Origin: a virus | Taxonomy: Duplodnaviria > Caudoviricetes | Direction: 5' to 3' (one strand) | IMG/VR virus record: IMGVR_UViG_642973577_000001 | Coordinates: 32,001 to 96,000 of that record | DNA: 64,000 nt | In this document: positions 1 to 64,000 of the stretch, piece by piece | Numbering within the stretch: the first letter of the stretch is position 1 | Layout: each line of letters opens with the position of its first letter | Notes under the pieces: generated by a model | Seen by the model: only the letters and a program-made list of their open reading frames with translations | Told to the model about the DNA's origin: nothing | Databases searched by the model: none | Made by a program: the position numbers and the translations under genes

Positions 1-2
1 AC

Positions 3-374
3 GGCACGTTTGGCGAGGACTTCGGCGGCGTGCCCGAGGACTGGTACACCCACCCGCACTACTACTCGGCGGGCGAGACCAGCAAGGGCGACCTGCGGCG
101 CACCCAGAAGATCTACAACGACATGCACGGCAAGCCCGACCACCTGGTGGACGTCTACCGGGCGCTGCCGAGCCAGCACGCCACCCACTTCAACACGGGC
201 GACTGGATCACCCACAGCCCCGAGTACGCCCAGCAGCACGCCGACAGCCAGGGCGACGGCACCTGGAGCGTCATGCGCGCCCAGGTCCCGGCCAAGCACC
301 TGTACCACAACGGCGACAGCTACTACGAGATGGGCTATCACGGCCCGAAGGTGCCGGGGGTTGTGCACCCCTAG
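3..374 (+). CDS. 5'-truncated protein; C-terminal domain resembles an ADP-ribosyltransferase-like module of phage polyvalent proteins
   Basis: Frame is open from the window edge (GTFGEDFGGVPEDW...). Motifs VYRA, GDWITHSPEYA and GDSYYEMGY. The fold call is inference. Confidence 0.55.
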   Translation, partial: GTFGEDFGGVPEDWYTHPHYYSAGETSKGDLRRTQKIYNDMHGKPDHLVDVYRALPSQHATHFNTGDWITHSPEYAQQHADSQGDGTWSVMRAQVPAKHLYHNGDSYYEMGYHGPKVPGVVHP

Positions 375-465
375 ATCGACCTGCTACAGTCGATCCCATG
401 TTCGCACTCCTGAGTTTGTCATCCTCCCTACGACTTTCGTAGGTTGAGGGCGCTTGCCCTCTCCT

Positions 466-547
466 GGAGGGTGAGTATCAGGTGATACAGCGAGATTGCT
501 AATCCCGTACGGCTCATACCCGTGAGGTTCAAGTCCTCCTCCCTCCG
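466..547 (+). tRNA. tRNA-Ser(GCT)
   Basis: Acceptor GGAGGGT/TCCCTCC (one mismatch), loop TT-GCT-AA, long variable arm, T-loop TTCAAGT. Confidence 0.9.
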
Positions 548-562
548 CGCAGCAGTACCGAT

Positions 563-645
563 GGAAGATACCGCTAAGTGGCTGGCAACCGGCGTCGAAT
601 ACCGGGGCGGGGTAACTCCTGGGGGTTCGATTCCTCTATCTTCCG
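563..645 (+). tRNA. tRNA-Ser(CGA)
   Basis: Acceptor GGAAGAT/ATCTTCC-G, loop GT-CGA-AT, variable arm, TTCGATT. Confidence 0.88.
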
Positions 646-661
646 CGCAACAACTGAACAC

Positions 662-736
662 GCCCCCGTGGGCAAATTGGCAAAGTCGCTGCACTCAGAC
701 TGCAGAGTTTTCCGGGTTCGAGTCCCGGCGGGGGTA
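662..736 (+). tRNA. tRNA-Leu(CAG), short variable loop
   Basis: GCCCCCG/CGGGGGT-A; CTGCA CT-CAG-AC TGCAG. Confidence 0.9.
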
Positions 737-798
737 CGTCGCACAATAGGTCCGTTATCGGACCCTTTGTGTTAATCGTCCCAGTTCAGGGGCGGTAT

Positions 799-871
799 GG
801 ACCGGTAGCCCAAAGGCAGAGGCAGCACGTTGAGGACGTGTCCAGTGCGGGTTCGACTCCCGCTCGGTCTA
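799..871 (+). tRNA. tRNA-Leu(GAG), short variable loop
   Basis: GGACCGG/TCGGTCT-A; GCACG TT-GAG-GA CGTGT. Confidence 0.88.
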
Positions 872-872
872 C

Positions 873-954
873 GCTCCAGTGGCGTAATGGCAGCCGCGCC
901 GCACTCAAAATGCGGTGTCCGTAGGACGTGCGAGTTCGAGTCTCGCCTGGAGTA
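873..954 (+). tRNA. tRNA-Leu(CAA)
   Basis: GCTCCAG/CTGGAGT-A; CCGCA CT-CAA-AA TGCGG; long variable arm. Confidence 0.93.
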
Positions 955-991
955 CGCAAACCCTGTAGTATGGCTATAGTGAGATCCATAG

Positions 992-1022
992 TTGACAGGG
1001 CCGCACGGCCTCGTGCTACAGT
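992..1022 (+). promoter_or_regulatory. SigA-like promoter for the pth2/tRNA-mimic operon
   Basis: TTGACA, 19 nt, extended -10 TGC-TACAGT. Confidence 0.6.
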
Positions 1023-1035
1023 CGGAGGCGTGTAG

Positions 1036-1392
1036 GTGACAAGAGAGTCCAACCCCGACAAGCTGTATATCGCTGTCCGGGCCGACATCGCCCCCGGTCT
1101 CCAGACCGCGCAGGCGTGCCACGCAGCCTTCCAGTTCTACCACGAGCACCCCGAGCTGACTCGTGAGTGGATTCGCACCTCGAACTTCATCGTCATCGTG
1201 AACGTGGAGAACGAGGAGCAACTCATCACCCTGGCCACCGACGCCCGTCTGGGCGAGGGCCTTGCCGTCTCGATGGTGAACGAGCCGGATCTGGGCGACG
1301 AGTACACCGCAATCGCGATCGAGGCCGGTGAGACGGCCTCGGCGCTGTGCGCCAGCTTCCCGCTGTGCCTGCGGAACGCATTCACCTACTGA
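1036..1392 (+). CDS. pth2: Peptidyl-tRNA hydrolase, Pth2 family
   Basis: KLYIAVRADIAPGLQTAQACHAA motif typical of Pth2; 118 aa; GGAGG RBS. Confidence 0.85.
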   Translation: MTRESNPDKLYIAVRADIAPGLQTAQACHAAFQFYHEHPELTREWIRTSNFIVIVNVENEEQLITLATDARLGEGLAVSMVNEPDLGDEYTAIAIEAGETASALCASFPLCLRNAFTY

Positions 1393-1396
1393 GCTT

Positions 1397-1430
1397 GTCG
1401 GGGGAGGGGTCAAAGCCTCCCCCGGCACCA
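1397..1430 (+). ncRNA. tRNA-like minihelix 1 ending in ACCA
   Basis: 11-bp stem GTCGGGGGAGG/CCTCCCCCGGC, loop GGTCAAAG, 3' ACCA. Confidence 0.7.
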
Positions 1431-1431
1431 G

Positions 1432-1485
1432 CGGGGCGACCGGTGTGAGGCCGGTCTGGAGGTTCGAGTCCTCCCGCCCCGACCA
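1432..1485 (+). ncRNA. D-armless tRNA-like RNA (54 nt) ending in ACCA
   Basis: CGGGGCG/CGCCCCG acceptor; ACCGG-TGTGAGG-CCGGT arm; GGAGG-TTCGAGT-CCTCC T arm; ACCA. Confidence 0.7.
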
Positions 1486-1486
1486 T

Positions 1487-1520
1487 GCCCCGGCTGGGGT
1501 CAAAGCCAGCCGGGGCACCA
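1487..1520 (+). ncRNA. tRNA-like minihelix 2 ending in ACCA
   Basis: Perfect 11-bp stem GCCCCGGCTGG/CCAGCCGGGGC, same loop GGTCAAAG, 3' ACCA. Confidence 0.7.
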
Positions 1521-1521
1521 A

Positions 1522-1592
1522 GCGAGATTGGTCTGGTGACCTAGCGAGCTTCTAAACCTCGCGATCGACCGGTTCGACTCCGGTATCTCGCG
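1522..1592 (+). tRNA. tRNA with CTA anticodon (amber suppressor / tRNA-Pyl-like)
   Basis: GCGAGAT/ATCTCGC-G73; tiny D arm GGTC-TGGT-GACC; GCGAGC TT-CTA-AA CCTCGC; ACCGG-TTCGACT-CCGGT. Confidence 0.75.
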
Positions 1593-1597
1593 CAACA

Positions 1598-1632
1598 CTG
1601 TAGAAGCCCTCAGTAGCTTCCAGAAGAGGTGA
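1598..1632 (+). promoter_or_regulatory. Candidate late promoter (CTGB-N19-NRGAAG)
   Basis: CTGT-19 nt-CAGAAGAGGTGA. Confidence 0.6.
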
Positions 1633-1660
1633 CACACCATCTACTGGAAGTAGGCAGGGA

Positions 1661-4600
1661 ATGAGTGACTTCGGACTGTTCGAGGCGGATACAGACGCCC
1701 AGCAGGCACCGCAGCGGCAGCAGCGTCAGGCAGCCAACAAGCTGGCCAACGCCATCTACGACGTCCGGGACCAGTACGGGCCGTTCCTGATGGGCAGCAC
1801 CGGCAAGGACGAGTTCGAGGATCGCTGGCACCACGCCAAGACCGACATCCGCAAGACCGTCGAGGCCGCTGGCGCGTTCCCCAACACCGGAGTCATGCGC
1901 CGCATCCACAACGCGATGAAGCGCGAGTTCGTGGCCACTCTCGGCGACGACAACAGCGACGACCCGACCAAGAAGCCGAAGGACGACGGCGACAAGGCCC
2001 GGACGATCAACGACTCGCAGTACAAGAAGGTCCAGGACGGCGATCCGAGCGTCAAGGACGACGTGAAGACCAACACCGGAGACGGCTCTGACGCCGAAGG
2101 CCGTAATCCGTCGTCGACCACTGGCCCGCAGGGTGACCCCCGTGACTCCGGCCCGGAGCGCAAGAAGAGTAGCCGTCGCCACGCTGCGGGCGAGAACGGT
2201 GACGAGGGTCCTTTCGGGTCTGACCCCAGGAAGTGCAGCCATGAGAACAGTGAACCGCTGGGCAATGGCCAGAAGGAGTGCTACGACTGCGGCGAGATCG
2301 TCAAGACCGGACGCCGCTACGCCGAGAACTTCGACGGCGACCTGGTGCCCAAGGGCAACTTCGACGCCTACCTGGACTCGGTGGACAACGGCGGACCGGA
2401 GAAGGTCCAGCGCAACTTCACCGACGGCGACGACAGCGGCGAGGACAAGCCGTCCAGCCGCGAGGCCCGTCGGCTGGCCGTGGACCTGTACAAGGACTTC
2501 GCCGAGGCCAACGGCCTGCGCGAGGCCAAGCTGTCGACGCTGGACCACTACGCCGACACCGGCATCGACGACTCCACCTACTTCATGCTCGCGAACCTCA
2601 TCCGCCAGGCGGACGAGAACTGCGACTGCGACGATGACGAGGACACCGACGGTCCTGGCGGCTCGGACAGCGACAGCGACGGTCCGCCGAAGGGTGCCGC
2701 CGAGAAGGGTGGCGAGTCGTCGTCGGATGACGACAGCGAGGACGACGGTGGCTCGGACAGCGATTCGGGTGACGACGACGCACCAGAGTCCGACGGAGGT
2801 TCGGATGATGGTGGCGAGAACCCGTTCGCGGAGAGCGACTCGGATTCGGATGCGCCTTCGGAGGACGCCGGTCCTTCGGCGGACGATGCGGGACCGGCTG
2901 GTGATCCTCAGGCTCCGCCTGGCCCACCTGACCTCGGTCCTGAGGACGGCGGCGATCCTGCTGGGCTGGAAGCCCCGCCCGGACCGCCGTCGCTGGACGA
3001 CGCGCCGCCGCTCGCGCAGGACGACTTCTCGGGTGTCGACGAGCTGACCCCCGACGCCGCTGGCCAGCTGCCACCGGACACCGAGCTGGTGCAGGTCGAG
3101 CAGATCGAGGACGCCCTGGGCCTGCCTCCGGGCACCCTGGAGCAGCTGCTGGCCGACAGCATCGCGCACGGCGGTCCGCCACAGCCACACGGCGCAGGAC
3201 CCGTCGCGAGCCGCAGGTACGTGGCTTTCGGAGAAGGGGCTGACCCGGCTGCCGGGGGTCAGGCTGTAGCTCCGGCTGCCCCCGCACCGGCTGCCGCGCC
3301 CGCTCCGGCCATGCCAGGCCCGGACGACGGCGCTCTCCTGGACCAGGCCAGCCAGGCTGTGACCAACCTGGTGGACCAGAAGACCCAGGAGTACCAGACC
3401 ATCATCGACCCGCTGCAGCAGGCGCTGCAGGCGATTCAGTTCGCCCAGCAGGTCGAGCAGGCAGCCAACCCGCTGGACGTCACCCCGCCTGAGGGCACGG
3501 TCGACGTCAACCCGCAGTCTGCGGTCGACCCGGCTGCCGAGGCCCAGGCCGCGAGCATCCAGGCACCGGCACCACAGACGTCGGCTGGTCCGCCGCCTCC
3601 GGGACCGGGAGGAATGCCCGCGCCTGCTCCGGCACCAGCCGGTGGTGACAGCGGTGGCTCCAGCGAGTCCGACAGCGGCGAGAAGAAGGAGTCGTCGCGT
3701 CAGCTCGATCTGCGCCGCCACGCCTTCAAGCTGGCCCAGTACTGGGGTCTGAGCGAGCAGGGCTACCAGACGGTCCTGGCCGCGATGAGCCGCAAGCACT
3801 ACCAGCACGTGGCCGAGGCCATCCAGACGCTGCCGCCGGAGCACCGGATGGGCATCGCCGCCAGCCTGGCCGACATGTTCAGCACCGATAACGTGCGGTT
3901 CAACACCGGCCAGTTCATGGCCAGCGCGGGCGTGCCGATGGGCGCGGATGCCATCCACATGGCCAAGAGCACTGACGACTTCCATACCTACAACGATCGC
4001 GGTGGAGAACCCGGCGACTACGAGCGCAACAACCGGGGCTATAGCGACGTCGGTAACGGTATGGTCCAGGACTGGGAGACCGGCGAGGTCTACCCGCATC
4101 CGGGCAAGAAGGCCAGGGTGGCTGCCAACCCCGCCGACCGTGCCGGTGACCGCTGGCGCGACGGCAAGGACCGGGCCTCGGCGGACGCCGAGGAGTACGA
4201 CACCGACCCAGACAACTGGGAGGAGCGCGAGGCCGCACGCCTCGGACTCCGGCAGGGGAGCCGCCGCCCTTTCGTCATTAGGTCGAGGACGACGGGAGGT
4301 GGACGCACGGCTGGAGAGACCTGGAAGCCGCCGGGTGGGGGTCAAGCTCTCGATGCGTTCGAGTTCCCCGGCCAGGGCGAGAAGGCCGAGTTCAGCGACA
4401 ACATGAAGATCAACGACCTGCCTGGCCAGAAGGCCAAGTCGGCGGGCGTGGTCGAGGACTTCCAGCGGTTCGACAAGCGTCGCGCCGAGCAGGGTCTCAA
4501 CGTCGGCGGTGAGGGCGAGGTCGACTCCTTCCTGCAGAACAAGAAGGTCGGCCCACGCGCCCAGGACAAGCTGCACGAGGAGATCGGTCTACAGCCGCAC

Positions 4601-5551
4601 CAGAAGGCCGCGAACTTCCAGCCCAAGGTCGCCGGGTGGGAGTTCGACGACCACCTCAACGGCTACGTGAGCCACATCCGCCAGGCGTTCCACTGCCCGT
4701 GCGGCCAGGCCCACAACCCGCCGTCGCACGGCATGTGCCGCTGCGGCAAGCTTTGGTACACCTACGCCATCGGCACCGGCCAGCACCTGGCCAACGGCAA
4801 CGAGGCGGAGATGTTCCTGGCCCGCGAGATCCCCGTGCGGGAGAACGTGATCATGGCCAACCGCCAGTTCCGGTCGGCGGAGGAGTACAACAACGCCAGC
4901 GGCAACGGCCCGTACCAGGACTACCCGGAGGACGTCGAGTTCTACGACGACGACGAGATCGACCAGTCGACGCCGCACGCGCCAGGTGAGACCGACATGG
5001 ACACCCGCCGGTCGGCTGCAACCAGTCCTCCTTTCACTGGTGATCACGGTGGGTCAGAAGCCAGTGAATATGGAGTCAGCCATCCTGCCCCTCGTGAGAA
5101 GTGCGGCGAGTGCGGCTTCTATCACTACCCCAAGGAGGGGCACGGTTCTCCCATGAATCGTCGTCGTTCGGCGATCGAGCACGAGGACCCGGATCACACC
5201 GACCCCGCGTTCGGTGGCTGGCCGTTCGAGGAGCGCAAGCCCAAGCGCAACGACGGCAAGCGCACGGGCGCGAGCTACGGCGAGGACGACCACAACGTCG
5301 TCGACCGCAACGGCGAGAAGTTCTGCAGCGCCTGTGACGCCATGCTCTGGGACCCGAACGTCCACCACTGCCCTGCCAAGCAGGCTTCGCGGTCGTTCTT
5401 CGCAGACTGGACCAAGTTCACCGACGACGACAACGCCGGGTACGAGGAAGGCCCGAAGGAGCCACCGTCCACCACGCCAGGCAAGCAGCCGCCCAAGGAC
5501 TGGGCCAAGCGCGACGACAAGGGCAACTGGGTCAAGCCCCAGTTCAAGTAG
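1661..5551 (+). CDS. Large acidic/Pro-rich head-region protein with Zn-ribbon modules (1296 aa)
   Basis: Long ORF with phage-like GC3 codon bias, several CxxC pairs, upstream of the portal. Confidence 0.8.
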   Translation: MSDFGLFEADTDAQQAPQRQQRQAANKLANAIYDVRDQYGPFLMGSTGKDEFEDRWHHAKTDIRKTVEAAGAFPNTGVMRRIHNAMKREFVATLGDDNSDDPTKKPKDDGDKARTINDSQYKKVQDGDPSVKDDVKTNTGDGSDAEGRNPSSTTGPQGDPRDSGPERKKSSRRHAAGENGDEGPFGSDPRKCSHENSEPLGNGQKECYDCGEIVKTGRRYAENFDGDLVPKGNFDAYLDSVDNGGPEKVQRNFTDGDDSGEDKPSSREARRLAVDLYKDFAEANGLREAKLSTLDHYADTGIDDSTYFMLANLIRQADENCDCDDDEDTDGPGGSDSDSDGPPKGAAEKGGESSSDDDSEDDGGSDSDSGDDDAPESDGGSDDGGENPFAESDSDSDAPSEDAGPSADDAGPAGDPQAPPGPPDLGPEDGGDPAGLEAPPGPPSLDDAPPLAQDDFSGVDELTPDAAGQLPPDTELVQVEQIEDALGLPPGTLEQLLADSIAHGGPPQPHGAGPVASRRYVAFGEGADPAAGGQAVAPAAPAPAAAPAPAMPGPDDGALLDQASQAVTNLVDQKTQEYQTIIDPLQQALQAIQFAQQVEQAANPLDVTPPEGTVDVNPQSAVDPAAEAQAASIQAPAPQTSAGPPPPGPGGMPAPAPAPAGGDSGGSSESDSGEKKESSRQLDLRRHAFKLAQYWGLSEQGYQTVLAAMSRKHYQHVAEAIQTLPPEHRMGIAASLADMFSTDNVRFNTGQFMASAGVPMGADAIHMAKSTDDFHTYNDRGGEPGDYERNNRGYSDVGNGMVQDWETGEVYPHPGKKARVAANPADRAGDRWRDGKDRASADAEEYDTDPDNWEEREAARLGLRQGSRRPFVIRSRTTGGGRTAGETWKPPGGGQALDAFEFPGQGEKAEFSDNMKINDLPGQKAKSAGVVEDFQRFDKRRAEQGLNVGGEGEVDSFLQNKKVGPRAQDKLHEEIGLQPHQKAANFQPKVAGWEFDDHLNGYVSHIRQAFHCPCGQAHNPPSHGMCRCGKLWYTYAIGTGQHLANGNEAEMFLAREIPVRENVIMANRQFRSAEEYNNASGNGPYQDYPEDVEFYDDDEIDQSTPHAPGETDMDTRRSAATSPPFTGDHGGSEASEYGVSHPAPREKCGECGFYHYPKEGHGSPMNRRRSAIEHEDPDHTDPAFGGWPFEERKPKRNDGKRTGASYGEDDHNVVDRNGEKFCSACDAMLWDPNVHHCPAKQASRSFFADWTKFTDDDNAGYEEGPKEPPSTTPGKQPPKDWAKRDDKGNWVKPQFK

Positions 5552-5584
5552 CCGGTAAGTACCGGCCCGACCGAATGAGGACAT

Positions 5585-5947
5585 ATGGCAAGTGCCGACC
5601 TCTGCTTCGGGTGCAAGGCGTTCAAGGAGATCGCCTACACCGAGGCTGGAACTAACCGCACCTTCTGCCAGCCGTGCGCGCTCCAGCTTCCTCCGACCTC
5701 GGAGGAGCTGGCGCTGCTGTTCATCTCGATCACGAACCCGTTCAAGATCGGCGATCGAGTGGAAGCGCGCACGGCGGGCCAGGTCTATGACGGCATCGGC
5801 ACGGTCGACGACATCAGCACCCAGATCATCAACGGAGGCACGCCGGTCTACCCGAGCTTCCACGTGGTGCTGGAGACCAAGGAACACGACCTGGCACCTG
5901 ACGCTGCCTGGTACACCGAGATCTGCCTGAGGAAGGTTGACGCATGA
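5585..5947 (+). CDS. Hypothetical protein with N-terminal CxxC..CxxC
   Basis: GAGG RBS; stop overlaps the portal start (ATGA). Confidence 0.75.
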   Translation: MASADLCFGCKAFKEIAYTEAGTNRTFCQPCALQLPPTSEELALLFISITNPFKIGDRVEARTAGQVYDGIGTVDDISTQIINGGTPVYPSFHVVLETKEHDLAPDAAWYTEICLRKVDA

Positions 5948-8463
5948 TGGTCCCGAACGATCCGCCGCAGAGCTACGCGCTGTGGATTCCCAAGAGCGCG
6001 ACGGTGAGTCCCAACCCCGTCACCGAGGCCCGCCGCGCCATGAGCCGGATGGACACCCCCGATGGTCTGGTGAGCAACCGCACCCTCGTGCAGTCGATGC
6101 GCAAGAGCGGCTCCAACATGCAGATCGCCTTGCCGAAGGTGAGGCAGCCTCTGGGCACGCTCGCCGACAAGGGCATCCCCTACAACGTCGAGGACGAGGA
6201 CGAACTCAAGGACATCCGGCGCTGGTGCCGCCTGTTCTACGCCACCCACGACCTGGTGCCTCTGCTCATCGACATCTACAGCCGGTTCCCGGTCGTCGGC
6301 ATGGAGTTCGACAGCAAGGACCCGCTGATCAAGAAGTTCTACGAGGAGATGTTCCTGGGTCCCGACCTGGACTACCTCAGCTTCCTGCCCGACCAGTTCG
6401 GGCGCGAGTATTTCACCGTCGGCGAGGTCACCAGCCTGGCCCACTTCAACGAGAGCCTCGGCGTCTGGTCCAGCGAGGAGATCCTGGACCCCGACATGCT
6501 GCGCATCAGCCGGTCGATGTTCGTCCAGCGTGACCGCGTGCAGCTCATGGTCAAGGAGATGGTGGAGAACCTCCGCCAGGGTCCGATGAGCGACGGCTCC
6601 AGCCTGTCGACCACCGAGGAGACCCCGAGCGAGCGCCTGCAGCGCAACCGCGAGTACCAGGAGCTGGTCGAGAAGTACCCCGAGATCATCGAGGCCGCTG
6701 CTCAGAACGACGGCCTGGACATCTCCGACGCGCTGATCAGCCGCGTGGTCAACCGCAACACGCCGTGGGCCAAGCGCGGCACCCCGCACCTGCTGCGCAG
6801 CTTCCGCACGCTCATGCAGGAGGAGTCGCTCAACGCCGCCCAGGACGCGGTGGCCGATCGCCTCTACAGCCCGCTGATCCTGGCCACCCTCGGCTCGGAG
6901 AACCTCGGCGACGGCACCCCGTGGCTGCCGACCCAGGACGAGCTGGACGACGCCCGCGACGACTTCCAGACCGCGCTGGCCGCTGACTTCCGCCTGGTCG
7001 TGCACAACTTCGGCCTCAAGGTCGAGAACGTGTTCGGTCGCGAGAGCGTGCCGAACCTAGACGCCGACTACGAGCGCGTCGAGCGCAAGCTGCTCCAGGC
7101 GTGGGGCATCGGCGAGGCGCTCATCTCCGGTGGCTCGGGCGGCGCGTACGCCAGCTCGGCGCTCAACCGCGAGTTCGTCACCCAGATGATGGTGGGCTTC
7201 CAGAACCACCTCAAGCGTCACATCACCAAGCGGGCCGAGATCATCGCCGAGGCCCAGGGTCACTTCGACTACGACCTCAAGGGCGGCGTGCGCGTGCCGA
7301 TCTACCGTGAGATCGTCGAGCGTGACCCCGAGACCGGTGAGGAGTACATCCGCAAGGTGCCCAAGCTGCTGATCCCCGAGGTGAAGTTCTCGACGCTGAA
7401 CCTGCGCGACGAGAGCCAGGAACGCGCCTTCATCGCCCAGCTCAAGGCCATGGGCGTGCCGGTGTCGGACAAGACGATGAGCGTCAACATCGACATGGAG
7501 TTCGAGCAGGAGCTGGAGCGCCAGTCCGAGGAGAGCGTCAACAAGCTCATGGCCACCGCGCAGACGATGGCCAAGGTCCAGAAGCTCTGCGACGAGCAGA
7601 ACCTGCCGTACCCGCCGGAGCTGGCCCAGCACCTCACCGCCACGCTGCAGCTGCGTCAGGGCAAGACCCAGACCGAGCTGGGCGAGGCCCAGGCCGTCGC
7701 CGGTATCGACCAGGCCGAGCTGCAGGACATGCAGATCGACATGCAGAAGTCGATGCTGGAGCAGCAGCTGTCGGGCGGCATGGCACCCCCAGGAGCCATG
7801 GGAATGGCTCCAGGAGCGCCCGGAGGACCTCCGGGAGGGGCAGAGCCTGGTCCGCCGGGAGCTGTGCCGCCAGGGACGCCGCCAGAGGGTCAGGTGGCCG
7901 GTCCGGGTGGAGCGCCGCCGCAGGCGCAGGGTCCTGGTGCTCCGGCACCGGGCAGCCCCGCCGCTGGCTTCTTCGCCGCCGCCCGCCGTCACGGTGGCAC
8001 TCAGGTCAACGGTCCGCAGGCCACCGGCCCAGCGGCCAAGGGTCCGCAAGGCCCGATGGGACCCGAGCTGCCTCCGGGCGTGCCGGAGCCGCACGAGCCG
8101 CAGCGCAACCGCCTGCGTCCCGAGGAGAGCGACGACAACCACCCCGGCGGCAACCTCAAGCCCGCCAGCCGCAACCGCTGGACGGCAGGCCCGTCGTCAC
8201 TAGGACGTCGTGACCAGGTGAGCGAGGCGTTCGTGGAGCAGCAGGTCAGCCGCCGCGAGGTGCAGGCCGCTGGTGCCCCACGGGTGTCGGACCTGATCCG
8301 GGACAACGCCTTCTACCGGTCGCTCAACGCCGACCAGTACCGTGGCCAGATCCAGGCCGACTGGCCGGAGATCCAGGCTGGCGGTGCGTCGGAGTCGCGG
8401 TCGATTCTGGAGGACCTGATCGAGCAGTTCAAGGAAGTGTTCGGCGTCGAGCCGCAGTGGTGA
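5944..8463 (+). CDS. Portal protein with Pro/Gly-rich C-terminal extension
   Basis: Resembles Bxz1-type portals as recalled (IRRWCRLFYATHDLVPLLID, LLQAWGIGEALISG); position in the head module. Confidence 0.75.
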   Translation: MMVPNDPPQSYALWIPKSATVSPNPVTEARRAMSRMDTPDGLVSNRTLVQSMRKSGSNMQIALPKVRQPLGTLADKGIPYNVEDEDELKDIRRWCRLFYATHDLVPLLIDIYSRFPVVGMEFDSKDPLIKKFYEEMFLGPDLDYLSFLPDQFGREYFTVGEVTSLAHFNESLGVWSSEEILDPDMLRISRSMFVQRDRVQLMVKEMVENLRQGPMSDGSSLSTTEETPSERLQRNREYQELVEKYPEIIEAAAQNDGLDISDALISRVVNRNTPWAKRGTPHLLRSFRTLMQEESLNAAQDAVADRLYSPLILATLGSENLGDGTPWLPTQDELDDARDDFQTALAADFRLVVHNFGLKVENVFGRESVPNLDADYERVERKLLQAWGIGEALISGGSGGAYASSALNREFVTQMMVGFQNHLKRHITKRAEIIAEAQGHFDYDLKGGVRVPIYREIVERDPETGEEYIRKVPKLLIPEVKFSTLNLRDESQERAFIAQLKAMGVPVSDKTMSVNIDMEFEQELERQSEESVNKLMATAQTMAKVQKLCDEQNLPYPPELAQHLTATLQLRQGKTQTELGEAQAVAGIDQAELQDMQIDMQKSMLEQQLSGGMAPPGAMGMAPGAPGGPPGGAEPGPPGAVPPGTPPEGQVAGPGGAPPQAQGPGAPAPGSPAAGFFAAARRHGGTQVNGPQATGPAAKGPQGPMGPELPPGVPEPHEPQRNRLRPEESDDNHPGGNLKPASRNRWTAGPSSLGRRDQVSEAFVEQQVSRREVQAAGAPRVSDLIRDNAFYRSLNADQYRGQIQADWPEIQAGGASESRSILEDLIEQFKEVFGVEPQW

Positions 8464-8509
8464 TACACTCTGACCCTGTAGTGCTAGTCAAATAGTCGAC
8501 AGGGGAATA

Positions 8510-8863
8510 GTGCCCACGCCATACGAGAAGCCCGCGCCGGAGATGCACGAGAACACCGAGATGGAGTTCGGTATCCGGCTCCCGAACGGTGAAGAGGTCT
8601 GGCCTCCCGAGCTGTATATGGGCAAGATCCAGTACCAGGAATCCGCCGAGCGTGCGATCATCATGTCGGCCATCGCCGACGGTATCCGCAACATGGGCCT
8701 GCCGTTCGACGAGACGCTCGCGCAGTTCCAGTGGTTGACTCGCTACAAGCGCACGATCACCCTGACCTCGTACCTGGACCGCGTGGACGAGAACCCGATT
8801 GACCACCCGGCGATGACCGAGCAGTCGCGGTACTCCGAAACGGGTACTCAGGACCCGGAATAG
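8510..8863 (+). CDS. Hypothetical protein
   Basis: 117-aa ORF, AGGGG RBS, good codon bias. Confidence 0.7.
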   Translation: MPTPYEKPAPEMHENTEMEFGIRLPNGEEVWPPELYMGKIQYQESAERAIIMSAIADGIRNMGLPFDETLAQFQWLTRYKRTITLTSYLDRVDENPIDHPAMTEQSRYSETGTQDPE

Positions 8864-8891
8864 GTGTAACCACTACCGGAAGGGGAGCATC

Positions 8892-9059
8892 GTGCTCATC
8901 CTCGGAATCATCCTGATCGTCGTGGGTCTGCTCGTGCCATCGCTGCACGTGCTGTTCACCATCGGCGTCATCCTGGCCGTCATCGGCCTGGTCCTGCTGG
9001 TGCTCCCCGGCATCGGCGTGAACGGCGGTCGCCCCATCGGCGGACGTCGCTGGTACTAA
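8892..9059 (+). CDS. Small 2-TM membrane protein (DUF6131-like), 55 aa, not in the ORF track
   Basis: MLILGIILIVVGLLVPSLHVLFTIGVILAVIGLVLLVLPGIGVNGGRPIGGRRWY; GGGGAG RBS. Confidence 0.75.
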   Translation: MLILGIILIVVGLLVPSLHVLFTIGVILAVIGLVLLVLPGIGVNGGRPIGGRRWY

Positions 9060-9156
9060 CCTGGTCGGGGTCTTGCCGTGCGCAAGGGCGGGTCGCTTGA
9101 CGGCAGCAGGGTCCGCCGCCCCAACCAGTTCCCACCCACAGTGAAGAAGGAGCCAA

Positions 9157-9864
9157 GTGGCCGACGTACGTTTCACCAGTGTCATGCCCGTCGAGTTGAT
9201 CGACACCAACTTCTCCGACGCCCGCGTGTGCATCGCGGCTCGGACGTCAACCGCAGGAGCTGGCGCTGATGACGCCGAGCGGTTCGGCCTGATCAACGCG
9301 CTGATGCGCGACCGTCACGGCACTCCGTTCGAGCACATGAACGTCACGGTCCGGGTCACCGCACCGATCTTCGTCTGGCGCGAGCACCATCGTCACCGGG
9401 CGGGGTTCAGCTACAACGAGGAGTCGGGCCGCTACAAGCAGCTCGATCCGGTGTTCTACATCCCGTCGGTCGGGCGAGGCATCGCCAAGGTCGAGGGGAC
9501 CAAGAGCATGGACTACGTGCTCGCCATGGGAACCGGCGAGCAGCGCCGTATGGTCGACAGCGCCACGCACCAGGTGTGCGTGCTCGCCTATGAGGCCTAC
9601 GAGCGCCAGCTGGAGGGAGGCATCGTGCGCGAAGTCGCTCGCATGATCCTGCCCGTCAGCATCATGAGCACCTGCATCGTCACGATGAACGCCCGGTCGC
9701 TGATGGCCTTCCTCAGCCTCCGCCAGCGTCACGACGACGCCCTGTTCCCGAGCAAGCCCCAGTGGGAGATCAACCAGGTGGCCGACCAGTACGAGTCGAT
9801 CCTGGCCCAGTACGCGCCGATGACGCACCGGGCCTTCGTGCAGAACCGCCGAGTGGCACCCTAA
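9157..9864 (+). CDS. thyX: FAD-dependent thymidylate synthase ThyX
   Basis: HGTPFEH and RHRAGFSYNEESGRY (RHRx7-8SxR) motifs; REVARMILP; QWEI. Confidence 0.95.
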   Translation: MADVRFTSVMPVELIDTNFSDARVCIAARTSTAGAGADDAERFGLINALMRDRHGTPFEHMNVTVRVTAPIFVWREHHRHRAGFSYNEESGRYKQLDPVFYIPSVGRGIAKVEGTKSMDYVLAMGTGEQRRMVDSATHQVCVLAYEAYERQLEGGIVREVARMILPVSIMSTCIVTMNARSLMAFLSLRQRHDDALFPSKPQWEINQVADQYESILAQYAPMTHRAFVQNRRVAP

Positions 9865-9893
9865 ACCGTCCATACTCTCAAAAAGGCCAGGTC

Positions 9894-10145
9894 ATGCCAC
9901 AAATCGACGTCGAGTACAAGACCATCATGACAGCGAGCATCGACGAGGCTGAGAGCCTCGCGGGCTACCTGAACGAGCACGGCGTGTTCGCCGTCGTCAA
10001 CAGCGCCGATCACTCGGTGAGCGCCACGACGACCGACGCCGACTCCGACGCGCTGATCCGCACGCTCAAGGGCACCTGGCGTGCCTTCTGGGAGAACAGC
10101 GACTCGGGCCTGTTCGGGCTACCCATGTTCGTCAAGGAGAGCTGA
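9894..10145 (+). CDS. Hypothetical protein (83 aa)
   Basis: MPQIDVEY...; stop overlaps the next start. Confidence 0.7.
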   Translation: MPQIDVEYKTIMTASIDEAESLAGYLNEHGVFAVVNSADHSVSATTTDADSDALIRTLKGTWRAFWENSDSGLFGLPMFVKES

Positions 10146-10711
10146 TGGTGGAGCGTGTGGGGCGCTGTGATCCCGTGGGCGACCGCAAGCGGATCGAAGC
10201 CATGAAGATCAAGGACGCCAGCGCCGAGCAGTCCAAGAAGACCGGCGGCATGGTCGCGCTCTACCCGCGTCGTCAGGACCTGGAGAACCTGGTCATCGAC
10301 GACCCCAAGGCCGAGCCGATCGACGACCTGCACATGACAGTGATCTTCCTCGGCGAGGACGTCACCGGGCAGGACCCTACAGAGCTGATCAGTCAGCTCG
10401 ACTACATGGCGCAGAACTACCAGCCGATCGAGGCCAAGGTGTTCGCCCACGCGGCGTTCAACCCGACCGGCGACGAGCCGTGCGCGGTCTACCTGGTCGG
10501 CGACAACATCGACATCGTGGACTTCTACCAGGACATGAAGAAGTTCGTCGAGGACCGCTACCCCGGCTCCAAGGAGCAGCACCCGGTGTATACTCCACAT
10601 ATTACAGCGGGCTACGGTATCCCCATCTCAAAACTGCAGTTCACGGGGGAGATTACTCTCGAACGCATCGGTCTCCGGTGGCAAGGCGAGGAACACGACT
10701 GGGACCTGTAA
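10145..10711 (+). CDS. 2H phosphoesterase (LigT / T4 gp57B-Acb1-like)
   Basis: Two HxT motifs: DLHMTVIF and TPHITAGY. Confidence 0.85.
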   Translation: MVERVGRCDPVGDRKRIEAMKIKDASAEQSKKTGGMVALYPRRQDLENLVIDDPKAEPIDDLHMTVIFLGEDVTGQDPTELISQLDYMAQNYQPIEAKVFAHAAFNPTGDEPCAVYLVGDNIDIVDFYQDMKKFVEDRYPGSKEQHPVYTPHITAGYGIPISKLQFTGEITLERIGLRWQGEEHDWDL

Positions 10712-11148
10712 TGCAGGGTCTTCGGATGCCGGTACTGCCTGGTCACGCGGCCAAGGTGCTGACCGAGAAGGTGGAGCGGCTGGACAACGGCTGCCTGGTG
10801 TCTTCTCGCACGCCGTCGCAGGTTCGCCCGTGCGTCGGCATCCCCGGACGCCGGAGGGTGCTCGCCTACCGCGTGGTGGCCGCAGTGGCGGCGGGACGCC
10901 CGATCGAGGCCGACGAGGACGTCCACCACACGTGCGAGAACTGCCGCTGTGTAGAGCCTGATCACCTGGTCATTCAGCCCAGGGAAGAGCACCGCATCCA
11001 CCACGCCGAGGAGAAGCGTCAGGACGCCTGCTCGGTGCACGGCACCCCGTACGATCGCATCGACGACAGAGGCTGGGGTATCTGCCTGGCGTGCCGTCGT
11101 GACGCTATGCGTCGGCTCCGCGCCGCCAAGAGGCTCGTGAACCTGTAG
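10711..11148 (+). CDS. HNH endonuclease
   Basis: DVHHTCENCRCVEPDHL motif plus C-terminal Cys cluster; TAATG coupling to the upstream gene. Confidence 0.85.
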   Translation: MQGLRMPVLPGHAAKVLTEKVERLDNGCLVSSRTPSQVRPCVGIPGRRRVLAYRVVAAVAAGRPIEADEDVHHTCENCRCVEPDHLVIQPREEHRIHHAEEKRQDACSVHGTPYDRIDDRGWGICLACRRDAMRRLRAAKRLVNL

Positions 11149-11178
11149 CAAGACCCTGTTCGCCCCGGAAGTAGTAGA
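11142..11178 (+). promoter_or_regulatory. Candidate late promoter
   Basis: CCTGT-19 nt-CGGAAGTAGTAGA. Confidence 0.6.
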
Positions 11179-11196
11179 GGCTTCCGAGGAGGACAG

Positions 11197-14100
11197 ATGC
11201 AGCACGTCTACACCGACGACTACGGCTACGGTCAGGTCGTCGAGTCCAAGGTCACTCGCGGTCGCACCGAGTACCGCGTGGCTGGACCGGACTTCGACGT
11301 CTGGATGCCAGCGACCAAGGTGGCTTTCGCCCCGGTGGACCGCAGCAACAGCGTCGACCTGCCGTACGACCCGGCTCCGCAGTTCGGAGTCGGCCCGCTC
11401 ACCGAGAGCACGATCCAGCCGATTCACGAGATCGACGCCGACGAGCGCACCAGCCCCGCCGACTCGCAGACGTTCGAGAACCGCAGCCGCGACGAGGGCG
11501 ATGAGCGCGGCGAGCCGGGACCCAACCCTGACCTCTTCGCCAAGAGCGCCGCGCTGGGCGACTACCCGCGTGGTGCCGGTGGCATCGAGGCAGGACCGGA
11601 CGAGGCGCACGCGCACTGGATGGACCAGAACCAGGGCCAGGCCTGGGAGCACGAGTCGCCGTACTACCAGGGCGGCGACGGTCCCTCGCAGGACTACATG
11701 GACCACCACGGCACCGAGGGCTGGCTGCCCGAGGACGAAGATCCGCTGGCGGCGGCGATGGCCCACGAGGACAGCGGCCACGACCCCGGCGACCACGAGC
11801 GGATGAACGCCGACTACTGGCGTGGCCAGGACGCGGAGCTGAACCGGTTCGGCAGCTACCACGAGGCCGACGTGCTCAACACCGACGTCGAGCGCACGCC
11901 GTTCGAGCCTGACTACATGATCGTCAACGACACCGACGACGACTACCTGCGTGACGTGGACGTCCAGGAGGACGAGCGCGAGACGACCGGCCCGGAGGGC
12001 ATCGTCCACTTCGCCGGTCGCATCATGCACGCCAACCCGGCAGCGGCTCTGGCCGTACCGCTGGCGCGTGGACTGGCCACCGGCCTGGCCGGAGGAGCCG
12101 CCGAGCGCGTCATGGGTGGCGGCAGCAACGACATGGCAGCCCCGCCGCAGGGCGGCGAGGAGCAGGGTGGCGCACCGGGCAACCCGGTCACCGACCTGGG
12201 CAACAAGGCTAAGGAGCAGCTGACCAAGGAGGACCCGCTGCCCCTGCCCGACCTCGGCTACGGCTGGGGCGACATGACCGGCAAGATGGGCAGCTACCGG
12301 CCCGCCGGTCTCGACGAGAGGTACGCCGACATCACGGCCTCTGTCGACCCGATGGTGGCTCAGTTTCGCAACGACCCGGCGGCATTCATCGAGCGTGTGG
12401 GCCACTCGCAGAGCGAGGGACTGAACCCGCGCATCGCGCAGTACGGCGAGATGGTCGAGGCCGACGAGATGCTGCGCACCGCAGCGTGGGCCGACGTCCG
12501 GGCCAAGGCCAAGCGCCTGCGCGCTGAGGGCCGCGTCCACGTCAAGGACGTCGACTACGACCGCATCTACGCGACGGTCCAGGGCGACCACGGCACCTAC
12601 GAGACCATGATCAAGAAGGGCGGTGCCTACGGCGGCAACGGTGGCCAGTCGATCACGCACTGGCACTGCGGCTGCGAGTGGGGCAAGTGGGCCTTCGCCC
12701 GCCGCCTGACCTTCGTGGGACGGCTGTGCTCGCACGGCTACGCCGCCTACCAGGAGATGCAGTCGGCGCACGTCAAGGGCAAGCCACGCCGTCAGCGCAA
12801 GAACCCGCGCAACGCCTCGGTGCACGAGGCCAACCCAGCGGCGCTGCTGGCTCCGCTGGTGATGCGTGCCCTGCCGTCGCTGGCCGGTGGAGCCATCGGT
12901 GAGCACCTCTCCGACGACGAGGGTGGCGAAGGCGGCGGCGGCATGATGGGCGCTATCTCGCCCGCCTCGGCCATCCTCGGTTCGACCCACTACGCGGGCG
13001 AGGACGAGACCACCCAGGACTGGAAGGTCAAGGGCACAGGCGAGGCCAAGAGCGCGCTGGAGGACATCCGCGACTGGGCCGAGACCCCGCAGGAGGACGA
13101 CTTCGGCAACATGGAGAACCGGGTCGAGGAGATCCGGGACGCCGTGGAGCGCGCCCGCGAGCAGGGCGTGGACGCCGACCAGCTGGTGGCCAGCCTCCGG
13201 CGTCAGGCCGCACCGGGCGACGACCCATTCGCGCCTGGCAGCCCGCTGGGCGGACAGCCTCCGGCCCAGGACCCCACGGGCGGCGGTCTGCAGAACCCCG
13301 CAGCGCCCCGTCCACCGGGCGGCAGCGCAGCACCGGGTCAGATCGGACCCTTCCCCGCTCCGCAGTCGGTAGCCGACCAGCAGCGGGCACCAGAGACGGC
13401 CACCCCGTTGGGTGAGCTGCTCGGCGCTCCGCCGCCATCGGCACCCGCACCGTCGACCCAGGCCCAGTCGCCGACGGCTGGACCGGGCACCGGCAACAGC
13501 GAGGGCATCCAGGGTCCGGGCATCCCCGGCAACCCCGGAGCGCCTGCCGAGTCGGTGTACAAGGACTGGTACGGCGATCCCGGCGCGGACGCCGACACCG
13601 GCACGACTGATCAGTCCAGCGGCTCCACCGGAGGCGGAGGCGGCGGAGGCGGCGCGGCAACGCCAGGAACGGGCGACAGCGCCACCCCTGACGTCGCGCT
13701 GGACGCTGCATCCGGCGGTGAGGCCTCGGCACCAGGTAGCGCGGAGGCCACCACCGACGCGGCTACCAACCCGGCCACCGACGAGCAGCAGGACACGGCC
13801 AACACCGAGGGCACGGGCACGGGCGCACCGGACCCGATGTCCAGCGACACCGGCTCGTCCATGGGCGGCTTCGACATGAGCCAGATCGGCGACACCGTGA
13901 GCGGCATCAGCGATGCCGTCTCGTCGGGCGTGGGCGCGGCCACCGACATCGCCAGCTCGATCGGCGACATGATGAGCAGCTTCACCGCATCGCGGCAGGC
14001 GTCCCTGGAGGCCGACCCCGAGTGGATCAAGCTGGCCTACCCGGACGGCGCACCCGACCACAAGCCGTTCAACGGCTCGGGAGGCACGCAGAAGGTCGAC

Positions 14101-14664
14101 TGGGAGCAGTCCAAGGACGTCGTGAAGGAGCACTACAGCGACGGCATCGAGGACGTGACCGAGGTGCCCGACGAGAGCTACCTGACCAAGGACCTGGAGC
14201 CGGAGCGCAAGAAGTGGGCTGAGGGTGCCGTGGGCATCCAGCGCGCCGGTAGCGGACCGCGCCGGTACGTGGAGCCGGAGGTCGTCAGCGTGCGTGGACC
14301 GCGTAAGCAGACGGTCGAGGCCGCGTTCGATCCCGCCGACGACTTCGACCCGCTGGCACCGCGCACCGCTGCGAGCTTCCTGGACGAGGAGCCAGGTGCT
14401 CCGATCGACATCGTGGCGCAGTTCCAGGCCGCGAACGCCGATCTGATGTCGGCCAACAGCGGACCGGCCAAGACCCAGTACGACGACTTCTCGGACTCGC
14501 CCGCCTTCAAGAAGGCCATGCAGCGGACCGCCGGTCGCCAGTACTCGCTGGCCGAGCAGGCTGCGCTGGTGGCCGAGGGCAAGAAGGGCGGCGCACGCAA
14601 CCTGGACCAGCTGGACCTGCGTGGCACCCACTACGAGGCCGAGCACAGCGTTGGCCTGTGGTAA
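11197..14664 (+). CDS. Large head-region protein with a SWIM-type Zn finger (1155 aa)
   Basis: HCGCEW...RLCSH (CxC..CxH); low-complexity linkers; GAGGAGG RBS. Confidence 0.8.
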   Translation: MQHVYTDDYGYGQVVESKVTRGRTEYRVAGPDFDVWMPATKVAFAPVDRSNSVDLPYDPAPQFGVGPLTESTIQPIHEIDADERTSPADSQTFENRSRDEGDERGEPGPNPDLFAKSAALGDYPRGAGGIEAGPDEAHAHWMDQNQGQAWEHESPYYQGGDGPSQDYMDHHGTEGWLPEDEDPLAAAMAHEDSGHDPGDHERMNADYWRGQDAELNRFGSYHEADVLNTDVERTPFEPDYMIVNDTDDDYLRDVDVQEDERETTGPEGIVHFAGRIMHANPAAALAVPLARGLATGLAGGAAERVMGGGSNDMAAPPQGGEEQGGAPGNPVTDLGNKAKEQLTKEDPLPLPDLGYGWGDMTGKMGSYRPAGLDERYADITASVDPMVAQFRNDPAAFIERVGHSQSEGLNPRIAQYGEMVEADEMLRTAAWADVRAKAKRLRAEGRVHVKDVDYDRIYATVQGDHGTYETMIKKGGAYGGNGGQSITHWHCGCEWGKWAFARRLTFVGRLCSHGYAAYQEMQSAHVKGKPRRQRKNPRNASVHEANPAALLAPLVMRALPSLAGGAIGEHLSDDEGGEGGGGMMGAISPASAILGSTHYAGEDETTQDWKVKGTGEAKSALEDIRDWAETPQEDDFGNMENRVEEIRDAVERAREQGVDADQLVASLRRQAAPGDDPFAPGSPLGGQPPAQDPTGGGLQNPAAPRPPGGSAAPGQIGPFPAPQSVADQQRAPETATPLGELLGAPPPSAPAPSTQAQSPTAGPGTGNSEGIQGPGIPGNPGAPAESVYKDWYGDPGADADTGTTDQSSGSTGGGGGGGGAATPGTGDSATPDVALDAASGGEASAPGSAEATTDAATNPATDEQQDTANTEGTGTGAPDPMSSDTGSSMGGFDMSQIGDTVSGISDAVSSGVGAATDIASSIGDMMSSFTASRQASLEADPEWIKLAYPDGAPDHKPFNGSGGTQKVDWEQSKDVVKEHYSDGIEDVTEVPDESYLTKDLEPERKKWAEGAVGIQRAGSGPRRYVEPEVVSVRGPRKQTVEAAFDPADDFDPLAPRTAASFLDEEPGAPIDIVAQFQAANADLMSANSGPAKTQYDDFSDSPAFKKAMQRTAGRQYSLAEQAALVAEGKKGGARNLDQLDLRGTHYEAEHSVGLW

Positions 14665-14690
14665 TCGCGACGACCGCCTAGAAGTAGAGA
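14655..14690 (+). promoter_or_regulatory. Candidate late promoter
   Basis: CCTGT-19 nt-TAGAAGTAGAGA. Confidence 0.6.
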
Positions 14691-14699
14691 GGAGGTGTC

Positions 14700-17600
14700 G
14701 TGAGCACCACACGTGAGCTGGTGGTGGGTACGGAGAACGTCATCCGTACCCCGTCCAAGCAGGCGATCCGCAAGAAGATCGGCAAGAGCCACACCCTGCC
14801 TGGCTTCCAGATCAAGCCCGGTTACCTGTACACGGTGGTTCGCGCCATCTCCGCACGGGTCAACCAGAACTTCGACGGCTGGCCGTCAAACGAGCTGCGC
14901 GAGGCCGCGCATACGTTCGTCGGCAAGCCGGTGTTCGTCAACCACGAGAACTACGACCCGAATGAGGCGCGTGGTGTTGTGGTTGCTGCGCGCTACATCG
15001 AGAACGGGCGCGACAAGTACATCGAGGTCGTCCAGGAGATCGACGCCGTGAGCTTCCCCAAGCTCGCGCACGAGATCAAGACGGGTGGACTCGATAGCGT
15101 CTCCATGGGAGCAGAGGCCGGGTTTACCATCTGCTCCGCCTGCGGCAACAAGGCGCAGGACATGGAGGACATGTGCTACCACGTGCTCTTCAAGAAGGGC
15201 GAGACGGTCAACGTCCGCAACAAGAAGACCGGCAAGGTGGAGCAGAAGCTGGTCTACGAGAGCTGCCACAAGCTCTCGTTCTTCGAGCTGAGCTACGTCT
15301 TCGACCCCGCAGACGAGACGGCTGTGGCGTCCAAGGTCATCGTCGGCAAGCGGCAGCACCAGCACGTCGCGGGCCAGTGCGGTCCAGGTGACACCGACTG
15401 CGCTGCCACCTTCCCGGACCCACGCGGGCTGCCCGAGACGGCCTACCCGTCCGGTGGTGGAGGTGGAGCTGCAGCGGGCACGCCAGCGGTCGACACGAGC
15501 GCGATCGAGGGCCAGCCAGGCGGCGGCGGATCGCCCGGAGCCGACGGCATCATGGACAGCTCGCGAGGGCTGTACGACACGATCAAGCAGTACCACGACG
15601 GCGAGATCGGCGGGTACCGCGAGGACAGCTACGGCGAGCACGCCAACGGTGCGCTGGACGTCATGACGAGCGACCCGGCCACGGTCGAGCGCGTCAAGGC
15701 TGACGCCTTCGCCGCCGGTTCGCCGTACGTGCTCTGGAACCAGACGCAGTGGAACGCCGACGGCACCAGCAGCCCGATGGAGGACCGGGGAGACCCGACC
15801 CAGAACCACATGGACCACGTGCACACCGCGCCGATCGGCAACAAGGCCGCACGCAAGGCCTTCATCGCCAAGATCGCCGAGTACGTGCCGGAGAACAGCC
15901 AGAAGACCCAGCGCCCCGGCACCCTGCCGACCTACACCAAGGCGCATGCATTCTTCGACCAGCTGGGAGCACCGCACGACAAGGGCACCGCTGGCGTGCT
16001 CGACTACGGCGCTGGCCTGGGCCACAGCGGCAAGTGGGGACACACCTACGAGCCGCACCCGCAGACCGGTTTCGAGCCGACCTACACCAAGGCCGAGGAC
16101 GTGCCGGAGGGCGCATATCACCGGGTCACGAACCTGAACGTGCTGAACGTGGTGCCGCCGGAGATCCGCCACCAGATCGTGGACGGCATCGGTCGGTCGC
16201 TGGCACCTGGTGGCCACGCCATCATCACCACCCGTGGCCTCAAGGAGGTCCAGCAGGCCAAGAACGCGGTGCCTGCCGACAACGGCGACTTCGGCGCGGT
16301 ACGGGTTCGCCCCGACACCCCGCACGAGACCTACCAGAAGGGCTTCACGCCCAAGGAGCTGCACCAGTACGTGTCCGAGCGGCTGGGACCGGAGTACACG
16401 GTCAAGCCCCTCAAGCTCGGACCAGCGGGCGTTCACGTCGTCCGCAACGGAGGAGACCAGCTGATGACAGCTTTCAAGCAGGAAGTGCGTGCGCACATCA
16501 TGAAGAAGGCCTGGGGCGAGATCGAGGCTCCGCAGGCCGTCGACACCCTGCGCGAAGAGGGGTCCGCGCCGGAGGACGACAACGACGACTTCCACCACTA
16601 CGTCGACAGCCCGCAGGAGCTGTCGATGCCCGACCTGTCTCAGGCCAACCAGCTCGACCGCGAGCAGGCCGCAGGCGAGGCCCAGGCCGGTCCGATGAAC
16701 CCGGAGGCCATGGGCAACCCCAACGGCGGCGGCATCCCCGGCCCTGCCGAGGGTGGACCGCCTCCGGGCGCACAGCCACCGGGTGGTGGCCAGCAGTACA
16801 TGACGCTCCAGATCCCGATCCCCGGATCGGGAGCTGCCCCTGGCGGCACTCCGCCTCCGGCTGTTCCGATGCAGTCGTTCGCGGGCAAGGGTGCCGTCTC
16901 GGGCCGCACGTTGGCTTGGATGGAGCGTTACTTCGGCCACAGGGTCGCCAACTGGCAGGACGCAATCGTCGCTGGCAGGGACCTCACGCCGGAGGAGAAG
17001 GCTGACTTCAACCGGGAGGCAGCCCTGTGGACCCTGGAAAACCGGGTCGCAGAATCTGGAAGCAGTAGGAACACCACGAGAGGAACCGCCAACATGGCAC
17101 GCAGCACCTTGGCATCGCGCCGGAAGACGGCGGGCACCCGGCACTTCGCCGAGGGTCCGCTCGTGGACACGGGCGACCAGTCGCGCAACGACCAGGGCGA
17201 GCAGGAAGAGGCGTTCATCACCGAGACGCCGCCCGAGGTCTCCGACACCCTGCCCGACGACGACACGTCGAACATCTCGAACACCGAGGGCAACCTGGTG
17301 GCCGACGCCGAGTACGCCCGCAGCCTGACCTCCAAGCTCGCGCAGCAGCGCGCCGCCCTGGAGGCCACCGCTCGCGAGTACGCCCGCGTGGCCGGTCGCA
17401 AGTTCACCGCCGACGAGTACGCGGGTGGCCCGGTGGCCACCGAGGTCGATCCGACCGTGCAGACCGAGGCTGGCGAGAAGCTGACCGGAGACGACTTCGA
17501 CAGCGCCGCCACCCCGGAGCCGGGTATCGACACCAGCCCCGCCGGTCCGGGCACGACCACCCTGCCGATCGAGTCGAGCCTCAAGGCGTTCCAGACCTTC

Positions 17601-18335
17601 GACCGCTGGCTGACCGCTTCGACGGGCAAGTCGAGCCGCGAGCACAGCGAGAAGAACATCAAGCGCGCCGCGCAGCAGTTCGCCGCCTACAACAAGATCA
17701 AGGTGGCAGCTCTGTATCCGGCACTGGGAATCGTGCTTCGACAGGCCCGAAAGGTTGAGGCCGAGAAGAAGGGACAGCCCGTGCGCAAGAAGGCAGTGGA
17801 TCTTGAGACCGCCGCACCGGACGAGCGCGTCTCCGTTCCGGCACCGGTCTCCAACACCACCGACGCCGAGGCTCAGGCGAGCCAGTACGACGAGGAGGGC
17901 TTCGGTAACAACGCCGGAGACGACATCTCGGAGTACGACGGCTCGACCGGTCAGAACTTCGCTCCGGGTCAGGCACCCAACAAGAGCGCCAAGAAGGCCG
18001 ACGGCATTCTGGCCATCCGCTGCGCGGAGGCCATGATCGCCGCCGGTCTCGAACCGAACACCCGCGAGCGGAAGTACCAGCTCGCTGCGCAGTTCGAGAA
18101 GATGTCACGCGGTCTGATCATGGACCGCACCGCGCTCGCTGAGCGGTTCGCCATGGTGCGCCAGGCGGACAACCAGCGGTACGCGCAGAAGGTCGCCAGC
18201 GGAAGGACTCGCGGGACCGCATCGCCAGTACCACCAGGCATGGGCCACGGCGGAGGCGGAAACACCGCGCCTCGCACGGCCTCGCGTCGGGTGGCGGCAA
18301 ACGATCCCGTCAACGACAGCCTGATGTTCGGCTAA
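14700..18335 (+). CDS. Capsid maturation protease / scaffold fusion with inserted peptidase-like and SAM-methyltransferase domains
   Basis: N-terminal GKPVFVNH..DSVSMG..CSACGN..FFELSYV.DPAD protease-like domain; IGGYR..EHANGALD..NHMDHVH; VLDYGAGLG..NVLNVV; acidic C-terminus; directly upstream of decoration and MCP genes. Confidence 0.75.
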   Translation: MSTTRELVVGTENVIRTPSKQAIRKKIGKSHTLPGFQIKPGYLYTVVRAISARVNQNFDGWPSNELREAAHTFVGKPVFVNHENYDPNEARGVVVAARYIENGRDKYIEVVQEIDAVSFPKLAHEIKTGGLDSVSMGAEAGFTICSACGNKAQDMEDMCYHVLFKKGETVNVRNKKTGKVEQKLVYESCHKLSFFELSYVFDPADETAVASKVIVGKRQHQHVAGQCGPGDTDCAATFPDPRGLPETAYPSGGGGGAAAGTPAVDTSAIEGQPGGGGSPGADGIMDSSRGLYDTIKQYHDGEIGGYREDSYGEHANGALDVMTSDPATVERVKADAFAAGSPYVLWNQTQWNADGTSSPMEDRGDPTQNHMDHVHTAPIGNKAARKAFIAKIAEYVPENSQKTQRPGTLPTYTKAHAFFDQLGAPHDKGTAGVLDYGAGLGHSGKWGHTYEPHPQTGFEPTYTKAEDVPEGAYHRVTNLNVLNVVPPEIRHQIVDGIGRSLAPGGHAIITTRGLKEVQQAKNAVPADNGDFGAVRVRPDTPHETYQKGFTPKELHQYVSERLGPEYTVKPLKLGPAGVHVVRNGGDQLMTAFKQEVRAHIMKKAWGEIEAPQAVDTLREEGSAPEDDNDDFHHYVDSPQELSMPDLSQANQLDREQAAGEAQAGPMNPEAMGNPNGGGIPGPAEGGPPPGAQPPGGGQQYMTLQIPIPGSGAAPGGTPPPAVPMQSFAGKGAVSGRTLAWMERYFGHRVANWQDAIVAGRDLTPEEKADFNREAALWTLENRVAESGSSRNTTRGTANMARSTLASRRKTAGTRHFAEGPLVDTGDQSRNDQGEQEEAFITETPPEVSDTLPDDDTSNISNTEGNLVADAEYARSLTSKLAQQRAALEATAREYARVAGRKFTADEYAGGPVATEVDPTVQTEAGEKLTGDDFDSAATPEPGIDTSPAGPGTTTLPIESSLKAFQTFDRWLTASTGKSSREHSEKNIKRAAQQFAAYNKIKVAALYPALGIVLRQARKVEAEKKGQPVRKKAVDLETAAPDERVSVPAPVSNTTDAEAQASQYDEEGFGNNAGDDISEYDGSTGQNFAPGQAPNKSAKKADGILAIRCAEAMIAAGLEPNTRERKYQLAAQFEKMSRGLIMDRTALAERFAMVRQADNQRYAQKVASGRTRGTASPVPPGMGHGGGGNTAPRTASRRVAANDPVNDSLMFG
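17033..17069 (+). promoter_or_regulatory. Intragenic candidate late promoter before a putative scaffold start (ATG 17094)
   Basis: CCTGG-19 nt-TGGAAGCAGTAGG, then AGAGGA RBS and an in-frame ATG. Confidence 0.55.
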
Positions 18336-18375
18336 GCCGCAGGCAGTCACCGAGTTCTACGAAAGGAGTTGAATC

Positions 18376-18921
18376 GTGTTCAGGCCACCTCTTGCGAACC
18401 CAGCGCAGAAGCGGACCCTGCGTCCGCTCTACGCGAACCACCAGGCCACCCCCTGGGGCGGGTTCCTGGACCCCGACCTGGATGTCGACTTCGACATCTA
18501 CCCCGGCACCGTGATGCAGCGTGTGTACGGAGAAGTGTTCGCGCCCTACACGGGTGAAGCGGGCACCAGCCCAGTCGGCCTGTCGGCCCTGTTCGTCAAC
18601 ACCGGCGGATACCAGGGTCACCAGGTCAACGAGGTCACCGGCAGCGGCACCGGACTGTTCACCATCTGGATCGGTGGACCGGACGCCATGTTCGAGATCC
18701 TCGCTCCGGCGTTCGACACCGAGGCCGACTGGCCGGAGGTCACCGGACCGGGCAAGTACATGCTGACGGCCAACGCCCAGGGTCAGCTGACCCCGGAGGG
18801 CGTGAACCCCGGCAACGCCATCGCCACGCTGATCGACATCCCGTCCACGGACAAGATCATCATCAGCCTGGACCGCTACGACATCGCCGCTTCGGGCGGC
18901 GGGCTGGCAGGAGGCAGCTAA
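18376..18921 (+). CDS. Probable capsid decoration/cement protein
   Basis: 181 aa, AAGGAG RBS, immediately upstream of the MCP. Confidence 0.65.
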   Translation: MFRPPLANPAQKRTLRPLYANHQATPWGGFLDPDLDVDFDIYPGTVMQRVYGEVFAPYTGEAGTSPVGLSALFVNTGGYQGHQVNEVTGSGTGLFTIWIGGPDAMFEILAPAFDTEADWPEVTGPGKYMLTANAQGQLTPEGVNPGNAIATLIDIPSTDKIIISLDRYDIAASGGGLAGGS

Positions 18922-18924
18922 CCC

Positions 18925-19932
18925 ATGACTCTCCCAACAGCAGTCGGTAGCGGCCTGGGCCGCTTCGCAAAGTCGTCGGACGATTACGTCGCCGACATCG
19001 TGCAGGCCAAGCGCCGCCTCGGCGGTCGCAAGCTGAGCACCCCGGAGAAGCAGACCAAGCTCGCTCACATCCTGAGCGACAAGGTGGGCGGCATCCAGCG
19101 CCTGGGCCAGAGCATGATCGGCCCGATCCAGCTGCAGCTGCGCTACCAGGGCATTCTCCGCAACGTCCTCCTGGAGGACACGCTGACGCCGGGTATCCCG
19201 ATCGAGTACGACGTGCTCGACGACCTCGGCCAGGCGTACATGCTGCACGGCAACGAGGGTGAAGTGAAGATCACCCCGTTCGAGGGCAAGCGTGTGCCGG
19301 TGCAGCTGTTCCGCATCGCGTCGTTCCCGCAGATCAAGAAGGAAGACCTGTACTACCTCCGCAGCAACATCGTGGAGTACACGCAGGACATGACCAAGCA
19401 GGCCATCATGCGCCAGGAGGACTCGCGCCTCGTGACGCTGCTGGAGGCTGCAGCGGTCAGCTACCGTGTCGTGGACAGCTCGGCTGTGCCGGGTCCCGGC
19501 GGCGGCGCTCTTCCGAACGAGATCACGATCGCGGGCACGCACCTCATGCCCGACGATCTGTACACCGCCGTCACCTACACCGACCAGCGTCAGCTGGACT
19601 CGTCGCGCCTGCTGGCCAACCCGCAGGAATACCGCGACCTGTACCGGTGGGACATCAACACCACCGGTTGGGCCTTCAAGGACTCGGTGGTCGCTGGTGA
19701 GCGGATCGTGCAGTTCGGCGAGTTCCAGATCGGCAAGTCGATCATCATCCCGCGTGGCACTGTCTACCTGACCCCGGAGCCGCAGTTCCTCGGCGTGTTC
19801 CCGGTCATGTACTCCCTCGACGTCGAGGAGAACAACATGGTGGAGCAGTTCCACAAGGGCTGGGTCATGGACGAGCTGGTCGGCATGGCCATCCTCAACC
19901 CGCGTGGTATCGTGATCCTGCGCAAGGCCTAG
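18925..19932 (+). CDS. Major capsid protein
   Basis: Recognised Bxz1-type MCP sequence (GSGLGRFA...QLRYQGILRNVLLED...GMAILNPRGIVILRKA). Confidence 0.92.
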   Translation: MTLPTAVGSGLGRFAKSSDDYVADIVQAKRRLGGRKLSTPEKQTKLAHILSDKVGGIQRLGQSMIGPIQLQLRYQGILRNVLLEDTLTPGIPIEYDVLDDLGQAYMLHGNEGEVKITPFEGKRVPVQLFRIASFPQIKKEDLYYLRSNIVEYTQDMTKQAIMRQEDSRLVTLLEAAAVSYRVVDSSAVPGPGGGALPNEITIAGTHLMPDDLYTAVTYTDQRQLDSSRLLANPQEYRDLYRWDINTTGWAFKDSVVAGERIVQFGEFQIGKSIIIPRGTVYLTPEPQFLGVFPVMYSLDVEENNMVEQFHKGWVMDELVGMAILNPRGIVILRKA

Positions 19933-19965
19933 TGCCTGCGTCGGCTTACCTGCCAAGCTACGAGA

Positions 19966-20000
19966 AGCCCCCTCTGGTGATCCCGGAGGGGGTTTCTTGT
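19966..20000 (+). terminator. Intrinsic terminator after the MCP
   Basis: AGCCCCCTCTGG-TGATC-CCGGAGGGGGTT followed by a T-rich tail. Confidence 0.8.
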
Positions 20001-20028
20001 TGCGGTGTGAGTTCTAGCCTGCTAGAAT
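20000..20028 (+). promoter_or_regulatory. SigA-like leaderless promoter with palindrome TTCTAGC-CT-GCTAGAA
   Basis: TTGCGG-17 nt-TAGAAT, ATG 6 nt downstream. Confidence 0.75.
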
Positions 20029-20034
20029 AGAATC

Positions 20035-20283
20035 ATGACCACGAAGACCGATTCCCAGATCCGCCAGGCCATTGCCGAAGGCCGCATCGTCCCCGCCCAG
20101 GCCCGCGTCATCCGCGCTCTGATCGAGACCGTCCCCGTCGCCAACTTCGACACCGCCGTCCTGGCGGGCTGCTGGCTGCACACCGACAACATCTCGCCCC
20201 ACCAGATCCGCACCAACTACCGCGCTGGTGGCCTGACCTACGATTACGTCAACGAGGTCATCGACAAGGCCACGGCCTCATGA
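20035..20283 (+). CDS. Hypothetical protein (leaderless cassette)
   Basis: 82 aa; start fixed by promoter spacing. Confidence 0.75.
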   Translation: MTTKTDSQIRQAIAEGRIVPAQARVIRALIETVPVANFDTAVLAGCWLHTDNISPHQIRTNYRAGGLTYDYVNEVIDKATAS

Positions 20284-20441
20284 TCACCTACGAGTACAAC
20301 GGCGTCGAGTTCACCCGCGACGAGCTGGAGACGGCCATCACCGACGAGGCCAACACGCTCGACGGGTTCGACGAGGAGTCGTTCGACTTCGGCGATTGGC
20401 TCTCCGACGCGATCGGTACCGGCCACGTCACCGTCCTGTAG
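20280..20441 (+). CDS. Small very acidic protein (53 aa), not in the ORF track
   Basis: MITYEYNGVEFTRDELETAITDEANTLDGFDEESFDFGDWLSDAIGTGHVTVL; ATGA overlap. Confidence 0.7.
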   Translation: MITYEYNGVEFTRDELETAITDEANTLDGFDEESFDFGDWLSDAIGTGHVTVL

Positions 20442-20471
20442 TAGGCCAGGTGGGGACCCTAAATGAGTAGA
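20435..20471 (+). promoter_or_regulatory. Candidate late promoter (divergent copy)
   Basis: CCTGT-19 nt-CTAAATGAGTAGA. Confidence 0.4.
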
Positions 20472-20486
20472 GGAGGGTCCCCACCT

Positions 20487-22373
20487 ATGCGCATTACTTC
20501 CGCCCGCGAGCAGCACTCGATGTACTCGCCATGGCGCACGGCCTACGACATCCAGTCGCCCGCTCCCGGCGCGCCGGTCCAGACCAAGCGCGGGCCGTCC
20601 GCACCGTCGCTGGACCCGACCAACGACCCGATGGGCAACCTGAACAAGCGCCCGTACGACTACGGGACGATGGTCGACAACCTGGTCAGCCACTACCACG
20701 GCTCCACCGACGACGAGAAGAAGTCGGGTCGGCTTTGGTACAAGGCCGCGCACGACCTGTTCCACACCTTCGCGAAGAAGAACGACATCAGCCCCGAGCG
20801 GGCCGTGGCCTACGGTGCCGCGTTCAGCCCGCTGACCGACTGGGGCGACAACGTGCACCACGCCCAGAAGTTCATGCTGGGCTACACCCCGGACAAGCCT
20901 GGCTTCAACAAGCACGACTGGCAGCAGGCCCACATCCACCCCGAGGCCCTGGACGCCTTCCAGCAGCAGCACGGTCGGATGCCGACCGAGAGCGACGAGG
21001 ACCTGCACGCGCTGGCCGACATGCACCAGGGCAAGTGGATGGGCAGCCAGGCGGCTCAGGCCAAGGGGCAGCTGGGCAAGCACGACATCGCCAACAACCC
21101 CGAGGCCCGACAGGAATGGATGGAGAACATCCAGCACAAGGGCATGGAAGCCACGCTGGCCGACCACGTGCAGCAGCGGACCGCGCACGAGAAGTCGGCG
21201 AAGGGGCGCAAGGGCGAGCCGTTCAACCCCGCGTTCGGCATGCGCGCCTCCGGCATCAACACCCTGGGTGGCAACATCCAGAAGGCCAAGGACCTCTACC
21301 ACTCGCCCGACGACATCGCGCACATGTTCAAGGTGCTCGGCGGTCCGAAGATCAGCCACTTCACCGACAACATCCTCGACGACACCCCGATCGACGAAGA
21401 GGGGTACTACCAGCACCCCAACGGCGACTGGACCCAGAACAAGGACCTCGGCGGCACGATCGACAGCCACCACATGCGCGCCGCTGGCATGGCGCACGGC
21501 CAGTGGGAGCGTAAGCCCTACGCCGTGAGCAACCCGAGCACAGACCACGAGTACGACGTGTACAACCGTGGCCTGTACGAGGCCACCAAGCGCATCAACG
21601 ACGGCCAGGCCGACCCGACCAAGCACATCACCCCGAAGCAGCTCCAGGCCATCGTGTGGCTCAAGCACAAGAACGACAAGGACTACTTCGAGCGGCAGCG
21701 CAACCCGGAGACGGGCCAGAAGATCACCCACGAGTCCGAGCTGGGTGGAGCGGGCCGTCCTGAGGACTGGCAGTTCGCCGAGAAGAGCTACAAGTCCAAG
21801 GGCAAGGGTCTCGGCAAGGGACCAGGCCGCGCCGCTGCTCTGGAGGAGCAGGATCTGTTCTCGATGCCGCCTCTGTGGCGTCAGGTGTTCCTGCACCACC
21901 AGCCACAGGAGTGGACCGATCTGCTGGACGCCTGGGTGGAGCACCACGCACCCGGACCGGGCCAGCCCGACGGCAACGCAGGAGATCCACGCACGCAGGA
22001 CCCACACGCCCTCCAGGGCCAGGACCCGCATCTGGCCCGTGTCGCCCGCGCCCACATGGCCGCATACGACGACTTCGACTCGATCATGCAGGGGCAGAGC
22101 TTCCCGCACCAGGTGGAGGAAGGCCCGCACGACAGCCCGTGGAAGGGCCAGGCAGCCGACGAGCTGGCTGGTACCTGCGCGTACTGCCACAGCGGCCCTG
22201 GCGAGCTGTGCGACCCGCACTGCCCGACCAACCACAGCGACAGCCCGCGTGACTGGGCCATGGACGCCAAGGCCCTGGGCGGCGCGCCGTACAAGGCTGT
22301 CGACGACACCATGCACCGGCTCAACAGCGTTCGCTCGCTGTTGGCGTCGGTCGACGAGATGCTGGAGGGCTAG
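20487..22373 (+). CDS. Protein with a DUF7178-like domain (possible HhH-glycosylase-like fold)
   Basis: GRLWY..AH, AAFSP..W..N, GPKISHFTDNI, TIDSHH, PKQLQAIVW; GAGGAGG RBS before ATG 20487. Confidence 0.6.
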   Translation: MRITSAREQHSMYSPWRTAYDIQSPAPGAPVQTKRGPSAPSLDPTNDPMGNLNKRPYDYGTMVDNLVSHYHGSTDDEKKSGRLWYKAAHDLFHTFAKKNDISPERAVAYGAAFSPLTDWGDNVHHAQKFMLGYTPDKPGFNKHDWQQAHIHPEALDAFQQQHGRMPTESDEDLHALADMHQGKWMGSQAAQAKGQLGKHDIANNPEARQEWMENIQHKGMEATLADHVQQRTAHEKSAKGRKGEPFNPAFGMRASGINTLGGNIQKAKDLYHSPDDIAHMFKVLGGPKISHFTDNILDDTPIDEEGYYQHPNGDWTQNKDLGGTIDSHHMRAAGMAHGQWERKPYAVSNPSTDHEYDVYNRGLYEATKRINDGQADPTKHITPKQLQAIVWLKHKNDKDYFERQRNPETGQKITHESELGGAGRPEDWQFAEKSYKSKGKGLGKGPGRAAALEEQDLFSMPPLWRQVFLHHQPQEWTDLLDAWVEHHAPGPGQPDGNAGDPRTQDPHALQGQDPHLARVARAHMAAYDDFDSIMQGQSFPHQVEEGPHDSPWKGQAADELAGTCAYCHSGPGELCDPHCPTNHSDSPRDWAMDAKALGGAPYKAVDDTMHRLNSVRSLLASVDEMLEG

Positions 22374-22375
22374 AC

Positions 22376-22546
22376 ATGGCCGGATGGAAGGACCCCGTGA
22401 GGGAGCCGCTGGCGAACTACATCCCGAACAGGCCAGACCTGCCGGGACCGCCAGGCAACCCGCCAACCTACGACACACCGCCCCCGCCACCGGTCATCCC
22501 TGGTGACCCGGACTTCGTGGTGGCAGAGGACGACGAGACGCCGTGA
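22376..22546 (+). CDS. Small Pro-rich protein (56 aa), not in the ORF track
   Basis: MAGWKDPVREPLANYIPNRPDLPGPPGNPP...; fills the gap; GTGA overlap with the next gene. Confidence 0.6.
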   Translation: MAGWKDPVREPLANYIPNRPDLPGPPGNPPTYDTPPPPPVIPGDPDFVVAEDDETP

Positions 22547-22749
22547 GGCGCGCTCGGACGGTCGTCGCATGGGTACTCCTGATTGGATCGACAATCGCGT
22601 GGCCCGTGTCGATGATGACGGTGGCCAAGGACGAACCGCCGTTCGTCCTGTCGCTGTCGTTCCTGGCCATCATCTTGGAGGCGGCATCGCTGCTGACCTC
22701 CAGCCAAGTACACGAGGAGCAAGCTAATGGCACTGGTAGTTCCGAATAG
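22543..22749 (+). CDS. Small 2-TM membrane protein
   Basis: Two hydrophobic segments in 68 aa. Confidence 0.65.
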   Translation: MRRARTVVAWVLLIGSTIAWPVSMMTVAKDEPPFVLSLSFLAIILEAASLLTSSQVHEEQANGTGSSE

Positions 22750-23086
22750 CCCGGACAGCACCCCGCCCGAGTTCCACACTGTCGTGGAGGGGCAGGGCGA
22801 CCTGTCCAACCCCGGCGACACCAGCAACGAGTCGGTGAACGCCTACAACAAGCGCACCAACGTGCCGGTGACCGAGATCCGGGGCATCAAGAACCGTCCC
22901 GACCTGCCTGGCCCGCCGAATGACGGCCCGGACCTGATCACGTCCAACGACCGCATCCGCCGTCGCAAGGGCAACCCGGACTGGAAGGCACCGGACTACC
23001 GGATCGAGACCGCTCGCGAGCGCGACACCGACCTGTCGGCGATCGTGCCGCGCAGCAACGAGTCCAGCCCGGTCCCAACCATCTGA
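22727..23086 (+). CDS. Hypothetical protein
   Basis: 119 aa, GAGGAG RBS. Confidence 0.7.
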   Translation: MALVVPNSPDSTPPEFHTVVEGQGDLSNPGDTSNESVNAYNKRTNVPVTEIRGIKNRPDLPGPPNDGPDLITSNDRIRRRKGNPDWKAPDYRIETARERDTDLSAIVPRSNESSPVPTI

Positions 23087-23967
23087 TGGACTTCTTCCAG
23101 CACGGGTGGTGGTTTCCTGCGCTCATGGGCGTGGTACTCGCCTATGTACTGGCAGCGCCAGTGATCCTGCCGAAGCGTAGCGTTGAAGCAGGAAGAGGTA
23201 GAGGAGGCGTCATGGACACCATCGCCCGTTGGGTGGTTCTCGGTCTTGGTCGTCTCACCTACGCCGCCTTTCGACTGTTCGAGAAACTAGGAGTAGACAT
23301 GGCCAAGATCGACGAGGAACTCGCACGCCTCAACCGCAACGTCGCCGCCAAGCTGGCCGACGCTCAGGCCGCTGTGCAGAAGGCCCAGGACGAAGCCGCC
23401 AAGGTGAAGGCCGACGACGCCGCCGAGGACGCCGCCCAGATCCAGTCCGCCGTGGACGCGGCGCTGGCCGAGGCCGCGACCAAGATCCAGGAGGCCGCTG
23501 ACGCCGTGGGCGATCCGGCCACCGCGCCGGAGACCGCTCCGGGTCCGGTAGCCGACCCGCTGCCGCCGGTCGACGAGCCGACCGATCCGGTTCCGCCGGT
23601 CGATCCCGTCGGCGCGACCAACCCGGAGGACCCGACCACCGCACCGGCTGACGCCCCTGACGTGAGCGGAGACGCCCCGGCGACCGACGCTCCGGCCACC
23701 GACGTCCCGGCAGCCGAGATCACCGACCCGGTGCCCGCCGACCCGGCAGCTGACCCGGTGGACGCTGGCACGCTGCCCGCCGAGACCCCGGTCGTCAAGG
23801 CCGGTAACGTCACCGCCGACGGCGACGTCCGCGACACCGCCACGGTCACCGAGGCAGGCAGCCTGCCCGAGGACCAGTCGGTCGTCCCGGTCACCGAGGG
23901 TGACGGCACCGACGCCACCGACGCTCCGGCTGTCAACGGCGGCAGCCCGGACGGCACCGGTCGCTAA
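23086..23967 (+). CDS. Coiled-coil plus acidic Pro/Ala-rich protein; alternative starts at 23212 and 23299
   Basis: ORF 293 aa; strong RBSs before both internal ATGs. Confidence 0.7.
   Translation: MDFFQHGWWFPALMGVVLAYVLAAPVILPKRSVEAGRGRGGVMDTIARWVVLGLGRLTYAAFRLFEKLGVDMAKIDEELARLNRNVAAKLADAQAAVQKAQDEAAKVKADDAAEDAAQIQSAVDAALAEAATKIQEAADAVGDPATAPETAPGPVADPLPPVDEPTDPVPPVDPVGATNPEDPTTAPADAPDVSGDAPATDAPATDVPAAEITDPVPADPAADPVDAGTLPAETPVVKAGNVTADGDVRDTATVTEAGSLPEDQSVVPVTEGDGTDATDAPAVNGGSPDGTGR
23166..23202 (+). promoter_or_regulatory. Candidate late promoter (intragenic)
   Basis: CCTGC-19 nt-AGGAAGAGGTAGA. Confidence 0.6.
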
Positions 23968-23989
23968 CCCGAACGAGGAGTAGAACGTC

Positions 23990-24193
23990 ATGACCATGGT
24001 CATCAACCGGGAGTACGGCGCGCCGCCGCAGTACCCCACGTCGTCGATGGTGCCCGCCGAGTACTGGCGCAAGCAGCCCGACGGCATTGCGAACAACCCG
24101 CAGACCATCAGCGTGGAGGTCGCCCCCGGCGTCCTGGAGAAGCGCGAAGTGGAGCGGGGCTGGGAGCACCCTGTGACGTTCGACTCCGACTAG
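23990..24193 (+). CDS. Hypothetical protein (67 aa)
   Basis: GAGGAG RBS. Confidence 0.65.
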   Translation: MTMVINREYGAPPQYPTSSMVPAEYWRKQPDGIANNPQTISVEVAPGVLEKREVERGWEHPVTFDSD

Positions 24194-24290
24194 TAGATCT
24201 GCCATCGTAGCTGCTACGATGGAGTTTCTTCCCGTGGGTGGGAAGCGGGCGAAAGCCCCCTGCTAAGCTGAGGTGCATCAGCGAAGCGCG

Positions 24291-24325
24291 AGAACCCCGG
24301 CCTCTCACTAGGCCGGGGTTCTTTG
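24291..24325 (+). terminator. Intrinsic terminator
   Basis: AGAACCCCGGCCT-CTCACT-AGGCCGGGGTTCT-TT. Confidence 0.8.
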
Positions 24326-24426
24326 CATTCTGGGGGTTGACCGGCCTTGCACTAAAGGTGTAGTACATGCACAATGGGGTTATAGAAGACGTAAGAGGCG
24401 TTTTCACCCCACCAGAGGAGACCGGC

Positions 24427-24666
24427 ATGGACACCTACATGGTGACTCTCGCCGATCGCGAGGGTAAGGACCAGCGCGTTCTCGTGAACGTGCCGTCCCA
24501 CAACACCGAGGACGACGTTCGGGAGTTCATCCTGCGTCCGGGCCTCAAGGCCACCGACGGCAGCGAGATCACGCTGACCGCCCCGTCGGTCATCGGCATC
24601 CGCAAGCTGCACATCCGCCGTCCGGTCAAGACGGCCTGGCAGTCGATGCAGAAGGCTTCCGCCTAG
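24427..24666 (+). CDS. Hypothetical protein (79 aa)
   Basis: GAGGAG RBS before ATG 24427. Confidence 0.7.
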   Translation: MDTYMVTLADREGKDQRVLVNVPSHNTEDDVREFILRPGLKATDGSEITLTAPSVIGIRKLHIRRPVKTAWQSMQKASA

Positions 24667-24669
24667 TCC

Positions 24670-24699
24670 TTGCACGGTTCTGTTCTAGCGTGCTAGAAT
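24670..24699 (+). promoter_or_regulatory. SigA-like leaderless promoter with palindrome TTCTAGC-GT-GCTAGAA
   Basis: TTGCAC-18 nt-TAGAAT, ATG 6 nt downstream. Confidence 0.75.
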
Positions 24700-24705
24700 A
24701 GAATC

Positions 24706-24960
24706 ATGAGCAATCGACAGGGCATCCACTTCCACGCCGACGGTCGCGTCTTTGCCAACGGCACCGTCTTCCACCCGCTGCGCGAGGACTACTGGCGCAC
24801 CGAGGACGGTCGCTTCGAGCTGACCAACCAGCCGTTCGAGGGTGAAGACGACTGGGGTGTGTGGGACACTGTGCGCGACGAATGGACGCACGTGGCCGAG
24901 TCCACCGGCTTCGACACCAAGACCGAGGCCGTCGCCGCGTTCATCCGCTCGCAGTCCTGA
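24706..24960 (+). CDS. Hypothetical protein (leaderless cassette)
   Basis: 84 aa. Confidence 0.75.
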   Translation: MSNRQGIHFHADGRVFANGTVFHPLREDYWRTEDGRFELTNQPFEGEDDWGVWDTVRDEWTHVAESTGFDTKTEAVAAFIRSQS

Positions 24961-24973
24961 GTCCCACCCCGGC

Positions 24974-25002
24974 AAGCCCCCGACTTCGGTCGGGGGTTTT
25001 GT
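24974..25002 (+). terminator. Intrinsic terminator
   Basis: GCCCCCGAC-TTCG-GTCGGGGGT-TTT (cUUCGg loop). Confidence 0.9.
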
Positions 25003-25014
25003 CGTTGCAGGGTG

Positions 25015-25044
25015 TTGCGCTCTTTCCTTCTAGCGTGCTATACT
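25015..25044 (+). promoter_or_regulatory. SigA-like leaderless promoter
   Basis: TTGCGC-18 nt (contains TTCTAGCGTGC)-TATACT, ATG 6 nt downstream. Confidence 0.75.
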
Positions 25045-25050
25045 AAATGC

Positions 25051-25344
25051 ATGAGCAACGCCACCGCCCCCGCCGCCCTTGTCTCCATCTCCGTTCACAC
25101 CGCCGACGGTGCCTACTACATCGCCCCGACCGCCACCGTCGCCGAGGGCATTCTCGACGGCATGATGGACGCCCAGCGCCACTACGGCCAGATCTCCTGG
25201 GAGGAGATCACCATGGGCTACGCCCGTGGCCGCGTCGTCGCCCCGAACCACCCGCAGTTCGCGCAGCACATGCGGGTCCAGGTCCTCCCCTCGAACCTGC
25301 CCATGGTCGAGGAGGACGCCATCCTCAACTGGTTCGACGAGTAG
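25051..25344 (+). CDS. Hypothetical protein (leaderless cassette, 97 aa)
   Basis: MSNATAPAALV...; start fixed by the promoter. Confidence 0.7.
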   Translation: MSNATAPAALVSISVHTADGAYYIAPTATVAEGILDGMMDAQRHYGQISWEEITMGYARGRVVAPNHPQFAQHMRVQVLPSNLPMVEEDAILNWFDE

Positions 25345-25350
25345 GCCGAC

Positions 25351-25386
25351 CCTGCCAGCACCCTCCCCACCTCCCAGAAGAGGTGA
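25351..25386 (+). promoter_or_regulatory. Candidate late promoter
   Basis: CCTGC-19 nt-CAGAAGAGGTGA. Confidence 0.62.
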
Positions 25387-25401
25387 GGAGGGTGTTGTCG
25401 T

Positions 25402-25896
25402 ATGACCATGGCGGATGTCTTCAACGAGGTCGAACTCGACCCGTTTGGCTATGCCGCACGCCCCGACCTGTTCGTGCGCAACCTGACGCGCCAGCCGATC
25501 ACCTTCAACCTGGGCAAGATCCGCTGGCTGCTGGAGGCCAAGGGCAACGTCGGCGACGAGCAGCCGCTGCCCTGGACGGTGGCCAAGTCCTCCGGCTTCG
25601 AGCGCGTCTGGGAGCGCGGCGACGTCGAGGTGGCGATCGACCCCGACTTCCAGAACGTCATCGAGGTCCTGCCAGGTGTGGGGTCTGTCTTCCGGCCCTA
25701 CGTGCACGTGCAGAGCACCCCTCAGGCAGTGACCACGATCAAGCATGACCACAGCCGCCCTGGCCCGGTCATGGCAGCCCTGTACTCGCTCGACGGCGAG
25801 ATCGAGTACTTCAACTTCACCGTCGAGATGGTGGACAAGAACACCTGCCGCATCGCCGCCGACGACCCCATCGCCTTCATCGCCACGGTGTTCTGA
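25402..25896 (+). CDS. Probable virion protein
   Basis: 164 aa, first gene of the fibre operon. Confidence 0.65.
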   Translation: MTMADVFNEVELDPFGYAARPDLFVRNLTRQPITFNLGKIRWLLEAKGNVGDEQPLPWTVAKSSGFERVWERGDVEVAIDPDFQNVIEVLPGVGSVFRPYVHVQSTPQAVTTIKHDHSRPGPVMAALYSLDGEIEYFNFTVEMVDKNTCRIAADDPIAFIATVF

Positions 25897-25911
25897 GGAG
25901 AGAACTGACAC

Positions 25912-26817
25912 ATGACCGCACGCCTGTCTGCTTCGCAGCAGAACATGAACTCCAAGAAGATCATCAACGTCGGTGCTCCCTCGGACCCCAACGACGCCGC
26001 CCGTAAGACCGACGTCGACACCGCGTACACCAACGCCATCAGCCGCGCCAACCACGTCGGCACCCAGCTGGCCGCGACCATCTCAAACTTCGATACTCAG
26101 GTGCGCACCAGCCGCTTGGACCAGATGGCCGCGCCGACCAACCCGGTGGCCTTCAACACCCAGCGCGCCACCGGCCTGGCAGACCCGACCGCTCCGCAGG
26201 ACTCGGCGACCAAGGCCTACGTGGATGCCCAGCTGGCGGGCCTGGTCTCCGGCCAGACGCTCAAGGGCGCGGTGCGGGTGTCGACCAACGCCAACATCAA
26301 CATCTCCAGCCCCGGCGCGACCATCGACGGCGTGAACCTGGTGGCAGGCGACGTGGTGCTGCTCTACGGCCAGACCACGGGCACCCAGAACGGCCCGTAC
26401 GTGTGGAACGGCGCTGCGGTGGCCATGACCCGTGCGGCCAACTGGGACAGCAACGCAGAGGCCGTTCTGGGCAGCTACTGGATCGTGCGTGAGGGCAGCC
26501 GTGCCGACACCTTCGCGGTGATGAGCAACGACACCGCCTTCACGTTGGGCACCTCGGTCCTGAGTGTCGTGCACATGTCGAGCACCCCGGCGGGCGGTAT
26601 CGCCTTCGAGGCCGACATCGGCGACGGCTCGGCCACGGCCTTCACCCTGACCCACAACTTCGGCACCAAGGCCGTGGGCGTGGTCGTCTGGCGCAACGCC
26701 AGCCCGTTCGACGAGATCACGGTCTACGTGAGCCGTCCGACGGTCAACACCGTCACCATCGAGCCTGACGAGGTGTGGTCGGCTGGCCAGTACCACGCGG
26801 TCGTCTGGAAGCTGTAA
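25912..26817 (+). CDS. Head/tail fibre-like structural protein
   Basis: DSATKAYVD fibre motif; TIDGVNLVAGDVVLLYGQT..QNG motif. Confidence 0.7.
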   Translation: MTARLSASQQNMNSKKIINVGAPSDPNDAARKTDVDTAYTNAISRANHVGTQLAATISNFDTQVRTSRLDQMAAPTNPVAFNTQRATGLADPTAPQDSATKAYVDAQLAGLVSGQTLKGAVRVSTNANINISSPGATIDGVNLVAGDVVLLYGQTTGTQNGPYVWNGAAVAMTRAANWDSNAEAVLGSYWIVREGSRADTFAVMSNDTAFTLGTSVLSVVHMSSTPAGGIAFEADIGDGSATAFTLTHNFGTKAVGVVVWRNASPFDEITVYVSRPTVNTVTIEPDEVWSAGQYHAVVWKL

Positions 26818-26820
26818 CCG

Positions 26821-29682
26821 ATGACGGCGCGGGAAGTTACCAGCCATCTCGACGTCCCGCAGACCCCTACCGCACCAGGTCACGCAGCCTCCAAGAAGTA
26901 CGTTGACGACCAGATCGCGGGCGTGGTCTCCGGGTCGGTCTCGATGGACTCCATCGACGGCCTGATCCCGGCACTCAACGCCAAGATGGACAAGTCCTTG
27001 GTCGACGCCAAGGGTGACATCCTGATCGGCACCGCCGACAACACCCCCGGACGCCTGGCGGTCGGCACCAACGGACAGGTCCTCAAGGCCAACAGCGGAG
27101 CCACCAACGGCCTGGAGTGGGGCAACCTGGACAAGGCCGCTGTGGGCCTGGCCAACGTCGACAACACCTCCGACGCGGCCAAGCCGATCAGCACCGCCCA
27201 GGCCGCAGGACTGCAGGCCCGGTTCATGACCGGCACCTCCCCTACGGCCCAGACGACCGTGGCCAAGACGGTCAGCCTGGACAGCCCCTGGACCAGCATC
27301 ACCCCGGCGGCGGGCGACTGGCTGCTGATCCGCTACACCAACGGCGCGGTCGCTTCCGGTATGACGCTGGCCGTCAACGGCGGCACCGCTCGCGCCGTGC
27401 GTGGCCCGGACGGCAGCACCTCGAACCTGGCCATCCGCGTGGGCACCAACCAGGCGATGCTGTACTACTTCGACGGCACCTACTTCCAGCAGATGGGTGC
27501 CAGCCGCAACGACACCTACGCCGCCATCACGCAGGCGCAGATTGTCAACGCCGCCGACACCACGGCCACCCTGATCACCGGCCAGCGCGCCGAGGACCTG
27601 ATGGCTAACGAGGCCACCAAGACGCGCACGCTGCAGAACAAGACGATCAACGGCGCGAACAACACCCTGGTCGTCCCGCAGAGCCAGGTCACCAACCTGA
27701 CCGCCGACCTGGGCAACAAGGCCGACGCCGCCCCGACAGCATCCGGCGACGTGCTGAACAAGCAGACGCTGCAGACTCACCCCGAGGCGGGTGTGTTCAG
27801 CAACATCACCCACACCCTCAACGACCTGTCGTTCAATGACCTGCGCGGCGGCTCGGTCACCTACTCGCTCAACGGCGCGCCGACGGTCCCCGGCAGCATG
27901 GGACCCAACGCCCCGTTCCGCAACAACGTCGAGTTCGCAGGCATCCTGATCGGTGCCGCCAACGACGTCGTGGTGATCGAGGTGACCACCCACAAGGCCT
28001 TCCGGTACACCTGCTGGTGCGGCATCGTCATGTCGACCAACTGGGCCGCTCGCGACGTCACCATGGAGGTCTACGACACCAACGCGGGCGTCTGGCGGCA
28101 GATCTATCAGGCGCTCGGCGCGGTCAACGAGGGCATCCACCAGGCCAACGCGGCGGGCCAGGTCCCCGGCGGCAACGACATCACCAAGATCCGCTACACC
28201 CTGACCAACTTCGCCACGCCGGGGCAGACCTTCCGCATCACCAGCCTGTTCCTGATCAACTACGCCTCCGGCCTGCTCACCGAGGGCTTCCTGCCCCGCG
28301 ACGGCGGCGCGATCTACGGACCCATCACCACGCCGACCAACCCGGCCACGGCGGACGCGCTGGCCCGCAAGGGCTACGTCGACACCAAGGAGCCAGCCAT
28401 CGCGGCGGGCACCACCGACAAGTTCTGGCGCGGCGACAAGACCTGGCAAACGATCCCGATCCCCACGCGGGCCAGCCTGGGCATCGAGAACGTCGACAAC
28501 ACCAGCGACATCAACAAGCCGGTGAGCACGGCGCAGGCCGCTGCCATCAGCACCGCCGTCACCAATGAGCGCACAGCCGCCCGGACGCTGACGAACGCCA
28601 CGATCCGGTACAACGAAAACACCCTGATCGACATCCCGGCTGCGTACGAGGAGAACCTGTTCCGCACCAGCCTGTACACGGTGTCGCCGGAGTCGCGGGA
28701 CTTCACCCACATCCCGCACTTCTTCAACGACGTCGCCTACAACCTGGAACGCGGCGGCACGGTCACGGTGACCAAGAACGGCAGCATTCCTGTCGTCCAG
28801 GACTTCTCGAACTTCTTCTCGCCCGACGTCGCCAGCGTCAACCTCGGCGTGACCGATCCGGCCACCGACGTCTGGGTCATCGAGATCAATCTGTGCCGTG
28901 GCTTCGACTGGGTGGCCTGGTTCGGCATCGCCCAGCACCCGAACTACCGCGCCCGCGACATCAAGCTGGAGCGGTTCAACGTGACCAGCAACGCCTGGAC
29001 CACGGTCTTCGACGTCCAGAATCAGGGCACGGGCGTCACCAAGTGGCAGGACTCCGGGTGGGGCGGCAGCGATGCCGTGACCAAGCTCCGCTACACGCTC
29101 AAGAACCTGGTCACCACCGACTTCCGTATCACCAATCTGTTCGCCCTGGCCTACGACTCGCAGCTGCTCAGCAGCGGCTTCGTGCCCAAGGGTGGCGGCG
29201 AGCTGTACGGACCGCTGAGCTACGGCCAGAGTCCCACCTCACCCGAGCACCTGGCGAACAAGGACTACGTGGACGACGCCATCGCGCTGGCGGCTCCAGA
29301 GCGCACCTGGGCACCTGAAATGGTGATCAACTCCGGGGCGCTGGCTGACGGCTACAACGACATGCCAGGCGGCATCTCGGTCGAGCCTGGTCCGAACGCC
29401 AACGGTGTCTTCCTGGACTCGGTGTGGGTCCGCCTGGGTAGCATCGGCTCGACTGTGGGCACCGGCTCGGCGCTGTTCAGCGTCTATGTTGGCACCAAGA
29501 ACACCCAGGGCACGCTGGTCTCCTCGGTCACCCTGCCGGTCGGCAGCCAGGACCAGGTAGCTGTGCTGGGCACCCCGTACTCGTGTGCGGCCAACGCCGT
29601 CGTGCGCGTCTACGTGACCGTCGGTACCGCCGTGATCACCGGCCCGGTCCACTTCCAGTGCCGAGGGAGGTACAAGGGCTAA
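26821..29682 (+). CDS. Tail fibre / receptor-binding protein with a tandem-duplicated domain
   Basis: K.YVD and NVDNTSD..KP.STAQ fibre repeats; two ~190-aa homologous modules. Confidence 0.78.
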   Translation: MTAREVTSHLDVPQTPTAPGHAASKKYVDDQIAGVVSGSVSMDSIDGLIPALNAKMDKSLVDAKGDILIGTADNTPGRLAVGTNGQVLKANSGATNGLEWGNLDKAAVGLANVDNTSDAAKPISTAQAAGLQARFMTGTSPTAQTTVAKTVSLDSPWTSITPAAGDWLLIRYTNGAVASGMTLAVNGGTARAVRGPDGSTSNLAIRVGTNQAMLYYFDGTYFQQMGASRNDTYAAITQAQIVNAADTTATLITGQRAEDLMANEATKTRTLQNKTINGANNTLVVPQSQVTNLTADLGNKADAAPTASGDVLNKQTLQTHPEAGVFSNITHTLNDLSFNDLRGGSVTYSLNGAPTVPGSMGPNAPFRNNVEFAGILIGAANDVVVIEVTTHKAFRYTCWCGIVMSTNWAARDVTMEVYDTNAGVWRQIYQALGAVNEGIHQANAAGQVPGGNDITKIRYTLTNFATPGQTFRITSLFLINYASGLLTEGFLPRDGGAIYGPITTPTNPATADALARKGYVDTKEPAIAAGTTDKFWRGDKTWQTIPIPTRASLGIENVDNTSDINKPVSTAQAAAISTAVTNERTAARTLTNATIRYNENTLIDIPAAYEENLFRTSLYTVSPESRDFTHIPHFFNDVAYNLERGGTVTVTKNGSIPVVQDFSNFFSPDVASVNLGVTDPATDVWVIEINLCRGFDWVAWFGIAQHPNYRARDIKLERFNVTSNAWTTVFDVQNQGTGVTKWQDSGWGGSDAVTKLRYTLKNLVTTDFRITNLFALAYDSQLLSSGFVPKGGGELYGPLSYGQSPTSPEHLANKDYVDDAIALAAPERTWAPEMVINSGALADGYNDMPGGISVEPGPNANGVFLDSVWVRLGSIGSTVGTGSALFSVYVGTKNTQGTLVSSVTLPVGSQDQVAVLGTPYSCAANAVVRVYVTVGTAVITGPVHFQCRGRYKG

Positions 29683-30509
29683 TGCCATGCGGAGTCACTA
29701 GGGTCACCAATGGAGTGACCATCACCTGCGACAACGCAGGAACGAGCACCCACGCGGGCCTGCACTCCGGCCTGCTGAACTACACCTTCTTCGGTCGCGT
29801 CTGGAGCAGCACGCGGGTCTACTGGTCGGGCGCTGTTTCGCGGGTGGTGGCCCAGAAGCCCGCCGTGCTCGGCGAGAGCGACTTCGTGATGCCATCCAAC
29901 CAGGGCACCGTCACCCAGGTCACCGGCATCACCGGAGCCGGTACGGCGGCGATCGACGAGACCACCCCTATCCAGATCCCCGGCCCGTACACCTTCGACC
30001 CGGAGAGCAACTGGAACTACCTGGACTACATCATCTGCGGCTCCGGCGGCGGAGGACACGGCGGTAACGGCGGCAATGGCCAGGACGGCTACGGTGGCCG
30101 CGCTGGCACCTGGCTCACCGGCACGCTGACCAAGGGCACACACATTCATGCGGTGCCCCAGATCAGCGGCGTCCTCGGCGACGGCGGCGCTGGTTCTCCC
30201 AGCAAGGAGAAGGCCGGTTACGACGGCGAGGCGACCACATTCACCTACCTGGACCCCGCAGGCGTGCGCCAGACCATCACCGTGCCCGGTGGCCTCAAGG
30301 GACCCGGCTACGGCACCAACACAGGCCTGTCGCCAGGAAACCAGACCTACAACGGCGTCACCTACGAGGGCGGCGCGACCGCTGGCGAAGAGGTTCTGGG
30401 CAAGGCACCTGGCGGAGGTGGCGGAGGTGGCCACGGTGGTCTGTGGACCGACGGCGGACCCGGCAAGAAGGGCGGTAGGGCACAGATCTGGTTCCGGGTG
30501 CGCACGTGA
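29682..30509 (+). CDS. Glycine-rich minor tail protein
   Basis: GSGGGGHGG..GGGGGGG pattern; TAATG coupling. Confidence 0.75.
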   Translation: MPCGVTRVTNGVTITCDNAGTSTHAGLHSGLLNYTFFGRVWSSTRVYWSGAVSRVVAQKPAVLGESDFVMPSNQGTVTQVTGITGAGTAAIDETTPIQIPGPYTFDPESNWNYLDYIICGSGGGGHGGNGGNGQDGYGGRAGTWLTGTLTKGTHIHAVPQISGVLGDGGAGSPSKEKAGYDGEATTFTYLDPAGVRQTITVPGGLKGPGYGTNTGLSPGNQTYNGVTYEGGATAGEEVLGKAPGGGGGGGHGGLWTDGGPGKKGGRAQIWFRVRT

Positions 30510-31960
30510 GCAGGATGATCACCAGAGGGATGGGAGGCGGCGGCGCGTATCCCCGCAATCTGTTCATCGGCGCGACAGGTGCCGAGGACACCTCGTGTCC
30601 GCTCCCGGATCACCAGATGTGGGACGTCATCATCGTGTTCGCTTTCCGCGACACCGCCGCGACTCAGCCGACGCTGCCAGCTGGCTTCACCGAGATCCCG
30701 GCGGCGGGCAAGAGCGGCAACACCTGCGCCTCCCGTGTCGGCTGGAAGTGGGCGGCAGGCAGCTCTGAGACCAGCGGAACCTGGACCGGTGCCACTCTGG
30801 TCATGGCGCAGGTCTGGCGCACCTCCGGTATTCCGGGCGCGGCCAACGGTCTGAACGGCACGTCGGCCACAGTTAACTACCCGGCGCTAACCTTCCAGCA
30901 GACCAACGGGCGCGCTGCGCTAGTGGCCTTCGGCGCACACCGCAGCTTCAACGCCACGATGAATGTCGCGCCTGGCACCTTGAGTCCCGGTGGCGCGGTC
31001 GAGGGTGCGGCTAACGACGGCGCATCCTTCTACGGCCTGCAGCGGTCCACGTGGGCCAGCACCAACGCAGTGACCACGGAGACCTCTAGCGGATACTGCA
31101 CAGCAGTCATCGAGCTGGGAGACCCTCTGATCTGGGAGAACGTCAGCGTCAGCAACTTCCCGACGCCTCCGGGCAAGGACGCCATCGTCACCGCGATCGG
31201 TGGTGGCGGTGGAGGTGCCGGTGCTCCCCCACGCAACGGCTCCACCCGGCCATCGGGTTACGGCGGCGGTGGTGGTGGTGGTGGAGGCTACTACAAGATC
31301 CGCATCCCGGCTGCCTACATCGCGACCGGCATCACCATGGCTCAAGGTGCCGGTGGAGCAGCCGTCGGTACTGGCACCAACGGCAACGCGGGCGGGGCGT
31401 CCGGTGTGGTGTCCAACGGCATCACCTGGGCCGCGCTGGGCGGTAGCGGCGGCACACAGGGCATGGACCCTCTGGGTGGCGCTGGCGGCGGTACCAGCAT
31501 CCCCGGAGAAGGCACTGTGGTGCCCGTACTCGCCAAGGAGAACGGTGCAGGTGGCGGACGCGGGTCGACGAGCCAGGCGACCGCTGGAGCGGGCACCAAC
31601 AGCACCCTGGCCGGTGCCGGTGGTGGTGGTGGTGGATCGAACCTCACCAACGTCTACAACGGCGGCAACGGCGGCAGCTCGGCCAACGCCGCTGGTGGTG
31701 CTGGCGGTGTAGGCAACGCCGACGCTGGTGATCCCGGTGGCAACGTGACCGACCTCGGACCATTCGGTGGTGGTGGCGGCGGTGGTGGTGCCGGTGGCTC
31801 TGGCTCCAGCACCGCCGGTCGAGGCGCTCTTGGTGGCGCATGGGGCGGTGGCGGCGGTGGCGGCGGCGGTAAGGAAGGCTCGTTCTCCGGTGCAGCTAAC
31901 GGCGCTAACGGTGGTCAGGTCGGATACGTTCGGGTCGAGTTCGTGGATGCAGCGGCCTAA
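30506..31960 (+). CDS. Glycine-rich minor tail protein
   Basis: AIGGGGGG.. poly-Gly domain; GTGA coupling. Confidence 0.75.
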   Translation: MSRMITRGMGGGGAYPRNLFIGATGAEDTSCPLPDHQMWDVIIVFAFRDTAATQPTLPAGFTEIPAAGKSGNTCASRVGWKWAAGSSETSGTWTGATLVMAQVWRTSGIPGAANGLNGTSATVNYPALTFQQTNGRAALVAFGAHRSFNATMNVAPGTLSPGGAVEGAANDGASFYGLQRSTWASTNAVTTETSSGYCTAVIELGDPLIWENVSVSNFPTPPGKDAIVTAIGGGGGGAGAPPRNGSTRPSGYGGGGGGGGGYYKIRIPAAYIATGITMAQGAGGAAVGTGTNGNAGGASGVVSNGITWAALGGSGGTQGMDPLGGAGGGTSIPGEGTVVPVLAKENGAGGGRGSTSQATAGAGTNSTLAGAGGGGGGSNLTNVYNGGNGGSSANAAGGAGGVGNADAGDPGGNVTDLGPFGGGGGGGGAGGSGSSTAGRGALGGAWGGGGGGGGGKEGSFSGAANGANGGQVGYVRVEFVDAAA

Positions 31961-31961
31961 C

Positions 31962-31997
31962 CCTGTGGCCCGTGCGCTGAGCCTCCAGAAGAGGTGA
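31962..31997 (+). promoter_or_regulatory. Candidate late promoter
   Basis: CCTGT-19 nt-CAGAAGAGGTGA. Confidence 0.62.
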
Positions 31998-32036
31998 GGG
32001 CTACCCGTCCTCTCCTACTAGTGAAGGAGACCAGGA

Positions 32037-32651
32037 GTGACTACTCCAACCGCGCAGCGGAAGTCCCTGCGCCAGCTTCGTGAGTCCAGCGGCACGCTGT
32101 TCGCCAAGAACAACACCCCGCACAAGATCACGTGCAACACCGAGCAGGTCAGCTTCGAGCTGGAGCCTGCTGGCTACGACGACTCGATCCGCATCGTCCC
32201 GAAGGAGTGCCTCAACGTCCCCGGCTTCCAGCGCCTGTGGATGAAGAAGCACGTCACCATCAGCGACGACGAGGAGATGGAGAACGAGATCACCCTGCTC
32301 ATGGGTGGGCAGGTCGAGGTCTCGTCCATCAAGCCGGTTCAGGTCCAGCTGGAGGACGGCACCTGGGTCGAGCAGGAGGCCACCATCGTGCAGCCGCAGG
32401 GCAGCAACGCGATGACGGTCCCGGTCGACAACGACCCGACCAGCCGTACCTACGGCCAGACCAAGACCACCCGCTGCATCGTCGGCGGGGAACAGATCTT
32501 CCAGAGCGAGCGGGACGTCGCCGAAGGCGTTGCTCCGCTGTGCCCGGAACACCAGAGCGAGTCGCACCGTGTCGTGTCGACTCCACAGGCCGACGGCAGC
32601 TGGACGCACCAGCTGTCCGTCATCGAGGCTCCGCAGCGGGGACTCAGCTAG
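32037..32651 (+). CDS. Hypothetical (probable virion/assembly) protein
   Basis: 204 aa, AAGGAG RBS. Confidence 0.72.
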   Translation: MTTPTAQRKSLRQLRESSGTLFAKNNTPHKITCNTEQVSFELEPAGYDDSIRIVPKECLNVPGFQRLWMKKHVTISDDEEMENEITLLMGGQVEVSSIKPVQVQLEDGTWVEQEATIVQPQGSNAMTVPVDNDPTSRTYGQTKTTRCIVGGEQIFQSERDVAEGVAPLCPEHQSESHRVVSTPQADGSWTHQLSVIEAPQRGLS

Positions 32652-32666
32652 TAATCAGGAGGCAGC

Positions 32667-32939
32667 ATGTCGATGTACGACCGGCCCAAGCTGACGCACC
32701 AGATCCGTCAGTTCGACCGCAACCCCGGCAAGGGAGAGTCTATCCTCTCCGCCGTGGCTCAGCCGTCAGCGGCTGCTGTCGTGGCCGAGAACAACTCGCT
32801 CCAGCGGGCGCGGGAGACCGGCGTGGACGAGCCACGCAACCCGCGTCCCGAGGTGTACGCACACCGGGACTACTACCGCAACGAGTTCGACTCGATCTCG
32901 ATCAAGAAGCGGCCTGACCTGGACGAGGGCGTTCTTTAA
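32667..32939 (+). CDS. Hypothetical protein
   Basis: 90 aa, AGGAGG RBS. Confidence 0.7.
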   Translation: MSMYDRPKLTHQIRQFDRNPGKGESILSAVAQPSAAAVVAENNSLQRARETGVDEPRNPRPEVYAHRDYYRNEFDSISIKKRPDLDEGVL

Positions 32940-33018
32940 GCCCAGCGCAGGTGACCCGGTGTGTCTCTCACGACCACACCGGGTCCCTGTTGCTGTCATG
33001 ACCGACTAGGAGGACCAG

Positions 33019-34629
33019 GTGTCGATTCTGTATCCGGGCACCCCGGAGGCTCCGGCGTTCGACACGTTCCACGTGCCGACCCTGCCGGAGGACACGCCGC
33101 TGGCCCAGGCCGGTCCGGGCAACGACCGCAACCTCACCGAGTCGATCGAGGACCTCGGTGACGCGGTGGAGCAGCTGGAGCGTGGCGCGAGCTTCCGCGA
33201 CCACGACCACAGCGGCGACAGCACGCACATCCGCAAGGGCAGCAAGCTCAAGGCGGTCAACACCCACGAGGAGGTCCTGGTCGACGCGCCTGGCGCGATC
33301 CACCGGACCGTAGGCCCAGGCCAGCACCAGGCCGCTGCGGGCAACCACACCCACGACTACGACGGCGGCTCGATCCTCAACGTGCCGTTCAAGATCTGCA
33401 CCAGCAACACCCGACCCGGCCAGCCGGTCGAGGGCATGGTGATCTACGAGAAGGACACCAAGGCCTTCCGGCAGTGGGCGCTGTTCGCCAACAACGTCGT
33501 GGTCGACGGCTTCAACACCCTCTACGAGTTCGACACCGTGTCGACGCTCGGCGTCGGCGGCACGGGCTGGACCCAGAGCTACTCGGGCAACGACACCAAG
33601 GGCAAGATGACCACCCCGGCGGGCGCGCTGGTGTGGGTCGACAACGGCAACGAGCGCAACCGCTCGTGGGCACGTCGCGCCGAGACCACCCAGACCGACG
33701 ACCAGGTGTTCACCTGGATGACCGGCTCGACGGTGATCGAGGAGACGCTGCTGTTCACCGAGAGCGCGTCCAACGACTGGTACTTCCGCGTCAGCGCCGA
33801 CGAGCAGTCCTACCTCCGGCTCATCGTCGGCAACGACTGGGTGGCGGTCAACTGGACCTCCACCGGTCGGGCGAACGAGAAGGAGCTGGGTCGCCTCAAC
33901 AACATCAACACCGACATCCCGAACACGCAGTGGCGTGCGCAGATGGTCGGTCGCGAGCTGCAGATCTTCCGCGCTGGCGAGCTGCTCGGCACGATCAAGG
34001 ACACCCAGAACGTCACCAGCAAGGGCGCGAACTTCCGAGGCTTCATGATCGGCATGGAGGCCGGTGTGCGCGGCTTCGGCCAGACCACGCCAGGCCACAT
34101 CCTGTGGTGGCGCGTGCAGGACCTCCGGTACTACCAGAGCACCAACCGCTGGACCCTGCTGCCGCTGGGAGCCACGCCGGTCACCCGGCTGCGCCAGTCC
34201 AAGACGCAGAAGCTGTTCAGCACCGGCACGATCCTGGAGTTCGCCGAGGAGCTGGAGGACAACTTCGGCTACTTCGACAAGAACGTCAGCCAGACCGACG
34301 TCGTGGTCAAGGAACCGGGCATGTACCGGGTCGAGGCCGCGCTGCAGTGGGACCCGCAGTTCGCCCCGGATCAGGCCCACGTCGTGGTGCTGATCAACGG
34401 TCTGGAGACCACCGTCCGGGACAGCAAGTACATCCGAGGCTCCGGCTTCACGCCAGGCTTCTCGCAGACGCTGAGCCTGGCCGCGCCGATCCGCCTGGCC
34501 GTCAACGACGTCGTGACGATCAAGGCCTACTACACCGCCGGTAACAGCATCATCGACAAGATCTTCTCGTTCTTCGACAGCAACTCCAAGGTGAACAGCC
34601 GACTCGATCTGACCTACACGGGACCGTAA
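33019..34629 (+). CDS. Minor tail/structural protein
   Basis: 536 aa, beta-rich, AAAGNHTH fibre-type motif. Confidence 0.7.
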   Translation: MSILYPGTPEAPAFDTFHVPTLPEDTPLAQAGPGNDRNLTESIEDLGDAVEQLERGASFRDHDHSGDSTHIRKGSKLKAVNTHEEVLVDAPGAIHRTVGPGQHQAAAGNHTHDYDGGSILNVPFKICTSNTRPGQPVEGMVIYEKDTKAFRQWALFANNVVVDGFNTLYEFDTVSTLGVGGTGWTQSYSGNDTKGKMTTPAGALVWVDNGNERNRSWARRAETTQTDDQVFTWMTGSTVIEETLLFTESASNDWYFRVSADEQSYLRLIVGNDWVAVNWTSTGRANEKELGRLNNINTDIPNTQWRAQMVGRELQIFRAGELLGTIKDTQNVTSKGANFRGFMIGMEAGVRGFGQTTPGHILWWRVQDLRYYQSTNRWTLLPLGATPVTRLRQSKTQKLFSTGTILEFAEELEDNFGYFDKNVSQTDVVVKEPGMYRVEAALQWDPQFAPDQAHVVVLINGLETTVRDSKYIRGSGFTPGFSQTLSLAAPIRLAVNDVVTIKAYYTAGNSIIDKIFSFFDSNSKVNSRLDLTYTGP

Positions 34630-35618
34630 TGACCATCCCCCAGGGCTACTCCCCCAAGCTGCGAGACCACTCAGTGGCTCGCAAGTTCGTCGCGCAGAAC
34701 AGCCGTGGCTATCTGGCGCTGGGCATCTTCGACGCAGCAGGCAACCCGGTTGATCCGGCATCCGGCACGCTGCGGCTGAGCGTGTTCTTCGACGACCTGT
34801 CGGGCATGAGCACAGACCCCCGTGGTGAGCTGATCGTCAGCGTCGACCACGTGTCGATCGTGCGCGATGACGTGGGCCTGTACCACTACGACGTCGGCCC
34901 GGAGTGGACGCAGAAGATCGGTCTGCTCAACGCCGAGTGGGCCTACACGGCTGCCGACAGCTCTGGCGAGTTCAAGTTCAACGACGCCATGCAGATCCAG
35001 GAGCAGATGCCGGAGTACGAGCGGCTGCGCCCGGAGGCCAAGCGCATCGTCGAGCAAGTCAGCTGGTTCTTCGGTGACCTGTTCGATTCGACCGCTGGTG
35101 GGCCGTGGCTCCAGGAGAACTACCAGACCCACTTCTCCTACGAGCGCATCGCCCAGATGAGCCAGCAGGCCGTCATGAAGTTCAACATGACCGGCTTCCC
35201 GGTGACCAGCTTCGGCGTCACGGTCGACGAGAAGAAGCTGCCGTCCAACCTCAGCCAGGTCATCGTCTGGGGCACCAAGCTGGAGTGCATCCGCCACCTG
35301 GCGCTGAGCTACACCGAGCAGCCGAACCTGATGAACGTCCAGACGAACATCACCGACCGGCGCGACTACCAGGACCGCTGGTACCGGGTACTGGAGGAGG
35401 AGACCCCCGACTACAAGCAGGCGGTCACCATGGCCAAGCGCGGGCTGCTGAGCCTGGGCCGTGGCTCGCTGCTGGTCTCCGGTGGCATCTACGGTGGCGG
35501 CATGAAGGGTGGCCTGTTCATCCCCGGTATGTACGCCGCCCAGACCCGTGCCTTCCGGTTCTACCCGGCCAGCTTCGGCGTCGGCATCGGCAACTACGCC
35601 ACGGGGGATGCCCGCTAG
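34629..35618 (+). CDS. Probable head-to-tail adaptor / neck protein
   Basis: Position before the sheath; Ig-like N-terminus, helical C-terminus. Confidence 0.6.
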   Translation: MTIPQGYSPKLRDHSVARKFVAQNSRGYLALGIFDAAGNPVDPASGTLRLSVFFDDLSGMSTDPRGELIVSVDHVSIVRDDVGLYHYDVGPEWTQKIGLLNAEWAYTAADSSGEFKFNDAMQIQEQMPEYERLRPEAKRIVEQVSWFFGDLFDSTAGGPWLQENYQTHFSYERIAQMSQQAVMKFNMTGFPVTSFGVTVDEKKLPSNLSQVIVWGTKLECIRHLALSYTEQPNLMNVQTNITDRRDYQDRWYRVLEEETPDYKQAVTMAKRGLLSLGRGSLLVSGGIYGGGMKGGLFIPGMYAAQTRAFRFYPASFGVGIGNYATGDAR

Positions 35619-36214
35619 TGCCACGCATCGACCTCGCCGAACCGTACGCGATCCGGTTTGCTCGCCAGAGCATCAAGGACGCGCTCATGATGCACGGCGA
35701 AGAATGCATCCTCATGCATATGTACCACGTCAACGACGTGCCGAAGGACCAGCCGCGCTGCGCCGCGTGCTACGACGACATCTACAAGCAGGGCGACAGC
35801 AGCCGCTGCACCCGTTGCTACGGCACCACCTACGACGGCGGCGTCAAGGAGTTCTGGCGGTCCTGGGCCATCTTCACCGACACCCAGGACCAGGAAGACA
35901 TGAACCGGCAGGGTGTCTGGCACCCGCGCCCCCGGTCGATCCACACCGAGTGGAAGCCCGACCTCTGGCAGCGCGACTACGTGATCCGCGTGGCCCGCTG
36001 GACCCCCGACCACCGGCCCGTGGAGATCGAGGGCATCTACACGTTCAAGGAGGTCAACAACGAGTCGCTGCGCACCGGCAACGTCTTCGGCCAGACCGAC
36101 TTCGACGCCATCAGCCAGCGCGGTGAGGTCGATCGCGTCTCCGAGCAGCTGCCGATCTACAAGTTCCCCGCGCTCGGTCGCGTGATCCCCCGCTACGACG
36201 GGAGGGTCCGCTGA
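35618..36214 (+). CDS. Probable neck/head-closure protein with CxxC pairs
   Basis: GTG overlapping the upstream TAG; RCAACY..RCTRCYGT. Confidence 0.65.
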   Translation: MPRIDLAEPYAIRFARQSIKDALMMHGEECILMHMYHVNDVPKDQPRCAACYDDIYKQGDSSRCTRCYGTTYDGGVKEFWRSWAIFTDTQDQEDMNRQGVWHPRPRSIHTEWKPDLWQRDYVIRVARWTPDHRPVEIEGIYTFKEVNNESLRTGNVFGQTDFDAISQRGEVDRVSEQLPIYKFPALGRVIPRYDGRVR

Positions 36215-36684
36215 TGCCTCTCGTAGGACTCCCGGCGCAGACCTGCGCCGTCATCAGCCAGATGGCCACCACCAAGGCCCGCCAGGACGTCATGGGACGC
36301 GGCTGGCGATCGGCTGGCGCGCTACAGCCCGTGAGCAATCAGGGCGAGGTCGGCATCCGGTCGACGATGAAGCACCTGTTGTACCAGAACAGTGGTGTGA
36401 AGTCGTTTCTCATGTACTGGGTGGAGGGCCGCACGGTTCCGATCACCGACAAGACCGGCACCCACTTCGTGCGCGGCAGGGAGGTCGGCAAGCCTGGCTA
36501 CGTCAACATCCCCGGACGCGGCAGGGTCTGGCGCAACCAGAAGTGGCGCTACCCCGGCCTGCAGCCGAAGAGGTTCATCGAGTCGTCCATCGCCCAGGCG
36601 GTCAAGGAGAACCGCGAGCTGATCCGTTCGTCGGTCATCCGGTCGGTCACTGAGGACAGGAGCAACATCCCATGGCTGACCTGA
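36214..36684 (+). CDS. Probable neck/tail-completion protein
   Basis: Basic 156-aa ORF, YPGLQPKRFI; synteny. Confidence 0.6.
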   Translation: MPLVGLPAQTCAVISQMATTKARQDVMGRGWRSAGALQPVSNQGEVGIRSTMKHLLYQNSGVKSFLMYWVEGRTVPITDKTGTHFVRGREVGKPGYVNIPGRGRVWRNQKWRYPGLQPKRFIESSIAQAVKENRELIRSSVIRSVTEDRSNIPWLT

Positions 36685-37391
36685 GAGTCAACGAGGAGTT
36701 CCCCGGCGGCGTCCCTGGCGGTCCGATCGAGCAGGTGAAGCGCGCCGTCATGGTGGCCATCAAGGAGGGCCTGCACGGTTCGACGATGGGCCACGAGATG
36801 AGCGACACCGACATCTCGGTCGAGATGGAATATCCGATGGAGGCCAAGCACTACCCCGGCATCTGGGTGCAGTTCAGCTTCACCGAGTTCACCAACGCGG
36901 GCATCGGCCACGAGATGCTGCACAAGGTCATCGAGAACCCCGGCACTCCGCAGGAGCGGATCAACTGGGAGACCGTCCGGGCGATCATGTTCAAGGGCAC
37001 CGTGAGCCTGTCGGTGGTGGCCCTGACCAACCTGGAGCGCGACCGGGTGTCCGATGCCCTGGTGACCATGCTGGCCTACGCCCGCCAGCCCGAGTACGTG
37101 CTGACCGACCCCAACCGCGACACCAAGCAGTTCCGGGGTCTGGCCACCGCGCTCAAGAACAACCCGTACGTGGCCATCATGATCAACCACGACGCCGTGA
37201 CCCCCGGCGGGCAGAGCGTCACACCTGGCGTCCCCTGGGACCCCGACACGCTCGGCTACGAGGACAGCTACAGCTTCGAGATCCTCGGCGAGTCGAACAT
37301 GGTCTTCCGCAACGACGGCACCTACACGCTGCGCGCTGTGGTCGACGAGGGACAGATGGTGGAGCCACCGAGCCGGTTCGACTGGCAGTGA
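36672..37391 (+). CDS. Probable tail terminator
   Basis: EYP..YPGIWV motif; directly upstream of the sheath. Confidence 0.6.
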   Translation: MADLRVNEEFPGGVPGGPIEQVKRAVMVAIKEGLHGSTMGHEMSDTDISVEMEYPMEAKHYPGIWVQFSFTEFTNAGIGHEMLHKVIENPGTPQERINWETVRAIMFKGTVSLSVVALTNLERDRVSDALVTMLAYARQPEYVLTDPNRDTKQFRGLATALKNNPYVAIMINHDAVTPGGQSVTPGVPWDPDTLGYEDSYSFEILGESNMVFRNDGTYTLRAVVDEGQMVEPPSRFDWQ

Positions 37392-37392
37392 C

Positions 37393-37429
37393 CCTGTGGG
37401 ACGCCCACCGAAGAACGAGAAGACATAGA
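37393..37429 (+). promoter_or_regulatory. Candidate late promoter
   Basis: CCTGT-19 nt-GAGAAGACATAGA. Confidence 0.58.
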
Positions 37430-37449
37430 GGCACGAAAGGACTCCAGAC

Positions 37450-38898
37450 GTGGCAATCGACTTCACGCGGTACCAGCCGCCCGGTGTGTACACCGAGGCG
37501 GTCGGCGGACCGCAGCTTGCTGTCCGATCGTCGGTCCCGACCGCCGTTGCTCTCTTCGGCCAGTCGATCGGGTACAAGACCTACCGCGAGTCGGTCAAGA
37601 TCAACCCGGACACCGACGAGGACACCCCAGCACTGAACCGCACCCTGGCGCAGAAGGGCATCAAGCCCGCCTCGGTGCGCGTCATCGACCCGAACTCGGG
37701 TCAGCTCTACGTGCTCGGCACCGACTACGTGATCACCCGCGTGTCGGTCGGCGACGACTCCGAGGTCGAGAGCCGGGACGACCTGTACACGATCCAGCGC
37801 GTCATCGACGGCGGTCACATCGACCCAGGCGAGACGGTCCAGCTGAGCTACCAGTACACCGACCCGGACTACTTCGAGGTCTACGCCCTCTACGACTACG
37901 ACGACGTGCGCGACTTCTACGGCGAGCCGTTCGACAGCGCGGGCAACATCCAGTCGGAGCTGACGCTCGCGGCCAAGTTCGCGTTCATCAACGGCGCGAG
38001 CACGGTCCTGACCTGCGCGGTTGACCCGGAGGACCCGGACACCGTGACCATGGCCGACTACGCCGACGCGCTGAACAAGTTCCGCGACGAGGAGCAGATC
38101 GCCATCATCGTCCCGGCCACGGGCGCGACCGCGATCCAGGCCCTGGTGCAGCAGCACGTCCAGGCCCAGTCGAACAACAAGTACGAGCGGCGCGCCATCG
38201 TTGGCATGGACGGTTCCGTTACACCGGTCCTGTCGAGCCAGCGCATCGCCAACGCGCAGGCGATCTTCGACCAGCGCGTGGCCCTGGTGTCGCCGTCGAG
38301 CTTCCAGTACTACGCCCCGGAGCTGAACCAGCCCGTGGTGCTCGGTGGCCAGTACATGGCTGCCGCGCTCGCCGGTCTGTCGAGCAGCATGAACGCCGCC
38401 CAGCCGCTCACCCGCAAGGTGGTGCGTGGATTCATTGGCCCAGCCGAGAACCAGCGCGAGGGCGAGAAGAACTTGGAGTCGAGCAACGGTCTGATGGTGG
38501 TCGAGAAGACTCGCCGCCAGCAGGTGCAGGTGCGTCACGGCGTGACCACCAACCCGACCGACCTGCTCACCCGAGAGTGGTCGATCATCGGCCAGCAGGA
38601 CGTCATGGTCTACCGCATCCGGGACTACCTGGACGCCGACGGCCTGATCGGTCAGCCGATCTACGACTCCACCCTGATCCAGGTCAAGGCAAGTGCCGAG
38701 GCCGCACTGCAGTCGCTGCTGCGTGACGAGATCATCCGCAACTACCAGGCGCTCAAGGTCCGCCAGATCGCGACCCTGCCTGACGTTCTGGAGATCCGAT
38801 ACGAGTGGCTGCCTGCCTACCCGCTGAACTACATCGTCGTCCGCTACTCGGTGGCCGTCCTCTCAGGCGACATCACCGTGACCGATACGGCGATCTAG
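37450..38898 (+). CDS. Tail sheath protein
   Basis: YQPPGVYTE N-terminus, AAALAGL..PLTRK, VRHGVTT, PAYPLNYI. Confidence 0.92.
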   Translation: MAIDFTRYQPPGVYTEAVGGPQLAVRSSVPTAVALFGQSIGYKTYRESVKINPDTDEDTPALNRTLAQKGIKPASVRVIDPNSGQLYVLGTDYVITRVSVGDDSEVESRDDLYTIQRVIDGGHIDPGETVQLSYQYTDPDYFEVYALYDYDDVRDFYGEPFDSAGNIQSELTLAAKFAFINGASTVLTCAVDPEDPDTVTMADYADALNKFRDEEQIAIIVPATGATAIQALVQQHVQAQSNNKYERRAIVGMDGSVTPVLSSQRIANAQAIFDQRVALVSPSSFQYYAPELNQPVVLGGQYMAAALAGLSSSMNAAQPLTRKVVRGFIGPAENQREGEKNLESSNGLMVVEKTRRQQVQVRHGVTTNPTDLLTREWSIIGQQDVMVYRIRDYLDADGLIGQPIYDSTLIQVKASAEAALQSLLRDEIIRNYQALKVRQIATLPDVLEIRYEWLPAYPLNYIVVRYSVAVLSGDITVTDTAI

Positions 38899-38925
38899 TC
38901 CCAGATCAGACATAAGGAGTGAAGG

Positions 38926-39396
38926 ATGGCAGAGCCGAACGTCCGCCTTGGCGGTTCCGGTCTCACCACGATGACCTTCCGAGGCACGCGACTGGCCTAC
39001 CTGCAGACCCTGCAGGACACCCCGCCTCAGCCGGTGGCCGGTGCCCAGGTGGTCCAGCCGATCGACGCGGAGACACCGCTGGAGATCGTCACCGCCCTCG
39101 CCGTCGGCGCTGGCAGCCTCCGGCTGACTTTCTACGAGCTGTGGAACGAGCCGGTGTGGTCTCGCTTGCCTGGTTTGGAAGGTACCAACAACCTGCTGGA
39201 GGTCCTCAAGCGACAGGTCCAGATGGGCGAGGTCACCTGCCGCAAGCTCATCAAGTCGCCGTCGGGCATCACCCGCGCTCGGGTGTACCACGGCTGCGTC
39301 ATCACCGACATCGACGAGGGTGAGCAGATCAACATCGGCACCATGACGTTGCCGAAGACGATCACCATGCAGTACGTCCGCACCACCACCGTCTAA
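38926..39396 (+). CDS. Tail tube protein
   Basis: 156 aa after the sheath; VYHGCVIT motif. Confidence 0.85.
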   Translation: MAEPNVRLGGSGLTTMTFRGTRLAYLQTLQDTPPQPVAGAQVVQPIDAETPLEIVTALAVGAGSLRLTFYELWNEPVWSRLPGLEGTNNLLEVLKRQVQMGEVTCRKLIKSPSGITRARVYHGCVITDIDEGEQINIGTMTLPKTITMQYVRTTTV

Positions 39397-39404
39397 GGAG
39401 CGCC

Positions 39405-39605
39405 GTGAAGGAGTTTGCTCGCAGCTGGCCCATCATCGGCATCTCGCTGGTGATGTGGTTGGCCGTGGTCATTCTGCGGACCCCCGCGCTTGGCATCGAC
39501 GCGCCCCGCGTCGTCAGCATCCTGGTCAGCTCCACGGCCATGCTGACCCTGGGTGTGTACGTCGAGCGCATCCGGCGCGCACGAGACGAGGAGAAGAAGC
39601 AGTGA
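39405..39605 (+). CDS. Small 2-TM membrane protein
   Basis: Two hydrophobic helices, basic C-terminus, AAGGAG RBS. Confidence 0.7.
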   Translation: MKEFARSWPIIGISLVMWLAVVILRTPALGIDAPRVVSILVSSTAMLTLGVYVERIRRARDEEKKQ

Positions 39606-40330
39606 GCATGCCCATCCAGCGGCACTCGGACAGCTACGCGCCGTTCATGAAGGACGCCGCCGCCTACAACGCCCGCGACCGCCACGCGGCCATCGACGAC
39701 ACCGAGGTGGCCGACCTGCTGCGCGGGCCGTCCATCATGGCCGGTCTGATGCAGCGCCAGGCCGTCGACACGCGGGGCATGGACCCCGACAGCCACGCCT
39801 ACCACGAGCACCCGGCGGGCGGCTACCGGATGGACTACTACCGCGACTCTCCGCCGGAGCTGGCGGAGGGCGAGGAGGCCCGGTACGAGCACAACGCTCA
39901 GGGCATCGAGGACGATGACGCATCCGGTTACAACTGGGGTCCAGAGCCGTCGATCGACGACAGCGGAGTGAGCGATCATCCGGCGCTCCAGCCCCTGGAC
40001 CAGATGCTCAATCAGCACGAGAGCGAGCGGTACCTACACCCGAGGGAAGAGCCTCCGGCGCATTTTAGCCAGGCCCGTCACGGCGCAGTTGCCGCTGACG
40101 GGCTTGCCGCGAAGCTCGCCTTCCCAGTGCAGCCCGCACAACCCCAGCAGCCCGCAGCGCCGGTCTGGTTGGGGCACACGTTCGCGCCAAGCCATCGGGT
40201 GGCACTCCCATGGCGCGATCAGATCATCCAGGGCACAGTGACGCACCTGGACGGTACAAACGTCGGCGTTCGTTGGGACGACGGCCAGCACTCAGTGGAG
40301 GAGCCTTCGGCTATCCGTCCGCTGTACTAG
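39602..40330 (+). CDS. Hypothetical protein with a C-terminal SH3-like domain
   Basis: GTGA coupling; GTVTHLDGTNVGVRWDDG. Confidence 0.68.
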   Translation: MSMPIQRHSDSYAPFMKDAAAYNARDRHAAIDDTEVADLLRGPSIMAGLMQRQAVDTRGMDPDSHAYHEHPAGGYRMDYYRDSPPELAEGEEARYEHNAQGIEDDDASGYNWGPEPSIDDSGVSDHPALQPLDQMLNQHESERYLHPREEPPAHFSQARHGAVAADGLAAKLAFPVQPAQPQQPAAPVWLGHTFAPSHRVALPWRDQIIQGTVTHLDGTNVGVRWDDGQHSVEEPSAIRPLY

Positions 40331-40342
40331 TAGAGGACAGAA

Positions 40343-40924
40343 GTGACACAACCCAGTGAAGATCGTCCAGTAGACACCAGCATCGACCCCGACATCAGGC
40401 CACCGGACCGAGAGGCCCTGGCAGCTCTGGAGGAGTCGGGCGAGACCGAGAACCGCCGCATCGTCGGCGAGCTGATCGAGGTGGCAGAAGAGGCTCCGGC
40501 GGAGCCGGAGATCACCCTCACCCACGAGGAGCGCCAGGACTTCGAGCGGCTTCTGACCGTCGGACGTCGGTACAAGACCATCAACGTCGCCGACCACGAC
40601 ATCCGTATTCGGACGCTCAAGACGGCTGACGAGATGCGCATCGGTCTCTACACCAAGCCCTACCTGGAGAGCCACGCCTTCGCACGCGCTCACCAGGTTG
40701 CTGTCATCGCATCCGGCCTGGTCGAGATCCGCAAGAACGGCGTCGAGCAGGAGCTGTGGACCAGCCTCAAGGAGGTGACCGACCCCGACGAGATCTTTGC
40801 CAAGAACGTGGATGCGCTCAAGGAGTTCCATCCGCCGGTCATCGCGAAGATCTACGAAGAGATCATGAATCTGGAGCGTGAGTTCGCGCAACTGGCCGTC
40901 AAGCTGGGAAAATTGCTCGGCTAG
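40343..40924 (+). CDS. Tail assembly chaperone (G)
   Basis: Lies before the tape measure gene; ends at slippery G-GGA-AAA. Confidence 0.85.
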   Translation: MTQPSEDRPVDTSIDPDIRPPDREALAALEESGETENRRIVGELIEVAEEAPAEPEITLTHEERQDFERLLTVGRRYKTINVADHDIRIRTLKTADEMRIGLYTKPYLESHAFARAHQVAVIASGLVEIRKNGVEQELWTSLKEVTDPDEIFAKNVDALKEFHPPVIAKIYEEIMNLEREFAQLAVKLGKLLG

Positions 40925-41298
40925 ACGAGGAGACTGAGGGTCTCATCGCTCTAGCCTGGCATCAGGGACTCCTCCGGGAGAAGTCGCTCAACCCGTTCCA
41001 ACGGTTTGCTGCGATCTACGAGATGCACAAGCGCCGTCGCCAGTTCGTCACCGACATCAACGACACCCTCCAGAAGCAGACCTGGTACCAGCACCCCGAT
41101 CGGTACGTCGACCTGTTTGCCGAGGACGAAGCTGCCAAGGCCCAGGCCTTGAGTATGGGCGGCATCGACCCAGAAGAGGTAGAGGTGGACGACATCGACG
41201 AGCTGGACGCCTACTTCGCGAACCTGGAGAACCAGCGGGAGATGACCGGCGCTGAGCTGTTCGGCAGCGAGGTCCACAACAACGGCGAGTGGATGTAA
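40906..41298 (+). CDS. Tail assembly chaperone GT extension reached by -1 frameshift
   Basis: GGGAAAA at 40906-40912; the -1 frame (KIARLDEETEGLIALAW...) is open to TAA 41298. Confidence 0.85.
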   Translation, partial: GKIARLDEETEGLIALAWHQGLLREKSLNPFQRFAAIYEMHKRRRQFVTDINDTLQKQTWYQHPDRYVDLFAEDEAAKAQALSMGGIDPEEVEVDDIDELDAYFANLENQREMTGAELFGSEVHNNGEWM

Positions 41299-43631
41299 TG
41301 ACGAACCCGGAGAACTTCGACTACCGCGACGATTCGGTCGTCGCCAAGCTGTCGGTCGACATCCCGGCAGCCACGCTCACCGACCTTGACCAGGTACGGG
41401 AACGGGTTGCTGCCATCCGCGTCGAGAACGAGGCAGCCGCTCGGGCGACCGGTGACTGGGCGGGCTACCTGCAGTCGTTCCCGCAGATCATCGAGCAGGC
41501 GAACCAGGCCTACCGCAACATGATCACCCAGATGGAGCGGATGAGCTACATCCAGCAGGAGCTGGGTGGCAGCCAGCCCAACGTCGGTGTGCAGGGCGCA
41601 CCGATGGGTGGCCAGCCTGGCGGTGCTTATTCGACCGCCGCCCCGGCGGGCTACGTCGACCCGTTCATGGGGCTGCCTGGCCAGGGCGCGGGCATGAACA
41701 CCATGGGCGGCATGACCGGCTTCATGCAGTCGATGATGATGAACGACCCGCGCACCTTCGCCAACATGGCGGCGCAGCGTGGCGGCTACGTCAACCCGGC
41801 GCAGCTGGGCCTGATCGGTGGCCAGCTGGCCTCCCAGCGTGGCGTCACGGGCGGCACGGGTGGCGGCATGGGCCAGGGAGCGCCGACCCCCGGCGGCATG
41901 ACCAGCCAGCCGACGTCGACCCATCGCGACTCGAACGCTCCGGGCGACCAGCACCAGAGCGGCCAGCCAACGACCTCGGAGCCGCAGCGCGAACCGACCA
42001 CCCCGCACCCTGACTCTCCGGCCTGGCAGCAGCAGCTGGGCACGGCGGGCGCTACGGCCCTCTCGGTGCTCGCTGAGACCCGTGCGGCCACCGGACGTGG
42101 CGGTAACGCTGGCGGCATCATGGCGGGCGCTGGAGCCATGCTGGGAGCCATCGGACGCATCGGTGGCCACGGTGGTGGCGGCGGAGGCGGTACCGGTGGC
42201 CCTCCGGGCGCTGGAGGCGGCGAGGGAGACGGCGGAAGCGGTGGCGGCTGGGGCAGCATCGCCAAGGGCGCGGGCCTGGCCGGTATGGCGATCGGCGGTG
42301 GCGTCATGGCCAACCGCTTCATCCAGAACGCGGGCGAGCAGATCCAGGCCTACCGCAACCTCGGCGCGCAGACCGGCGGCGGAGCTGTCGAGGGTGCCGG
42401 GTACGAGATCCAGGCCCGGATGATGGCCATGAACCCGTTCATCACCCTGGAGCAGTCGCGCTCGATCATGCAGTCGGCGCTGCGCAACGGCTACACCGGC
42501 CAGGAGTTCGACACGGTGACCGAGATGATGGCCACCAACCTCAAGGACATGAACATGTCCGCTCAGCAGTCGATGGAGATCTTCCGCACGACCGTCGAGA
42601 AGGGCGGCGTCAGCGTCCAGGACTTCTCCAAGGAGATGGAGCACCTCAAGGACCTGACCCGTGTCGACGGCAACGCGATGAGCCAGGACGAGCGCAACGC
42701 GGCCTACGAGGGTACGGCGGGCACGCTGCAGGGGATGGGTCTGCAGGGCCAGTCGCTGACCCAGGCCGTCGAGGGCATCAACGAGGCGTTCAGCGACAAC
42801 CAGCAGCTCAAGAACATCGTGCCCCAGTCGGCCCAGAGCGCGCTGCAGAACCCGGCCTTCCTGTCGACCATGGCCCAGACCAACGGCGTGCGTGGCGTCA
42901 CCAGCCCGACCATGGCCCTGCGCCGCATGCAGGAGCAGGGCATCAGCGTCGACCAGGCCTACTGGAAGACCCTGCAGCGGTACGCCCAGATGGCCTACCA
43001 GGGCACCGGAGGCGACCTCACGCTGGGCGCTGACCGGTTCATGATGATCGTCCAGCCGCTCGGCGTTCAGCTGGGCAGCCCGGACGACTACTACGAGCTG
43101 TACAAGGAGCTGCTCGGCGGAGACGTCGCCACTCGCGGCCACCGTCGTGGCGCGGAGGCCGAGGCCGATCCGGGCACCGCAGGCGAGGTCATGAAGGCGG
43201 GCCTGGCACCGTTCGGCGCGATCGGCGACCTTGCCCAGGCCGGTACCGCCGTCCTGCAGGGCAATCTCGGCCAGGCTTGGAACCAGCTCAAGCAGGCCGG
43301 TAGCGGCATCGCCGCGCCGTTCAAGCAGACGGCCAGGGCGCTCACCAGCGAGGAGGAGATCGTCGCGGACACCCAGCGCCGGTCGGCGGCACCTCAGGCC
43401 ACCGGACCCGAGCGCGCCGAGAACCGCATCCGCACCGAGGGCAACGTCTCGGGCGAGGTGCGCATCACCGTCGACCAGCAGGGCCGCGTCACCGCTCCGC
43501 AGTCGATCCAGCTCACCGGACAGCAGAAGGGCGTCAACGCGGGCGTGGGCAGCCTGACGATGAACAACCCATCGCCGGGTGACCCGAGCTTCCGGCACGC
43601 CAACGGCCCGTTCGCGCAGGGACCTAGCTAA
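41298..43631 (+). CDS. Tape measure protein (short, ~777 aa)
   Basis: Follows the chaperone; Ala/Gly/Gln-rich, helical. Confidence 0.8.
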   Translation: MTNPENFDYRDDSVVAKLSVDIPAATLTDLDQVRERVAAIRVENEAAARATGDWAGYLQSFPQIIEQANQAYRNMITQMERMSYIQQELGGSQPNVGVQGAPMGGQPGGAYSTAAPAGYVDPFMGLPGQGAGMNTMGGMTGFMQSMMMNDPRTFANMAAQRGGYVNPAQLGLIGGQLASQRGVTGGTGGGMGQGAPTPGGMTSQPTSTHRDSNAPGDQHQSGQPTTSEPQREPTTPHPDSPAWQQQLGTAGATALSVLAETRAATGRGGNAGGIMAGAGAMLGAIGRIGGHGGGGGGGTGGPPGAGGGEGDGGSGGGWGSIAKGAGLAGMAIGGGVMANRFIQNAGEQIQAYRNLGAQTGGGAVEGAGYEIQARMMAMNPFITLEQSRSIMQSALRNGYTGQEFDTVTEMMATNLKDMNMSAQQSMEIFRTTVEKGGVSVQDFSKEMEHLKDLTRVDGNAMSQDERNAAYEGTAGTLQGMGLQGQSLTQAVEGINEAFSDNQQLKNIVPQSAQSALQNPAFLSTMAQTNGVRGVTSPTMALRRMQEQGISVDQAYWKTLQRYAQMAYQGTGGDLTLGADRFMMIVQPLGVQLGSPDDYYELYKELLGGDVATRGHRRGAEAEADPGTAGEVMKAGLAPFGAIGDLAQAGTAVLQGNLGQAWNQLKQAGSGIAAPFKQTARALTSEEEIVADTQRRSAAPQATGPERAENRIRTEGNVSGEVRITVDQQGRVTAPQSIQLTGQQKGVNAGVGSLTMNNPSPGDPSFRHANGPFAQGPS

Positions 43632-44353
43632 TGGCAGGCAGGTACAACTTCCCCCAGCAGTCGGCTCCCATGCGGGCCGACGAGCGAGGTATTGCCAGCC
43701 TGACCCACATGGGCCGCACGTTCCGGTTCCGCACCAACCCGAACGAGTTCCGCTGGACCTACACGCTGAACAAGCGCATCGACGCCACCTACGGCGGGCG
43801 GGTCATCCAGCTGCTCGGCACCAAGATCGACGACTTCGCGCTCAAGGCCGACGCGGGCGGCGGTCGCTGGGAGTACGCCAACCGGGCCGCGAAGTTCATG
43901 CGCGACGTCATGGTGGCTCAGCGCAACGGCATCCCGGCCACGTTCGAGTACACCAAGCGCGGCTGGAAGCTCAACTGCTACGTCGTCAGCGTCCCCTTCC
44001 AGGACAGCGTGCAGGAGGTCCTGCGCGAGTTCGAGATCCAGTTCAAGGTCCAGGAGGACATCTCCGGCCTGCTGAGCAAGAACAGCCTGGACCGCGAGCT
44101 GCGTCGGCTGGCCGACGGTGTGGGCTTCCAGCGGTCCAAGTACAACGACCCGCTCAAGGGCGGTCAGCAGATGGGCGACGTCCTCGGCGACCTGCAGGGC
44201 GCGATCCCGCTGGAGCAGCTCCAGAGCGGCATCGTCGGCCTGGACAGTCTCGACGGGCGAGGCATCTATCTGCCGGAGGCCGACCGCCGTCCCGGCGGCA
44301 ACATCATCAATCTCCCCGGCGTCACCAACGCGCCGCCGACCCCAGGAAGGTGA
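43631..44353 (+). CDS. Probable tube-initiator/baseplate protein
   Basis: FRFRTNPNE..TYGGRVIQ pattern; position after the TMP. Confidence 0.65.
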   Translation: MAGRYNFPQQSAPMRADERGIASLTHMGRTFRFRTNPNEFRWTYTLNKRIDATYGGRVIQLLGTKIDDFALKADAGGGRWEYANRAAKFMRDVMVAQRNGIPATFEYTKRGWKLNCYVVSVPFQDSVQEVLREFEIQFKVQEDISGLLSKNSLDRELRRLADGVGFQRSKYNDPLKGGQQMGDVLGDLQGAIPLEQLQSGIVGLDSLDGRGIYLPEADRRPGGNIINLPGVTNAPPTPGR

Positions 44354-44356
44354 CCC

Positions 44357-44524
44357 ATGGCCGATTACGTCAGCAACACCCCGATCAGCCGCCCGCGCCG
44401 CATGCCGTGGGAGGTGCACTGGGACTGCAACGGCATGGTCTGGAACAACGACTACGGATTCTTCTTCAACGCGGTTGACCAGATGGAGCCGCTGGAGCGT
44501 CCAGCAAAGATCCGGGGGCAGTAG
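44357..44524 (+). CDS. Small protein (55 aa), not in the ORF track
   Basis: MADYVSNTPISRPRRMPWEVHWDCNGMVW...; fills the gap; TAGTG coupling. Confidence 0.6.
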   Translation: MADYVSNTPISRPRRMPWEVHWDCNGMVWNNDYGFFFNAVDQMEPLERPAKIRGQ

Positions 44525-45117
44525 TGAGCCACCTGTACATCACCGACTACAAGAACCGCGAGTTCAAGATGAACGTCACGCAGTTCCGGTCGCCCATGCA
44601 GGCGCAGATCAACAGCGTCCAGACCCGCACGCTGCTCGCGCACTTCCCGATCCGTTCGGGACAGCCCGACATCAACTTCACGGTCCAGTACGCCTCACTC
44701 GACGACAAGCACGCCTTCGAGGGGTTCGTGCGCGAGCACCACATCAGCACCCGCGAGGACGACAACACCGAGGTCACCCTGTGGTGGCCCGAGCGCAACA
44801 TCCTCAACTGGACCGGGCACATCATGACCTACACCGTCACCGATAAGCGGTTCGAGATCGCGCCGTCGGCCACCTTCGGCGTGCAGCTGGTCAAGTCGCT
44901 GATGAGCGAGAAGACCACCCTGGCCAGCCGTGGTGCTGACTGGCGCAAGATCCTCGGCCCGCAGCTCAACCCGTATCGGGGCTACGACGACCTGCCGCTG
45001 ATTCTGCCGATCTTCGGCAACCAGCAGCAGCCGGTCAACCCCGAGGACACCACCCTTGAACCGCCTGGTCCACCGGCACCGCAGTCGCCGATCGCACCTC
45101 CGGCGGTGGGCCGATGA
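44524..45117 (+). CDS. Probable baseplate protein
   Basis: 197 aa in the baseplate operon. Confidence 0.65.
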   Translation: MSHLYITDYKNREFKMNVTQFRSPMQAQINSVQTRTLLAHFPIRSGQPDINFTVQYASLDDKHAFEGFVREHHISTREDDNTEVTLWWPERNILNWTGHIMTYTVTDKRFEIAPSATFGVQLVKSLMSEKTTLASRGADWRKILGPQLNPYRGYDDLPLILPIFGNQQQPVNPEDTTLEPPGPPAPQSPIAPPAVGR

Positions 45118-48005
45118 CCACACCGAACGTCCCCACCGGCAACGTCACCCCGCCCGGTCCGCAGCCTGGCACCGGCTACAGCCAGACCACGCCCGACCAG
45201 GAGCAGGGCGTCGACAACTACTACCTGACCGACGTCGGCGGCAAGGAGCCGCCACCAATGGAGACCCTGGTCTACACGCCACGGGTCCGCATCATCATCT
45301 CTCGCGACAACAAGCAGTACGACGTGAGCGAGGACGTCGTGGCGGTGTCGATCAACCGGGTGGAGAACTCGGTCAGCTCGGCGGCGTTCCGGCTGATCAA
45401 CAAGCCGGAGGACCAGTACGACGAGAACCACCGGCAGGGCCGCTACACTCCGCTGTTCGCGCCGATGGACCGCGTGGCCATCTTCATGAAGCGCACCGAG
45501 TGGGTGCAGGTGTTCTCCGGCTACCTGGACTCGGTGGCGCTGGCCCAGCTCTACCCCGGCACCGTTGACTTCAAGGCCAGCTGCACCCTCAAGCGGTTGC
45601 TGCACACCTGGTGGGACCCCGGCCTGCCCGACTCGGCCAAGCTGTTCGACCAGTTCGCCAACGACGTCAACGAGGCCGACGGCCAGGAGAGCCAGCTCGA
45701 CAAGGGCCTCGGCTCGACGCTGCGCCGGTTGCTGATCGAGGTCGGCAACATGGACAGCTCGCAGATCCACATCCAGCGGTTCCCGATGGGCTACCTCAAC
45801 TTCATGCGCCAGCAGCTGGAGAAGCTGCAGAGCAGCGAGAAGTCCTACATGGAGTTCCGGCGGATGCTGCTCGGCGACGACACCTCCGGCGGTGTCGGCG
45901 CGGCAGCCGGTCGCCAGCTCGGCGTCACCAAGGGCGCGTACAACGTCGACCAGGCTGGCCGCAAGCTGGAGGTCATCCGGGCGGTCGACGAGATGGGCAT
46001 GGGACCCGACCTGCGCAACATCGGCCTGGGCCAGGGCCTGGGTACGACCTCCGGCGCGGGCAAGGACCTGGAGGACCAGGAAGCCTGGAAGCTGCAGCAG
46101 GAACTCGGTCGCAACTACACCGAGGCCGCGCAGAAGAACGACGCCGCTGTGCACTGCTTCATGACGATCATGGCCGAGTCGAGCTGGATCATGTACGCCA
46201 ACACCGCCGTGCCCGAGTCGCTGAACTTCCCGCACGAGGCCGTCGGCCACGACCACGACTCGGTGGGCCTGTTCCAGCAGCGCCAGACCTGGGGCACCAT
46301 CGACCAGCGCATGAACCCCCGCGAGTCGGCGGGCATGTTCCTCAACGAGTTGAAGAAGCATGACTGGCGCAACATGCCTCGCCCTGCCGCCTGCCAGGCC
46401 GTGCAGCGGTCGGCGTTCTCCGACGGCAGCAACTACGCCGTGCACGAGGCCGTGGCCATGGAAGAGGTCCGGGCGCTGCGCACCTCCGGCGCGGCACCGT
46501 CGCCCGGTGGCCAGCAGTCCACCATCTCCCCGGTCGGCACCGCGCCGCCTCCGATCACCGCTGGCGTGCCTGGCTCCACCGGCATCCCCGGCATCCCGAC
46601 CGTCAACGGCCAGGCCTCCACGCAGGGAGCCAACCAGGCGCTGAACCGTCCGCAGTACGACCTCGCCGAGGCCGTGCAGTTCGGCATGATGCAGCAGGGC
46701 AAGCCCTACCAGTGGGGAGCCAAGGGACCCAACAGCTACGACTGCTCCGGCTTCACGCGGGCCTGCTACCGCTACATCGGCCTCAACATCGGCGACGACA
46801 CCTACAGCCAGGTCGCCAGCGGCACCAAGATCACCATGGCCCAGGCCAAGCCGGGAGACCTGCTCTTCCCCGCCGGTCACGGCCACGTCGTGATGTACCT
46901 CGGCGGCAACCAGATCCTGCACGCGCCGCAGACCGGCGACGTCGTGAAGGTGGCCAACCTGTACTTCACCCCGGCCACGGTGTGCACCTACCCGCCAGCG
47001 ACCTACTCCGGCCCGTCGCCGATCCCGTACGACCCCACACGGGCCGCGCAGGCGTCCAACGGCGGCTCCGACGGCGGCGTGGTACCTGGCACGGCGGCGC
47101 AGGGTACAAACGGTGGTACATACCAGACCGGCTCCAGCGAGCCGATCGCCCGCAACCTGTTCAGCTACATGTTCGAGCCAGGTCGCTTCCAGAGCGGCAT
47201 CTCGGCCCTGTTCGGCATGGACGAGGGCCAGACCGAGAAGGCATTCATCAACGACGAGCCGCTGATTCAGTCGGTCATGTCGATCGCCCGCGCTGGCCTG
47301 CGCAACGTCCAGTCGATGCCTGACGGCAGCTTCGCCGCCTACTACCCGGACTACTTCGGCCTGGACGGCAAAGACGCGATTCTCGACCTTGAAGACATCG
47401 AGATGAAGAACGTCAACATCAACTGGAACGACGACGCGCTGGCAACCCACGTCTACGTCGCCGGTACGGCCAACCCGACCGGCGGTTCGATGGGTCTGCC
47501 TGGCTGGCTGATGACCAAGGGTGTCGCGACCGTCGAGAACGAGTGGCTGTTCCGCCGGATGACCGCTGCCGCCCCGGCGGTCAAGGGCGCAGAGATGCGC
47601 AACGGCAAGGAGATCATGAAGCGGTTCGGCATGCGACCGCTGGTCCAGGACATGCCGAACCTGTTCAACGGCGAGATGGAGTTCCTGATGGCGCTCCAGA
47701 TCTTCATGACCAAGTGGGCTGAGCAGTACTCCACCCAGGTCGAGTTCACGTTCATGCCCGAGCTGTATCCGGGCATGCGCATCAACCTGGTGGGCCACAA
47801 CCTGCAGGTCTACGTCGCTGCGGTGACCCACTCGGGCGACTGGGAGAATGGGTTCACCACCAGCGCGACGATCATGGCACCGAGCAACCCGAACATCCAC
47901 CGCATCGCCCAGAAGATCGACAGCGACCTGCAGTTCGGTACCCACTGGGACCAGCGTGACATCGACGGCAAGCCAATGCCCAGCGACTACTCCTGGATGT
48001 ACTGA
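45114..48005 (+). CDS. Baseplate hub protein with lysozyme-like and NlpC/P60 domains
   Basis: AESS..DSVGLFQQR..WG..AVQRSAF; GKPYQWGAKGPNSYDCSG..GHV..H. Confidence 0.85.
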   Translation: MTTPNVPTGNVTPPGPQPGTGYSQTTPDQEQGVDNYYLTDVGGKEPPPMETLVYTPRVRIIISRDNKQYDVSEDVVAVSINRVENSVSSAAFRLINKPEDQYDENHRQGRYTPLFAPMDRVAIFMKRTEWVQVFSGYLDSVALAQLYPGTVDFKASCTLKRLLHTWWDPGLPDSAKLFDQFANDVNEADGQESQLDKGLGSTLRRLLIEVGNMDSSQIHIQRFPMGYLNFMRQQLEKLQSSEKSYMEFRRMLLGDDTSGGVGAAAGRQLGVTKGAYNVDQAGRKLEVIRAVDEMGMGPDLRNIGLGQGLGTTSGAGKDLEDQEAWKLQQELGRNYTEAAQKNDAAVHCFMTIMAESSWIMYANTAVPESLNFPHEAVGHDHDSVGLFQQRQTWGTIDQRMNPRESAGMFLNELKKHDWRNMPRPAACQAVQRSAFSDGSNYAVHEAVAMEEVRALRTSGAAPSPGGQQSTISPVGTAPPPITAGVPGSTGIPGIPTVNGQASTQGANQALNRPQYDLAEAVQFGMMQQGKPYQWGAKGPNSYDCSGFTRACYRYIGLNIGDDTYSQVASGTKITMAQAKPGDLLFPAGHGHVVMYLGGNQILHAPQTGDVVKVANLYFTPATVCTYPPATYSGPSPIPYDPTRAAQASNGGSDGGVVPGTAAQGTNGGTYQTGSSEPIARNLFSYMFEPGRFQSGISALFGMDEGQTEKAFINDEPLIQSVMSIARAGLRNVQSMPDGSFAAYYPDYFGLDGKDAILDLEDIEMKNVNINWNDDALATHVYVAGTANPTGGSMGLPGWLMTKGVATVENEWLFRRMTAAAPAVKGAEMRNGKEIMKRFGMRPLVQDMPNLFNGEMEFLMALQIFMTKWAEQYSTQVEFTFMPELYPGMRINLVGHNLQVYVAAVTHSGDWENGFTTSATIMAPSNPNIHRIAQKIDSDLQFGTHWDQRDIDGKPMPSDYSWMY

Positions 48006-48964
48006 TGAGCGTGAGCTACACGAGGCACTCGGTCGGCGACGTCGACCGCCAGGCCGTCGCGATCCAGTCGGTGAACCTGGACAAGCGCGAGGCCATGGTG
48101 CTGACCCGTGCGCAAACCATGATCAAGGTCGACTGCAGCTACGCCGTCGGCGAGAGCTTCATTACCCCGGCGGTCGGCGAGCAGTGGTACATCGAGCGGT
48201 ACGAATCCACCTGGAAGCTGCAGACCCGCATCCCGTTCAACGACGAGACGCTGCTCATCGAGCCGGAGGAGGGCCAGGTCTCGGTCGGCAGCGACAAGGG
48301 TCCGCTGGAGCTGAACGGCACCGAGCTACGCGCACACGGCCCGGTGATCATCGACGGCGGCAAGGTCCTGCAGTTCGGCACCGGCCACGCCTACCGCGAC
48401 AACAACGGCACCCTGGAGCACCGCTCTTCGACCGCTGACGACGACGACCCGTGGCTGCCGGTCTTCCCCGGCGTCGACATCCCCGAGGTGCCGGTGCTCA
48501 GCGTGGCCGGTCGCACGGGCGACGTCGTGATCGTGGCCAACGACATCAGCAACGCCACGGCGGCGGGCAAGCAGGTCTTGCAGATCGCCAGCCTGACCGC
48601 GCTGCGCACCGCGCTGGCCATCCCTTACCCGATCCACTACGCCCAGACGTTCATCACCCGCGCCGTCGGCTACGGCGAGAACACCATGGGCCTGCGCATC
48701 CAGGACGCCTGCACGATCAACTCCATCACCTGGCGCTGCGGCACCGCTGGCGTCGGCGGCAACATGAGCGTGGAGCTGCGCAAGAACGGCGCGCTGGTCA
48801 CCGGTACCCAGACCGCGATTACGCCCGCCCAGCAGGCCTCTGCGCTGACCGTGACCGGTTCCTGGTCCTTCGCCGCAGGCGACCTGCTCCAGGTCTACGT
48901 CAGCCAGGTCAGCCCGACCCCTGGCGTGGGCCTGGTCGCCGACATGCGGGCGGTGCTGAACTAG
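48005..48964 (+). CDS. Probable baseplate spike (gpV-like) with C-terminal extension
   Basis: PAVGEQW OB-fold-like motif; SVAGRTGDV repeat. Confidence 0.6.
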   Translation: MSVSYTRHSVGDVDRQAVAIQSVNLDKREAMVLTRAQTMIKVDCSYAVGESFITPAVGEQWYIERYESTWKLQTRIPFNDETLLIEPEEGQVSVGSDKGPLELNGTELRAHGPVIIDGGKVLQFGTGHAYRDNNGTLEHRSSTADDDDPWLPVFPGVDIPEVPVLSVAGRTGDVVIVANDISNATAAGKQVLQIASLTALRTALAIPYPIHYAQTFITRAVGYGENTMGLRIQDACTINSITWRCGTAGVGGNMSVELRKNGALVTGTQTAITPAQQASALTVTGSWSFAAGDLLQVYVSQVSPTPGVGLVADMRAVLN

Positions 48965-49575
48965 TGCCCCTTATCGTCCCCCAGTTCCGGGGCTACCTCC
49001 CGGCCATCGAGCAGATCTGGGCTGCCCCTGGCAGCTACACGTTCGATCTTGACATCAGGCACCGCTTTGTCGACCTGGTGGGCATTGGTGGTGGCTCCGG
49101 CGGCAACGGTGGTGACGGTGGCGCGGGCCGCGCCGGTACCGGTGGCGTGGCTGCAGCGTGGGGCAACCTGCGTCTGACCCGAGGCACCGACATCCCCTGG
49201 ACGGCCACCCAGGTCCAGGTCGTCGTCGGCGTCAAGGGCGCGGGCGCACCCAAGGAGCAGCAGGGCCGCGCTGGCACGGCCACCACGTTCACCATCGGCG
49301 GCGTCGTGGTGCTCACCTGCCCCGCAGCGGCCAGGCCGACTCCGCAGTACCAGGGCCGCTACGACGGCCAGTCTCCGGGCGACTACACCTACCCGCTGAC
49401 CGGCACCGTGTTCGCCGGAGGCATCGGCGGTGGCGGTGGTGCCCGCGACGGCAACGGCGCGCACGCGACCGGCGTGGGAGCTGGCGGCGGTGCTGGCAAC
49501 GGCGGTATCTACACCGTGGCCTGGGAGGGCGGAGACGGCTCAGGCGGCGGAGCCTGGGTGAGGGGGTCCCAGTGA
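48964..49575 (+). CDS. Glycine-rich minor tail protein
   Basis: GIGGGSGG..GAGGGAG; TAGTG coupling; resembles the 29682 product. Confidence 0.72.
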   Translation: MPLIVPQFRGYLPAIEQIWAAPGSYTFDLDIRHRFVDLVGIGGGSGGNGGDGGAGRAGTGGVAAAWGNLRLTRGTDIPWTATQVQVVVGVKGAGAPKEQQGRAGTATTFTIGGVVVLTCPAAARPTPQYQGRYDGQSPGDYTYPLTGTVFAGGIGGGGGARDGNGAHATGVGAGGGAGNGGIYTVAWEGGDGSGGGAWVRGSQ

Positions 49576-49588
49576 CCAGAAGAGAAGA
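49553..49588 (+). promoter_or_regulatory. Candidate late promoter
   Basis: CCTGG-19 nt-CAGAAGAGAAGA. Confidence 0.55.
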
Positions 49589-49597
49589 GGAGGACCG

Positions 49598-50020
49598 ATG
49601 AGTTTCAGTCTGGCGCTCGCCGACGGCGACCTGGTGCAGAAGGGCGACCAGCTCGACCTCGTGTTCGGCGTGGACAAGCTCAACCAGGACGTCTACCTCT
49701 GGCTGATGGAACGGTACGGCGGCGACCGGTTCCACGTCACCATGGGCAGCATCCTCCAGGAGTTCATCGGCGGCATCGTGAGCGGCTCCACGCGGGCCGA
49801 GGTCGAGTCCGAGGTCCTGCGCGTTCTGCAGAACTACCAGGCCGTCCAGCTGCGCGGCATCAAGGAGAATCCGCAGCTCTACAGCACGAGCGAGCTGCTG
49901 GTGTCGATCGACGACATCCAGGCCCGCATGAACTACGACACGGTGAACGTCACCGCGAGGCTGCGCAACGGGTCGGGCAACACCGCCACGATCCGCGTGG
50001 CCTCGTCCATCCAGCAGTAG
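49598..50020 (+). CDS. Baseplate wedge, gp25/gpW-like
   Basis: GDL..G.DKL.QD..L.E..G.DRFH..GS; precedes baseplate J. Confidence 0.8.
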   Translation: MSFSLALADGDLVQKGDQLDLVFGVDKLNQDVYLWLMERYGGDRFHVTMGSILQEFIGGIVSGSTRAEVESEVLRVLQNYQAVQLRGIKENPQLYSTSELLVSIDDIQARMNYDTVNVTARLRNGSGNTATIRVASSIQQ

Positions 50021-50030
50021 GAGACGCCAA

Positions 50031-51773
50031 GTGGCAAAGACACCAGACGAGATCTCCAAGGAGATGCTCGCCAAGCTCCGCGTGACCATCCCAGGCATGT
50101 CGTTCGAGCTGGGCACCCCCGAGCGCAAGATCATCGACGCCGTGGCCGAGTCCATCAGCGAGGCCTACGTCGACCAGTACCTTGTCGGCTCTCTGCTGGA
50201 CATCGAGTCCAAGGCCGGTCTGGAGCTGGAGCAGTGGGTCGGCATCTTCGGGTTCGGTCGGCTGCAGGGACGGCAGGCGTCGGGTGTGGTCCGCGTCGAG
50301 CTGGCGAATGCAAACGCCCAGGACATCCCGATCGCCCAGGGCACCCAGTTCTACACCCGCCAGGGCCTCCCAGGCAGCACAGGGCAGCTCTTCTTCTCCG
50401 CCACCCAGGCCGTGGTCATCCCCGCCGGTAGCTACGTCGCCGACGTGCCGATCCAGTGCACCGTCGTGGGCAGCGCGGGCAACGTGCCGCCCGACAGCAT
50501 CGTCTACCTCGGCTCGATCATCGGTGCCACGTCGGTCACCAACCTCACCGCCCTGACCGGCGGTGTAGACGTCGAGACCGACGCCGAACTGCGCCAGCGG
50601 TTCAAGGACACCTTCATGCGCAACATCGCGGGCACCGAGGACTGGTACCTGGGACTGGCGTACCAGAACAAGAACGTCAGCCGCGCCGCCTGCTTCGGCC
50701 CGATCCGCAAGTACGTCACCCAGATCGCCGTCCCGGACACCACGCTCAACCTGCCGGTGACCAACGACGTCAAGTACGCCTGGCCCAAGGGCGAGACGGT
50801 GTTCAAGAACCTCGGCCAGGAGGACGAGAAGTTCTACCGTCCGTTCGACGACTACACCTTCACCGCCGGAGCATCGCCGCAGATCACCCGCGTGGCCACC
50901 GGAGCCATGGTGGTCGGCGACATCGTGGACGTCGAGTTCGAGTACACGACCCGCTCCAGCCGCAACAACCCGCAGGCGGGCATCACCAACAAGGTCGACC
51001 TGTACGTCAACGGCCAGGACCCGTACACGATCACCGAGCGCACCGTCGTCTCGGCGCAGACGCTCTCGTCCAACTCCAGCGACGAGCTGTGGACCGGCAA
51101 CTTCGCCCGCGTCGGCACCGCCGGTACGCCGTCGGCCAGCAACCGGTTCATGCGCCTGGGCAGCGTGCCGATCCTGACCTTCCCGTCGTCGATCGTCGTC
51201 GGCGCGACCAACTACCAGCAGGGCGTGCACTACCACATCCTGCGCGGCACCACCCTGGAGGCGGGCAGCCCTCGCGAGGTCGCCGGTATCGAGTGGCTGC
51301 CAGCTGGCCCGTCCTCTGGCACTCCGCTGACGCTTACTTACGTCTACAACAGGGTTCCCGAGGTCCTCAACGCCGTCGTCAAGCAGGGCAAGCAGATCAC
51401 GACCGACGTGCTGGTGCACCAGGCCGGATACGCCTACCTGCGGATCTACCTGTCGATCGAGTTCGATCGCGGCTTCGTGGTCACCCAGGTCACCAACGCG
51501 ATCCAGACCCGACTGCGCGAGTACTTCGCCAGCCTGCCGTTCGGCTCGTGGATCGAGCTGAGCGACCTCAACCTGGCGGTCCACCAGGTGCTCGGCGTCG
51601 ACAACGTGAACATCACGACCAGCGCCGAGAACGGCAGCAACTACGGCATCAAGGTGTTCGGCAACTCCACCGACGTCGTGCCGTCGTCGATCCAGACGGC
51701 TGACTTCAAGCTCAGCGACAACACGCTGCCGGTCTTCATGGAGGCCGTCATCTTGCGCAAGGCGAACAGGTAG
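50031..51773 (+). CDS. Baseplate J-like protein
   Basis: IAQGTQF, GSAGNV, GGVDVETDAELRQR. Confidence 0.9.
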   Translation: MAKTPDEISKEMLAKLRVTIPGMSFELGTPERKIIDAVAESISEAYVDQYLVGSLLDIESKAGLELEQWVGIFGFGRLQGRQASGVVRVELANANAQDIPIAQGTQFYTRQGLPGSTGQLFFSATQAVVIPAGSYVADVPIQCTVVGSAGNVPPDSIVYLGSIIGATSVTNLTALTGGVDVETDAELRQRFKDTFMRNIAGTEDWYLGLAYQNKNVSRAACFGPIRKYVTQIAVPDTTLNLPVTNDVKYAWPKGETVFKNLGQEDEKFYRPFDDYTFTAGASPQITRVATGAMVVGDIVDVEFEYTTRSSRNNPQAGITNKVDLYVNGQDPYTITERTVVSAQTLSSNSSDELWTGNFARVGTAGTPSASNRFMRLGSVPILTFPSSIVVGATNYQQGVHYHILRGTTLEAGSPREVAGIEWLPAGPSSGTPLTLTYVYNRVPEVLNAVVKQGKQITTDVLVHQAGYAYLRIYLSIEFDRGFVVTQVTNAIQTRLREYFASLPFGSWIELSDLNLAVHQVLGVDNVNITTSAENGSNYGIKVFGNSTDVVPSSIQTADFKLSDNTLPVFMEAVILRKANR

Positions 51774-51782
51774 GTCTGACCC

Positions 51783-53129
51783 ATGCCGAACAACAGCCCC
51801 TTCCCCCTGATGCCGTCCAAGTCCACCGAGCTTCGGATGGACCACTTCGACCAGAACGTCTACGTCGCTGACGCGACCACGATCCTGTACAAGTTCATGG
51901 ACGCGCTGTGCGGCGACTCCGGTGCTGGCAGCCTCAAGAAGGAGATCTTCATCCAGCGCCTCTCCGGCGCGATCAGCGGTATCTACGGCTCCGACCTGGA
52001 CTACATCTTCGGCAACGCGGCCTTCCTCTCCCGAGCGCCATCGGAGAGCTACAGCTACGACACCATGACCCAGATGCTCACCAGCGACCAGTGGGACGAG
52101 GTGCAGGCCAAGGACGCTTGGTACCGGGCGCGCATCACCGAGTACTTCCGGGCCTGCTCGGCTGGCGGCACCGCCGAGGGCATCCGGCTGGCCGTCCACG
52201 CGGCCTGCTCGGTCGACTGCGAGATCATGGAGAACTGGCGCTACATCGACGACTTCGGCCTCGGCCAGAACGTCGGGCGTGCACCGGTCTCGGCGCGCAA
52301 CGAGGTCACCATCCGGCCACACAAGTCCGCGCTGGACCCCAAGGAGCGCCGCCTGCTGCGCGACATGCTCGACAAGATCACCCCGCAGGACTCCATCGCC
52401 ACGATCGACACCAACGGCCTGAGCGTCTCGACGCCGGTCCCGGTGCGTGGTGTGGTGGCCGATTCGGTCTACTACGAGGTGCAGAAGGTCGTCACCGGCA
52501 CGCCCGTGCTGGAGGACTTCCCCAACCCCGAGCTGCTGGCCGCTGACCTGGACCCCACCGAGCAGTACCTGTGGTCCAAGTCGCCGGAGCTGGCACCGTA
52601 CGCCCAGTTCAACATCACTCAGGAGTACGGCTACTACTACCTGGTCGGCGGCGGCAAGCGCAGCCCGATCGACTCGGTGAGCTACGGCACCCTGCAGCCC
52701 GACGGCAAGGTCAAGGCAGAGCCGCCGTTCGAGCTGTTCGAGTCGACCGGCCAGTTCACCGCGTGGATGGAGTACGAGCGCGCCGACAGCCCCGACAACT
52801 ACCCCGGCGGTAAGTTCGGCCTGACGCCCACCCAGGAGCCAGCACTCAACCCCGACCGCACCGCCTACCAGTTCAAGTACACCAGCCAGCAGGCCTACAT
52901 CGACGACCGAAAGGCCGAGGTGCTCGCGATGGGCGGCTATGCTGACGACCAGCGGTACCGCCTCCCAGTGGAGAAGGCCTCGGCGAGCAAGCGCACGTTC
53001 ACCGCCGACCTGGCCATCGCGTACTCCGCGCCCGCCCGTGACTCCACCGTCACCTCCAGCTGGACCGCACGCAAGCCTCGCCAGGCCAACCGCGAGGTGC
53101 GCGATCCGGCCAACTTCGTCAGGAGCTAG
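51783..53129 (+). CDS. Baseplate wedge (gpI-like)
   Basis: DAWYRARI..GGTAEGI motif; follows J. Confidence 0.7.
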   Translation: MPNNSPFPLMPSKSTELRMDHFDQNVYVADATTILYKFMDALCGDSGAGSLKKEIFIQRLSGAISGIYGSDLDYIFGNAAFLSRAPSESYSYDTMTQMLTSDQWDEVQAKDAWYRARITEYFRACSAGGTAEGIRLAVHAACSVDCEIMENWRYIDDFGLGQNVGRAPVSARNEVTIRPHKSALDPKERRLLRDMLDKITPQDSIATIDTNGLSVSTPVPVRGVVADSVYYEVQKVVTGTPVLEDFPNPELLAADLDPTEQYLWSKSPELAPYAQFNITQEYGYYYLVGGGKRSPIDSVSYGTLQPDGKVKAEPPFELFESTGQFTAWMEYERADSPDNYPGGKFGLTPTQEPALNPDRTAYQFKYTSQQAYIDDRKAEVLAMGGYADDQRYRLPVEKASASKRTFTADLAIAYSAPARDSTVTSSWTARKPRQANREVRDPANFVRS

Positions 53130-53134
53130 CCAAA

Positions 53135-56100
53135 GTGGCCGAACAGAAGTACTACTTCGACTTCCACTTCCCGCTCAAGGTCGTCGCGCTCATCCTGCAG
53201 CTGATCTTCGGCAAGGGAGGCACCGACGCCCAGGTCGTCGACCCCGCGACTCGCGAGTGGTTCAGCCAGCCGCGTCCGGGCCGCGACGGCGGCACCGAGG
53301 TCATCACGACCACCTTCAAGCTGCCGCTGAGCATCTCCGAGCTGAGCACCGAGATCCTGCGCGTGCCCTGCCAGGTCGAGTTCTGGTACCAGGACCGCAA
53401 CAACAACTGGCGTCCGGTGCTGGACATGACCCGGCTGCCGGTGCGCATCAACGTGGCCCGCTCGGACGCTCGCTCGTTCTACAAGTTCACGTCCAAGGTC
53501 TATCCGATCGTCGCCAAGCAGATGCAGATCCGCGTAACGCGGACCAACGATCCGACGATGGAGGGCACCCCGTTCGTCGTCGGCCTTCGCAACACGCTCA
53601 TCCGGCGCAACGTCTACGACCGCGCCCAGGGCCAGCAGTACTTCGAGGAAGAGCAGGACATCCTCGGCAACGTCATCACCAAGTACATCAAGGACTGGGA
53701 CGCCAAGCGGGCCATCGACGACGACCCGTACACGTTCTGGAAGAGCGCCCCGATGCCCGACCCCGGCGCGGTGGCCAACCTGTTCCTGGACCTGCGCGGC
53801 GACGACGGCGAGCCTCGCTCGGTCGACAAGTTCTATATCGACCCGGTGTACACCGGCCAGCACCTGAACCTCTACTACTCCAGCGACGACACGATCGGCA
53901 CCCGCAAGCTCAACCCGGTGGCGATTCGCCCCGACGAGGACGAGAACACCGAGTGGCGGCTGGGCCGAGGCCGCAGCGACATCAGCGCCACGCTGCAGGA
54001 GAGCTACTACCGCTGGAACATGAACCTCGGCCCGCAGATCGGCCAGGCGGCATGGATCGGCGTCGAGTGGACCCCCGACTTCGACGCGGCCAGCGGTCCT
54101 CCGGGCAACCCGGTCCTCTACCGCGTGCGCGAGCCAGCTGGCCAGTGGAAGCCGACCCTGGAGTACGACGTCGGCGCGGGCGAGTTCACGCTGCAGTTCG
54201 ACAACGGCTCCGACACCCGCACCTACAGCGCACCCCTGACGTCGACCTTCAAGGCCGGTGACACGCTGCGCATCGTGGTCGGCTGGCGCTATGCCCCGAA
54301 CACCGTCTACATCAGCGTCCTGGACCGCCGGGGCAACGAGATCGCCCACCTGGAGGCCAACCCGTCCACCCTGCCGATGCAGGTGAGCCTGGACGGCACC
54401 AACGAGCTGTACGGATTCCGGGGGCTGGTCACCGCGCTCATCGTCAAGCTGGAGAGCTACCAGAGCAGCCGCGACCAGTTCATGGCCTCCCCGACCTACT
54501 ACGTCGACCCGGACCCGGTGATCCCGGACCCGGCCACCGGCCTGATCCCCAGCACGAGCCTGGACAACGCCGTCTACGCCGTCAGCTGGACCGCCCAGGA
54601 GCACGGCTCCGGCGGCGCAAGCGAGACCGCCTACGAGGACAAGGAGTGGACCCCGGTCTGGCGCAACTACGTCGTCGAGAAGGGCATGCTGTTCCTGCCC
54701 CAGGCGATCAGCGCCAAGTACTGGAAGTTCGAGTTCAGCCAGCTCACCGAGCAGCCCTACCCGATCTACGAGAGCGACATCGAGGTCCGGTACAAAGTCT
54801 TCCCGACCTCGGTCGTCCAGCAGTCCAGCCTCGGGCCGCGCCTGTACACGGGCGAGGGCGGCTTCCTGGGCCTGGGCACCTTCATCAGCATGAACGGCGT
54901 CCGGTCGGTCAACTGGCTCAACCCGGCCAGCATCCTGGACGCCGTGGGGTCGGTGCTGACCACCCAGTACGACGTCGTGCAGATCACCCAGTCCAACGGC
55001 TACATCAGCGAGACGATGCCCAACGCCGCCGACCTCAACCTGGAGGAGAGCCGCCGGATCGAGGCGGGCAGCCAGTACGTCTACCGGCGCGAGACCCTGC
55101 AGCCCTACATCATGGCCGAGGACCAGTACGTCACCACGATCAAGGCCGAGGGCCTGCAGAAGCTGGCGACGTTCACCGACGTGCCGTGGGAGGACATCGC
55201 AGCGGCCAACCCCGGCGCGATCACCCGCGTACGGTCGATCGGCACCCTGCCGGTGCGCGGCACCGACTGGTGGATCTACCCCGGCCAGCAGCTCAAGGTC
55301 CCGGCCAACGTCATGCAGAAGCTCACCGACACCTCCACGGTGACCGAACGCAAGATGACGCTGGAGCGGCGCGTGCGGTTCAACAGCCAGAGCGTGCACC
55401 GCTACGACTACCGGACCCTCAAGCGGGACGCGGCCATCGCCTACTTCGCCGCCGTCCGGGAGATCATCCCGTTCACGTCGACCTTCATCGCGGGCGAGGA
55501 CAAGCCGTACTTCGACTTCCCGACCTACGACCCCGACCAGTTCGTGACCAACTTCGTGAAGCGGCAGCCGACAGGCCCGATCACCACGCAGAAGAAGGTC
55601 TACCAGATCGACAACCGGCTGTTCGAGCGCAACCTGGCCAACTGGATCGCCTCCGGCGACAACTGGAGCTGGGACGGCACCAAGGGCCGCTGGCTGCGCG
55701 GTACGGCGCGGTGCGAGACCAACGGCCTGCACAACGAGCTGCTGAGCCAGATCAACGACGTCGAACCCGGCGAGCAGTTCAAGGTCCACGTCGACCTCAT
55801 GTGGGAGGACGTGACCGTCGCCAACACCCAGGAGGCGTTCGGCCTGGCGATCCGCTACTACCGGGCCGACGGCAGCTTCCTGTCCGACGCCTACGTGGGC
55901 ACCGTCAGCTACTCGGACTGGTCGACCCACAGCGACGGCGCGTGGAGGTCGATCGACGGCACCATGACCGCCCCGGCCAACGCCGCCCGGTTCCGGGTGG
56001 CCCTGGTGGTCGCGGCAGCTGCCCAGGCGGGCGGCAAGGTCTGGTTCGAGAACGTGCGGGTGGAGACCACCGACACGACTCTGGCCACGGTGTTCAAGAG

Positions 56101-56905
56101 CCTGCAGACGCGCTCGACGTTCTCCAAGGTCTCGGTCGACTTCAAGGACTCGGGACTGTGGCGCGCCGACAGCATGTGGGCCGACATCAACCCCGACAGC
56201 CAGTCCATCGGGGACACCGAGCTGGCCTACTACACGCGCACCATCCCCGAGACGATTCCCGGAGGTACCTGGGGTGACACCACAAAGGCGTGGTCGACTG
56301 AGGACACTGTGTGGGGAAGCCCGTACGGCGTGGTCAATATCAGCGTCGATCCTAACCGTCGCTATCAGGGCAAGCGCGTACTTCGCTTCCGAAGGGCTGC
56401 GGGCGCTGGTCAGGCCGGTATCAAGGTCAAGCAGTGGACTCACTTCGTTCCTCAGGGCCTGTTCCGCATCGGTGCCGTTTTCTACAAGCCGACGGCAAAT
56501 GACAACGTGGCGACGGTTCGACTCCGCCGACTGGCCGATGGCGTCATCGTCTACGAGGAGTCAGTCGTCGCTCCAGCTGGTCGTTGGCATGAGTTCAAGA
56601 CACGCTTCGTCGAGATCCCGCCGGGGGCTGACCAGGAGTACAACGTAGAGCTGACCCTGGAGGGCGACGACGAGGACGAGCTGTACCTCTCGGACCTCTA
56701 CACCGAGCTGGCGCTGGTCCGGTACTTCGTTCGCCTCGGCGGCGTCGGCAGCTTCCTGCACGAGGTGACCGACCTGCGCTACGAGGACGGTCGCGTCAAC
56801 GTGACCACGACCGTCCCCGTCAGCGACGTCAGCGTGACCGCCAGCATCATCTCGCCAGAGGCCTGGGCGTACGGGGCGCGCATCACCCCGCACTACCTCA
56901 AGTAG
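53135..56905 (+). CDS. Large baseplate/tail protein with carbohydrate-binding-like modules
   Basis: 1256 aa, beta-rich; TAPANAARFRV..VWFENV CBM-like motif. Confidence 0.75.
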   Translation: MAEQKYYFDFHFPLKVVALILQLIFGKGGTDAQVVDPATREWFSQPRPGRDGGTEVITTTFKLPLSISELSTEILRVPCQVEFWYQDRNNNWRPVLDMTRLPVRINVARSDARSFYKFTSKVYPIVAKQMQIRVTRTNDPTMEGTPFVVGLRNTLIRRNVYDRAQGQQYFEEEQDILGNVITKYIKDWDAKRAIDDDPYTFWKSAPMPDPGAVANLFLDLRGDDGEPRSVDKFYIDPVYTGQHLNLYYSSDDTIGTRKLNPVAIRPDEDENTEWRLGRGRSDISATLQESYYRWNMNLGPQIGQAAWIGVEWTPDFDAASGPPGNPVLYRVREPAGQWKPTLEYDVGAGEFTLQFDNGSDTRTYSAPLTSTFKAGDTLRIVVGWRYAPNTVYISVLDRRGNEIAHLEANPSTLPMQVSLDGTNELYGFRGLVTALIVKLESYQSSRDQFMASPTYYVDPDPVIPDPATGLIPSTSLDNAVYAVSWTAQEHGSGGASETAYEDKEWTPVWRNYVVEKGMLFLPQAISAKYWKFEFSQLTEQPYPIYESDIEVRYKVFPTSVVQQSSLGPRLYTGEGGFLGLGTFISMNGVRSVNWLNPASILDAVGSVLTTQYDVVQITQSNGYISETMPNAADLNLEESRRIEAGSQYVYRRETLQPYIMAEDQYVTTIKAEGLQKLATFTDVPWEDIAAANPGAITRVRSIGTLPVRGTDWWIYPGQQLKVPANVMQKLTDTSTVTERKMTLERRVRFNSQSVHRYDYRTLKRDAAIAYFAAVREIIPFTSTFIAGEDKPYFDFPTYDPDQFVTNFVKRQPTGPITTQKKVYQIDNRLFERNLANWIASGDNWSWDGTKGRWLRGTARCETNGLHNELLSQINDVEPGEQFKVHVDLMWEDVTVANTQEAFGLAIRYYRADGSFLSDAYVGTVSYSDWSTHSDGAWRSIDGTMTAPANAARFRVALVVAAAAQAGGKVWFENVRVETTDTTLATVFKSLQTRSTFSKVSVDFKDSGLWRADSMWADINPDSQSIGDTELAYYTRTIPETIPGGTWGDTTKAWSTEDTVWGSPYGVVNISVDPNRRYQGKRVLRFRRAAGAGQAGIKVKQWTHFVPQGLFRIGAVFYKPTANDNVATVRLRRLADGVIVYEESVVAPAGRWHEFKTRFVEIPPGADQEYNVELTLEGDDEDELYLSDLYTELALVRYFVRLGGVGSFLHEVTDLRYEDGRVNVTTTVPVSDVSVTASIISPEAWAYGARITPHYLK

Positions 56906-57208
56906 CTACTTCGCGTGGCTCTTGAACCGGCCCGGACGGCTGCGCATCACGATCACCATGTTCTGGTGGGTGGGCACCCGGTAGGCCGGTCCCCAGCTCT
57001 GGATCTTCCAGGCCTTGTTGCAGCCCTCGATCTGGTCGATGGCTTCAACGGTGACCTCGCTGGTGACGACCAGCTGGCCCTCGGCGTTGCGGCTCTCCCG
57101 GCGTTCGGTGGTGCCCCGGCTGCCGGTGACCCGTGCCATGGCTGCCGCTCCGACAATGGCGTCGGCCTCGGCCTGGGTGAAGTAGTCCTCCATTGCGTGG
57201 TTGCTCAT
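56906..57208 (-). CDS. Hypothetical protein (leaderless)
   Basis: 100 aa, with its own promoter upstream. Confidence 0.7.
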   Translation of the reverse strand: MSNHAMEDYFTQAEADAIVGAAAMARVTGSRGTTERRESRNAEGQLVVTSEVTVEAIDQIEGCNKAWKIQSWGPAYRVPTHQNMVIVMRSRPGRFKSHAK

Positions 57209-57214
57209 GGCTCA

Positions 57215-57244
57215 ACTATAGCAGTCGACTAGAACCTTTTGCAA
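57215..57244 (-). promoter_or_regulatory. SigA-like leaderless promoter
   Basis: Minus strand TTGCAA-18 nt (contains TTCTAG)-TATAGT, ATG 6 nt downstream. Confidence 0.7.
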
Positions 57245-57247
57245 CCC

Positions 57248-57445
57248 CTACCGGCGGTTCTTCTTCGATCGCTTCGGCGCACGGTACTTCCGGGGCTGCG
57301 CGGTGAGGTGCCAGCCGCCGCAGCGGCACTCGTACACGCGGATGGGCGAGTAGAGGGTCTTCCCGAGCCGAGGATCGTGCAATGCCTGCTCGGCGCTCTC
57401 CTCGGTGCGATAGCGGCTCTTCGTGGGTGTGGGGCAAGTATTCAT
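57248..57445 (-). CDS. Small Zn-binding phage protein
   Basis: CPTPTK.RY..RVYECRCGGWHLT, a common actinophage motif. Confidence 0.75.
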   Translation of the reverse strand: MNTCPTPTKSRYRTEESAEQALHDPRLGKTLYSPIRVYECRCGGWHLTAQPRKYRAPKRSKKNRR

Positions 57446-57601
57446 TCCTATGACACTACACTAGAGCTGTCTCACCTGCCTAGAAGATTCCGGGTTGACT
57501 TTCGTTCTAGGCCCTGTCAGTCAGTGATGGCCGAGAAGACCTTCACCGAGGCGAAGAAGCGCGCCCGCGAGCATCACCTCGCACTGATCGGGAAGTAGGG
57601 G

Positions 57602-57630
57602 TTGCGGCGTCGGTGTTCTTCTAGTAAGCT
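57602..57630 (+). promoter_or_regulatory. SigA-like leaderless promoter
   Basis: TTGCGG-17 nt (contains TTCTAG)-TAAGCT, ATG 6 nt downstream. Confidence 0.65.
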
Positions 57631-57636
57631 ATAAGT

Positions 57637-57780
57637 ATGAACACGAACACCGACGCCGGTCGCCTCCACAGCGAGCGCCGCACCGCACAGGCTCGCGCCG
57701 CCGCGAAGCCGGTGAACAAGGCCCGCGCCGCCAAGCGCCCCGGCAAGGGCAACCGCAACAACTGGAAGAAGGGCATCTGA
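57637..57780 (+). CDS. Small basic protein (47 aa), not in the ORF track
   Basis: MNTNTDAGRLHSERR...KRPGKGNRNNWKKGI. Confidence 0.65.
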   Translation: MNTNTDAGRLHSERRTAQARAAAKPVNKARAAKRPGKGNRNNWKKGI

Positions 57781-57929
57781 TGGCACGTATGCTCGGCACC
57801 TACCGCCAGCCGCCTTGCAAGCGGTGCTGCGGCGACCGCTTCAAGGACGAGCGCAAGGTCACCAAGCGCGCCGTCAAGCGCGCCGAGAAGGCCGACCTCC
57901 GCCGCGACATCGAGAAGGGACGAGTGTGA
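57780..57929 (+). CDS. Small basic Cys-containing protein (49 aa), not in the ORF track
   Basis: MARMLGTYRQPPCKRCCGD...; TGATG coupling at both ends. Confidence 0.65.
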   Translation: MARMLGTYRQPPCKRCCGDRFKDERKVTKRAVKRAEKADLRRDIEKGRV

Positions 57930-58036
57930 TGCGCAACTTCCACCACCGCGTGCGTGCGGTCTTCCTGGGAGCCGCCGCTGGCTCCTCGGTCTACGTCGGG
58001 CTGATGGGCCTGGCGTACTGGTTCACCACCCTGTGA
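57929..58036 (+). CDS. Small membrane peptide (35 aa)
   Basis: MRNFHHRVRAVFLGAAAGSSVYVGLMGLAYWFTTL. Confidence 0.55.
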   Translation: MRNFHHRVRAVFLGAAAGSSVYVGLMGLAYWFTTL

Positions 58037-59622
58037 ACCCGAAGCTCAACACCATCGGCATGGGGCTGATGGGCACCGGATGGGTGAGCGCCCAGGCTCT
58101 CATGGACGCACCGCCGCCCGTACTCGATCAGGTCATGGTCGCGGCCTTCGGCGTGTGGTTCACTAGTATGGCTCTGGAGCAGCGGAAGAAGTCTGACGCT
58201 GCCGACCAAACACCCACGGAGGTCCCAGTGGACTGGACTGACTCTGCCGAGCGCCTGCTGGAGCAGCTCGAAGAGGAGAACACCCCCAAGCCGACGTTCT
58301 TCTGCGCGACCGGCGACCACATCGTCGATGAGGTCATCTGGCTGGAGCAGATCGCGCTGGGCTGCAAGCCCTGCATGCTCAAGCTGCGCGACACCCTGAC
58401 CAAGGACCGCGACATCACCATGCGGCTGTGGAAGGGCAACCCCGACGGCACGCTGACCCAGATTCCGGCGGACCCCGAGAAGAAGCCGCTGCCGACCAAG
58501 ACCTCGGCCACCACGCCCGCCAAGACGGCGGCGCGACGTCGTGGGCCGAAGGAGTACATCCGCGAGCACCAGGACTGGACCTGCACCCAGTGCGGTCGCG
58601 GGTTCGATACGGCCCAGGACGGCTTCTACAACACCATGACCGGCTTCGTCTGCAAGCGGTGTGCAGGCACCGCGATCAAGGGCGGCAAGCCGGTGGGTGG
58701 CCTGACCGCACACAAGGCCGAGCAGCGCGTCAAGAGCCGAGTCGCCGACGGTGGTCCGTACACCGTCGACAAGGTGAACGTGGCCGCTGGCGAGGTCGTC
58801 AAGGCCTCCGGTGGCCGCACCTCCATCCGCATCCGGGGCGACGTCGGCCCTGGCGCGCTGGTGAAGGCCTCCGGCGGCAACTGCCGGATCATCATCGACG
58901 GCGACGTCTACCAGAACGCCACCGTCATGGCCTCTGGTGGCTCGGGCGAGATCATCGTCAAGGGCTACATCTACGACTACGCGATCGTGAAGGCCTCAGG
59001 AGGCTCGTGCCGCGTCAACCACCACGGCCATGCCGCCACGGCCCAGGTGAAGGCCTCGGGCGGCTCTGCGACGGTCTCAGACCTCTCCGGCGGTCGCGAC
59101 GAGGACGCCGGTCCCCGCGACTTCACCCGGTACCAGGCTCCTGGCCCGATCGCCACGACCAAGAGGCAGTGGGCCGACGCCGAGAGCTTCGCGAACAACC
59201 GGGGCGACGACCCGCTGACTCGCTACCTGCACGAGATCACCGCACCGTCGATCCAGGACCAGCTCAACGACGTCACCCAGAAGCGGATCAAGCGCAACCA
59301 GGAGATCGCCGAGCGCAACGGCCAGGGCGACTTCATCATCCCCACGTGCGTGGAGTGTGGCCTGCTGGACCCGGAGAATCCGGTGGCTGGCTGGACCAAG
59401 AACCCGCCGGGGTACAAGTGCGCCGTTTGCCTGTCTGGCAGCACCCCGGACCAGGCCAAGCGGAGCTACCGGAAGTGGCGCGTGCAGTCCCGCAAGGACC
59501 TGCCGAAGTCGCCACAGGACCGCGAGACCTACTACGTGATCGACGACAACGAGGTCCTGACCTGGTTCGATGGCACCTGGGTCCGGGTCCTGATCCCGAA
59601 CAGGAACACCGTCGACAAGTAG
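58033..59622 (+). CDS. Membrane-anchored protein with Zn ribbons and five ~21-aa V(K/M)ASGG repeats
   Basis: N-terminal hydrophobic segments, CxxC pairs, repeats at ~58795-59065. Confidence 0.75.
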   Translation: MNPKLNTIGMGLMGTGWVSAQALMDAPPPVLDQVMVAAFGVWFTSMALEQRKKSDAADQTPTEVPVDWTDSAERLLEQLEEENTPKPTFFCATGDHIVDEVIWLEQIALGCKPCMLKLRDTLTKDRDITMRLWKGNPDGTLTQIPADPEKKPLPTKTSATTPAKTAARRRGPKEYIREHQDWTCTQCGRGFDTAQDGFYNTMTGFVCKRCAGTAIKGGKPVGGLTAHKAEQRVKSRVADGGPYTVDKVNVAAGEVVKASGGRTSIRIRGDVGPGALVKASGGNCRIIIDGDVYQNATVMASGGSGEIIVKGYIYDYAIVKASGGSCRVNHHGHAATAQVKASGGSATVSDLSGGRDEDAGPRDFTRYQAPGPIATTKRQWADAESFANNRGDDPLTRYLHEITAPSIQDQLNDVTQKRIKRNQEIAERNGQGDFIIPTCVECGLLDPENPVAGWTKNPPGYKCAVCLSGSTPDQAKRSYRKWRVQSRKDLPKSPQDRETYYVIDDNEVLTWFDGTWVRVLIPNRNTVDK

Positions 59623-59625
59623 GGG

Positions 59626-59655
59626 TTGCACGTCTGACACGGGGTCTGCTACGGT
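59626..59655 (+). promoter_or_regulatory. SigA-like promoter for the tRNA cluster
   Basis: TTGCAC-18 nt-extended TGC-TACGGT. Confidence 0.6.
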
Positions 59656-59831
59656 AGATCCCGTGTTTACGATTGCCGATACCACCACGCGAGGGACGCT
59701 CATGCGAGCGGCCTATCGACCGTGGCATATCAAGCACTAGTCGTCGCAGCTTTCGAGCCGTGACGACGACCGGCTCGAAGATTCCACACCCGTAGTGGGT
59801 GTTTTCTCCTTGAGCCGACCGGCAGCACAAT

Positions 59832-59903
59832 CGGGATATGGTGTAAGGGTTAGCACGATTGGTTTGGGACCATTCTGACGGGGTTCGAGTCCCTGTTTCC
59901 CGA
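59832..59903 (+). tRNA. tRNA-Pro(TGG)
   Basis: CGGGATA/TTTCCCG-A; loop TT-TGG-GA. Confidence 0.85.
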
Positions 59904-59932
59904 CGTACGACAACTGAATAGCACGACCCTAT

Positions 59933-60000
59933 GCAGGTGTGAAGCGGCTTCCCGAAGGATTCCAACCCCTGAGGCGTGGGTTCAACTCCTACCACCTGTG
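59933..60000 (+). tRNA. tRNA-Trp(CCA), minimal D-loop
   Basis: GCAGGTG/CACCTGT-G; GAAG-CGG-CTTC; loop TT-CCA-AC. Confidence 0.75.
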
Positions 60001-60032
60001 CGTAAAGCGTCCAAACCACCTACCATGGTTAG

Positions 60033-60380
60033 ATGGCTTACAAGGACCCGTCAGACCCACGTCTGCTTGAGAAGCGTAGAGCGCATTACTACGCCAACAA
60101 GCAACCGTATCTAGATCGGGCAAAGGCTCAAAGGACAGCGATGTCCGTATGGGCCAGACAACTAAAGAGCGGACCCTGTACTGATTGTGGAGGCACTTTC
60201 CACCATTTTCAGATGGATTGGGATCACATTGGTGACGACAAAGAGTTCGACGTCGGCAAAGCGGTCAGGATAGGGTACGGCAAGAAGCGAATCTTGGCCG
60301 AGATCGCGAAGTGCGAGTTGGTTTGCGCCAACTGCCATCGCCTTCGGACCTGGAGGAGACTTCACCCTGAGGATGAGTAG
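60033..60380 (+). CDS. HNH endonuclease
   Basis: CTDCG..DWDH..KCELVCANCHRLRT; -10 TACCAT 6 nt before the ATG; AT-richer than flanks. Confidence 0.9.
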   Translation: MAYKDPSDPRLLEKRRAHYYANKQPYLDRAKAQRTAMSVWARQLKSGPCTDCGGTFHHFQMDWDHIGDDKEFDVGKAVRIGYGKKRILAEIAKCELVCANCHRLRTWRRLHPEDE

Positions 60381-60390
60381 TCCTCGCAAT

Positions 60391-60474
60391 GCCGTGTATG
60401 CCCAACTGGTGTTTGGGAGCAGGCTGTAACCCTGTGGCCTTCGGGACGGCGGAGTTCGATTCTCTGACGCGGCA
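60391..60474 (+). tRNA. tRNA-Tyr(GTA)
   Basis: GCAGG CT-GTA-AC CCTGT; long variable arm. Confidence 0.9.
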
Positions 60475-60613
60475 CGTTTAATCCCTTGCGGGATTGAATC
60501 GAGCAGAGGTAGCTTCTACCTCAGCTCGTATGAAACTTGAGAACTCCATAGTGTAGTACTAGAGATCTGGCCAGGCACCATCCTGGCCACAAACCCGGCT
60601 CGTCCGGGTGCGT

Positions 60614-60687
60614 AGCGGGGTAGAGCAGCTCGGTAGCTCGCCAGGCTCATAACCTGGAGGCCGTGGGTTCAAATCCCACTCCCGCCA
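60614..60687 (+). tRNA. tRNA-Met(CAT), initiator-like 1-72 mismatch
   Basis: AGCGGGG/TCCCGCC-A; CCAGG CT-CAT-AA CCTGG. Confidence 0.88.
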
Positions 60688-60689
60688 CT

Positions 60690-60825
60690 AGGTCTCGGGT
60701 CGAGAGAGTCTGTCGGTTATCGCTGGTTCGATTCCTGCCGGGTCCACCCATGGACCCGTCGCTCCATGGCGGAGCACCCAGCTAGCGGCTGGGATTCCGG
60801 CACTCAACACCCATATCCGAGACTT
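60690..60825 (+). ncRNA. Y-RNA-like element 1 (order T arm, closed acceptor, D arm, anticodon-like arm)
   Basis: GGGTCGA..GTCGGTTATC; GCTGG-TTCGATT-CCTGC; CGGGTCCA-CCCA-TGGACCCG; GCTC..GAGC; CCCAGC/GCTGGG; CCGGC; closing stem AGGTCTCGG/CCGAGACTT. Confidence 0.75.
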
Positions 60826-60827
60826 CT

Positions 60828-60900
60828 GGGGATGCATGTTCCTTGGGGGCGACTGATCCTTGCAAGATCGGTGAGGTGGGTTCGATTCCCATCATCTCCA
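60828..60900 (+). tRNA. tRNA-Ala(TGC)
   Basis: G3.U70 pair; TGATC CT-TGC-AA GATCG. Confidence 0.87.
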
Positions 60901-60904
60901 CTTT

Positions 60905-60976
60905 GTGCTGATGGCCGAGATGGTTAGGCACTGGGTTGCAACCCCAGGCACGCAGGTTCGAGTCCTGTTCGGCACT
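60905..60976 (+). tRNA. tRNA-Cys(GCA)
   Basis: CTGGG TT-GCA-AC CCCAG; U73. Confidence 0.92.
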
Positions 60977-61009
60977 CAAAGCCCCGCTGGAGGCTTCATA
61001 TCCGGCTCT

Positions 61010-61080
61010 GGTCCTATGGGGTAGTGGTAGCCCATCTCCCTCTCACGGAGACGGCCCGAGTTCAATTCTCGGTAGGACTG
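61010..61080 (+). tRNA. tRNA-Glu(CTC)
   Basis: TCTCC CT-CTC-AC GGAGA. Confidence 0.92.
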
Positions 61081-61082
61081 CT

Positions 61083-61153
61083 GTGGCCATAGTTCAATGG
61101 CAGAACGCCGGGTTGTGATCCCGGTCGCGAGGGTTCGATTCCCTCTGGTCACC
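61083..61153 (+). tRNA. tRNA-His(GTG)
   Basis: CCGGG TT-GTG-AT CCCGG; C73; T at position -1. Confidence 0.92.
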
Positions 61154-61155
61154 CC

Positions 61156-61226
61156 GCGCTCGTGGCATATTGGTTGTGCTCCAGCCTTCCAAGCTGGCTA
61201 AGCAGGTTCGATTCCTGTCGGGCGCT
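61156..61226 (+). tRNA. tRNA-Gly(TCC)
   Basis: CCAGC CT-TCC-AA GCTGG; U73. Confidence 0.92.
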
Positions 61227-61383
61227 CGCAGTATTCGCAGTATCACCCGCAAGGGGGCGCACCAAGGCTTACCACCTACGCAGGCAGTCGACGGCCTCGA
61301 AACGGTACATGGACCTCCTGGATGTCCTGGGGAGGTGCAACGGGCAAGCCGGAGACTTCACCCGCCGGTCTACAGGGCATCAT

Positions 61384-61456
61384 GGGGCTGTAGCTCAATC
61401 GGTAGAGCGTCTCGCTGGCAGTGAGAAGGCAGTCGGTTCGATCCCGACCAGTTCCA
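61384..61456 (+). tRNA. tRNA-Ala(GGC)
   Basis: GGGGCTG/CAGTTCC-A; TCTCG CT-GGC-AG TGAGA. Confidence 0.93.
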
Positions 61457-61489
61457 CGTACCGTCTTGAGGCGCGTTAGTCCTCAGCTT

Positions 61490-61561
61490 GCCTTCATAGC
61501 TCAGTTGGTAGAGCGTCGGACTGAAAACCCGGAGGCCGTGGTTCGATTCCACGTGTTGGCA
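61490..61561 (+). tRNA. tRNA-Phe(GAA)
   Basis: Loop CT-GAA-AA; two U.U mismatches in the acceptor. Confidence 0.87.
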
Positions 61562-61565
61562 CAAT

Positions 61566-61633
61566 GCTCCTCTAGTCTGGGACAGAAGTCGGGTCACATC
61601 CGATCGAGCGGGGTTCGATTCCCTGGGGGAGTA
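61566..61633 (+). tRNA. tRNA-Val(CAC), minimal D-loop
   Basis: TCTG-GGA-CAGA; GTCGG GT-CAC-AT CCGAT. Confidence 0.78.
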
Positions 61634-61646
61634 CGCAAGATCTAAT

Positions 61647-61720
61647 GGCCCTAGAGCACGGTCTGGTAGTGCTACGGACTCTTAATCCGCAGGTCGTAGG
61701 TTCAAATCCTACTGGGGCCA
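61647..61720 (+). tRNA. tRNA-Lys(CTT)
   Basis: CGGA CT-CTT-AA TCCG. Confidence 0.88.
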
Positions 61721-61731
61721 CTTCACCTTAT

Positions 61732-61804
61732 GCGCTCGTAGCTCAGCTGGTAGAGCTGCTGACTCTTAATCAGCATGTCGGGGGTTCGAGTCCCTCCGGG
61801 CGTA
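61732..61804 (+). tRNA. tRNA-Lys(CTT), second copy
   Basis: GCTGA CT-CTT-AA TCAGC. Confidence 0.93.
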
Positions 61805-61818
61805 CGTTAGAATTAGCT

Positions 61819-62124
61819 ATGAGTGCTAATTCTGAGGCCGTGTCTCGTACGCGGCGCAAGCACAAGGCTCTGCTGGTCGCAGAGCACGGTGGCAAGTGTC
61901 TGGACTGCGGGGTCGCTTACCCGCCGTACGTGATGCAGTTCGATCATCGGGACACGACGATGAAGGCCTTCGGCCTGAGCGGCAAGTCCCAAACCTGGTC
62001 ACTCGCCCGGAAACGAGCGGAGGCCGAGAAGTGCGACCTGGTGTGTGCGAATTGCCACGCCATCAGGACGCACAAACAGCGGTGTGGAGGATGCGAACTC
62101 TGCACCAGTGTGCTTGAGGTGTAA
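61819..62124 (+). CDS. HNH endonuclease
   Basis: GGKCLDCG..QFDHRD..KCDLVCANCHAIRT; -10 TAGAAT 5 nt before the ATG; stop lies inside tRNA-Gly. Confidence 0.88.
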   Translation: MSANSEAVSRTRRKHKALLVAEHGGKCLDCGVAYPPYVMQFDHRDTTMKAFGLSGKSQTWSLARKRAEAEKCDLVCANCHAIRTHKQRCGGCELCTSVLEV

Positions 62125-62182
62125 ATGGTCGCACGACACCTTGCCAAGGTGTAGGAAGCCGGTTCGATCCCGGTCAGGCACT
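62110..62182 (+). tRNA. tRNA-Gly(GCC)
   Basis: GTGCTTG/CAGGCAC-T; ACACC TT-GCC-AA GGTGT. Confidence 0.88.
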
Positions 62183-62261
62183 CGTCGCCGTACCGGTTCA
62201 GCCGGTCGCATAGTGAGAAGTGGCAACCTCATCGCTGGCCCAGCGAAACAGGGCACTCGAT

Positions 62262-62336
62262 GGCCTATCGGTCCAGTCTGGAGTGGACACCGCCCTGTCA
62301 CGGCGGAGAGCACGGGTTCAAATCCCGTATAGGTCG
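62262..62336 (+). tRNA. tRNA-Asp(GTC)
   Basis: CCGCC CT-GTC-AC GGCGG; G73. Confidence 0.92.
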
Positions 62337-62417
62337 CGTCGGAGTGTAGCGAGGTTCGATTCCTCGGGGTCCGGGAGAAATCCTTGTCCCGTTGTGTCTG
62401 GCGATGCAGCTCCGTAT

Positions 62418-62490
62418 GCCTGTGTAGCTCATCTGGCAGAGCGCCCTGCTCATAACGGGGAGGTAAGTGGTTCGAGACCACTCATAGGTA
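62418..62490 (+). tRNA. tRNA with CAT anticodon (elongator Met or Ile2)
   Basis: CCCTG CT-CAT-AA CGGGG. Confidence 0.88.
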
Positions 62491-62496
62491 CAAGGT

Positions 62497-62587
62497 GACA
62501 GCGGGACTAGACCCCCGGTGCCCTGCTGCGGCGAAACTTCTGCGCACCGTCTATGCGTGGACCGGTGAAAATCCGGCGCTGTAGCCA
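62497..62587 (+). ncRNA. Aberrant tRNA-like RNA with a 22-nt loop in the anticodon position and encoded GCCA
   Basis: ACAGCG/CGCTGT acceptor; CGGTGC/GCACCG; TCTA-TGCG-TGGA; CCGG-TGAAAAT-CCGG; 3' GCCA. Confidence 0.55.
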
Positions 62588-62588
62588 A

Positions 62589-62662
62589 GCCTGTTAGCGG
62601 ACTGGTCGTCCGATCCAAGCTGATAACTTGGCGCAAGGAGTGTTCGATTCACTCAGCAGGTA
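62589..62662 (+). tRNA. tRNA-Ile(GAT)
   Basis: CCAAG CT-GAT-AA CTTGG. Confidence 0.87.
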
Positions 62663-62663
62663 C

Positions 62664-62803
62664 GTTCGATGGGCCGATGGAATGTCGGTTATCTCCCGCA
62701 GCCAACCTTTGCGGGGTAGCTCAGTTGGTAGAGCGCCACCCTTTAAGGTGGAGGTCGTCGGTTCGAGTCCGATCCCTTTCCGGCTCCGCTCATGCCCATC
62801 AAC
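62664..62803 (+). ncRNA. Y-RNA-like element 2 (closed acceptor, D arm, anticodon arm, T arm)
   Basis: GGGCCGA..GTCGGTTATC; TCCCGCA-GCCAACCTT-TGCGGGG; canonical D arm; CCACC-CTTTAA-GGTGG; T arm; CCGGC; closing GATGGGC/GCCCATC. Confidence 0.75.
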
Positions 62804-62808
62804 ACAAT

Positions 62809-62881
62809 CTCCCGGTGGTTCAACGGATAGAGCGCCAGACTACGAATCTGGAGAGTGGGGGTTCGATTCCCTCTCGGGAGA
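62809..62881 (+). tRNA. tRNA-Arg(ACG)
   Basis: CCAGA CT-ACG-AA TCTGG. Confidence 0.92.
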
Positions 62882-62883
62882 CA

Positions 62884-62993
62884 AAGCACGGGCCGATCGG
62901 TCGTCGGTTATCGTTTAACGGAAAAACAATTCACTCATAATGAATCACTCCGGGTTCGAGTCCCGGTTCCGGCTCCATTAAATGCCCGTGTTT
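62884..62993 (+). ncRNA. Y-RNA-like element 3 (D arm, CAT anticodon arm, T arm; scaffold replaces the acceptor)
   Basis: GGGCCGA..GTCGGTTATC; GTTT/AAAC; ATTCA CT-CAT-AA TGAAT; CCGGG-TTCGAGT-CCCGG; CCGGC; closing AAGCACGGGC/GCCCGTGTTT. Confidence 0.75.
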
Positions 62994-62997
62994 CAAT

Positions 62998-63068
62998 GCT
63001 GGATTAGCATAGTGGTAGTGCCCTTCCTTGGTATGGAAGTAGCCGGGGTTCGATTCCCCGATTCAGCT
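62998..63068 (+). tRNA. tRNA-Thr(GGT)
   Basis: CTTCC TT-GGT-AT GGAAG. Confidence 0.9.
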
Positions 63069-63074
63069 CGCAAT

Positions 63075-63146
63075 GCTCTTGTAGCTCAGTGGTAGAGCAC
63101 CAGCCCGACATGCTGGTTGTCCGAGGTTCGATTCCTCGTTGGAGCA
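63075..63146 (+). tRNA. tRNA-Val(GAC)
   Basis: CCAGC CC-GAC-AT GCTGG (C at position 33). Confidence 0.88.
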
Positions 63147-63149
63147 CGT

Positions 63150-63284
63150 TGGATGGGTCGACCGCAGGTCGGTTATCTCCTGTCAAGAGGGTGGTCGCGG
63201 GTTCGATTCCCGTCGTCGTTCCTGGAACGGCGTAGCTCAGTGGTAGAGCACCAAAAACACCGGCAGCATCCCCATATCCATCCA
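63150..63284 (+). ncRNA. Y-RNA-like element 4 (GTC anticodon arm, T arm, closed acceptor, D arm)
   Basis: GGGTCGA..GTCGGTTATC; CTC CT-GTC-AA GAG; GCGGG-TTCGATT-CCCGT; CGTCGTT-CCTGG-AACGGCG; canonical D arm; CCGGC; closing TGGATG/CATCCA. Confidence 0.75.
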
Positions 63285-63324
63285 TCACCTAGCTCCAGGT
63301 CGCCCTCCGGGACTGGCCTGGCTT

Positions 63325-63396
63325 TGCCTCCATCGTTCAGTGGTAGGACGCCTGCCTTGTAAGCAGGCTGCGGGCGTTCGATTCGTCCTGGAGGCT
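63325..63396 (+). tRNA. tRNA-Thr(TGT)
   Basis: CCTGC CT-TGT-AA GCAGG. Confidence 0.92.
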
Positions 63397-63402
63397 CTCT
63401 AT

Positions 63403-63476
63403 GGTTCGGTGGTCTGCTGGCTGTGCCACTCAGGTTTTCACCCTGGGATACGCGGGTTCGATTCCCGTCCGAACTA
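63403..63476 (+). tRNA. tRNA-Glu(TTC)
   Basis: TCAGG TT-TTC-AC CCTGG. Confidence 0.85.
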
Positions 63477-63560
63477 CGGTGGGGGAGGCAGCAGTCGAGA
63501 GCTGTCCCGTTCGGGGCTACCAAGCACCCGGCGGTGGGCGCAGGCACTCCCCCTCCCAGT

Positions 63561-63633
63561 GCTGGTGAAGCGTGAACGGTTTACGCACGGCCCTCGTAAC
63601 GCCGAGAAGTCGGTTCGACTCCGACCTCCAGCT
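63561..63633 (+). tRNA. tRNA-Thr(CGT)
   Basis: CGGC-C CT-CGT-AA C-GCCG; GTCGG-TTCGACT-CCGAC. Confidence 0.85.
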
Positions 63634-63697
63634 CCCTGGCTTGGGATGGCAGGCCGATCTGTACCGTGTCGGCGGGCAATACCGACACCATCCCTCT

Positions 63698-63767
63698 ACC
63701 CTCGCCAGCGGACCTGGCGTGAGGCCTCCGACGCCACACTGCGGGAGTTCGACTCTCTCCGGGGGTG
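63698..63767 (+). tRNA. tRNA-Arg(CCG), atypical D arm
   Basis: ACCCTCG/CGGGGGT-G; CCAG-CGGAC-CTGG; GGC CT-CCG-AC GCC. Confidence 0.75.
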
Positions 63768-63796
63768 CTTTCCGGCACAGGGGGTACACTCTCCTT

Positions 63797-64000
63797 GTGA
63801 CGACTCAAGCACGACGCGATTACATGCGCGAGTACCAGCGCAAGTGGAAGGCCCAGCGCCGTGCTGACTACTTCGCCGACAAGGCCTGCGTACGGTGCGG
63901 GTCCACCGAGAACCTCCGGCTCGATCACATCGACCCGGCCAAGAAGGTGGACCACAAGATCTGGACGTGGAGCCAGGAACGCCGCGAGGCCGAGCTGGAA
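63797..64000 (+). CDS. HNH endonuclease, 3'-truncated by the window edge
   Basis: MTTQARRDYMREYQ..ACVRCGSTENLRLDHIDP..EAELE; -10 TACACT 6 nt before the GTG. Confidence 0.85.
   Translation, partial: MTTQARRDYMREYQRKWKAQRRADYFADKACVRCGSTENLRLDHIDPAKKVDHKIWTWSQERREAELE

Follow-up and report, generated by a model that had tools for sequence, protein, structure and literature searches.

CCA-ending minihelices resembling the tRNA acceptor arm, encoded in tandem beside a peptidyl-tRNA hydrolase gene in phages

Organization of the locus

We analyzed a window of 64,000 nucleotides, corresponding to positions 32001–96000 of a complete virus record of 164,602 bp. Among named phages, this virus is closest to two Myrnavirus mycobacteriophages, Phabba (89% over the query) and ScoobyDoobyDoo (71%). 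Near the start of this window, three short elements, each ending in ACCA, are arranged in tandem with gaps of 1 nt and are flanked by the gene of a PTH2-family peptidyl-tRNA hydrolase (pth) and by a tRNA(CUA) gene. The features of the locus are the following.

466–955, plus strand: Ser/Leu tRNA array
992–1022, plus strand: weak promoter-like motif (TTGACA, 19 nt, TACAGT) that includes TGCTACAGT, 5' of the PTH2 gene
1036–1392, plus strand: ORF of 118 aa, PTH2-family peptidyl-tRNA hydrolase gene (Pfam PF01981)
1397–1430, plus strand: minihelix 1, a 34-nt hairpin with an 11-bp stem, the loop GGTCAAAG and ACCA; U at –1
1432–1485, plus strand: element 2, a 54-nt tRNA-like RNA without a D arm, ending in ACCA
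1487–1520, plus strand: minihelix 2, a 34-nt hairpin with an 11-bp stem, the loop GGTCAAAG and ACCA; U at –1
1522–1593, plus strand: tRNA(CUA), labelled 'Pyl' by ARAGORN, with no encoded CCA
1661–5551, plus strand: ORF of 1296 aa, directly 3' of the RNA cassette

The stop codon of the PTH2 gene lies 4 nt 5' of minihelix 1, and tRNA(CUA) begins 1 nt after minihelix 2. The PTH2 product matches PF01981 with an E-value of 9.7e-9 and a score of 35.9 bits (Pfam cut-off 23), and its relatives are annotated 'peptidyl tRNA hydrolase'. The first-pass annotation had described two 34-nt hairpins with an 11-bp stem, an identical loop and a 3' ACCA, spaced like tRNAs. The sequence confirms both hairpins, and the tRNA-like packing holds as well, with spacers of 0–2 nt; the two-element picture was nonetheless incomplete, as element 2, the PTH2 gene and tRNA(CUA) had been missed. 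The minimum-energy fold of positions 1393–1600 (208 nt) consists of four independent domains with an energy of –117.7 kcal/mol (z = –6.37), a stability that was reached by none of 200 shuffled sequences.

The spaced promoter pattern at 992–1022 is not statistically significant, and a generic sigma-70 scan detected no promoter at the locus, this segment included. The motif TGCTACRGT is present in three copies in the window, at 382–390, 1014–1022 and 59647–59655, all on the plus strand and each just 5' of a tRNA/pth unit, where 0.46 copies are expected; three or more were found in 2 of 100 shuffles. This motif may belong to a phage promoter that serves the RNA gene clusters. At the other end of the locus, the 1296-aa ORF carries a long acidic low-complexity stretch and is preceded by a conserved hairpin ahead of its start codon; it has no Pfam match and strongly matches phrog_2922, a family with no assigned function. 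Elsewhere in the window, a degenerate tRNA-like sequence (59935–60000) and a small ORF with an HNH-like Cys/His pattern (60027–60379) are positioned between tRNA-Pro and tRNA-Tyr, which suggests the insertion of a homing endonuclease into the tRNA array.

Minihelix 1 has G1 paired to C and a single U.G pair, at position 2, whereas minihelix 2 is Watson-Crick paired throughout. The stems differ at 5 of 11 positions (2, 4, 5, 8, and 9) and every pair is kept, four of the five differences being altered on both strands of the stem, in agreement with the covariation that had been noticed from the sequence. A strict scan covering the entire genome (164,602 bp) on both strands, requiring 11 bp with at most one G.U, a loop of 4–9 nt and then NCCA, returned exactly two matches, namely minihelices 1 and 2. 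The same scan on 100 dinucleotide shuffles gave a mean of 0.13 matches, with two or more in one shuffle only. Taken by itself, the loop octamer is not significantly enriched (2 matches where 1.25 are expected; 34 of 100 shuffles had at least 2), no copy of its reverse complement is present in the window, and looser hairpin-plus-NCCA criteria retrieved 19 matches in this GC-rich genome as compared to 10.5 in shuffles. Minihelices 1 and 2 score 52.7 and 49.1 bits, respectively, with model R1.

Both hairpins present the elements of the tRNA 'top half': an 11-bp helix, perhaps extended by a non-canonical 12th layer (G.G in the window), and then ACCA. The resemblance to an acceptor stem stacked on a T arm, claimed in the first-pass annotation, stands for the presented N73-CCA and is incomplete for the loop. 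A T loop has 7 nt of the form T-psi-C-R-A-N-N and is closed by G53-C61; in the minihelices, the closing G-C pair, T14 and A16 are invariant, but the loop has 8 nt and carries a G at the place of T54, and that of ScoobyDoobyDoo has 5 nt. The CCA is encoded in all three elements, versus only 2 of the 36 tRNAs that ARAGORN detects in the genome, which also encodes its own CCA-adding enzyme. These two tRNAs are a tRNA-Arg just outside the window and an AT-rich tRNA(CAU) at 62903–62977. The tRNA(CAU) is odd in its own right: it ends in a DNA-encoded UCCA, and the first five pairs of its acceptor stem, including U2.G71, are those of minihelix 1 and are followed by two U.U mismatches.

Element 2 is composed of a 7-bp acceptor stem, a 5-bp hairpin with the loop TGTGAGG, a T arm (GGAGG/TTCGAGT/CCTCC) and ACCA. 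Its acceptor carries C1-G72, G3-C70 and A73; the combination of C1-G72 and A73 may resemble a proline acceptor. Canonical tRNAs are ruled out in this segment: ARAGORN made no call in 1397–1520, and the tRNA model RF00005 (cut-off 29 bits) gave no match there at E-values up to 10. More generally, no Rfam family reached its cut-off within 1385–1600. The weak matches were to tRNA-Sec over 1397–1483 (24.3 bits, cut-off 47) and, for element 2, to mascRNA (16.8 bits, cut-off 42.5) and tmRNA (9 bits, cut-off 47). A tmRNA domain is rejected on the grounds that G3.U70 is absent, that RF00023 stays at 9 bits versus 47 on element 2 and that it gives no match on the hairpins; no tmRNA scores above the cut-off in the whole genome.

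Conservation and exchange of the elements in related phages

PTH2 relatives were drawn from viral (13 loci) and metagenomic (6 loci) contigs, some of which are duplicates; with two peptide patterns, none was found in bacterial genomes. A tRNA(CUA) on the same strand 3' of the PTH2 gene was detected by ARAGORN in 13 of 18 sources; it is on the opposite strand in one and absent from four. The anticodon loop of this tRNA has 9 nt, CUUCUAAAC, in the window and in loci L001, L003, L012, L013 and L019, and a normal 7-nt form, CUCUAAN, in ScoobyDoobyDoo, L151, L152 and L020; the records annotate it variously as Pyl, Arg(tct) or 'tRNA-like'. Conservation runs deeper for the association of PTH2 with tRNA(CUA) than for the minihelices.

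The exact 34-nt format (11 bp, 8-nt loop, NCCA) is found in two copies in the window and in two copies in Phabba, identical in both. It recurs in three copies in L012 (81% PTH2 identity), in one copy each in L013 (59%), L151 (63%) and L152 (65%), and in two copies in L019 (46%). The version of ScoobyDoobyDoo has 35 nt, with a 13-bp stem and a different, 5-nt loop. The most distant of these loci, L019, belongs to a lower-GC metagenomic phage that retains the gene order of the window without remaining nucleotide similarity: PTH2, a minihelix, a 53-nt D-armless tRNA-like RNA, a second minihelix and tRNA(CUA), with 1-nt spacers. In the window, Phabba, ScoobyDoobyDoo, L012 and L152, the first element begins 4–6 nt past the pth stop codon.

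Ten minihelices from six lineages were aligned (two from the window, three from L012, one from L013, two from L019 and one each from L151 and L152). All 110 stem cells are paired, a value that is partly so by construction because 7 of the 10 rows came via a filter requiring pairing, while one came via a covariance model and two by eye. When the partners were slid by 1–3 columns, pairing fell to 43–56% of the cells. Compensatory changes on both sides affect 8 of the 11 pairs; pair 3, for example, is C-G, U-A or G-C. The pairs G1-C30, G10-C21 and G11-C20, the loop bases T14 and A16 and the terminal CCA are invariant in all ten, the discriminator A73 is present in nine and the U2.G wobble in seven. 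L151 and L152 have exactly the loop GGTCAAAG, and L012 and L019 retain its core, GTCAAA. Minihelix 1 and its L152 counterpart differ solely at pairs 4 and 5, on both sides. The format, the position, the invariant unpaired bases and the compensatory differences between orthologues are independent of the pairing filter. The first-pass annotation had made the conservation of loop and ACCA in related phages a touchstone; the CCA (10/10) and A73 (9/10) are indeed retained and the loop recurs, but that of ScoobyDoobyDoo differs.

The pattern GGNGTCAAANCC-N8-CACCA gave at least 120 matches in viral contigs. Only four of the matches listed are fully paired, all of them in already known arrays. A further candidate, L147, with 10 of 11 pairs, was rejected as it is intergenic, with a T-run after it and no tRNA in the vicinity. 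In bacterial genomes, where GGGGTCAAAGCC-N8-CACCA also matched at least 120 times, none of the matches listed exceeds 9 of 11 pairs. Model R1, run over five whole viral records, detected no copies beyond the known ones, that of L019 included. A dispersed repeat is rejected, given that model R1 found no extra copies in these records and that the fully paired pattern matches listed are all in known arrays. In a Streptomyces genome (G005, contig 7), the locus L283 holds at 202–275 a 73-nt class-I tRNA(CAA) scoring 59.8 bits with RF00005, with the acceptor 7-mer and A73 of minihelix 2 and an anticodon loop that contains UCAAA, like the minihelix loop. In leucine tRNAs, a long variable arm is normal.

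The architecture of element 2 is also observed in L019, L016, Bxz1 and L018, and its acceptor stem covaries in ScoobyDoobyDoo. The internal hairpin loops of this family are not conserved: the loop has 7 nt without U33 in the window and 4 nt in L016. The number and order of the elements differ among lineages. Phages of the Bxz1 type (cluster C1) carry three ACCA-ending tRNA-like elements of 76, 65 or 70, and 58 nt and no 34-mer, and L018 has three elements of 63, 77 and 52 nt at the array site. In L012 (1876–1982) and L013 (1957–2063), tracts of about 107 nt separate a CCA-ending element from the following minihelix; each contains a long tRNA-like element in which a T arm and an acceptor stem are present but CCA is not, and which ARAGORN does not call.

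Comparison with Phabba reveals three elements that are identical at 122 of 122 nt, next to a pth gene, a tRNA(CUA) and a following ORF with identities of 84.6, 64.9, and 83.4%, respectively. In an environmental contig that is about 90% identical, pth has many substitutions, and the changes listed for 1393–1520 are limited to a 1-nt deletion in a spacer and one change in element 2. In cluster C1, 160 of 202 records have an array identity of 80–90%, as compared to 168 of 205 at 90–95% for pth; the array is the more variable of the two because its middle element exists in two forms. As judged from these alignments, the pattern is one of cassettes swapped between phages rather than of uniform conservation. 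Exchange is also visible inside the elements. One acceptor 7-mer with its A73 is reused in a 34-nt hairpin in L019 and in a 58-nt element in Bxz1, that of minihelix 2 is carried by a 65-nt body in Bxz1-type phages, and that of the 34-nt L152 minihelix by a 65-nt body in L013. The same acceptor 7-mer and A73 are therefore found on different bodies, which indicates that the CCA-presenting helix end is kept and that the body is exchangeable. Each phage holds a panel of different acceptor stems.

Possible biogenesis and function

Taken together, the sequence comparisons make it very probable that the minihelices are real, selected RNAs that mimic an acceptor arm and present a CCA end. In the explanation that we consider best overall, with a probability of roughly 0.4, they would be RNase P-processed mimics of the acceptor/T arm acting as decoys. 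The two hairpins and element 2 would be genes for non-decoding small RNAs that copy the tRNA top half, that is, an acceptor stem stacked on a T-arm-like stem-loop, a discriminator and CCA. They would be co-transcribed with the PTH2 gene and tRNA(CUA) and separated by RNase P cleavage at each G+1.

RNase P cleaves acceptor/T-arm minihelices, relying on RCCA and on a U at –1. G+1 is present in all ten aligned minihelices and ACCA in nine; U is found at –1 in six (both from the window, L012_a, L019_m1, L019_m2 and L152) and C in the other four (L012_b, L012_c, L013 and L151). A helix of about 12 layers with these signatures (G+1, U at –1, 3' RCCA) would amount to a minimal RNase P substrate, and biogenesis by RNase P appears likely at the level of sequence. 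Since the spacers have 0–2 nt, each cut would leave the upstream element with its CCA and at most 2 further bases, and any bases left 3' of CCA would be trimmed by exonucleases. The reason for encoding the CCA in the DNA would be that reduced substrates of this kind depend on the contact between RCCA and RNase P; no CCA addition would then be needed.

The function as decoys is putative and is put forward more tentatively than the processing. The RNAs would stay uncharged because they have no anticodon and carry an unusual U2.G71 pair, which to our knowledge belongs to no known synthetase identity set. In this state, they would act as decoys or inhibitors, competing for a protein that recognizes uncharged acceptor ends. 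Candidate targets would be host abortive-infection toxins that modify or cleave the CCA end, namely toxSAS enzymes such as PhRel, nucleotidyltransferases of the MenT/AbiEii type or tail nucleases, or else a sensor of uncharged tRNA. The first-pass annotation had likewise proposed decoys, with MenT, toxSAS/CapRel or TacT enzymes as putative targets, next to aminoacylated mini-tRNAs. The minihelices would then belong to a PTH2-centred module protecting tRNA ends. We favour decoys because conservation falls on the parts recognized by proteins acting on the acceptor end, because an anticodon is absent and because the acceptors form a varied panel.

Published work lends plausibility to this reading. 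The toxSAS FaRel2, whose recognition involves acceptor pairs 1, 2, 4, and 5, efficiently modifies a synthetic minihelix, and a hairpin composed of an acceptor stem and CCA is cut by Cas12a3. A prophage-encoded PhRel:ATphRel pair (gp29:gp30) is also stated to defend against lytic phages. Several features count against the decoy explanation: an 11-bp stem and 8-nt loop where a true acceptor/T-arm helix has 12 bp and 7 nt, the different loop of ScoobyDoobyDoo, the Bxz1-type phages without a 34-mer and a cluster C1 array with lower conservation than pth. Against a multiple-turnover enzyme, moreover, a substrate decoy must be very abundant or bind very tightly. Neither an HD_4 small alarmone hydrolase nor RtcB, either of which would support a theme of tRNA-end repair, was found in the genome of this phage.

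An alternative that we regard as unlikely is that the minihelices are chargeable acceptors without an anticodon. A host synthetase recognizing the acceptor end alone would charge them and the adjacent PTH2 would handle the charged, peptidyl or N-blocked forms; the RNAs could serve as amino-acid donors or as A-site-independent acceptors that free stalled chains, like the tRNA-like domain of tmRNA. The tight and deep linkage to PTH2, with the first element 4–6 nt after the stop codon in five phages or loci, is in line with such a role, as are the conserved G1-C72, A73 and CCA and the presumably proline-like acceptor of element 2. The cluster C1 relatives have a tmRNA (Hudson et al. 2014, PMC4131195), which in this genome does not appear above the cut-off. 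Charging with alanine is, however, not to be expected from acceptors devoid of G3.U70, and the internal loops of the element 2 family are not conserved. The U2.G71 pair is in no identity set that we know of, and entry into the ribosomal A site is inefficient without an anticodon or an SmpB-like partner.

Equally unlikely is a role of the hairpins as punctuation for processing and stability, in which they would provide RNase P entry sites and stable ends between the pth mRNA and the array, aiding the maturation of the odd neighbouring tRNA-like RNAs and having no role of their own as free RNAs. The position of the first minihelix just past the pth stop codon (4–6 nt), the spacers of 0–2 nt, the variable number and order of elements between lineages, and the alternation of minihelices with long tRNA-like elements lacking CCA in L012 and L013 are all compatible with punctuation. 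It leaves unexplained, however, the invariant loop bases, the closing G-C pairs, U2.G and A73, as well as the persistence of the exact 34-nt format over lineages at 46–65% PTH2 identity and the 122/122 identity with Phabba beside a tRNA that is 65% identical. In addition, the large tRNA arrays of the phage contain no such hairpins, as seen with both the strict scan and model R1.

Two further alternatives appear very improbable, each to a similar degree. GC-rich hairpins directly after an ORF could be terminators or attenuators without a U-tract, and the weak tRNA-Sec match, like the Phabba annotation of an 86-nt 'tRNA-undetermined' (tRNA-OTHER) spanning elements 1 and 2, could point to one long unusual tRNA. 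Intrinsic terminators are rejected, in accordance with the first-pass annotation, which had excluded them for want of a U-tail: no terminator-like site was found at 1397–1520, each ACCA is followed by G, T or A and then by the next RNA gene on the same strand rather than by a T-run, and an invariant NCCA would be out of keeping with a terminator. The single long tRNA requires a long-range pairing that is missing in ScoobyDoobyDoo, the minihelix of L152 has a different neighbour, and the minimum-energy fold keeps the units separate. Neutrally drifting, decaying remnants of tRNA genes with internal deletions would account for the T-arm-like stem of minihelix 1 being equal to the T stem of element 2, for full-size tRNA-like bodies at orthologous positions in other lineages and for degenerate tRNA-like sequence elsewhere in the window (59935–60000), but hardly for perfect stems with compensatory changes at 8 of 11 pairs, for a length, loop and CCA conserved over six lineages or for 0 changes in 122 nt relative to Phabba while the neighbouring genes differ by 15–35%.

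Returning to decoys, a broader proposal can be formulated, which is speculative and rather doubtful as a whole: that these are the first natural gene-encoded acceptor-arm minihelices, that the panel would act as decoys or inhibitors against host immunity directed at the uncharged CCA end and that, with PTH2 and an unusual tRNA(CUA), it would form a conserved end-protecting cassette. Bodies that are freely swapped while acceptor ends are kept would fit an arms race in which toxins recognize acceptor stems. If the decoy reading is true, RNAs that mimic the tRNA 3' end would be a new class of counter-defence. The tRNA 3' end is the site of action of several recently described defence enzymes, which accept minihelix-like substrates.

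Comparison with known tRNA-like RNAs

In full-text literature drawn mostly from outside the subscription journals and limited to main texts, we found no description of CCA-ending minihelix genes in phages. None of the 12 records listed, out of 202 from cluster C1, annotates the array; together with the mis-annotation in Phabba, this indicates that RNA genes have probably been overlooked in more than 200 sequenced mycobacteriophages.

For some forty years, the acceptor/T-arm minihelix has been known as a construct of the laboratory and as a hypothetical forerunner of tRNA; a conserved natural gene would be a living example of it. Synthetic minihelices are laboratory substrates for RNase P, CCA-adding enzymes, some synthetases, EF-Tu and toxSAS. 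The phage minihelices have in common with them a continuous helix, a T-loop-like cap, N73-CCA and a length of about 35 nt. The synthetic forms are man-made truncations of tRNA with 12 bp and a 7-nt T loop, whereas those of phages are encoded by genes, with 11 bp, an 8-nt loop, a G at the place of T54 and a frequent U2.G71.

Among small non-decoding tRNA-shaped RNAs that are released by RNase P, mascRNA and the tRNA-like RNAs of gammaherpesvirus 68 are of eukaryotic or animal-virus origin, adopt a cloverleaf and receive their CCA post-transcriptionally. The link to mascRNA is one of analogy and not of membership, element 2 scoring 16.8 bits against the cut-off of 42.5. Element 2 further recalls the D-armless and armless tRNAs of animal mitochondria by its 7-bp acceptor stem, single internal hairpin, T arm and length of about 50 nt. 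The mitochondrial tRNAs decode, whereas the internal loops of the element 2 family are not conserved as anticodon loops.

Phage tRNAs with a counter-defence role, such as the tRNA-Tyr of T5 that is reported to counter retron Ec78 (PMC11555353; bioRxiv 10.1101/2023.03.15.532788), are likewise tRNA-related RNAs that phages encode and that neutralise immunity directed at tRNA. They are complete, decode and replace cleaved host tRNAs, whereas minihelices, having no anticodon arm, would be confined to competition or inhibition. The closest published description that we found is a remark on mycobacteriophage DS6A, whose tmRNA is little more than a tRNA-like domain and was proposed to titrate SmpB (Hudson et al. 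2014, PMC4131195). It is likewise a mycobacteriophage RNA cut down to an acceptor and T arm with CCA; the elements of the window differ from it in lacking the G3.U70 of alanine identity, and with the tmRNA model element 2 scores 9 bits versus 47 and the hairpins give no match. The phage minihelices look like an apparently unreported kind of small viral RNA within the virus-encoded tRNA mimics.

What the first reader, a model, noticed from the sequence alone, without database searches (positions are those of the whole stretch)
60690..63284. Four Y-RNA-like scaffolds, each displaying a tRNA module opened at a different junction
Seen: four spacers in the tRNA array (60690-60825, 62664-62803, 62884-62993, 63150-63284) share a 5' GGGYCGA-N6-8-GTCGGTTATC, a 3' CCGGC-N-CCCRT that can pair with it, and a terminal closing stem. 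Each encloses tRNA arms in a different circular order. Y1 is T/acceptor/D/anticodon (opened at the variable loop). Y2 is acceptor/D/anticodon/T (opened at the T-acceptor junction, with GCCA kept inside the closing loop and a 6-nt CTTTAA loop). Y3 is D/anticodon CAT/T (the scaffold replaces the acceptor). Y4 is anticodon GTC/T/acceptor/D (opened at the D-anticodon junction). None has a free NCCA end. Known: bacterial YrlA Y RNAs have a Ro60/Rsr-binding stem with a GNCGA motif and a T/acceptor/D tRNA mimic in which the stem takes the anticodon position, and Bxz1 encodes a Ro ortholog. Inference: this is a modular family of Ro-tethered tRNA mimics presenting different faces, including intact anticodon loops, possibly as decoys for tRNA-targeting defence enzymes. 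I do not know of this permutation series being described.
Basis: partly seen in the sequence, partly recalled or inferred. Interest (0 to 1): 0.92.

Follow-up and report, generated by a model that had tools for sequence, protein, structure and literature searches.

The report
Phage Y RNAs hidden among tRNA genes
Four spacers in this mycobacteriophage's tRNA gene array encode partner RNAs (Y RNAs) of the phage's own Ro60 protein; two have the known tRNA-mimic layout and two carry tRNA parts in an order not reported for this RNA family.

Summary
The four spacers (60692-60823, 62666-62802, 62885-62992, 63150-63284) share one handle: a 9-bp closing stem ending in GGGY, then CGA, a GUCGG/CCGGC helix and UUAUC. 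The same handle sits on two RNAs directly upstream of the phage's Ro60 (TROVE+vWA) gene, 36 kb away. A covariance model trained only on handle RNAs from other loci finds exactly these four in 5 kb (40.5 to 20.5 bits; next best 10.5). The handle co-occurs with Ro60 genes in 5 of 5 phage contigs and 83 of 103 bacterial loci. These are YrlA-family Y RNAs, known in mycobacteriophages since 2014 but described next to Ro60.

Y4 has the canonical YrlA layout. Y1 is canonical plus a hairpin seen only in this phage. Y2 (whole cloverleaf, sealed acceptor, 6-nt anticodon loop) and Y3 (D/anticodon/T, handle as acceptor, NCCA kept) have native tRNA order, which I saw only in Myrna-type phages.

The decoy idea is weakly supported, because anticodon loops differ in sequence and length among three close relatives. 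This scan had already reached the same reading of the Y2 type on other Myrna-like DNA. Verdict: new variant of a known kind.

The parts
60692..60823 (+). Y1. Handle: closing stem 60692-60700 with 60815-60823, CGA at 60701, GUCGG 60712-60716 with CCGGC 60797-60801, UUAUC 60717-60721. Cargo: T arm 60722-60738, sealed acceptor hairpin 60739-60758, D arm 60761-60775, extra hairpin 60777-60793.
   Evidence: Scaffold model R1 gives 40.5 bits over the full model. Fold, coordinates. Rfam YrlA matches the core 60715-60778 at 27 bits. Orthologues follow tRNA-fMet in Phabba, ScoobyDoobyDoo and Rizal and occur in 202 Bxz1-type records.
62666..62802 (+). Y2. Handle: closing stem about 62667-62674 with 62794-62800, GUCGG 62684-62688 with CCGGC 62780-62784. 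Cargo: acceptor 3' strand + GCCA (62701-62704) + 5-nt linker + acceptor 5' strand (62694-62716), D arm 62719-62734, anticodon arm with 6-nt loop 62736-62751, T arm 62757-62773.
   Evidence: R1 gives 20.5 bits over the full model. Fold. ARAGORN calls tRNA-??? with a 2-nt anticodon. The three-phage consensus has 41 pairs, 4 of them compensatory. Coordinates.
62885..62992 (+). Y3. Handle: closing stem 62885-62893 with 62984-62992, GUCGG 62903-62907 with CCGGC 62969-62973, followed by TCCA 62974-62977. Cargo: D arm 62913-62927, anticodon arm with CAT 62929-62945, T arm 62950-62966. The handle helix stands where the acceptor stem would be.
   Evidence: R1 gives 27.9 bits. ARAGORN calls tRNA-Met at 62903-62977. 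The three-phage consensus has 28 pairs, 6 of them compensatory. NCCA after the helix occurs in 2 of 105 handle candidates, both Y3 orthologues.
63150..63284 (+). Y4. Handle: closing stem 63150-63158 with 63276-63284, GUCGG 63168-63172 with CCGGC 63260-63264. Cargo in canonical YrlA order: V/anticodon-like hairpin 63176-63190, T arm 63197-63213, sealed acceptor 63214-63232, D arm 63235-63249.
   Evidence: R1 gives 37.8 bits. Rfam YrlA gives 40.3 bits at 63190-63252, higher than the Bxz1-type YrlA beside Ro60 (36.1 bits).
60614..63397 (+). Flanking tRNA genes that bound the four RNAs: tRNA-Met ends 60688 and tRNA-Ala starts 60828; tRNA-Ile ends 62663 and tRNA-Arg spans 62809-62882; tRNA-Thr starts 62998; tRNA-Val ends 63147 and tRNA-Thr starts 63326.
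   Evidence: ARAGORN. Gaps to the R1 matches are 2-6 nt, except 41 nt after Y4. No promoter-like site was found in 59300-64000, and there is no terminator-like site on the + strand after 60316.

Best explanation
The four spacers are genes for Y RNAs, the small RNAs that bind the ring protein Ro60. They belong to the YrlA family and serve the phage's own Ro60.

Shown:
- They carry the same handle as the two RNAs immediately upstream of the phage Ro60 gene.
- That handle travels with Ro60 genes in other phages and in bacteria.
- Helices are kept by compensatory changes among relatives.

Inferred:
- Biogenesis: they are transcribed with the tRNA operon and cut out by the enzymes that cut out the neighbouring tRNAs. 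RNase P at the next tRNA's 5' end makes their 3' end, and 3' processing of the preceding tRNA makes their 5' end.
- Binding: the single-stranded GNCGA motif and closing stem dock on Ro60.
- Role of the cargo: the tRNA-shaped cargo gives a nuclease-resistant fold and a surface for tRNA-recognising host or phage proteins. This would tether or gate Ro60 during infection, as Y RNAs tether Ro60 to PNPase in Deinococcus and in Thermus phage phiLo.
- Origin of the differences: cargo differences arose by recombination between Y RNA genes and adjacent tRNA genes. That gave a whole cloverleaf entered at the T/acceptor junction (Y2) and a tRNA whose acceptor stem merged with the handle helix (Y3).
- Possible opening: sealed acceptor loops that keep NCCA (Y2) and the NCCA after Y3's helix may be opened by RNase P, as reported for M. 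smegmatis YrlA.
For: - Exact GTCGGTTATC occurs 6 times in the 164,602-bp genome: the four elements plus 131034 and 131148, just upstream of the Ro60 ORF.
- Ro60 has TROVE (162.8 bits) and vWA_Ro60 (141.9 bits).
- Model R1 was built from 17 short handle RNAs that exclude the four. It recovers exactly the four in 5001 bases on both strands with filters off: 40.5, 37.8, 27.9 and 20.5 bits, next best 10.5.
- The handle pattern gives 20 matches in five Ro60 phage records, against 1 for the reversed control pattern.
- TROVE is present in 5 of 5 viral contigs chosen for having 3 or more handles. Only 354 of 50,697 phage records have a Ro60 homologue.
- 83 of 103 bacterial loci with handle plus T arm hold a Ro60 homologue within 8 kb.
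- Chen et al. 2014 (PMC4201824; sections 5, 6, 10 and passages read) define YrlA by GNCGAA, by YUAY opening the V loop and by T/AS/D order. They report YrlA in 22 phages, including mycobacteriophages.
- Compensatory changes: Y2 in 4 of 41 pairs, Y3 in 6 of 28.
- The elements abut tRNAs by 2-6 nt.
- ORFs overlapping them have no Pfam match.
Against: - There are no expression or end-mapping data, and no Ro60 binding data.
- The four lie 36 kb from Ro60, whereas the published criterion was within 4 kb.
- None reaches the Rfam YrlA gathering score of 69 bits, and Y2 and Y3 are not hit at all. However, the accepted Bxz1-type YrlA also scores only 36.1 bits, and this phage's own Ro60-adjacent YrlA gets no hit at E<=0.1.
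- Only GNCGA, not the full GNCGAA, is present in the four.
- Y4's fold is not better than shuffles (z = -0.94).
- The 17 training sequences were picked by a finder that demanded pairing, so the 94.5% paired figure is partly circular.
- What the cargo does is entirely inferred.
Confidence: 0.8

Rival explanations
1. Decoys. The Ro60-tethered tRNA look-alikes soak up or misdirect host tRNA-cleaving defence enzymes (VapC, MazF, PrrC-type) by offering anticodon loops.
For: - Y3 and Y4 have 7-nt loops with U at the second position and a purine at the sixth (CTCATAA, CTGTCAA).
- Cluster C1 phage tRNAs have been argued to evade mycobacterial tRNases (PMC10264068; abstract and one passage read).
- A Ro60-like protein of phage Bas63 counters the ppl defence system, and its authors suggest that some neighbouring 'tRNA genes' may be Y RNAs (PMC11482910; passage read).
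- Fast loop turnover could reflect an arms race.
Against: - Loop sequence and even loop length are not kept among three close relatives: Y2 has 6, 7 and 6 nt with unrelated sequences, and Y3 has CAT, CAT and TTA.
- Y1's extra hairpin and Y3's D arm exist only in this phage.
- Y4's hairpin is the ordinary YrlA V arm, also found in bacteria.
- No tRNase or defence link was tested.
Confidence: 0.1
2. Permuted or caged precursor tRNAs. The handle is a processing scaffold that is removed, and Y2 and Y3 mature into working tRNAs.
For: - Y2 has a perfect 7-bp acceptor with GCCA, and Y3 has NCCA after its helix.
- M. smegmatis YrlA is cut by RNase P and receives CCA (PMC4201824, section 10).
- The phage encodes a CCA-adding-type enzyme.
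- Public records label the Y2 core tRNA-Ser (Phabba) and tRNA-Sup (ScoobyDoobyDoo).
Against: - The 6-nt anticodon loops and the changing anticodons are incompatible with a fixed decoding role.
- Y3's acceptor has only 5 pairs plus two U-U mismatches.
- The phage has no RtcB or Rnl-type ligase to rejoin a permuted tRNA.
- The same handle sits on short RNAs with no tRNA parts.
Confidence: 0.05
3. Inert chimeras. These are by-products of recombination between Y RNA genes and tRNA genes in a crowded array, with no function of their own.
For: Modules come and go between close relatives: Y3's D arm, Phabba's extra hairpin, Y1's extra hairpin. The Y4 counterpart sits beside Ro60 in ScoobyDoobyDoo.
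Against: Handle and helices are kept with compensatory changes in phages whose Ro60 is 92% to about 52% identical. The Y1 orthologue is present in 202 Bxz1-type records at 95% identity or more. The spacing between tRNAs is precise.
Confidence: 0.05

Closest known systems
YrlA Y RNAs of bacteria and mycobacteriophages (Rfam RF02553; Chen et al. 2014, PMC4201824; structure in bioRxiv 10.1101/312249)
   Same: All share a 5' GNCGA motif, UUAU (the YUAY) after the handle helix and a closing stem of the 5' and 3' ends. Y1 and Y4 have the T arm, sealed acceptor and D arm order. A Ro60 gene is in the same genome and on the same strand. The exact handle occurs in Streptosporangium, Nonomuraea and Mycolicibacterium loci beside Ro60.
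   Different: These lie 36 kb from Ro60, inside the tRNA operon. Y2 and Y3 have D/anticodon/T order. Y2 keeps a whole cloverleaf, entered at the T/acceptor junction. All score below the Rfam threshold.
Deinococcus radiodurans Yrn1 (as described in PMC4201824, sections 6 and 10)
   Same: By that description, Yrn1 has T and D arms in the opposite orientation to YrlA, an 'anticodon arm' with a 6-nt loop between them, and the Ro60-binding stem at the acceptor position. This matches Y3's layout and Y2's 6-nt loop.
   Different: The handle here is the YrlA type, not the Yrn1/metazoan two-strand helix. I made no sequence comparison with Yrn1. The paper regards the two as independent lineages.
Thermus phage phiLo Ro60 with Yrl1/Yrl2 (PMC12135203; abstract and passages read)
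   Same: A phage-encoded Ro60 with phage-encoded Y-like RNAs carrying a CGAA motif. The RNAs and Ro60 bind host PNPase in vitro.
   Different: Those two RNAs lie directly upstream of the gene. The passages I read do not describe them as tRNA mimics or as lying in a tRNA array.
Circularly permuted tRNA genes of Cyanidioschyzon merolae (as cited in 10.1101/312249, discussion)
   Same: In Y2 the acceptor 3' strand and CCA are encoded upstream of the 5' strand, and the acceptor is initially sealed.
   Different: Those mature into decoding tRNAs through a splicing endonuclease and a ligase. Here the anticodon loop has 6 nt, and the phage has no RtcB or Rnl ligase.
Bas63 gp130, a Ro60-like anti-defence protein (PMC11482910; passage read)
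   Same: A phage Ro60-like gene next to a tRNA array. Its authors suggest that some annotated tRNAs may be Y RNAs.
   Different: It is a different phage group, and no RNAs were defined there. The counter-defence phenotype is for the protein.

Membership tests
YrlA-type Y RNA (RF02553; Chen et al. 2014) | GNCGAA(N0-1)G motif near the 5' end | tested here: inconclusive
   GNCGA is present in 4 of 4 (GTCGAG, GCCGAT, GCCGAT, GTCGAC). The full CGAA is in 0 of 4 but is present in the Ro60-adjacent long RNA (GCCGAACG).
YrlA-type Y RNA (RF02553; Chen et al. 2014) | Conserved YUAY after the handle helix, opening the variable region | tested here: met
   UUAU within GTCGGTTATC is present in 4 of 4 and in both Ro60-adjacent RNAs.
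YrlA-type Y RNA (RF02553; Chen et al. 2014) | T arm, then sealed acceptor-like stem-loop, then D arm | tested here: not met
   Met by Y1 and Y4. Not met by Y2 (acceptor, D, anticodon, T) or Y3 (D, anticodon, T).
YrlA-type Y RNA (RF02553; Chen et al. 2014) | Encoded within about 4 kb of Ro60 on the same strand | tested here: not met
   They are on the same strand but 36 kb away (Ro60 ORF starts at genome 131288; Y4 ends at 95284). Two same-handle RNAs do lie within 300 nt upstream of Ro60.
YrlA-type Y RNA (RF02553; Chen et al. 2014) | Reaches the Rfam gathering score (69 bits) | tested here: not met
   Y4 scores 40.3 and Y1 27.0, both on the partial model 24-84. Y2 and Y3 get no hit. As a control, the Bxz1-type YrlA beside Ro60 scores 36.1 and this phage's own Ro60-adjacent YrlA gets no hit, so the model under-reaches for phages.
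YrlA-type Y RNA (RF02553; Chen et al. 2014) | Handle co-occurs with a Ro60/TROVE gene | tested here: met
   The phage's own genome, 5 of 5 viral contigs and 83 of 103 bacterial loci.
YrlA-type Y RNA (RF02553; Chen et al. 2014) | Bound by Ro60/Rsr in cells | not testable with these tools
   Needs immunoprecipitation or gel shift.
Decoding tRNA | 7-nt anticodon loop and an acceptor stem made by free 5' and 3' ends with NCCA | tested here: not met
   Y2 has a 6-nt loop, and its acceptor pairs 7 of 7 with the upstream strand but only 3 Watson-Crick plus 2 G-U pairs with the downstream one. Y3 has 5 pairs plus 2 U-U, buried in the handle.
Permuted tRNA gene (Cyanidioschyzon type) | Processing by endonuclease and ligase to a mature decoding tRNA | tested here: inconclusive
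   The phage has no RtcB and no RNA_ligase family hit. Host enzymes were not examined. The anticodon is not conserved.
Yrn1-type Y RNA (Deinococcus) | Ro60-binding stem at the acceptor position with D-like, anticodon-like and T arms in native order | tested here: inconclusive
   Y3 has this layout. The comparison rests on the paper's text only, with no sequence or model comparison.

The most novel reading that the evidence does not exclude
Myrna-type phages run a Ro60 particle with a kit of six interchangeable RNA adaptors. These include a complete tRNA cloverleaf whose sealed CCA end can be opened by RNase P. The kit would let the phage couple Ro60 (and a recruited host nuclease such as PNPase) to the tRNA world, to police, protect or sacrifice tRNA-shaped molecules when host tRNases fire. 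The cargo would be re-tooled quickly by recombination with neighbouring tRNA genes.
Probability: 0.15. Interest if true: 0.8.

Novelty: new variant of a known kind. Interest (0 to 1): 0.55.

Why it matters
What the tRNA-like half of bacterial Y RNAs is for remains open, as the 2014 and 2018 papers say. Here one genome offers six natural variants on one handle: no tRNA parts, the canonical permuted layout, a whole cloverleaf, and an acceptor-less tRNA. The host, M. smegmatis, is genetically tractable, has its own Rsr/YrlA system, and is known to cut YrlA with RNase P. That makes cargo function directly testable.

It also matters for annotation. The Y1 orthologue lies unannotated in the eight listed rows of 202 Bxz1-type records. 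The Y2 core is filed as tRNA-Ser or as a suppressor tRNA in public records, which distorts tRNA-repertoire analyses.

Tried and rejected
- Rfam at gathering thresholds found only tRNAs in the window.
- No RNA holder was listed for the stretch, and I did not lay reads.
- A protein-pattern scan of bacterial genomes with the phage Ro60 found no relative. I used a DNA handle pattern instead.
I filtered it by pairing rules.
- A looser handle regex gave about as many hits as shuffles on several strands, so I dropped it.
- My D-arm and T-loop regexes are crude. The 50 'none' and 15 'T only' among 105 candidates, and the 3 'D only' bacterial elements that by eye are T-before-D, show this.
- ARAGORN on the 105 phage candidates gave 6 calls. 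Two were Y2 and Y3, one was a possible Y3-like element in an unrelated AT-rich contig (L117) whose 3' pairing I could not settle, and three were spurious. Its single call among 227 bacterial elements looked spurious too.
- The MAFFT alignment of the Y1 orthologues was too gapped to use, so I compared their acceptor hairpins by eye.
- One of the six rows (L125) had wrong coordinates and is not a Y RNA. Its counts are diluted by that row.
- With default filters, R1 misses Y1 and Y2.
- The reviews PMC10870794 and PMC6047535 are not held. Supplementary Table S2 of Chen et al. 2014, which lists the phage YrlAs, is closed and may already list some array copies.
- My 'not in print' statement rests on searches.

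Full report
**Where the window lies.** The window is bases 32001-96000 of a complete 164,602-bp virus record. Its closest named relatives are the Myrnavirus mycobacteriophages Phabba and ScoobyDoobyDoo. The finding lies in a run of about 25 tRNA genes on the + strand.

**The observation.**
- Exact GTCGGTTATC occurs four times in the window, once in each flagged spacer. With one mismatch allowed there are 9 matches against 2.26 expected, and 0 of 100 shuffles reach 9.
  - Y1: T, sealed acceptor, D, extra hairpin.
  - Y2: sealed acceptor, D, anticodon arm with a 6-nt loop, T.
  - Y3: (weak D), anticodon arm with CAT, T.
  - Y4: hairpin, T, sealed acceptor, D.
- Given each 5' motif, shuffles of the downstream 230 nt reach the observed handle closure in 79, 331, 7 and 95 of 2000 trials.
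- ORFs overlapping the elements have no Pfam match at E<=0.01.

**What the handle is.**
- The whole genome has six exact copies of the 10-mer. The other two are at 131034 and 131148.
- These lie in the 300 nt before a 559-aa ORF with TROVE (162.8 bits) and Ro60-vWA (141.9 bits) domains.
- One is an 80-nt RNA with almost no cargo. The other has T arm, sealed acceptor (loop ACCACAA) and D arm, which is the published YrlA layout.
- Chen et al. 2014 (PMC4201824; sections 5, 6, 10 read) define YrlA by a 5' GNCGAA motif, a conserved YUAY that opens the variable region, and T/AS/D stem-loops. They report YrlA beside Ro60 in 254 bacteria and 22 phages, among them mycobacteriophage ET08.
- The handle here carries GNCGA and UUAU.

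**Independent test of the handle.**
- I aligned 17 short handle RNAs from other places: the Ro60-adjacent short RNAs of this phage, ScoobyDoobyDoo and Rizal, one from Rhodococcus phage Trina, and 12 from uncultured viral contigs.
- I built a covariance model with only the closing stem and inner helix as structure.
- With filters off on 59000-64000, both strands, it returns exactly the four elements as full-length matches: 40.5, 37.8, 27.9 and 20.5 bits. The next match scores 10.5 bits.
- In the training alignment 8 of 9 closing-stem pairs change on both sides. The Y of GGGY covaries with a purine in a 3' AT(A/G)YCC motif (U-A 9, C-G 8 of 17).
- The high percentage paired is partly by construction, because my finder demanded pairing.

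**Link to Ro60 beyond this genome.**
- A strict handle pattern gives 20 matches in five Ro60-encoding actinophage records, against 1 for the reversed control.
- It finds copies both beside Ro60 and inside tRNA arrays in Rizal (a Bxz1-type phage), ScoobyDoobyDoo, Phabba, Sixama and Trina. Trina has at least seven handles interleaved with tRNAs upstream of Ro60.
- Five of five uncultured viral contigs chosen for holding three or more handles encode a TROVE protein. Only 354 of 50,697 phage records have a Ro60 homologue.
- Handle plus T arm matches 103 stretches of bacterial genomes, mostly Actinomycetota (Nonomuraea, Streptosporangium, Herbidospora, Mycolicibacterium). 83 of these hold a Ro60 homologue within the 8-kb locus.

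**Rfam.**
- YrlA (gathering score 69) gives sub-threshold partial hits to the T/acceptor/D cores of Y4 (40.3 bits) and Y1 (27.0 bits), and nothing for Y2 or Y3.
- As a control, the Bxz1-type YrlA beside Ro60 scores 36.1 bits. This phage's own Ro60-adjacent YrlA is not hit at E<=0.1.
- Failing the threshold therefore says little for phage members.

**How unusual the four layouts are.**
- Y4 is canonical. Its hairpin with a 7-nt loop, followed by GGUGGUC and the T arm, appears the same way in bacterial YrlAs (loops CTGTTAA, CTGATAA) and in Rizal's YrlA. It is the 'V' stem-loop of the 2014 paper.
- In ScoobyDoobyDoo the Y4 counterpart sits beside Ro60.
- Y1 is canonical without a V arm. Its orthologues follow tRNA-fMet in Phabba, ScoobyDoobyDoo and Rizal. 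Their acceptor hairpins differ completely in sequence but all pair, and none has the extra 3' hairpin.
- The Rizal copy recurs in 202 records at 95% identity or more. The eight listed rows show no annotated feature under it.
- Native order (D before T) is rare. It is seen in 2 of 105 phage handle candidates, both from this genome, and in 0 of 227 bacterial elements.
- A scan of 2.9 million viral contigs for a D arm within 31 nt of the handle gave five stretches. Only one is of the Y2 type, on a 164,254-bp contig, which is Phabba's length.
- Full-length Y2 is found in 3 phage records and Y3 in 2.

**Conservation of Y2 and Y3.**
- Y2 in three phages has 41 consensus pairs, 4 with changes on both sides. 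These include the outer pair of the handle helix and one anticodon-stem pair.
- Its anticodon loop reads CTTTAA, CTTGATC and ACTATG.
- GCCA follows the acceptor strand in two phages but not in ScoobyDoobyDoo.
- Y3 has 28 pairs, 6 of them compensatory. Its loop is CTCATAA in two phages and CTTTACA in the third.
- Y3's D arm exists only here, and Phabba has an added hairpin.
- All three Y3 copies keep NCCA right after CCGGC. That feature occurs in 2 of 105 candidates, both Y3; the third case was seen by eye.
- Helices are therefore under selection, and anticodon identity is not.

**Processing clues.**
- The elements start 2-3 nt after one tRNA and end 4-6 nt before the next, except for 41 nt after Y4.
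- No promoter-like site lies in 59300-64000, and terminator-like sites are no more frequent than chance.
- NCCA at positions 73-76 of the sealed acceptor loop occurs in 7 of 34 T-then-acceptor hairpins, all in actinophages.
- The phage has a CCA-adding-type enzyme but no RtcB or Rnl-type ligase.

**Literature.**
- I found no description of Y RNAs inside mycobacteriophage tRNA arrays, or of native-order cargo on a YrlA handle.
- The difference in orientation between YrlA and Yrn1 is published.
- A 2024 preprint suggests that some Bas63 'tRNA genes' may be Y RNAs and shows that its Ro60-like protein counters a defence system.
- Two reviews and the 2014 supplements could not be read.
- Earlier notes of this scan on other Myrna-like DNA reached the same reading of the Y2 type. 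Many notes describe handle-plus-cargo arrays in other phages.

**Verdict.**
- These are real, conserved Y RNAs of the phage Ro60, dispersed in the tRNA operon.
- Two are canonical YrlA, and two are new cargo layouts on the same handle.
- Function beyond Ro60 partnership is inferred, and the decoy reading is not favoured.

Noticed in passing
outside the window: genome 131015-131094 and 131129-131264 (L001:1105-1184 and 1219-1354): Two same-handle RNAs lie directly upstream of the Ro60 ORF. One is a short RNA with almost no cargo. The other is a canonical T/acceptor/D YrlA with ACCA in its acceptor loop.
   Followed up: yes
L121:166-1100 (Rhodococcus phage Trina): At least seven handle-type RNAs are interleaved with tRNA genes in the 1 kb before Ro60. 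One stretch is annotated as a 209-nt pseudo tRNA-OTHER.
   Followed up: partly
L003:3714-3786 and L119:4492-4560: Public records annotate the Y2 core as tRNA-Ser (Phabba) and tRNA-Sup(cta) (ScoobyDoobyDoo), although its acceptor partner lies upstream and the loop has 7 or 6 nt.
   Followed up: yes
L122:1491-1611 (Rizal) and 202 Bxz1-type records: The tRNA-array Y RNA after tRNA-fMet is conserved at 95% identity or more. It has no annotated feature in the eight rows listed.
   Followed up: partly
L117 (reverse strand 8838-8935) of an AT-rich viral contig with TROVE: A handle followed by a D arm, an anticodon arm (GAA) and a T arm. It may be a Y3-like native-order cargo in an unrelated phage, but its 3' pairing is ambiguous.
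   Followed up: partly
L251:2295-2524 and L253:472-701: An ordinary-looking tRNA (anticodon CCT, ACCA end) is preceded by GGGCCGC-TCGGTTATCC and followed by CCATGTC, which are handle-like motifs around a free-ended tRNA.
   Followed up: no
window 59933-60000: A tRNA is seen only by Rfam, at 29.1 bits (threshold 29), and not by ARAGORN. Phabba annotates tRNA-Trp at the corresponding place.
   Followed up: no
window 60033-60380, 61819-62124, 63797-64000: Small ORFs with Cys and His pairs lie inside the tRNA array. Phabba annotates an HNH endonuclease in its array. None matched Pfam at E<=0.01.
   Followed up: partly
window 62338-62417: This spacer holds a lone T-arm-like hairpin (stem closing a TTCGATT loop) with no other tRNA arms and no handle.
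   Followed up: no
window 60722-60738 and its orthologues: The T stem of Y1 keeps the same U-U mismatch in this phage, ScoobyDoobyDoo and Rizal.
   Followed up: no
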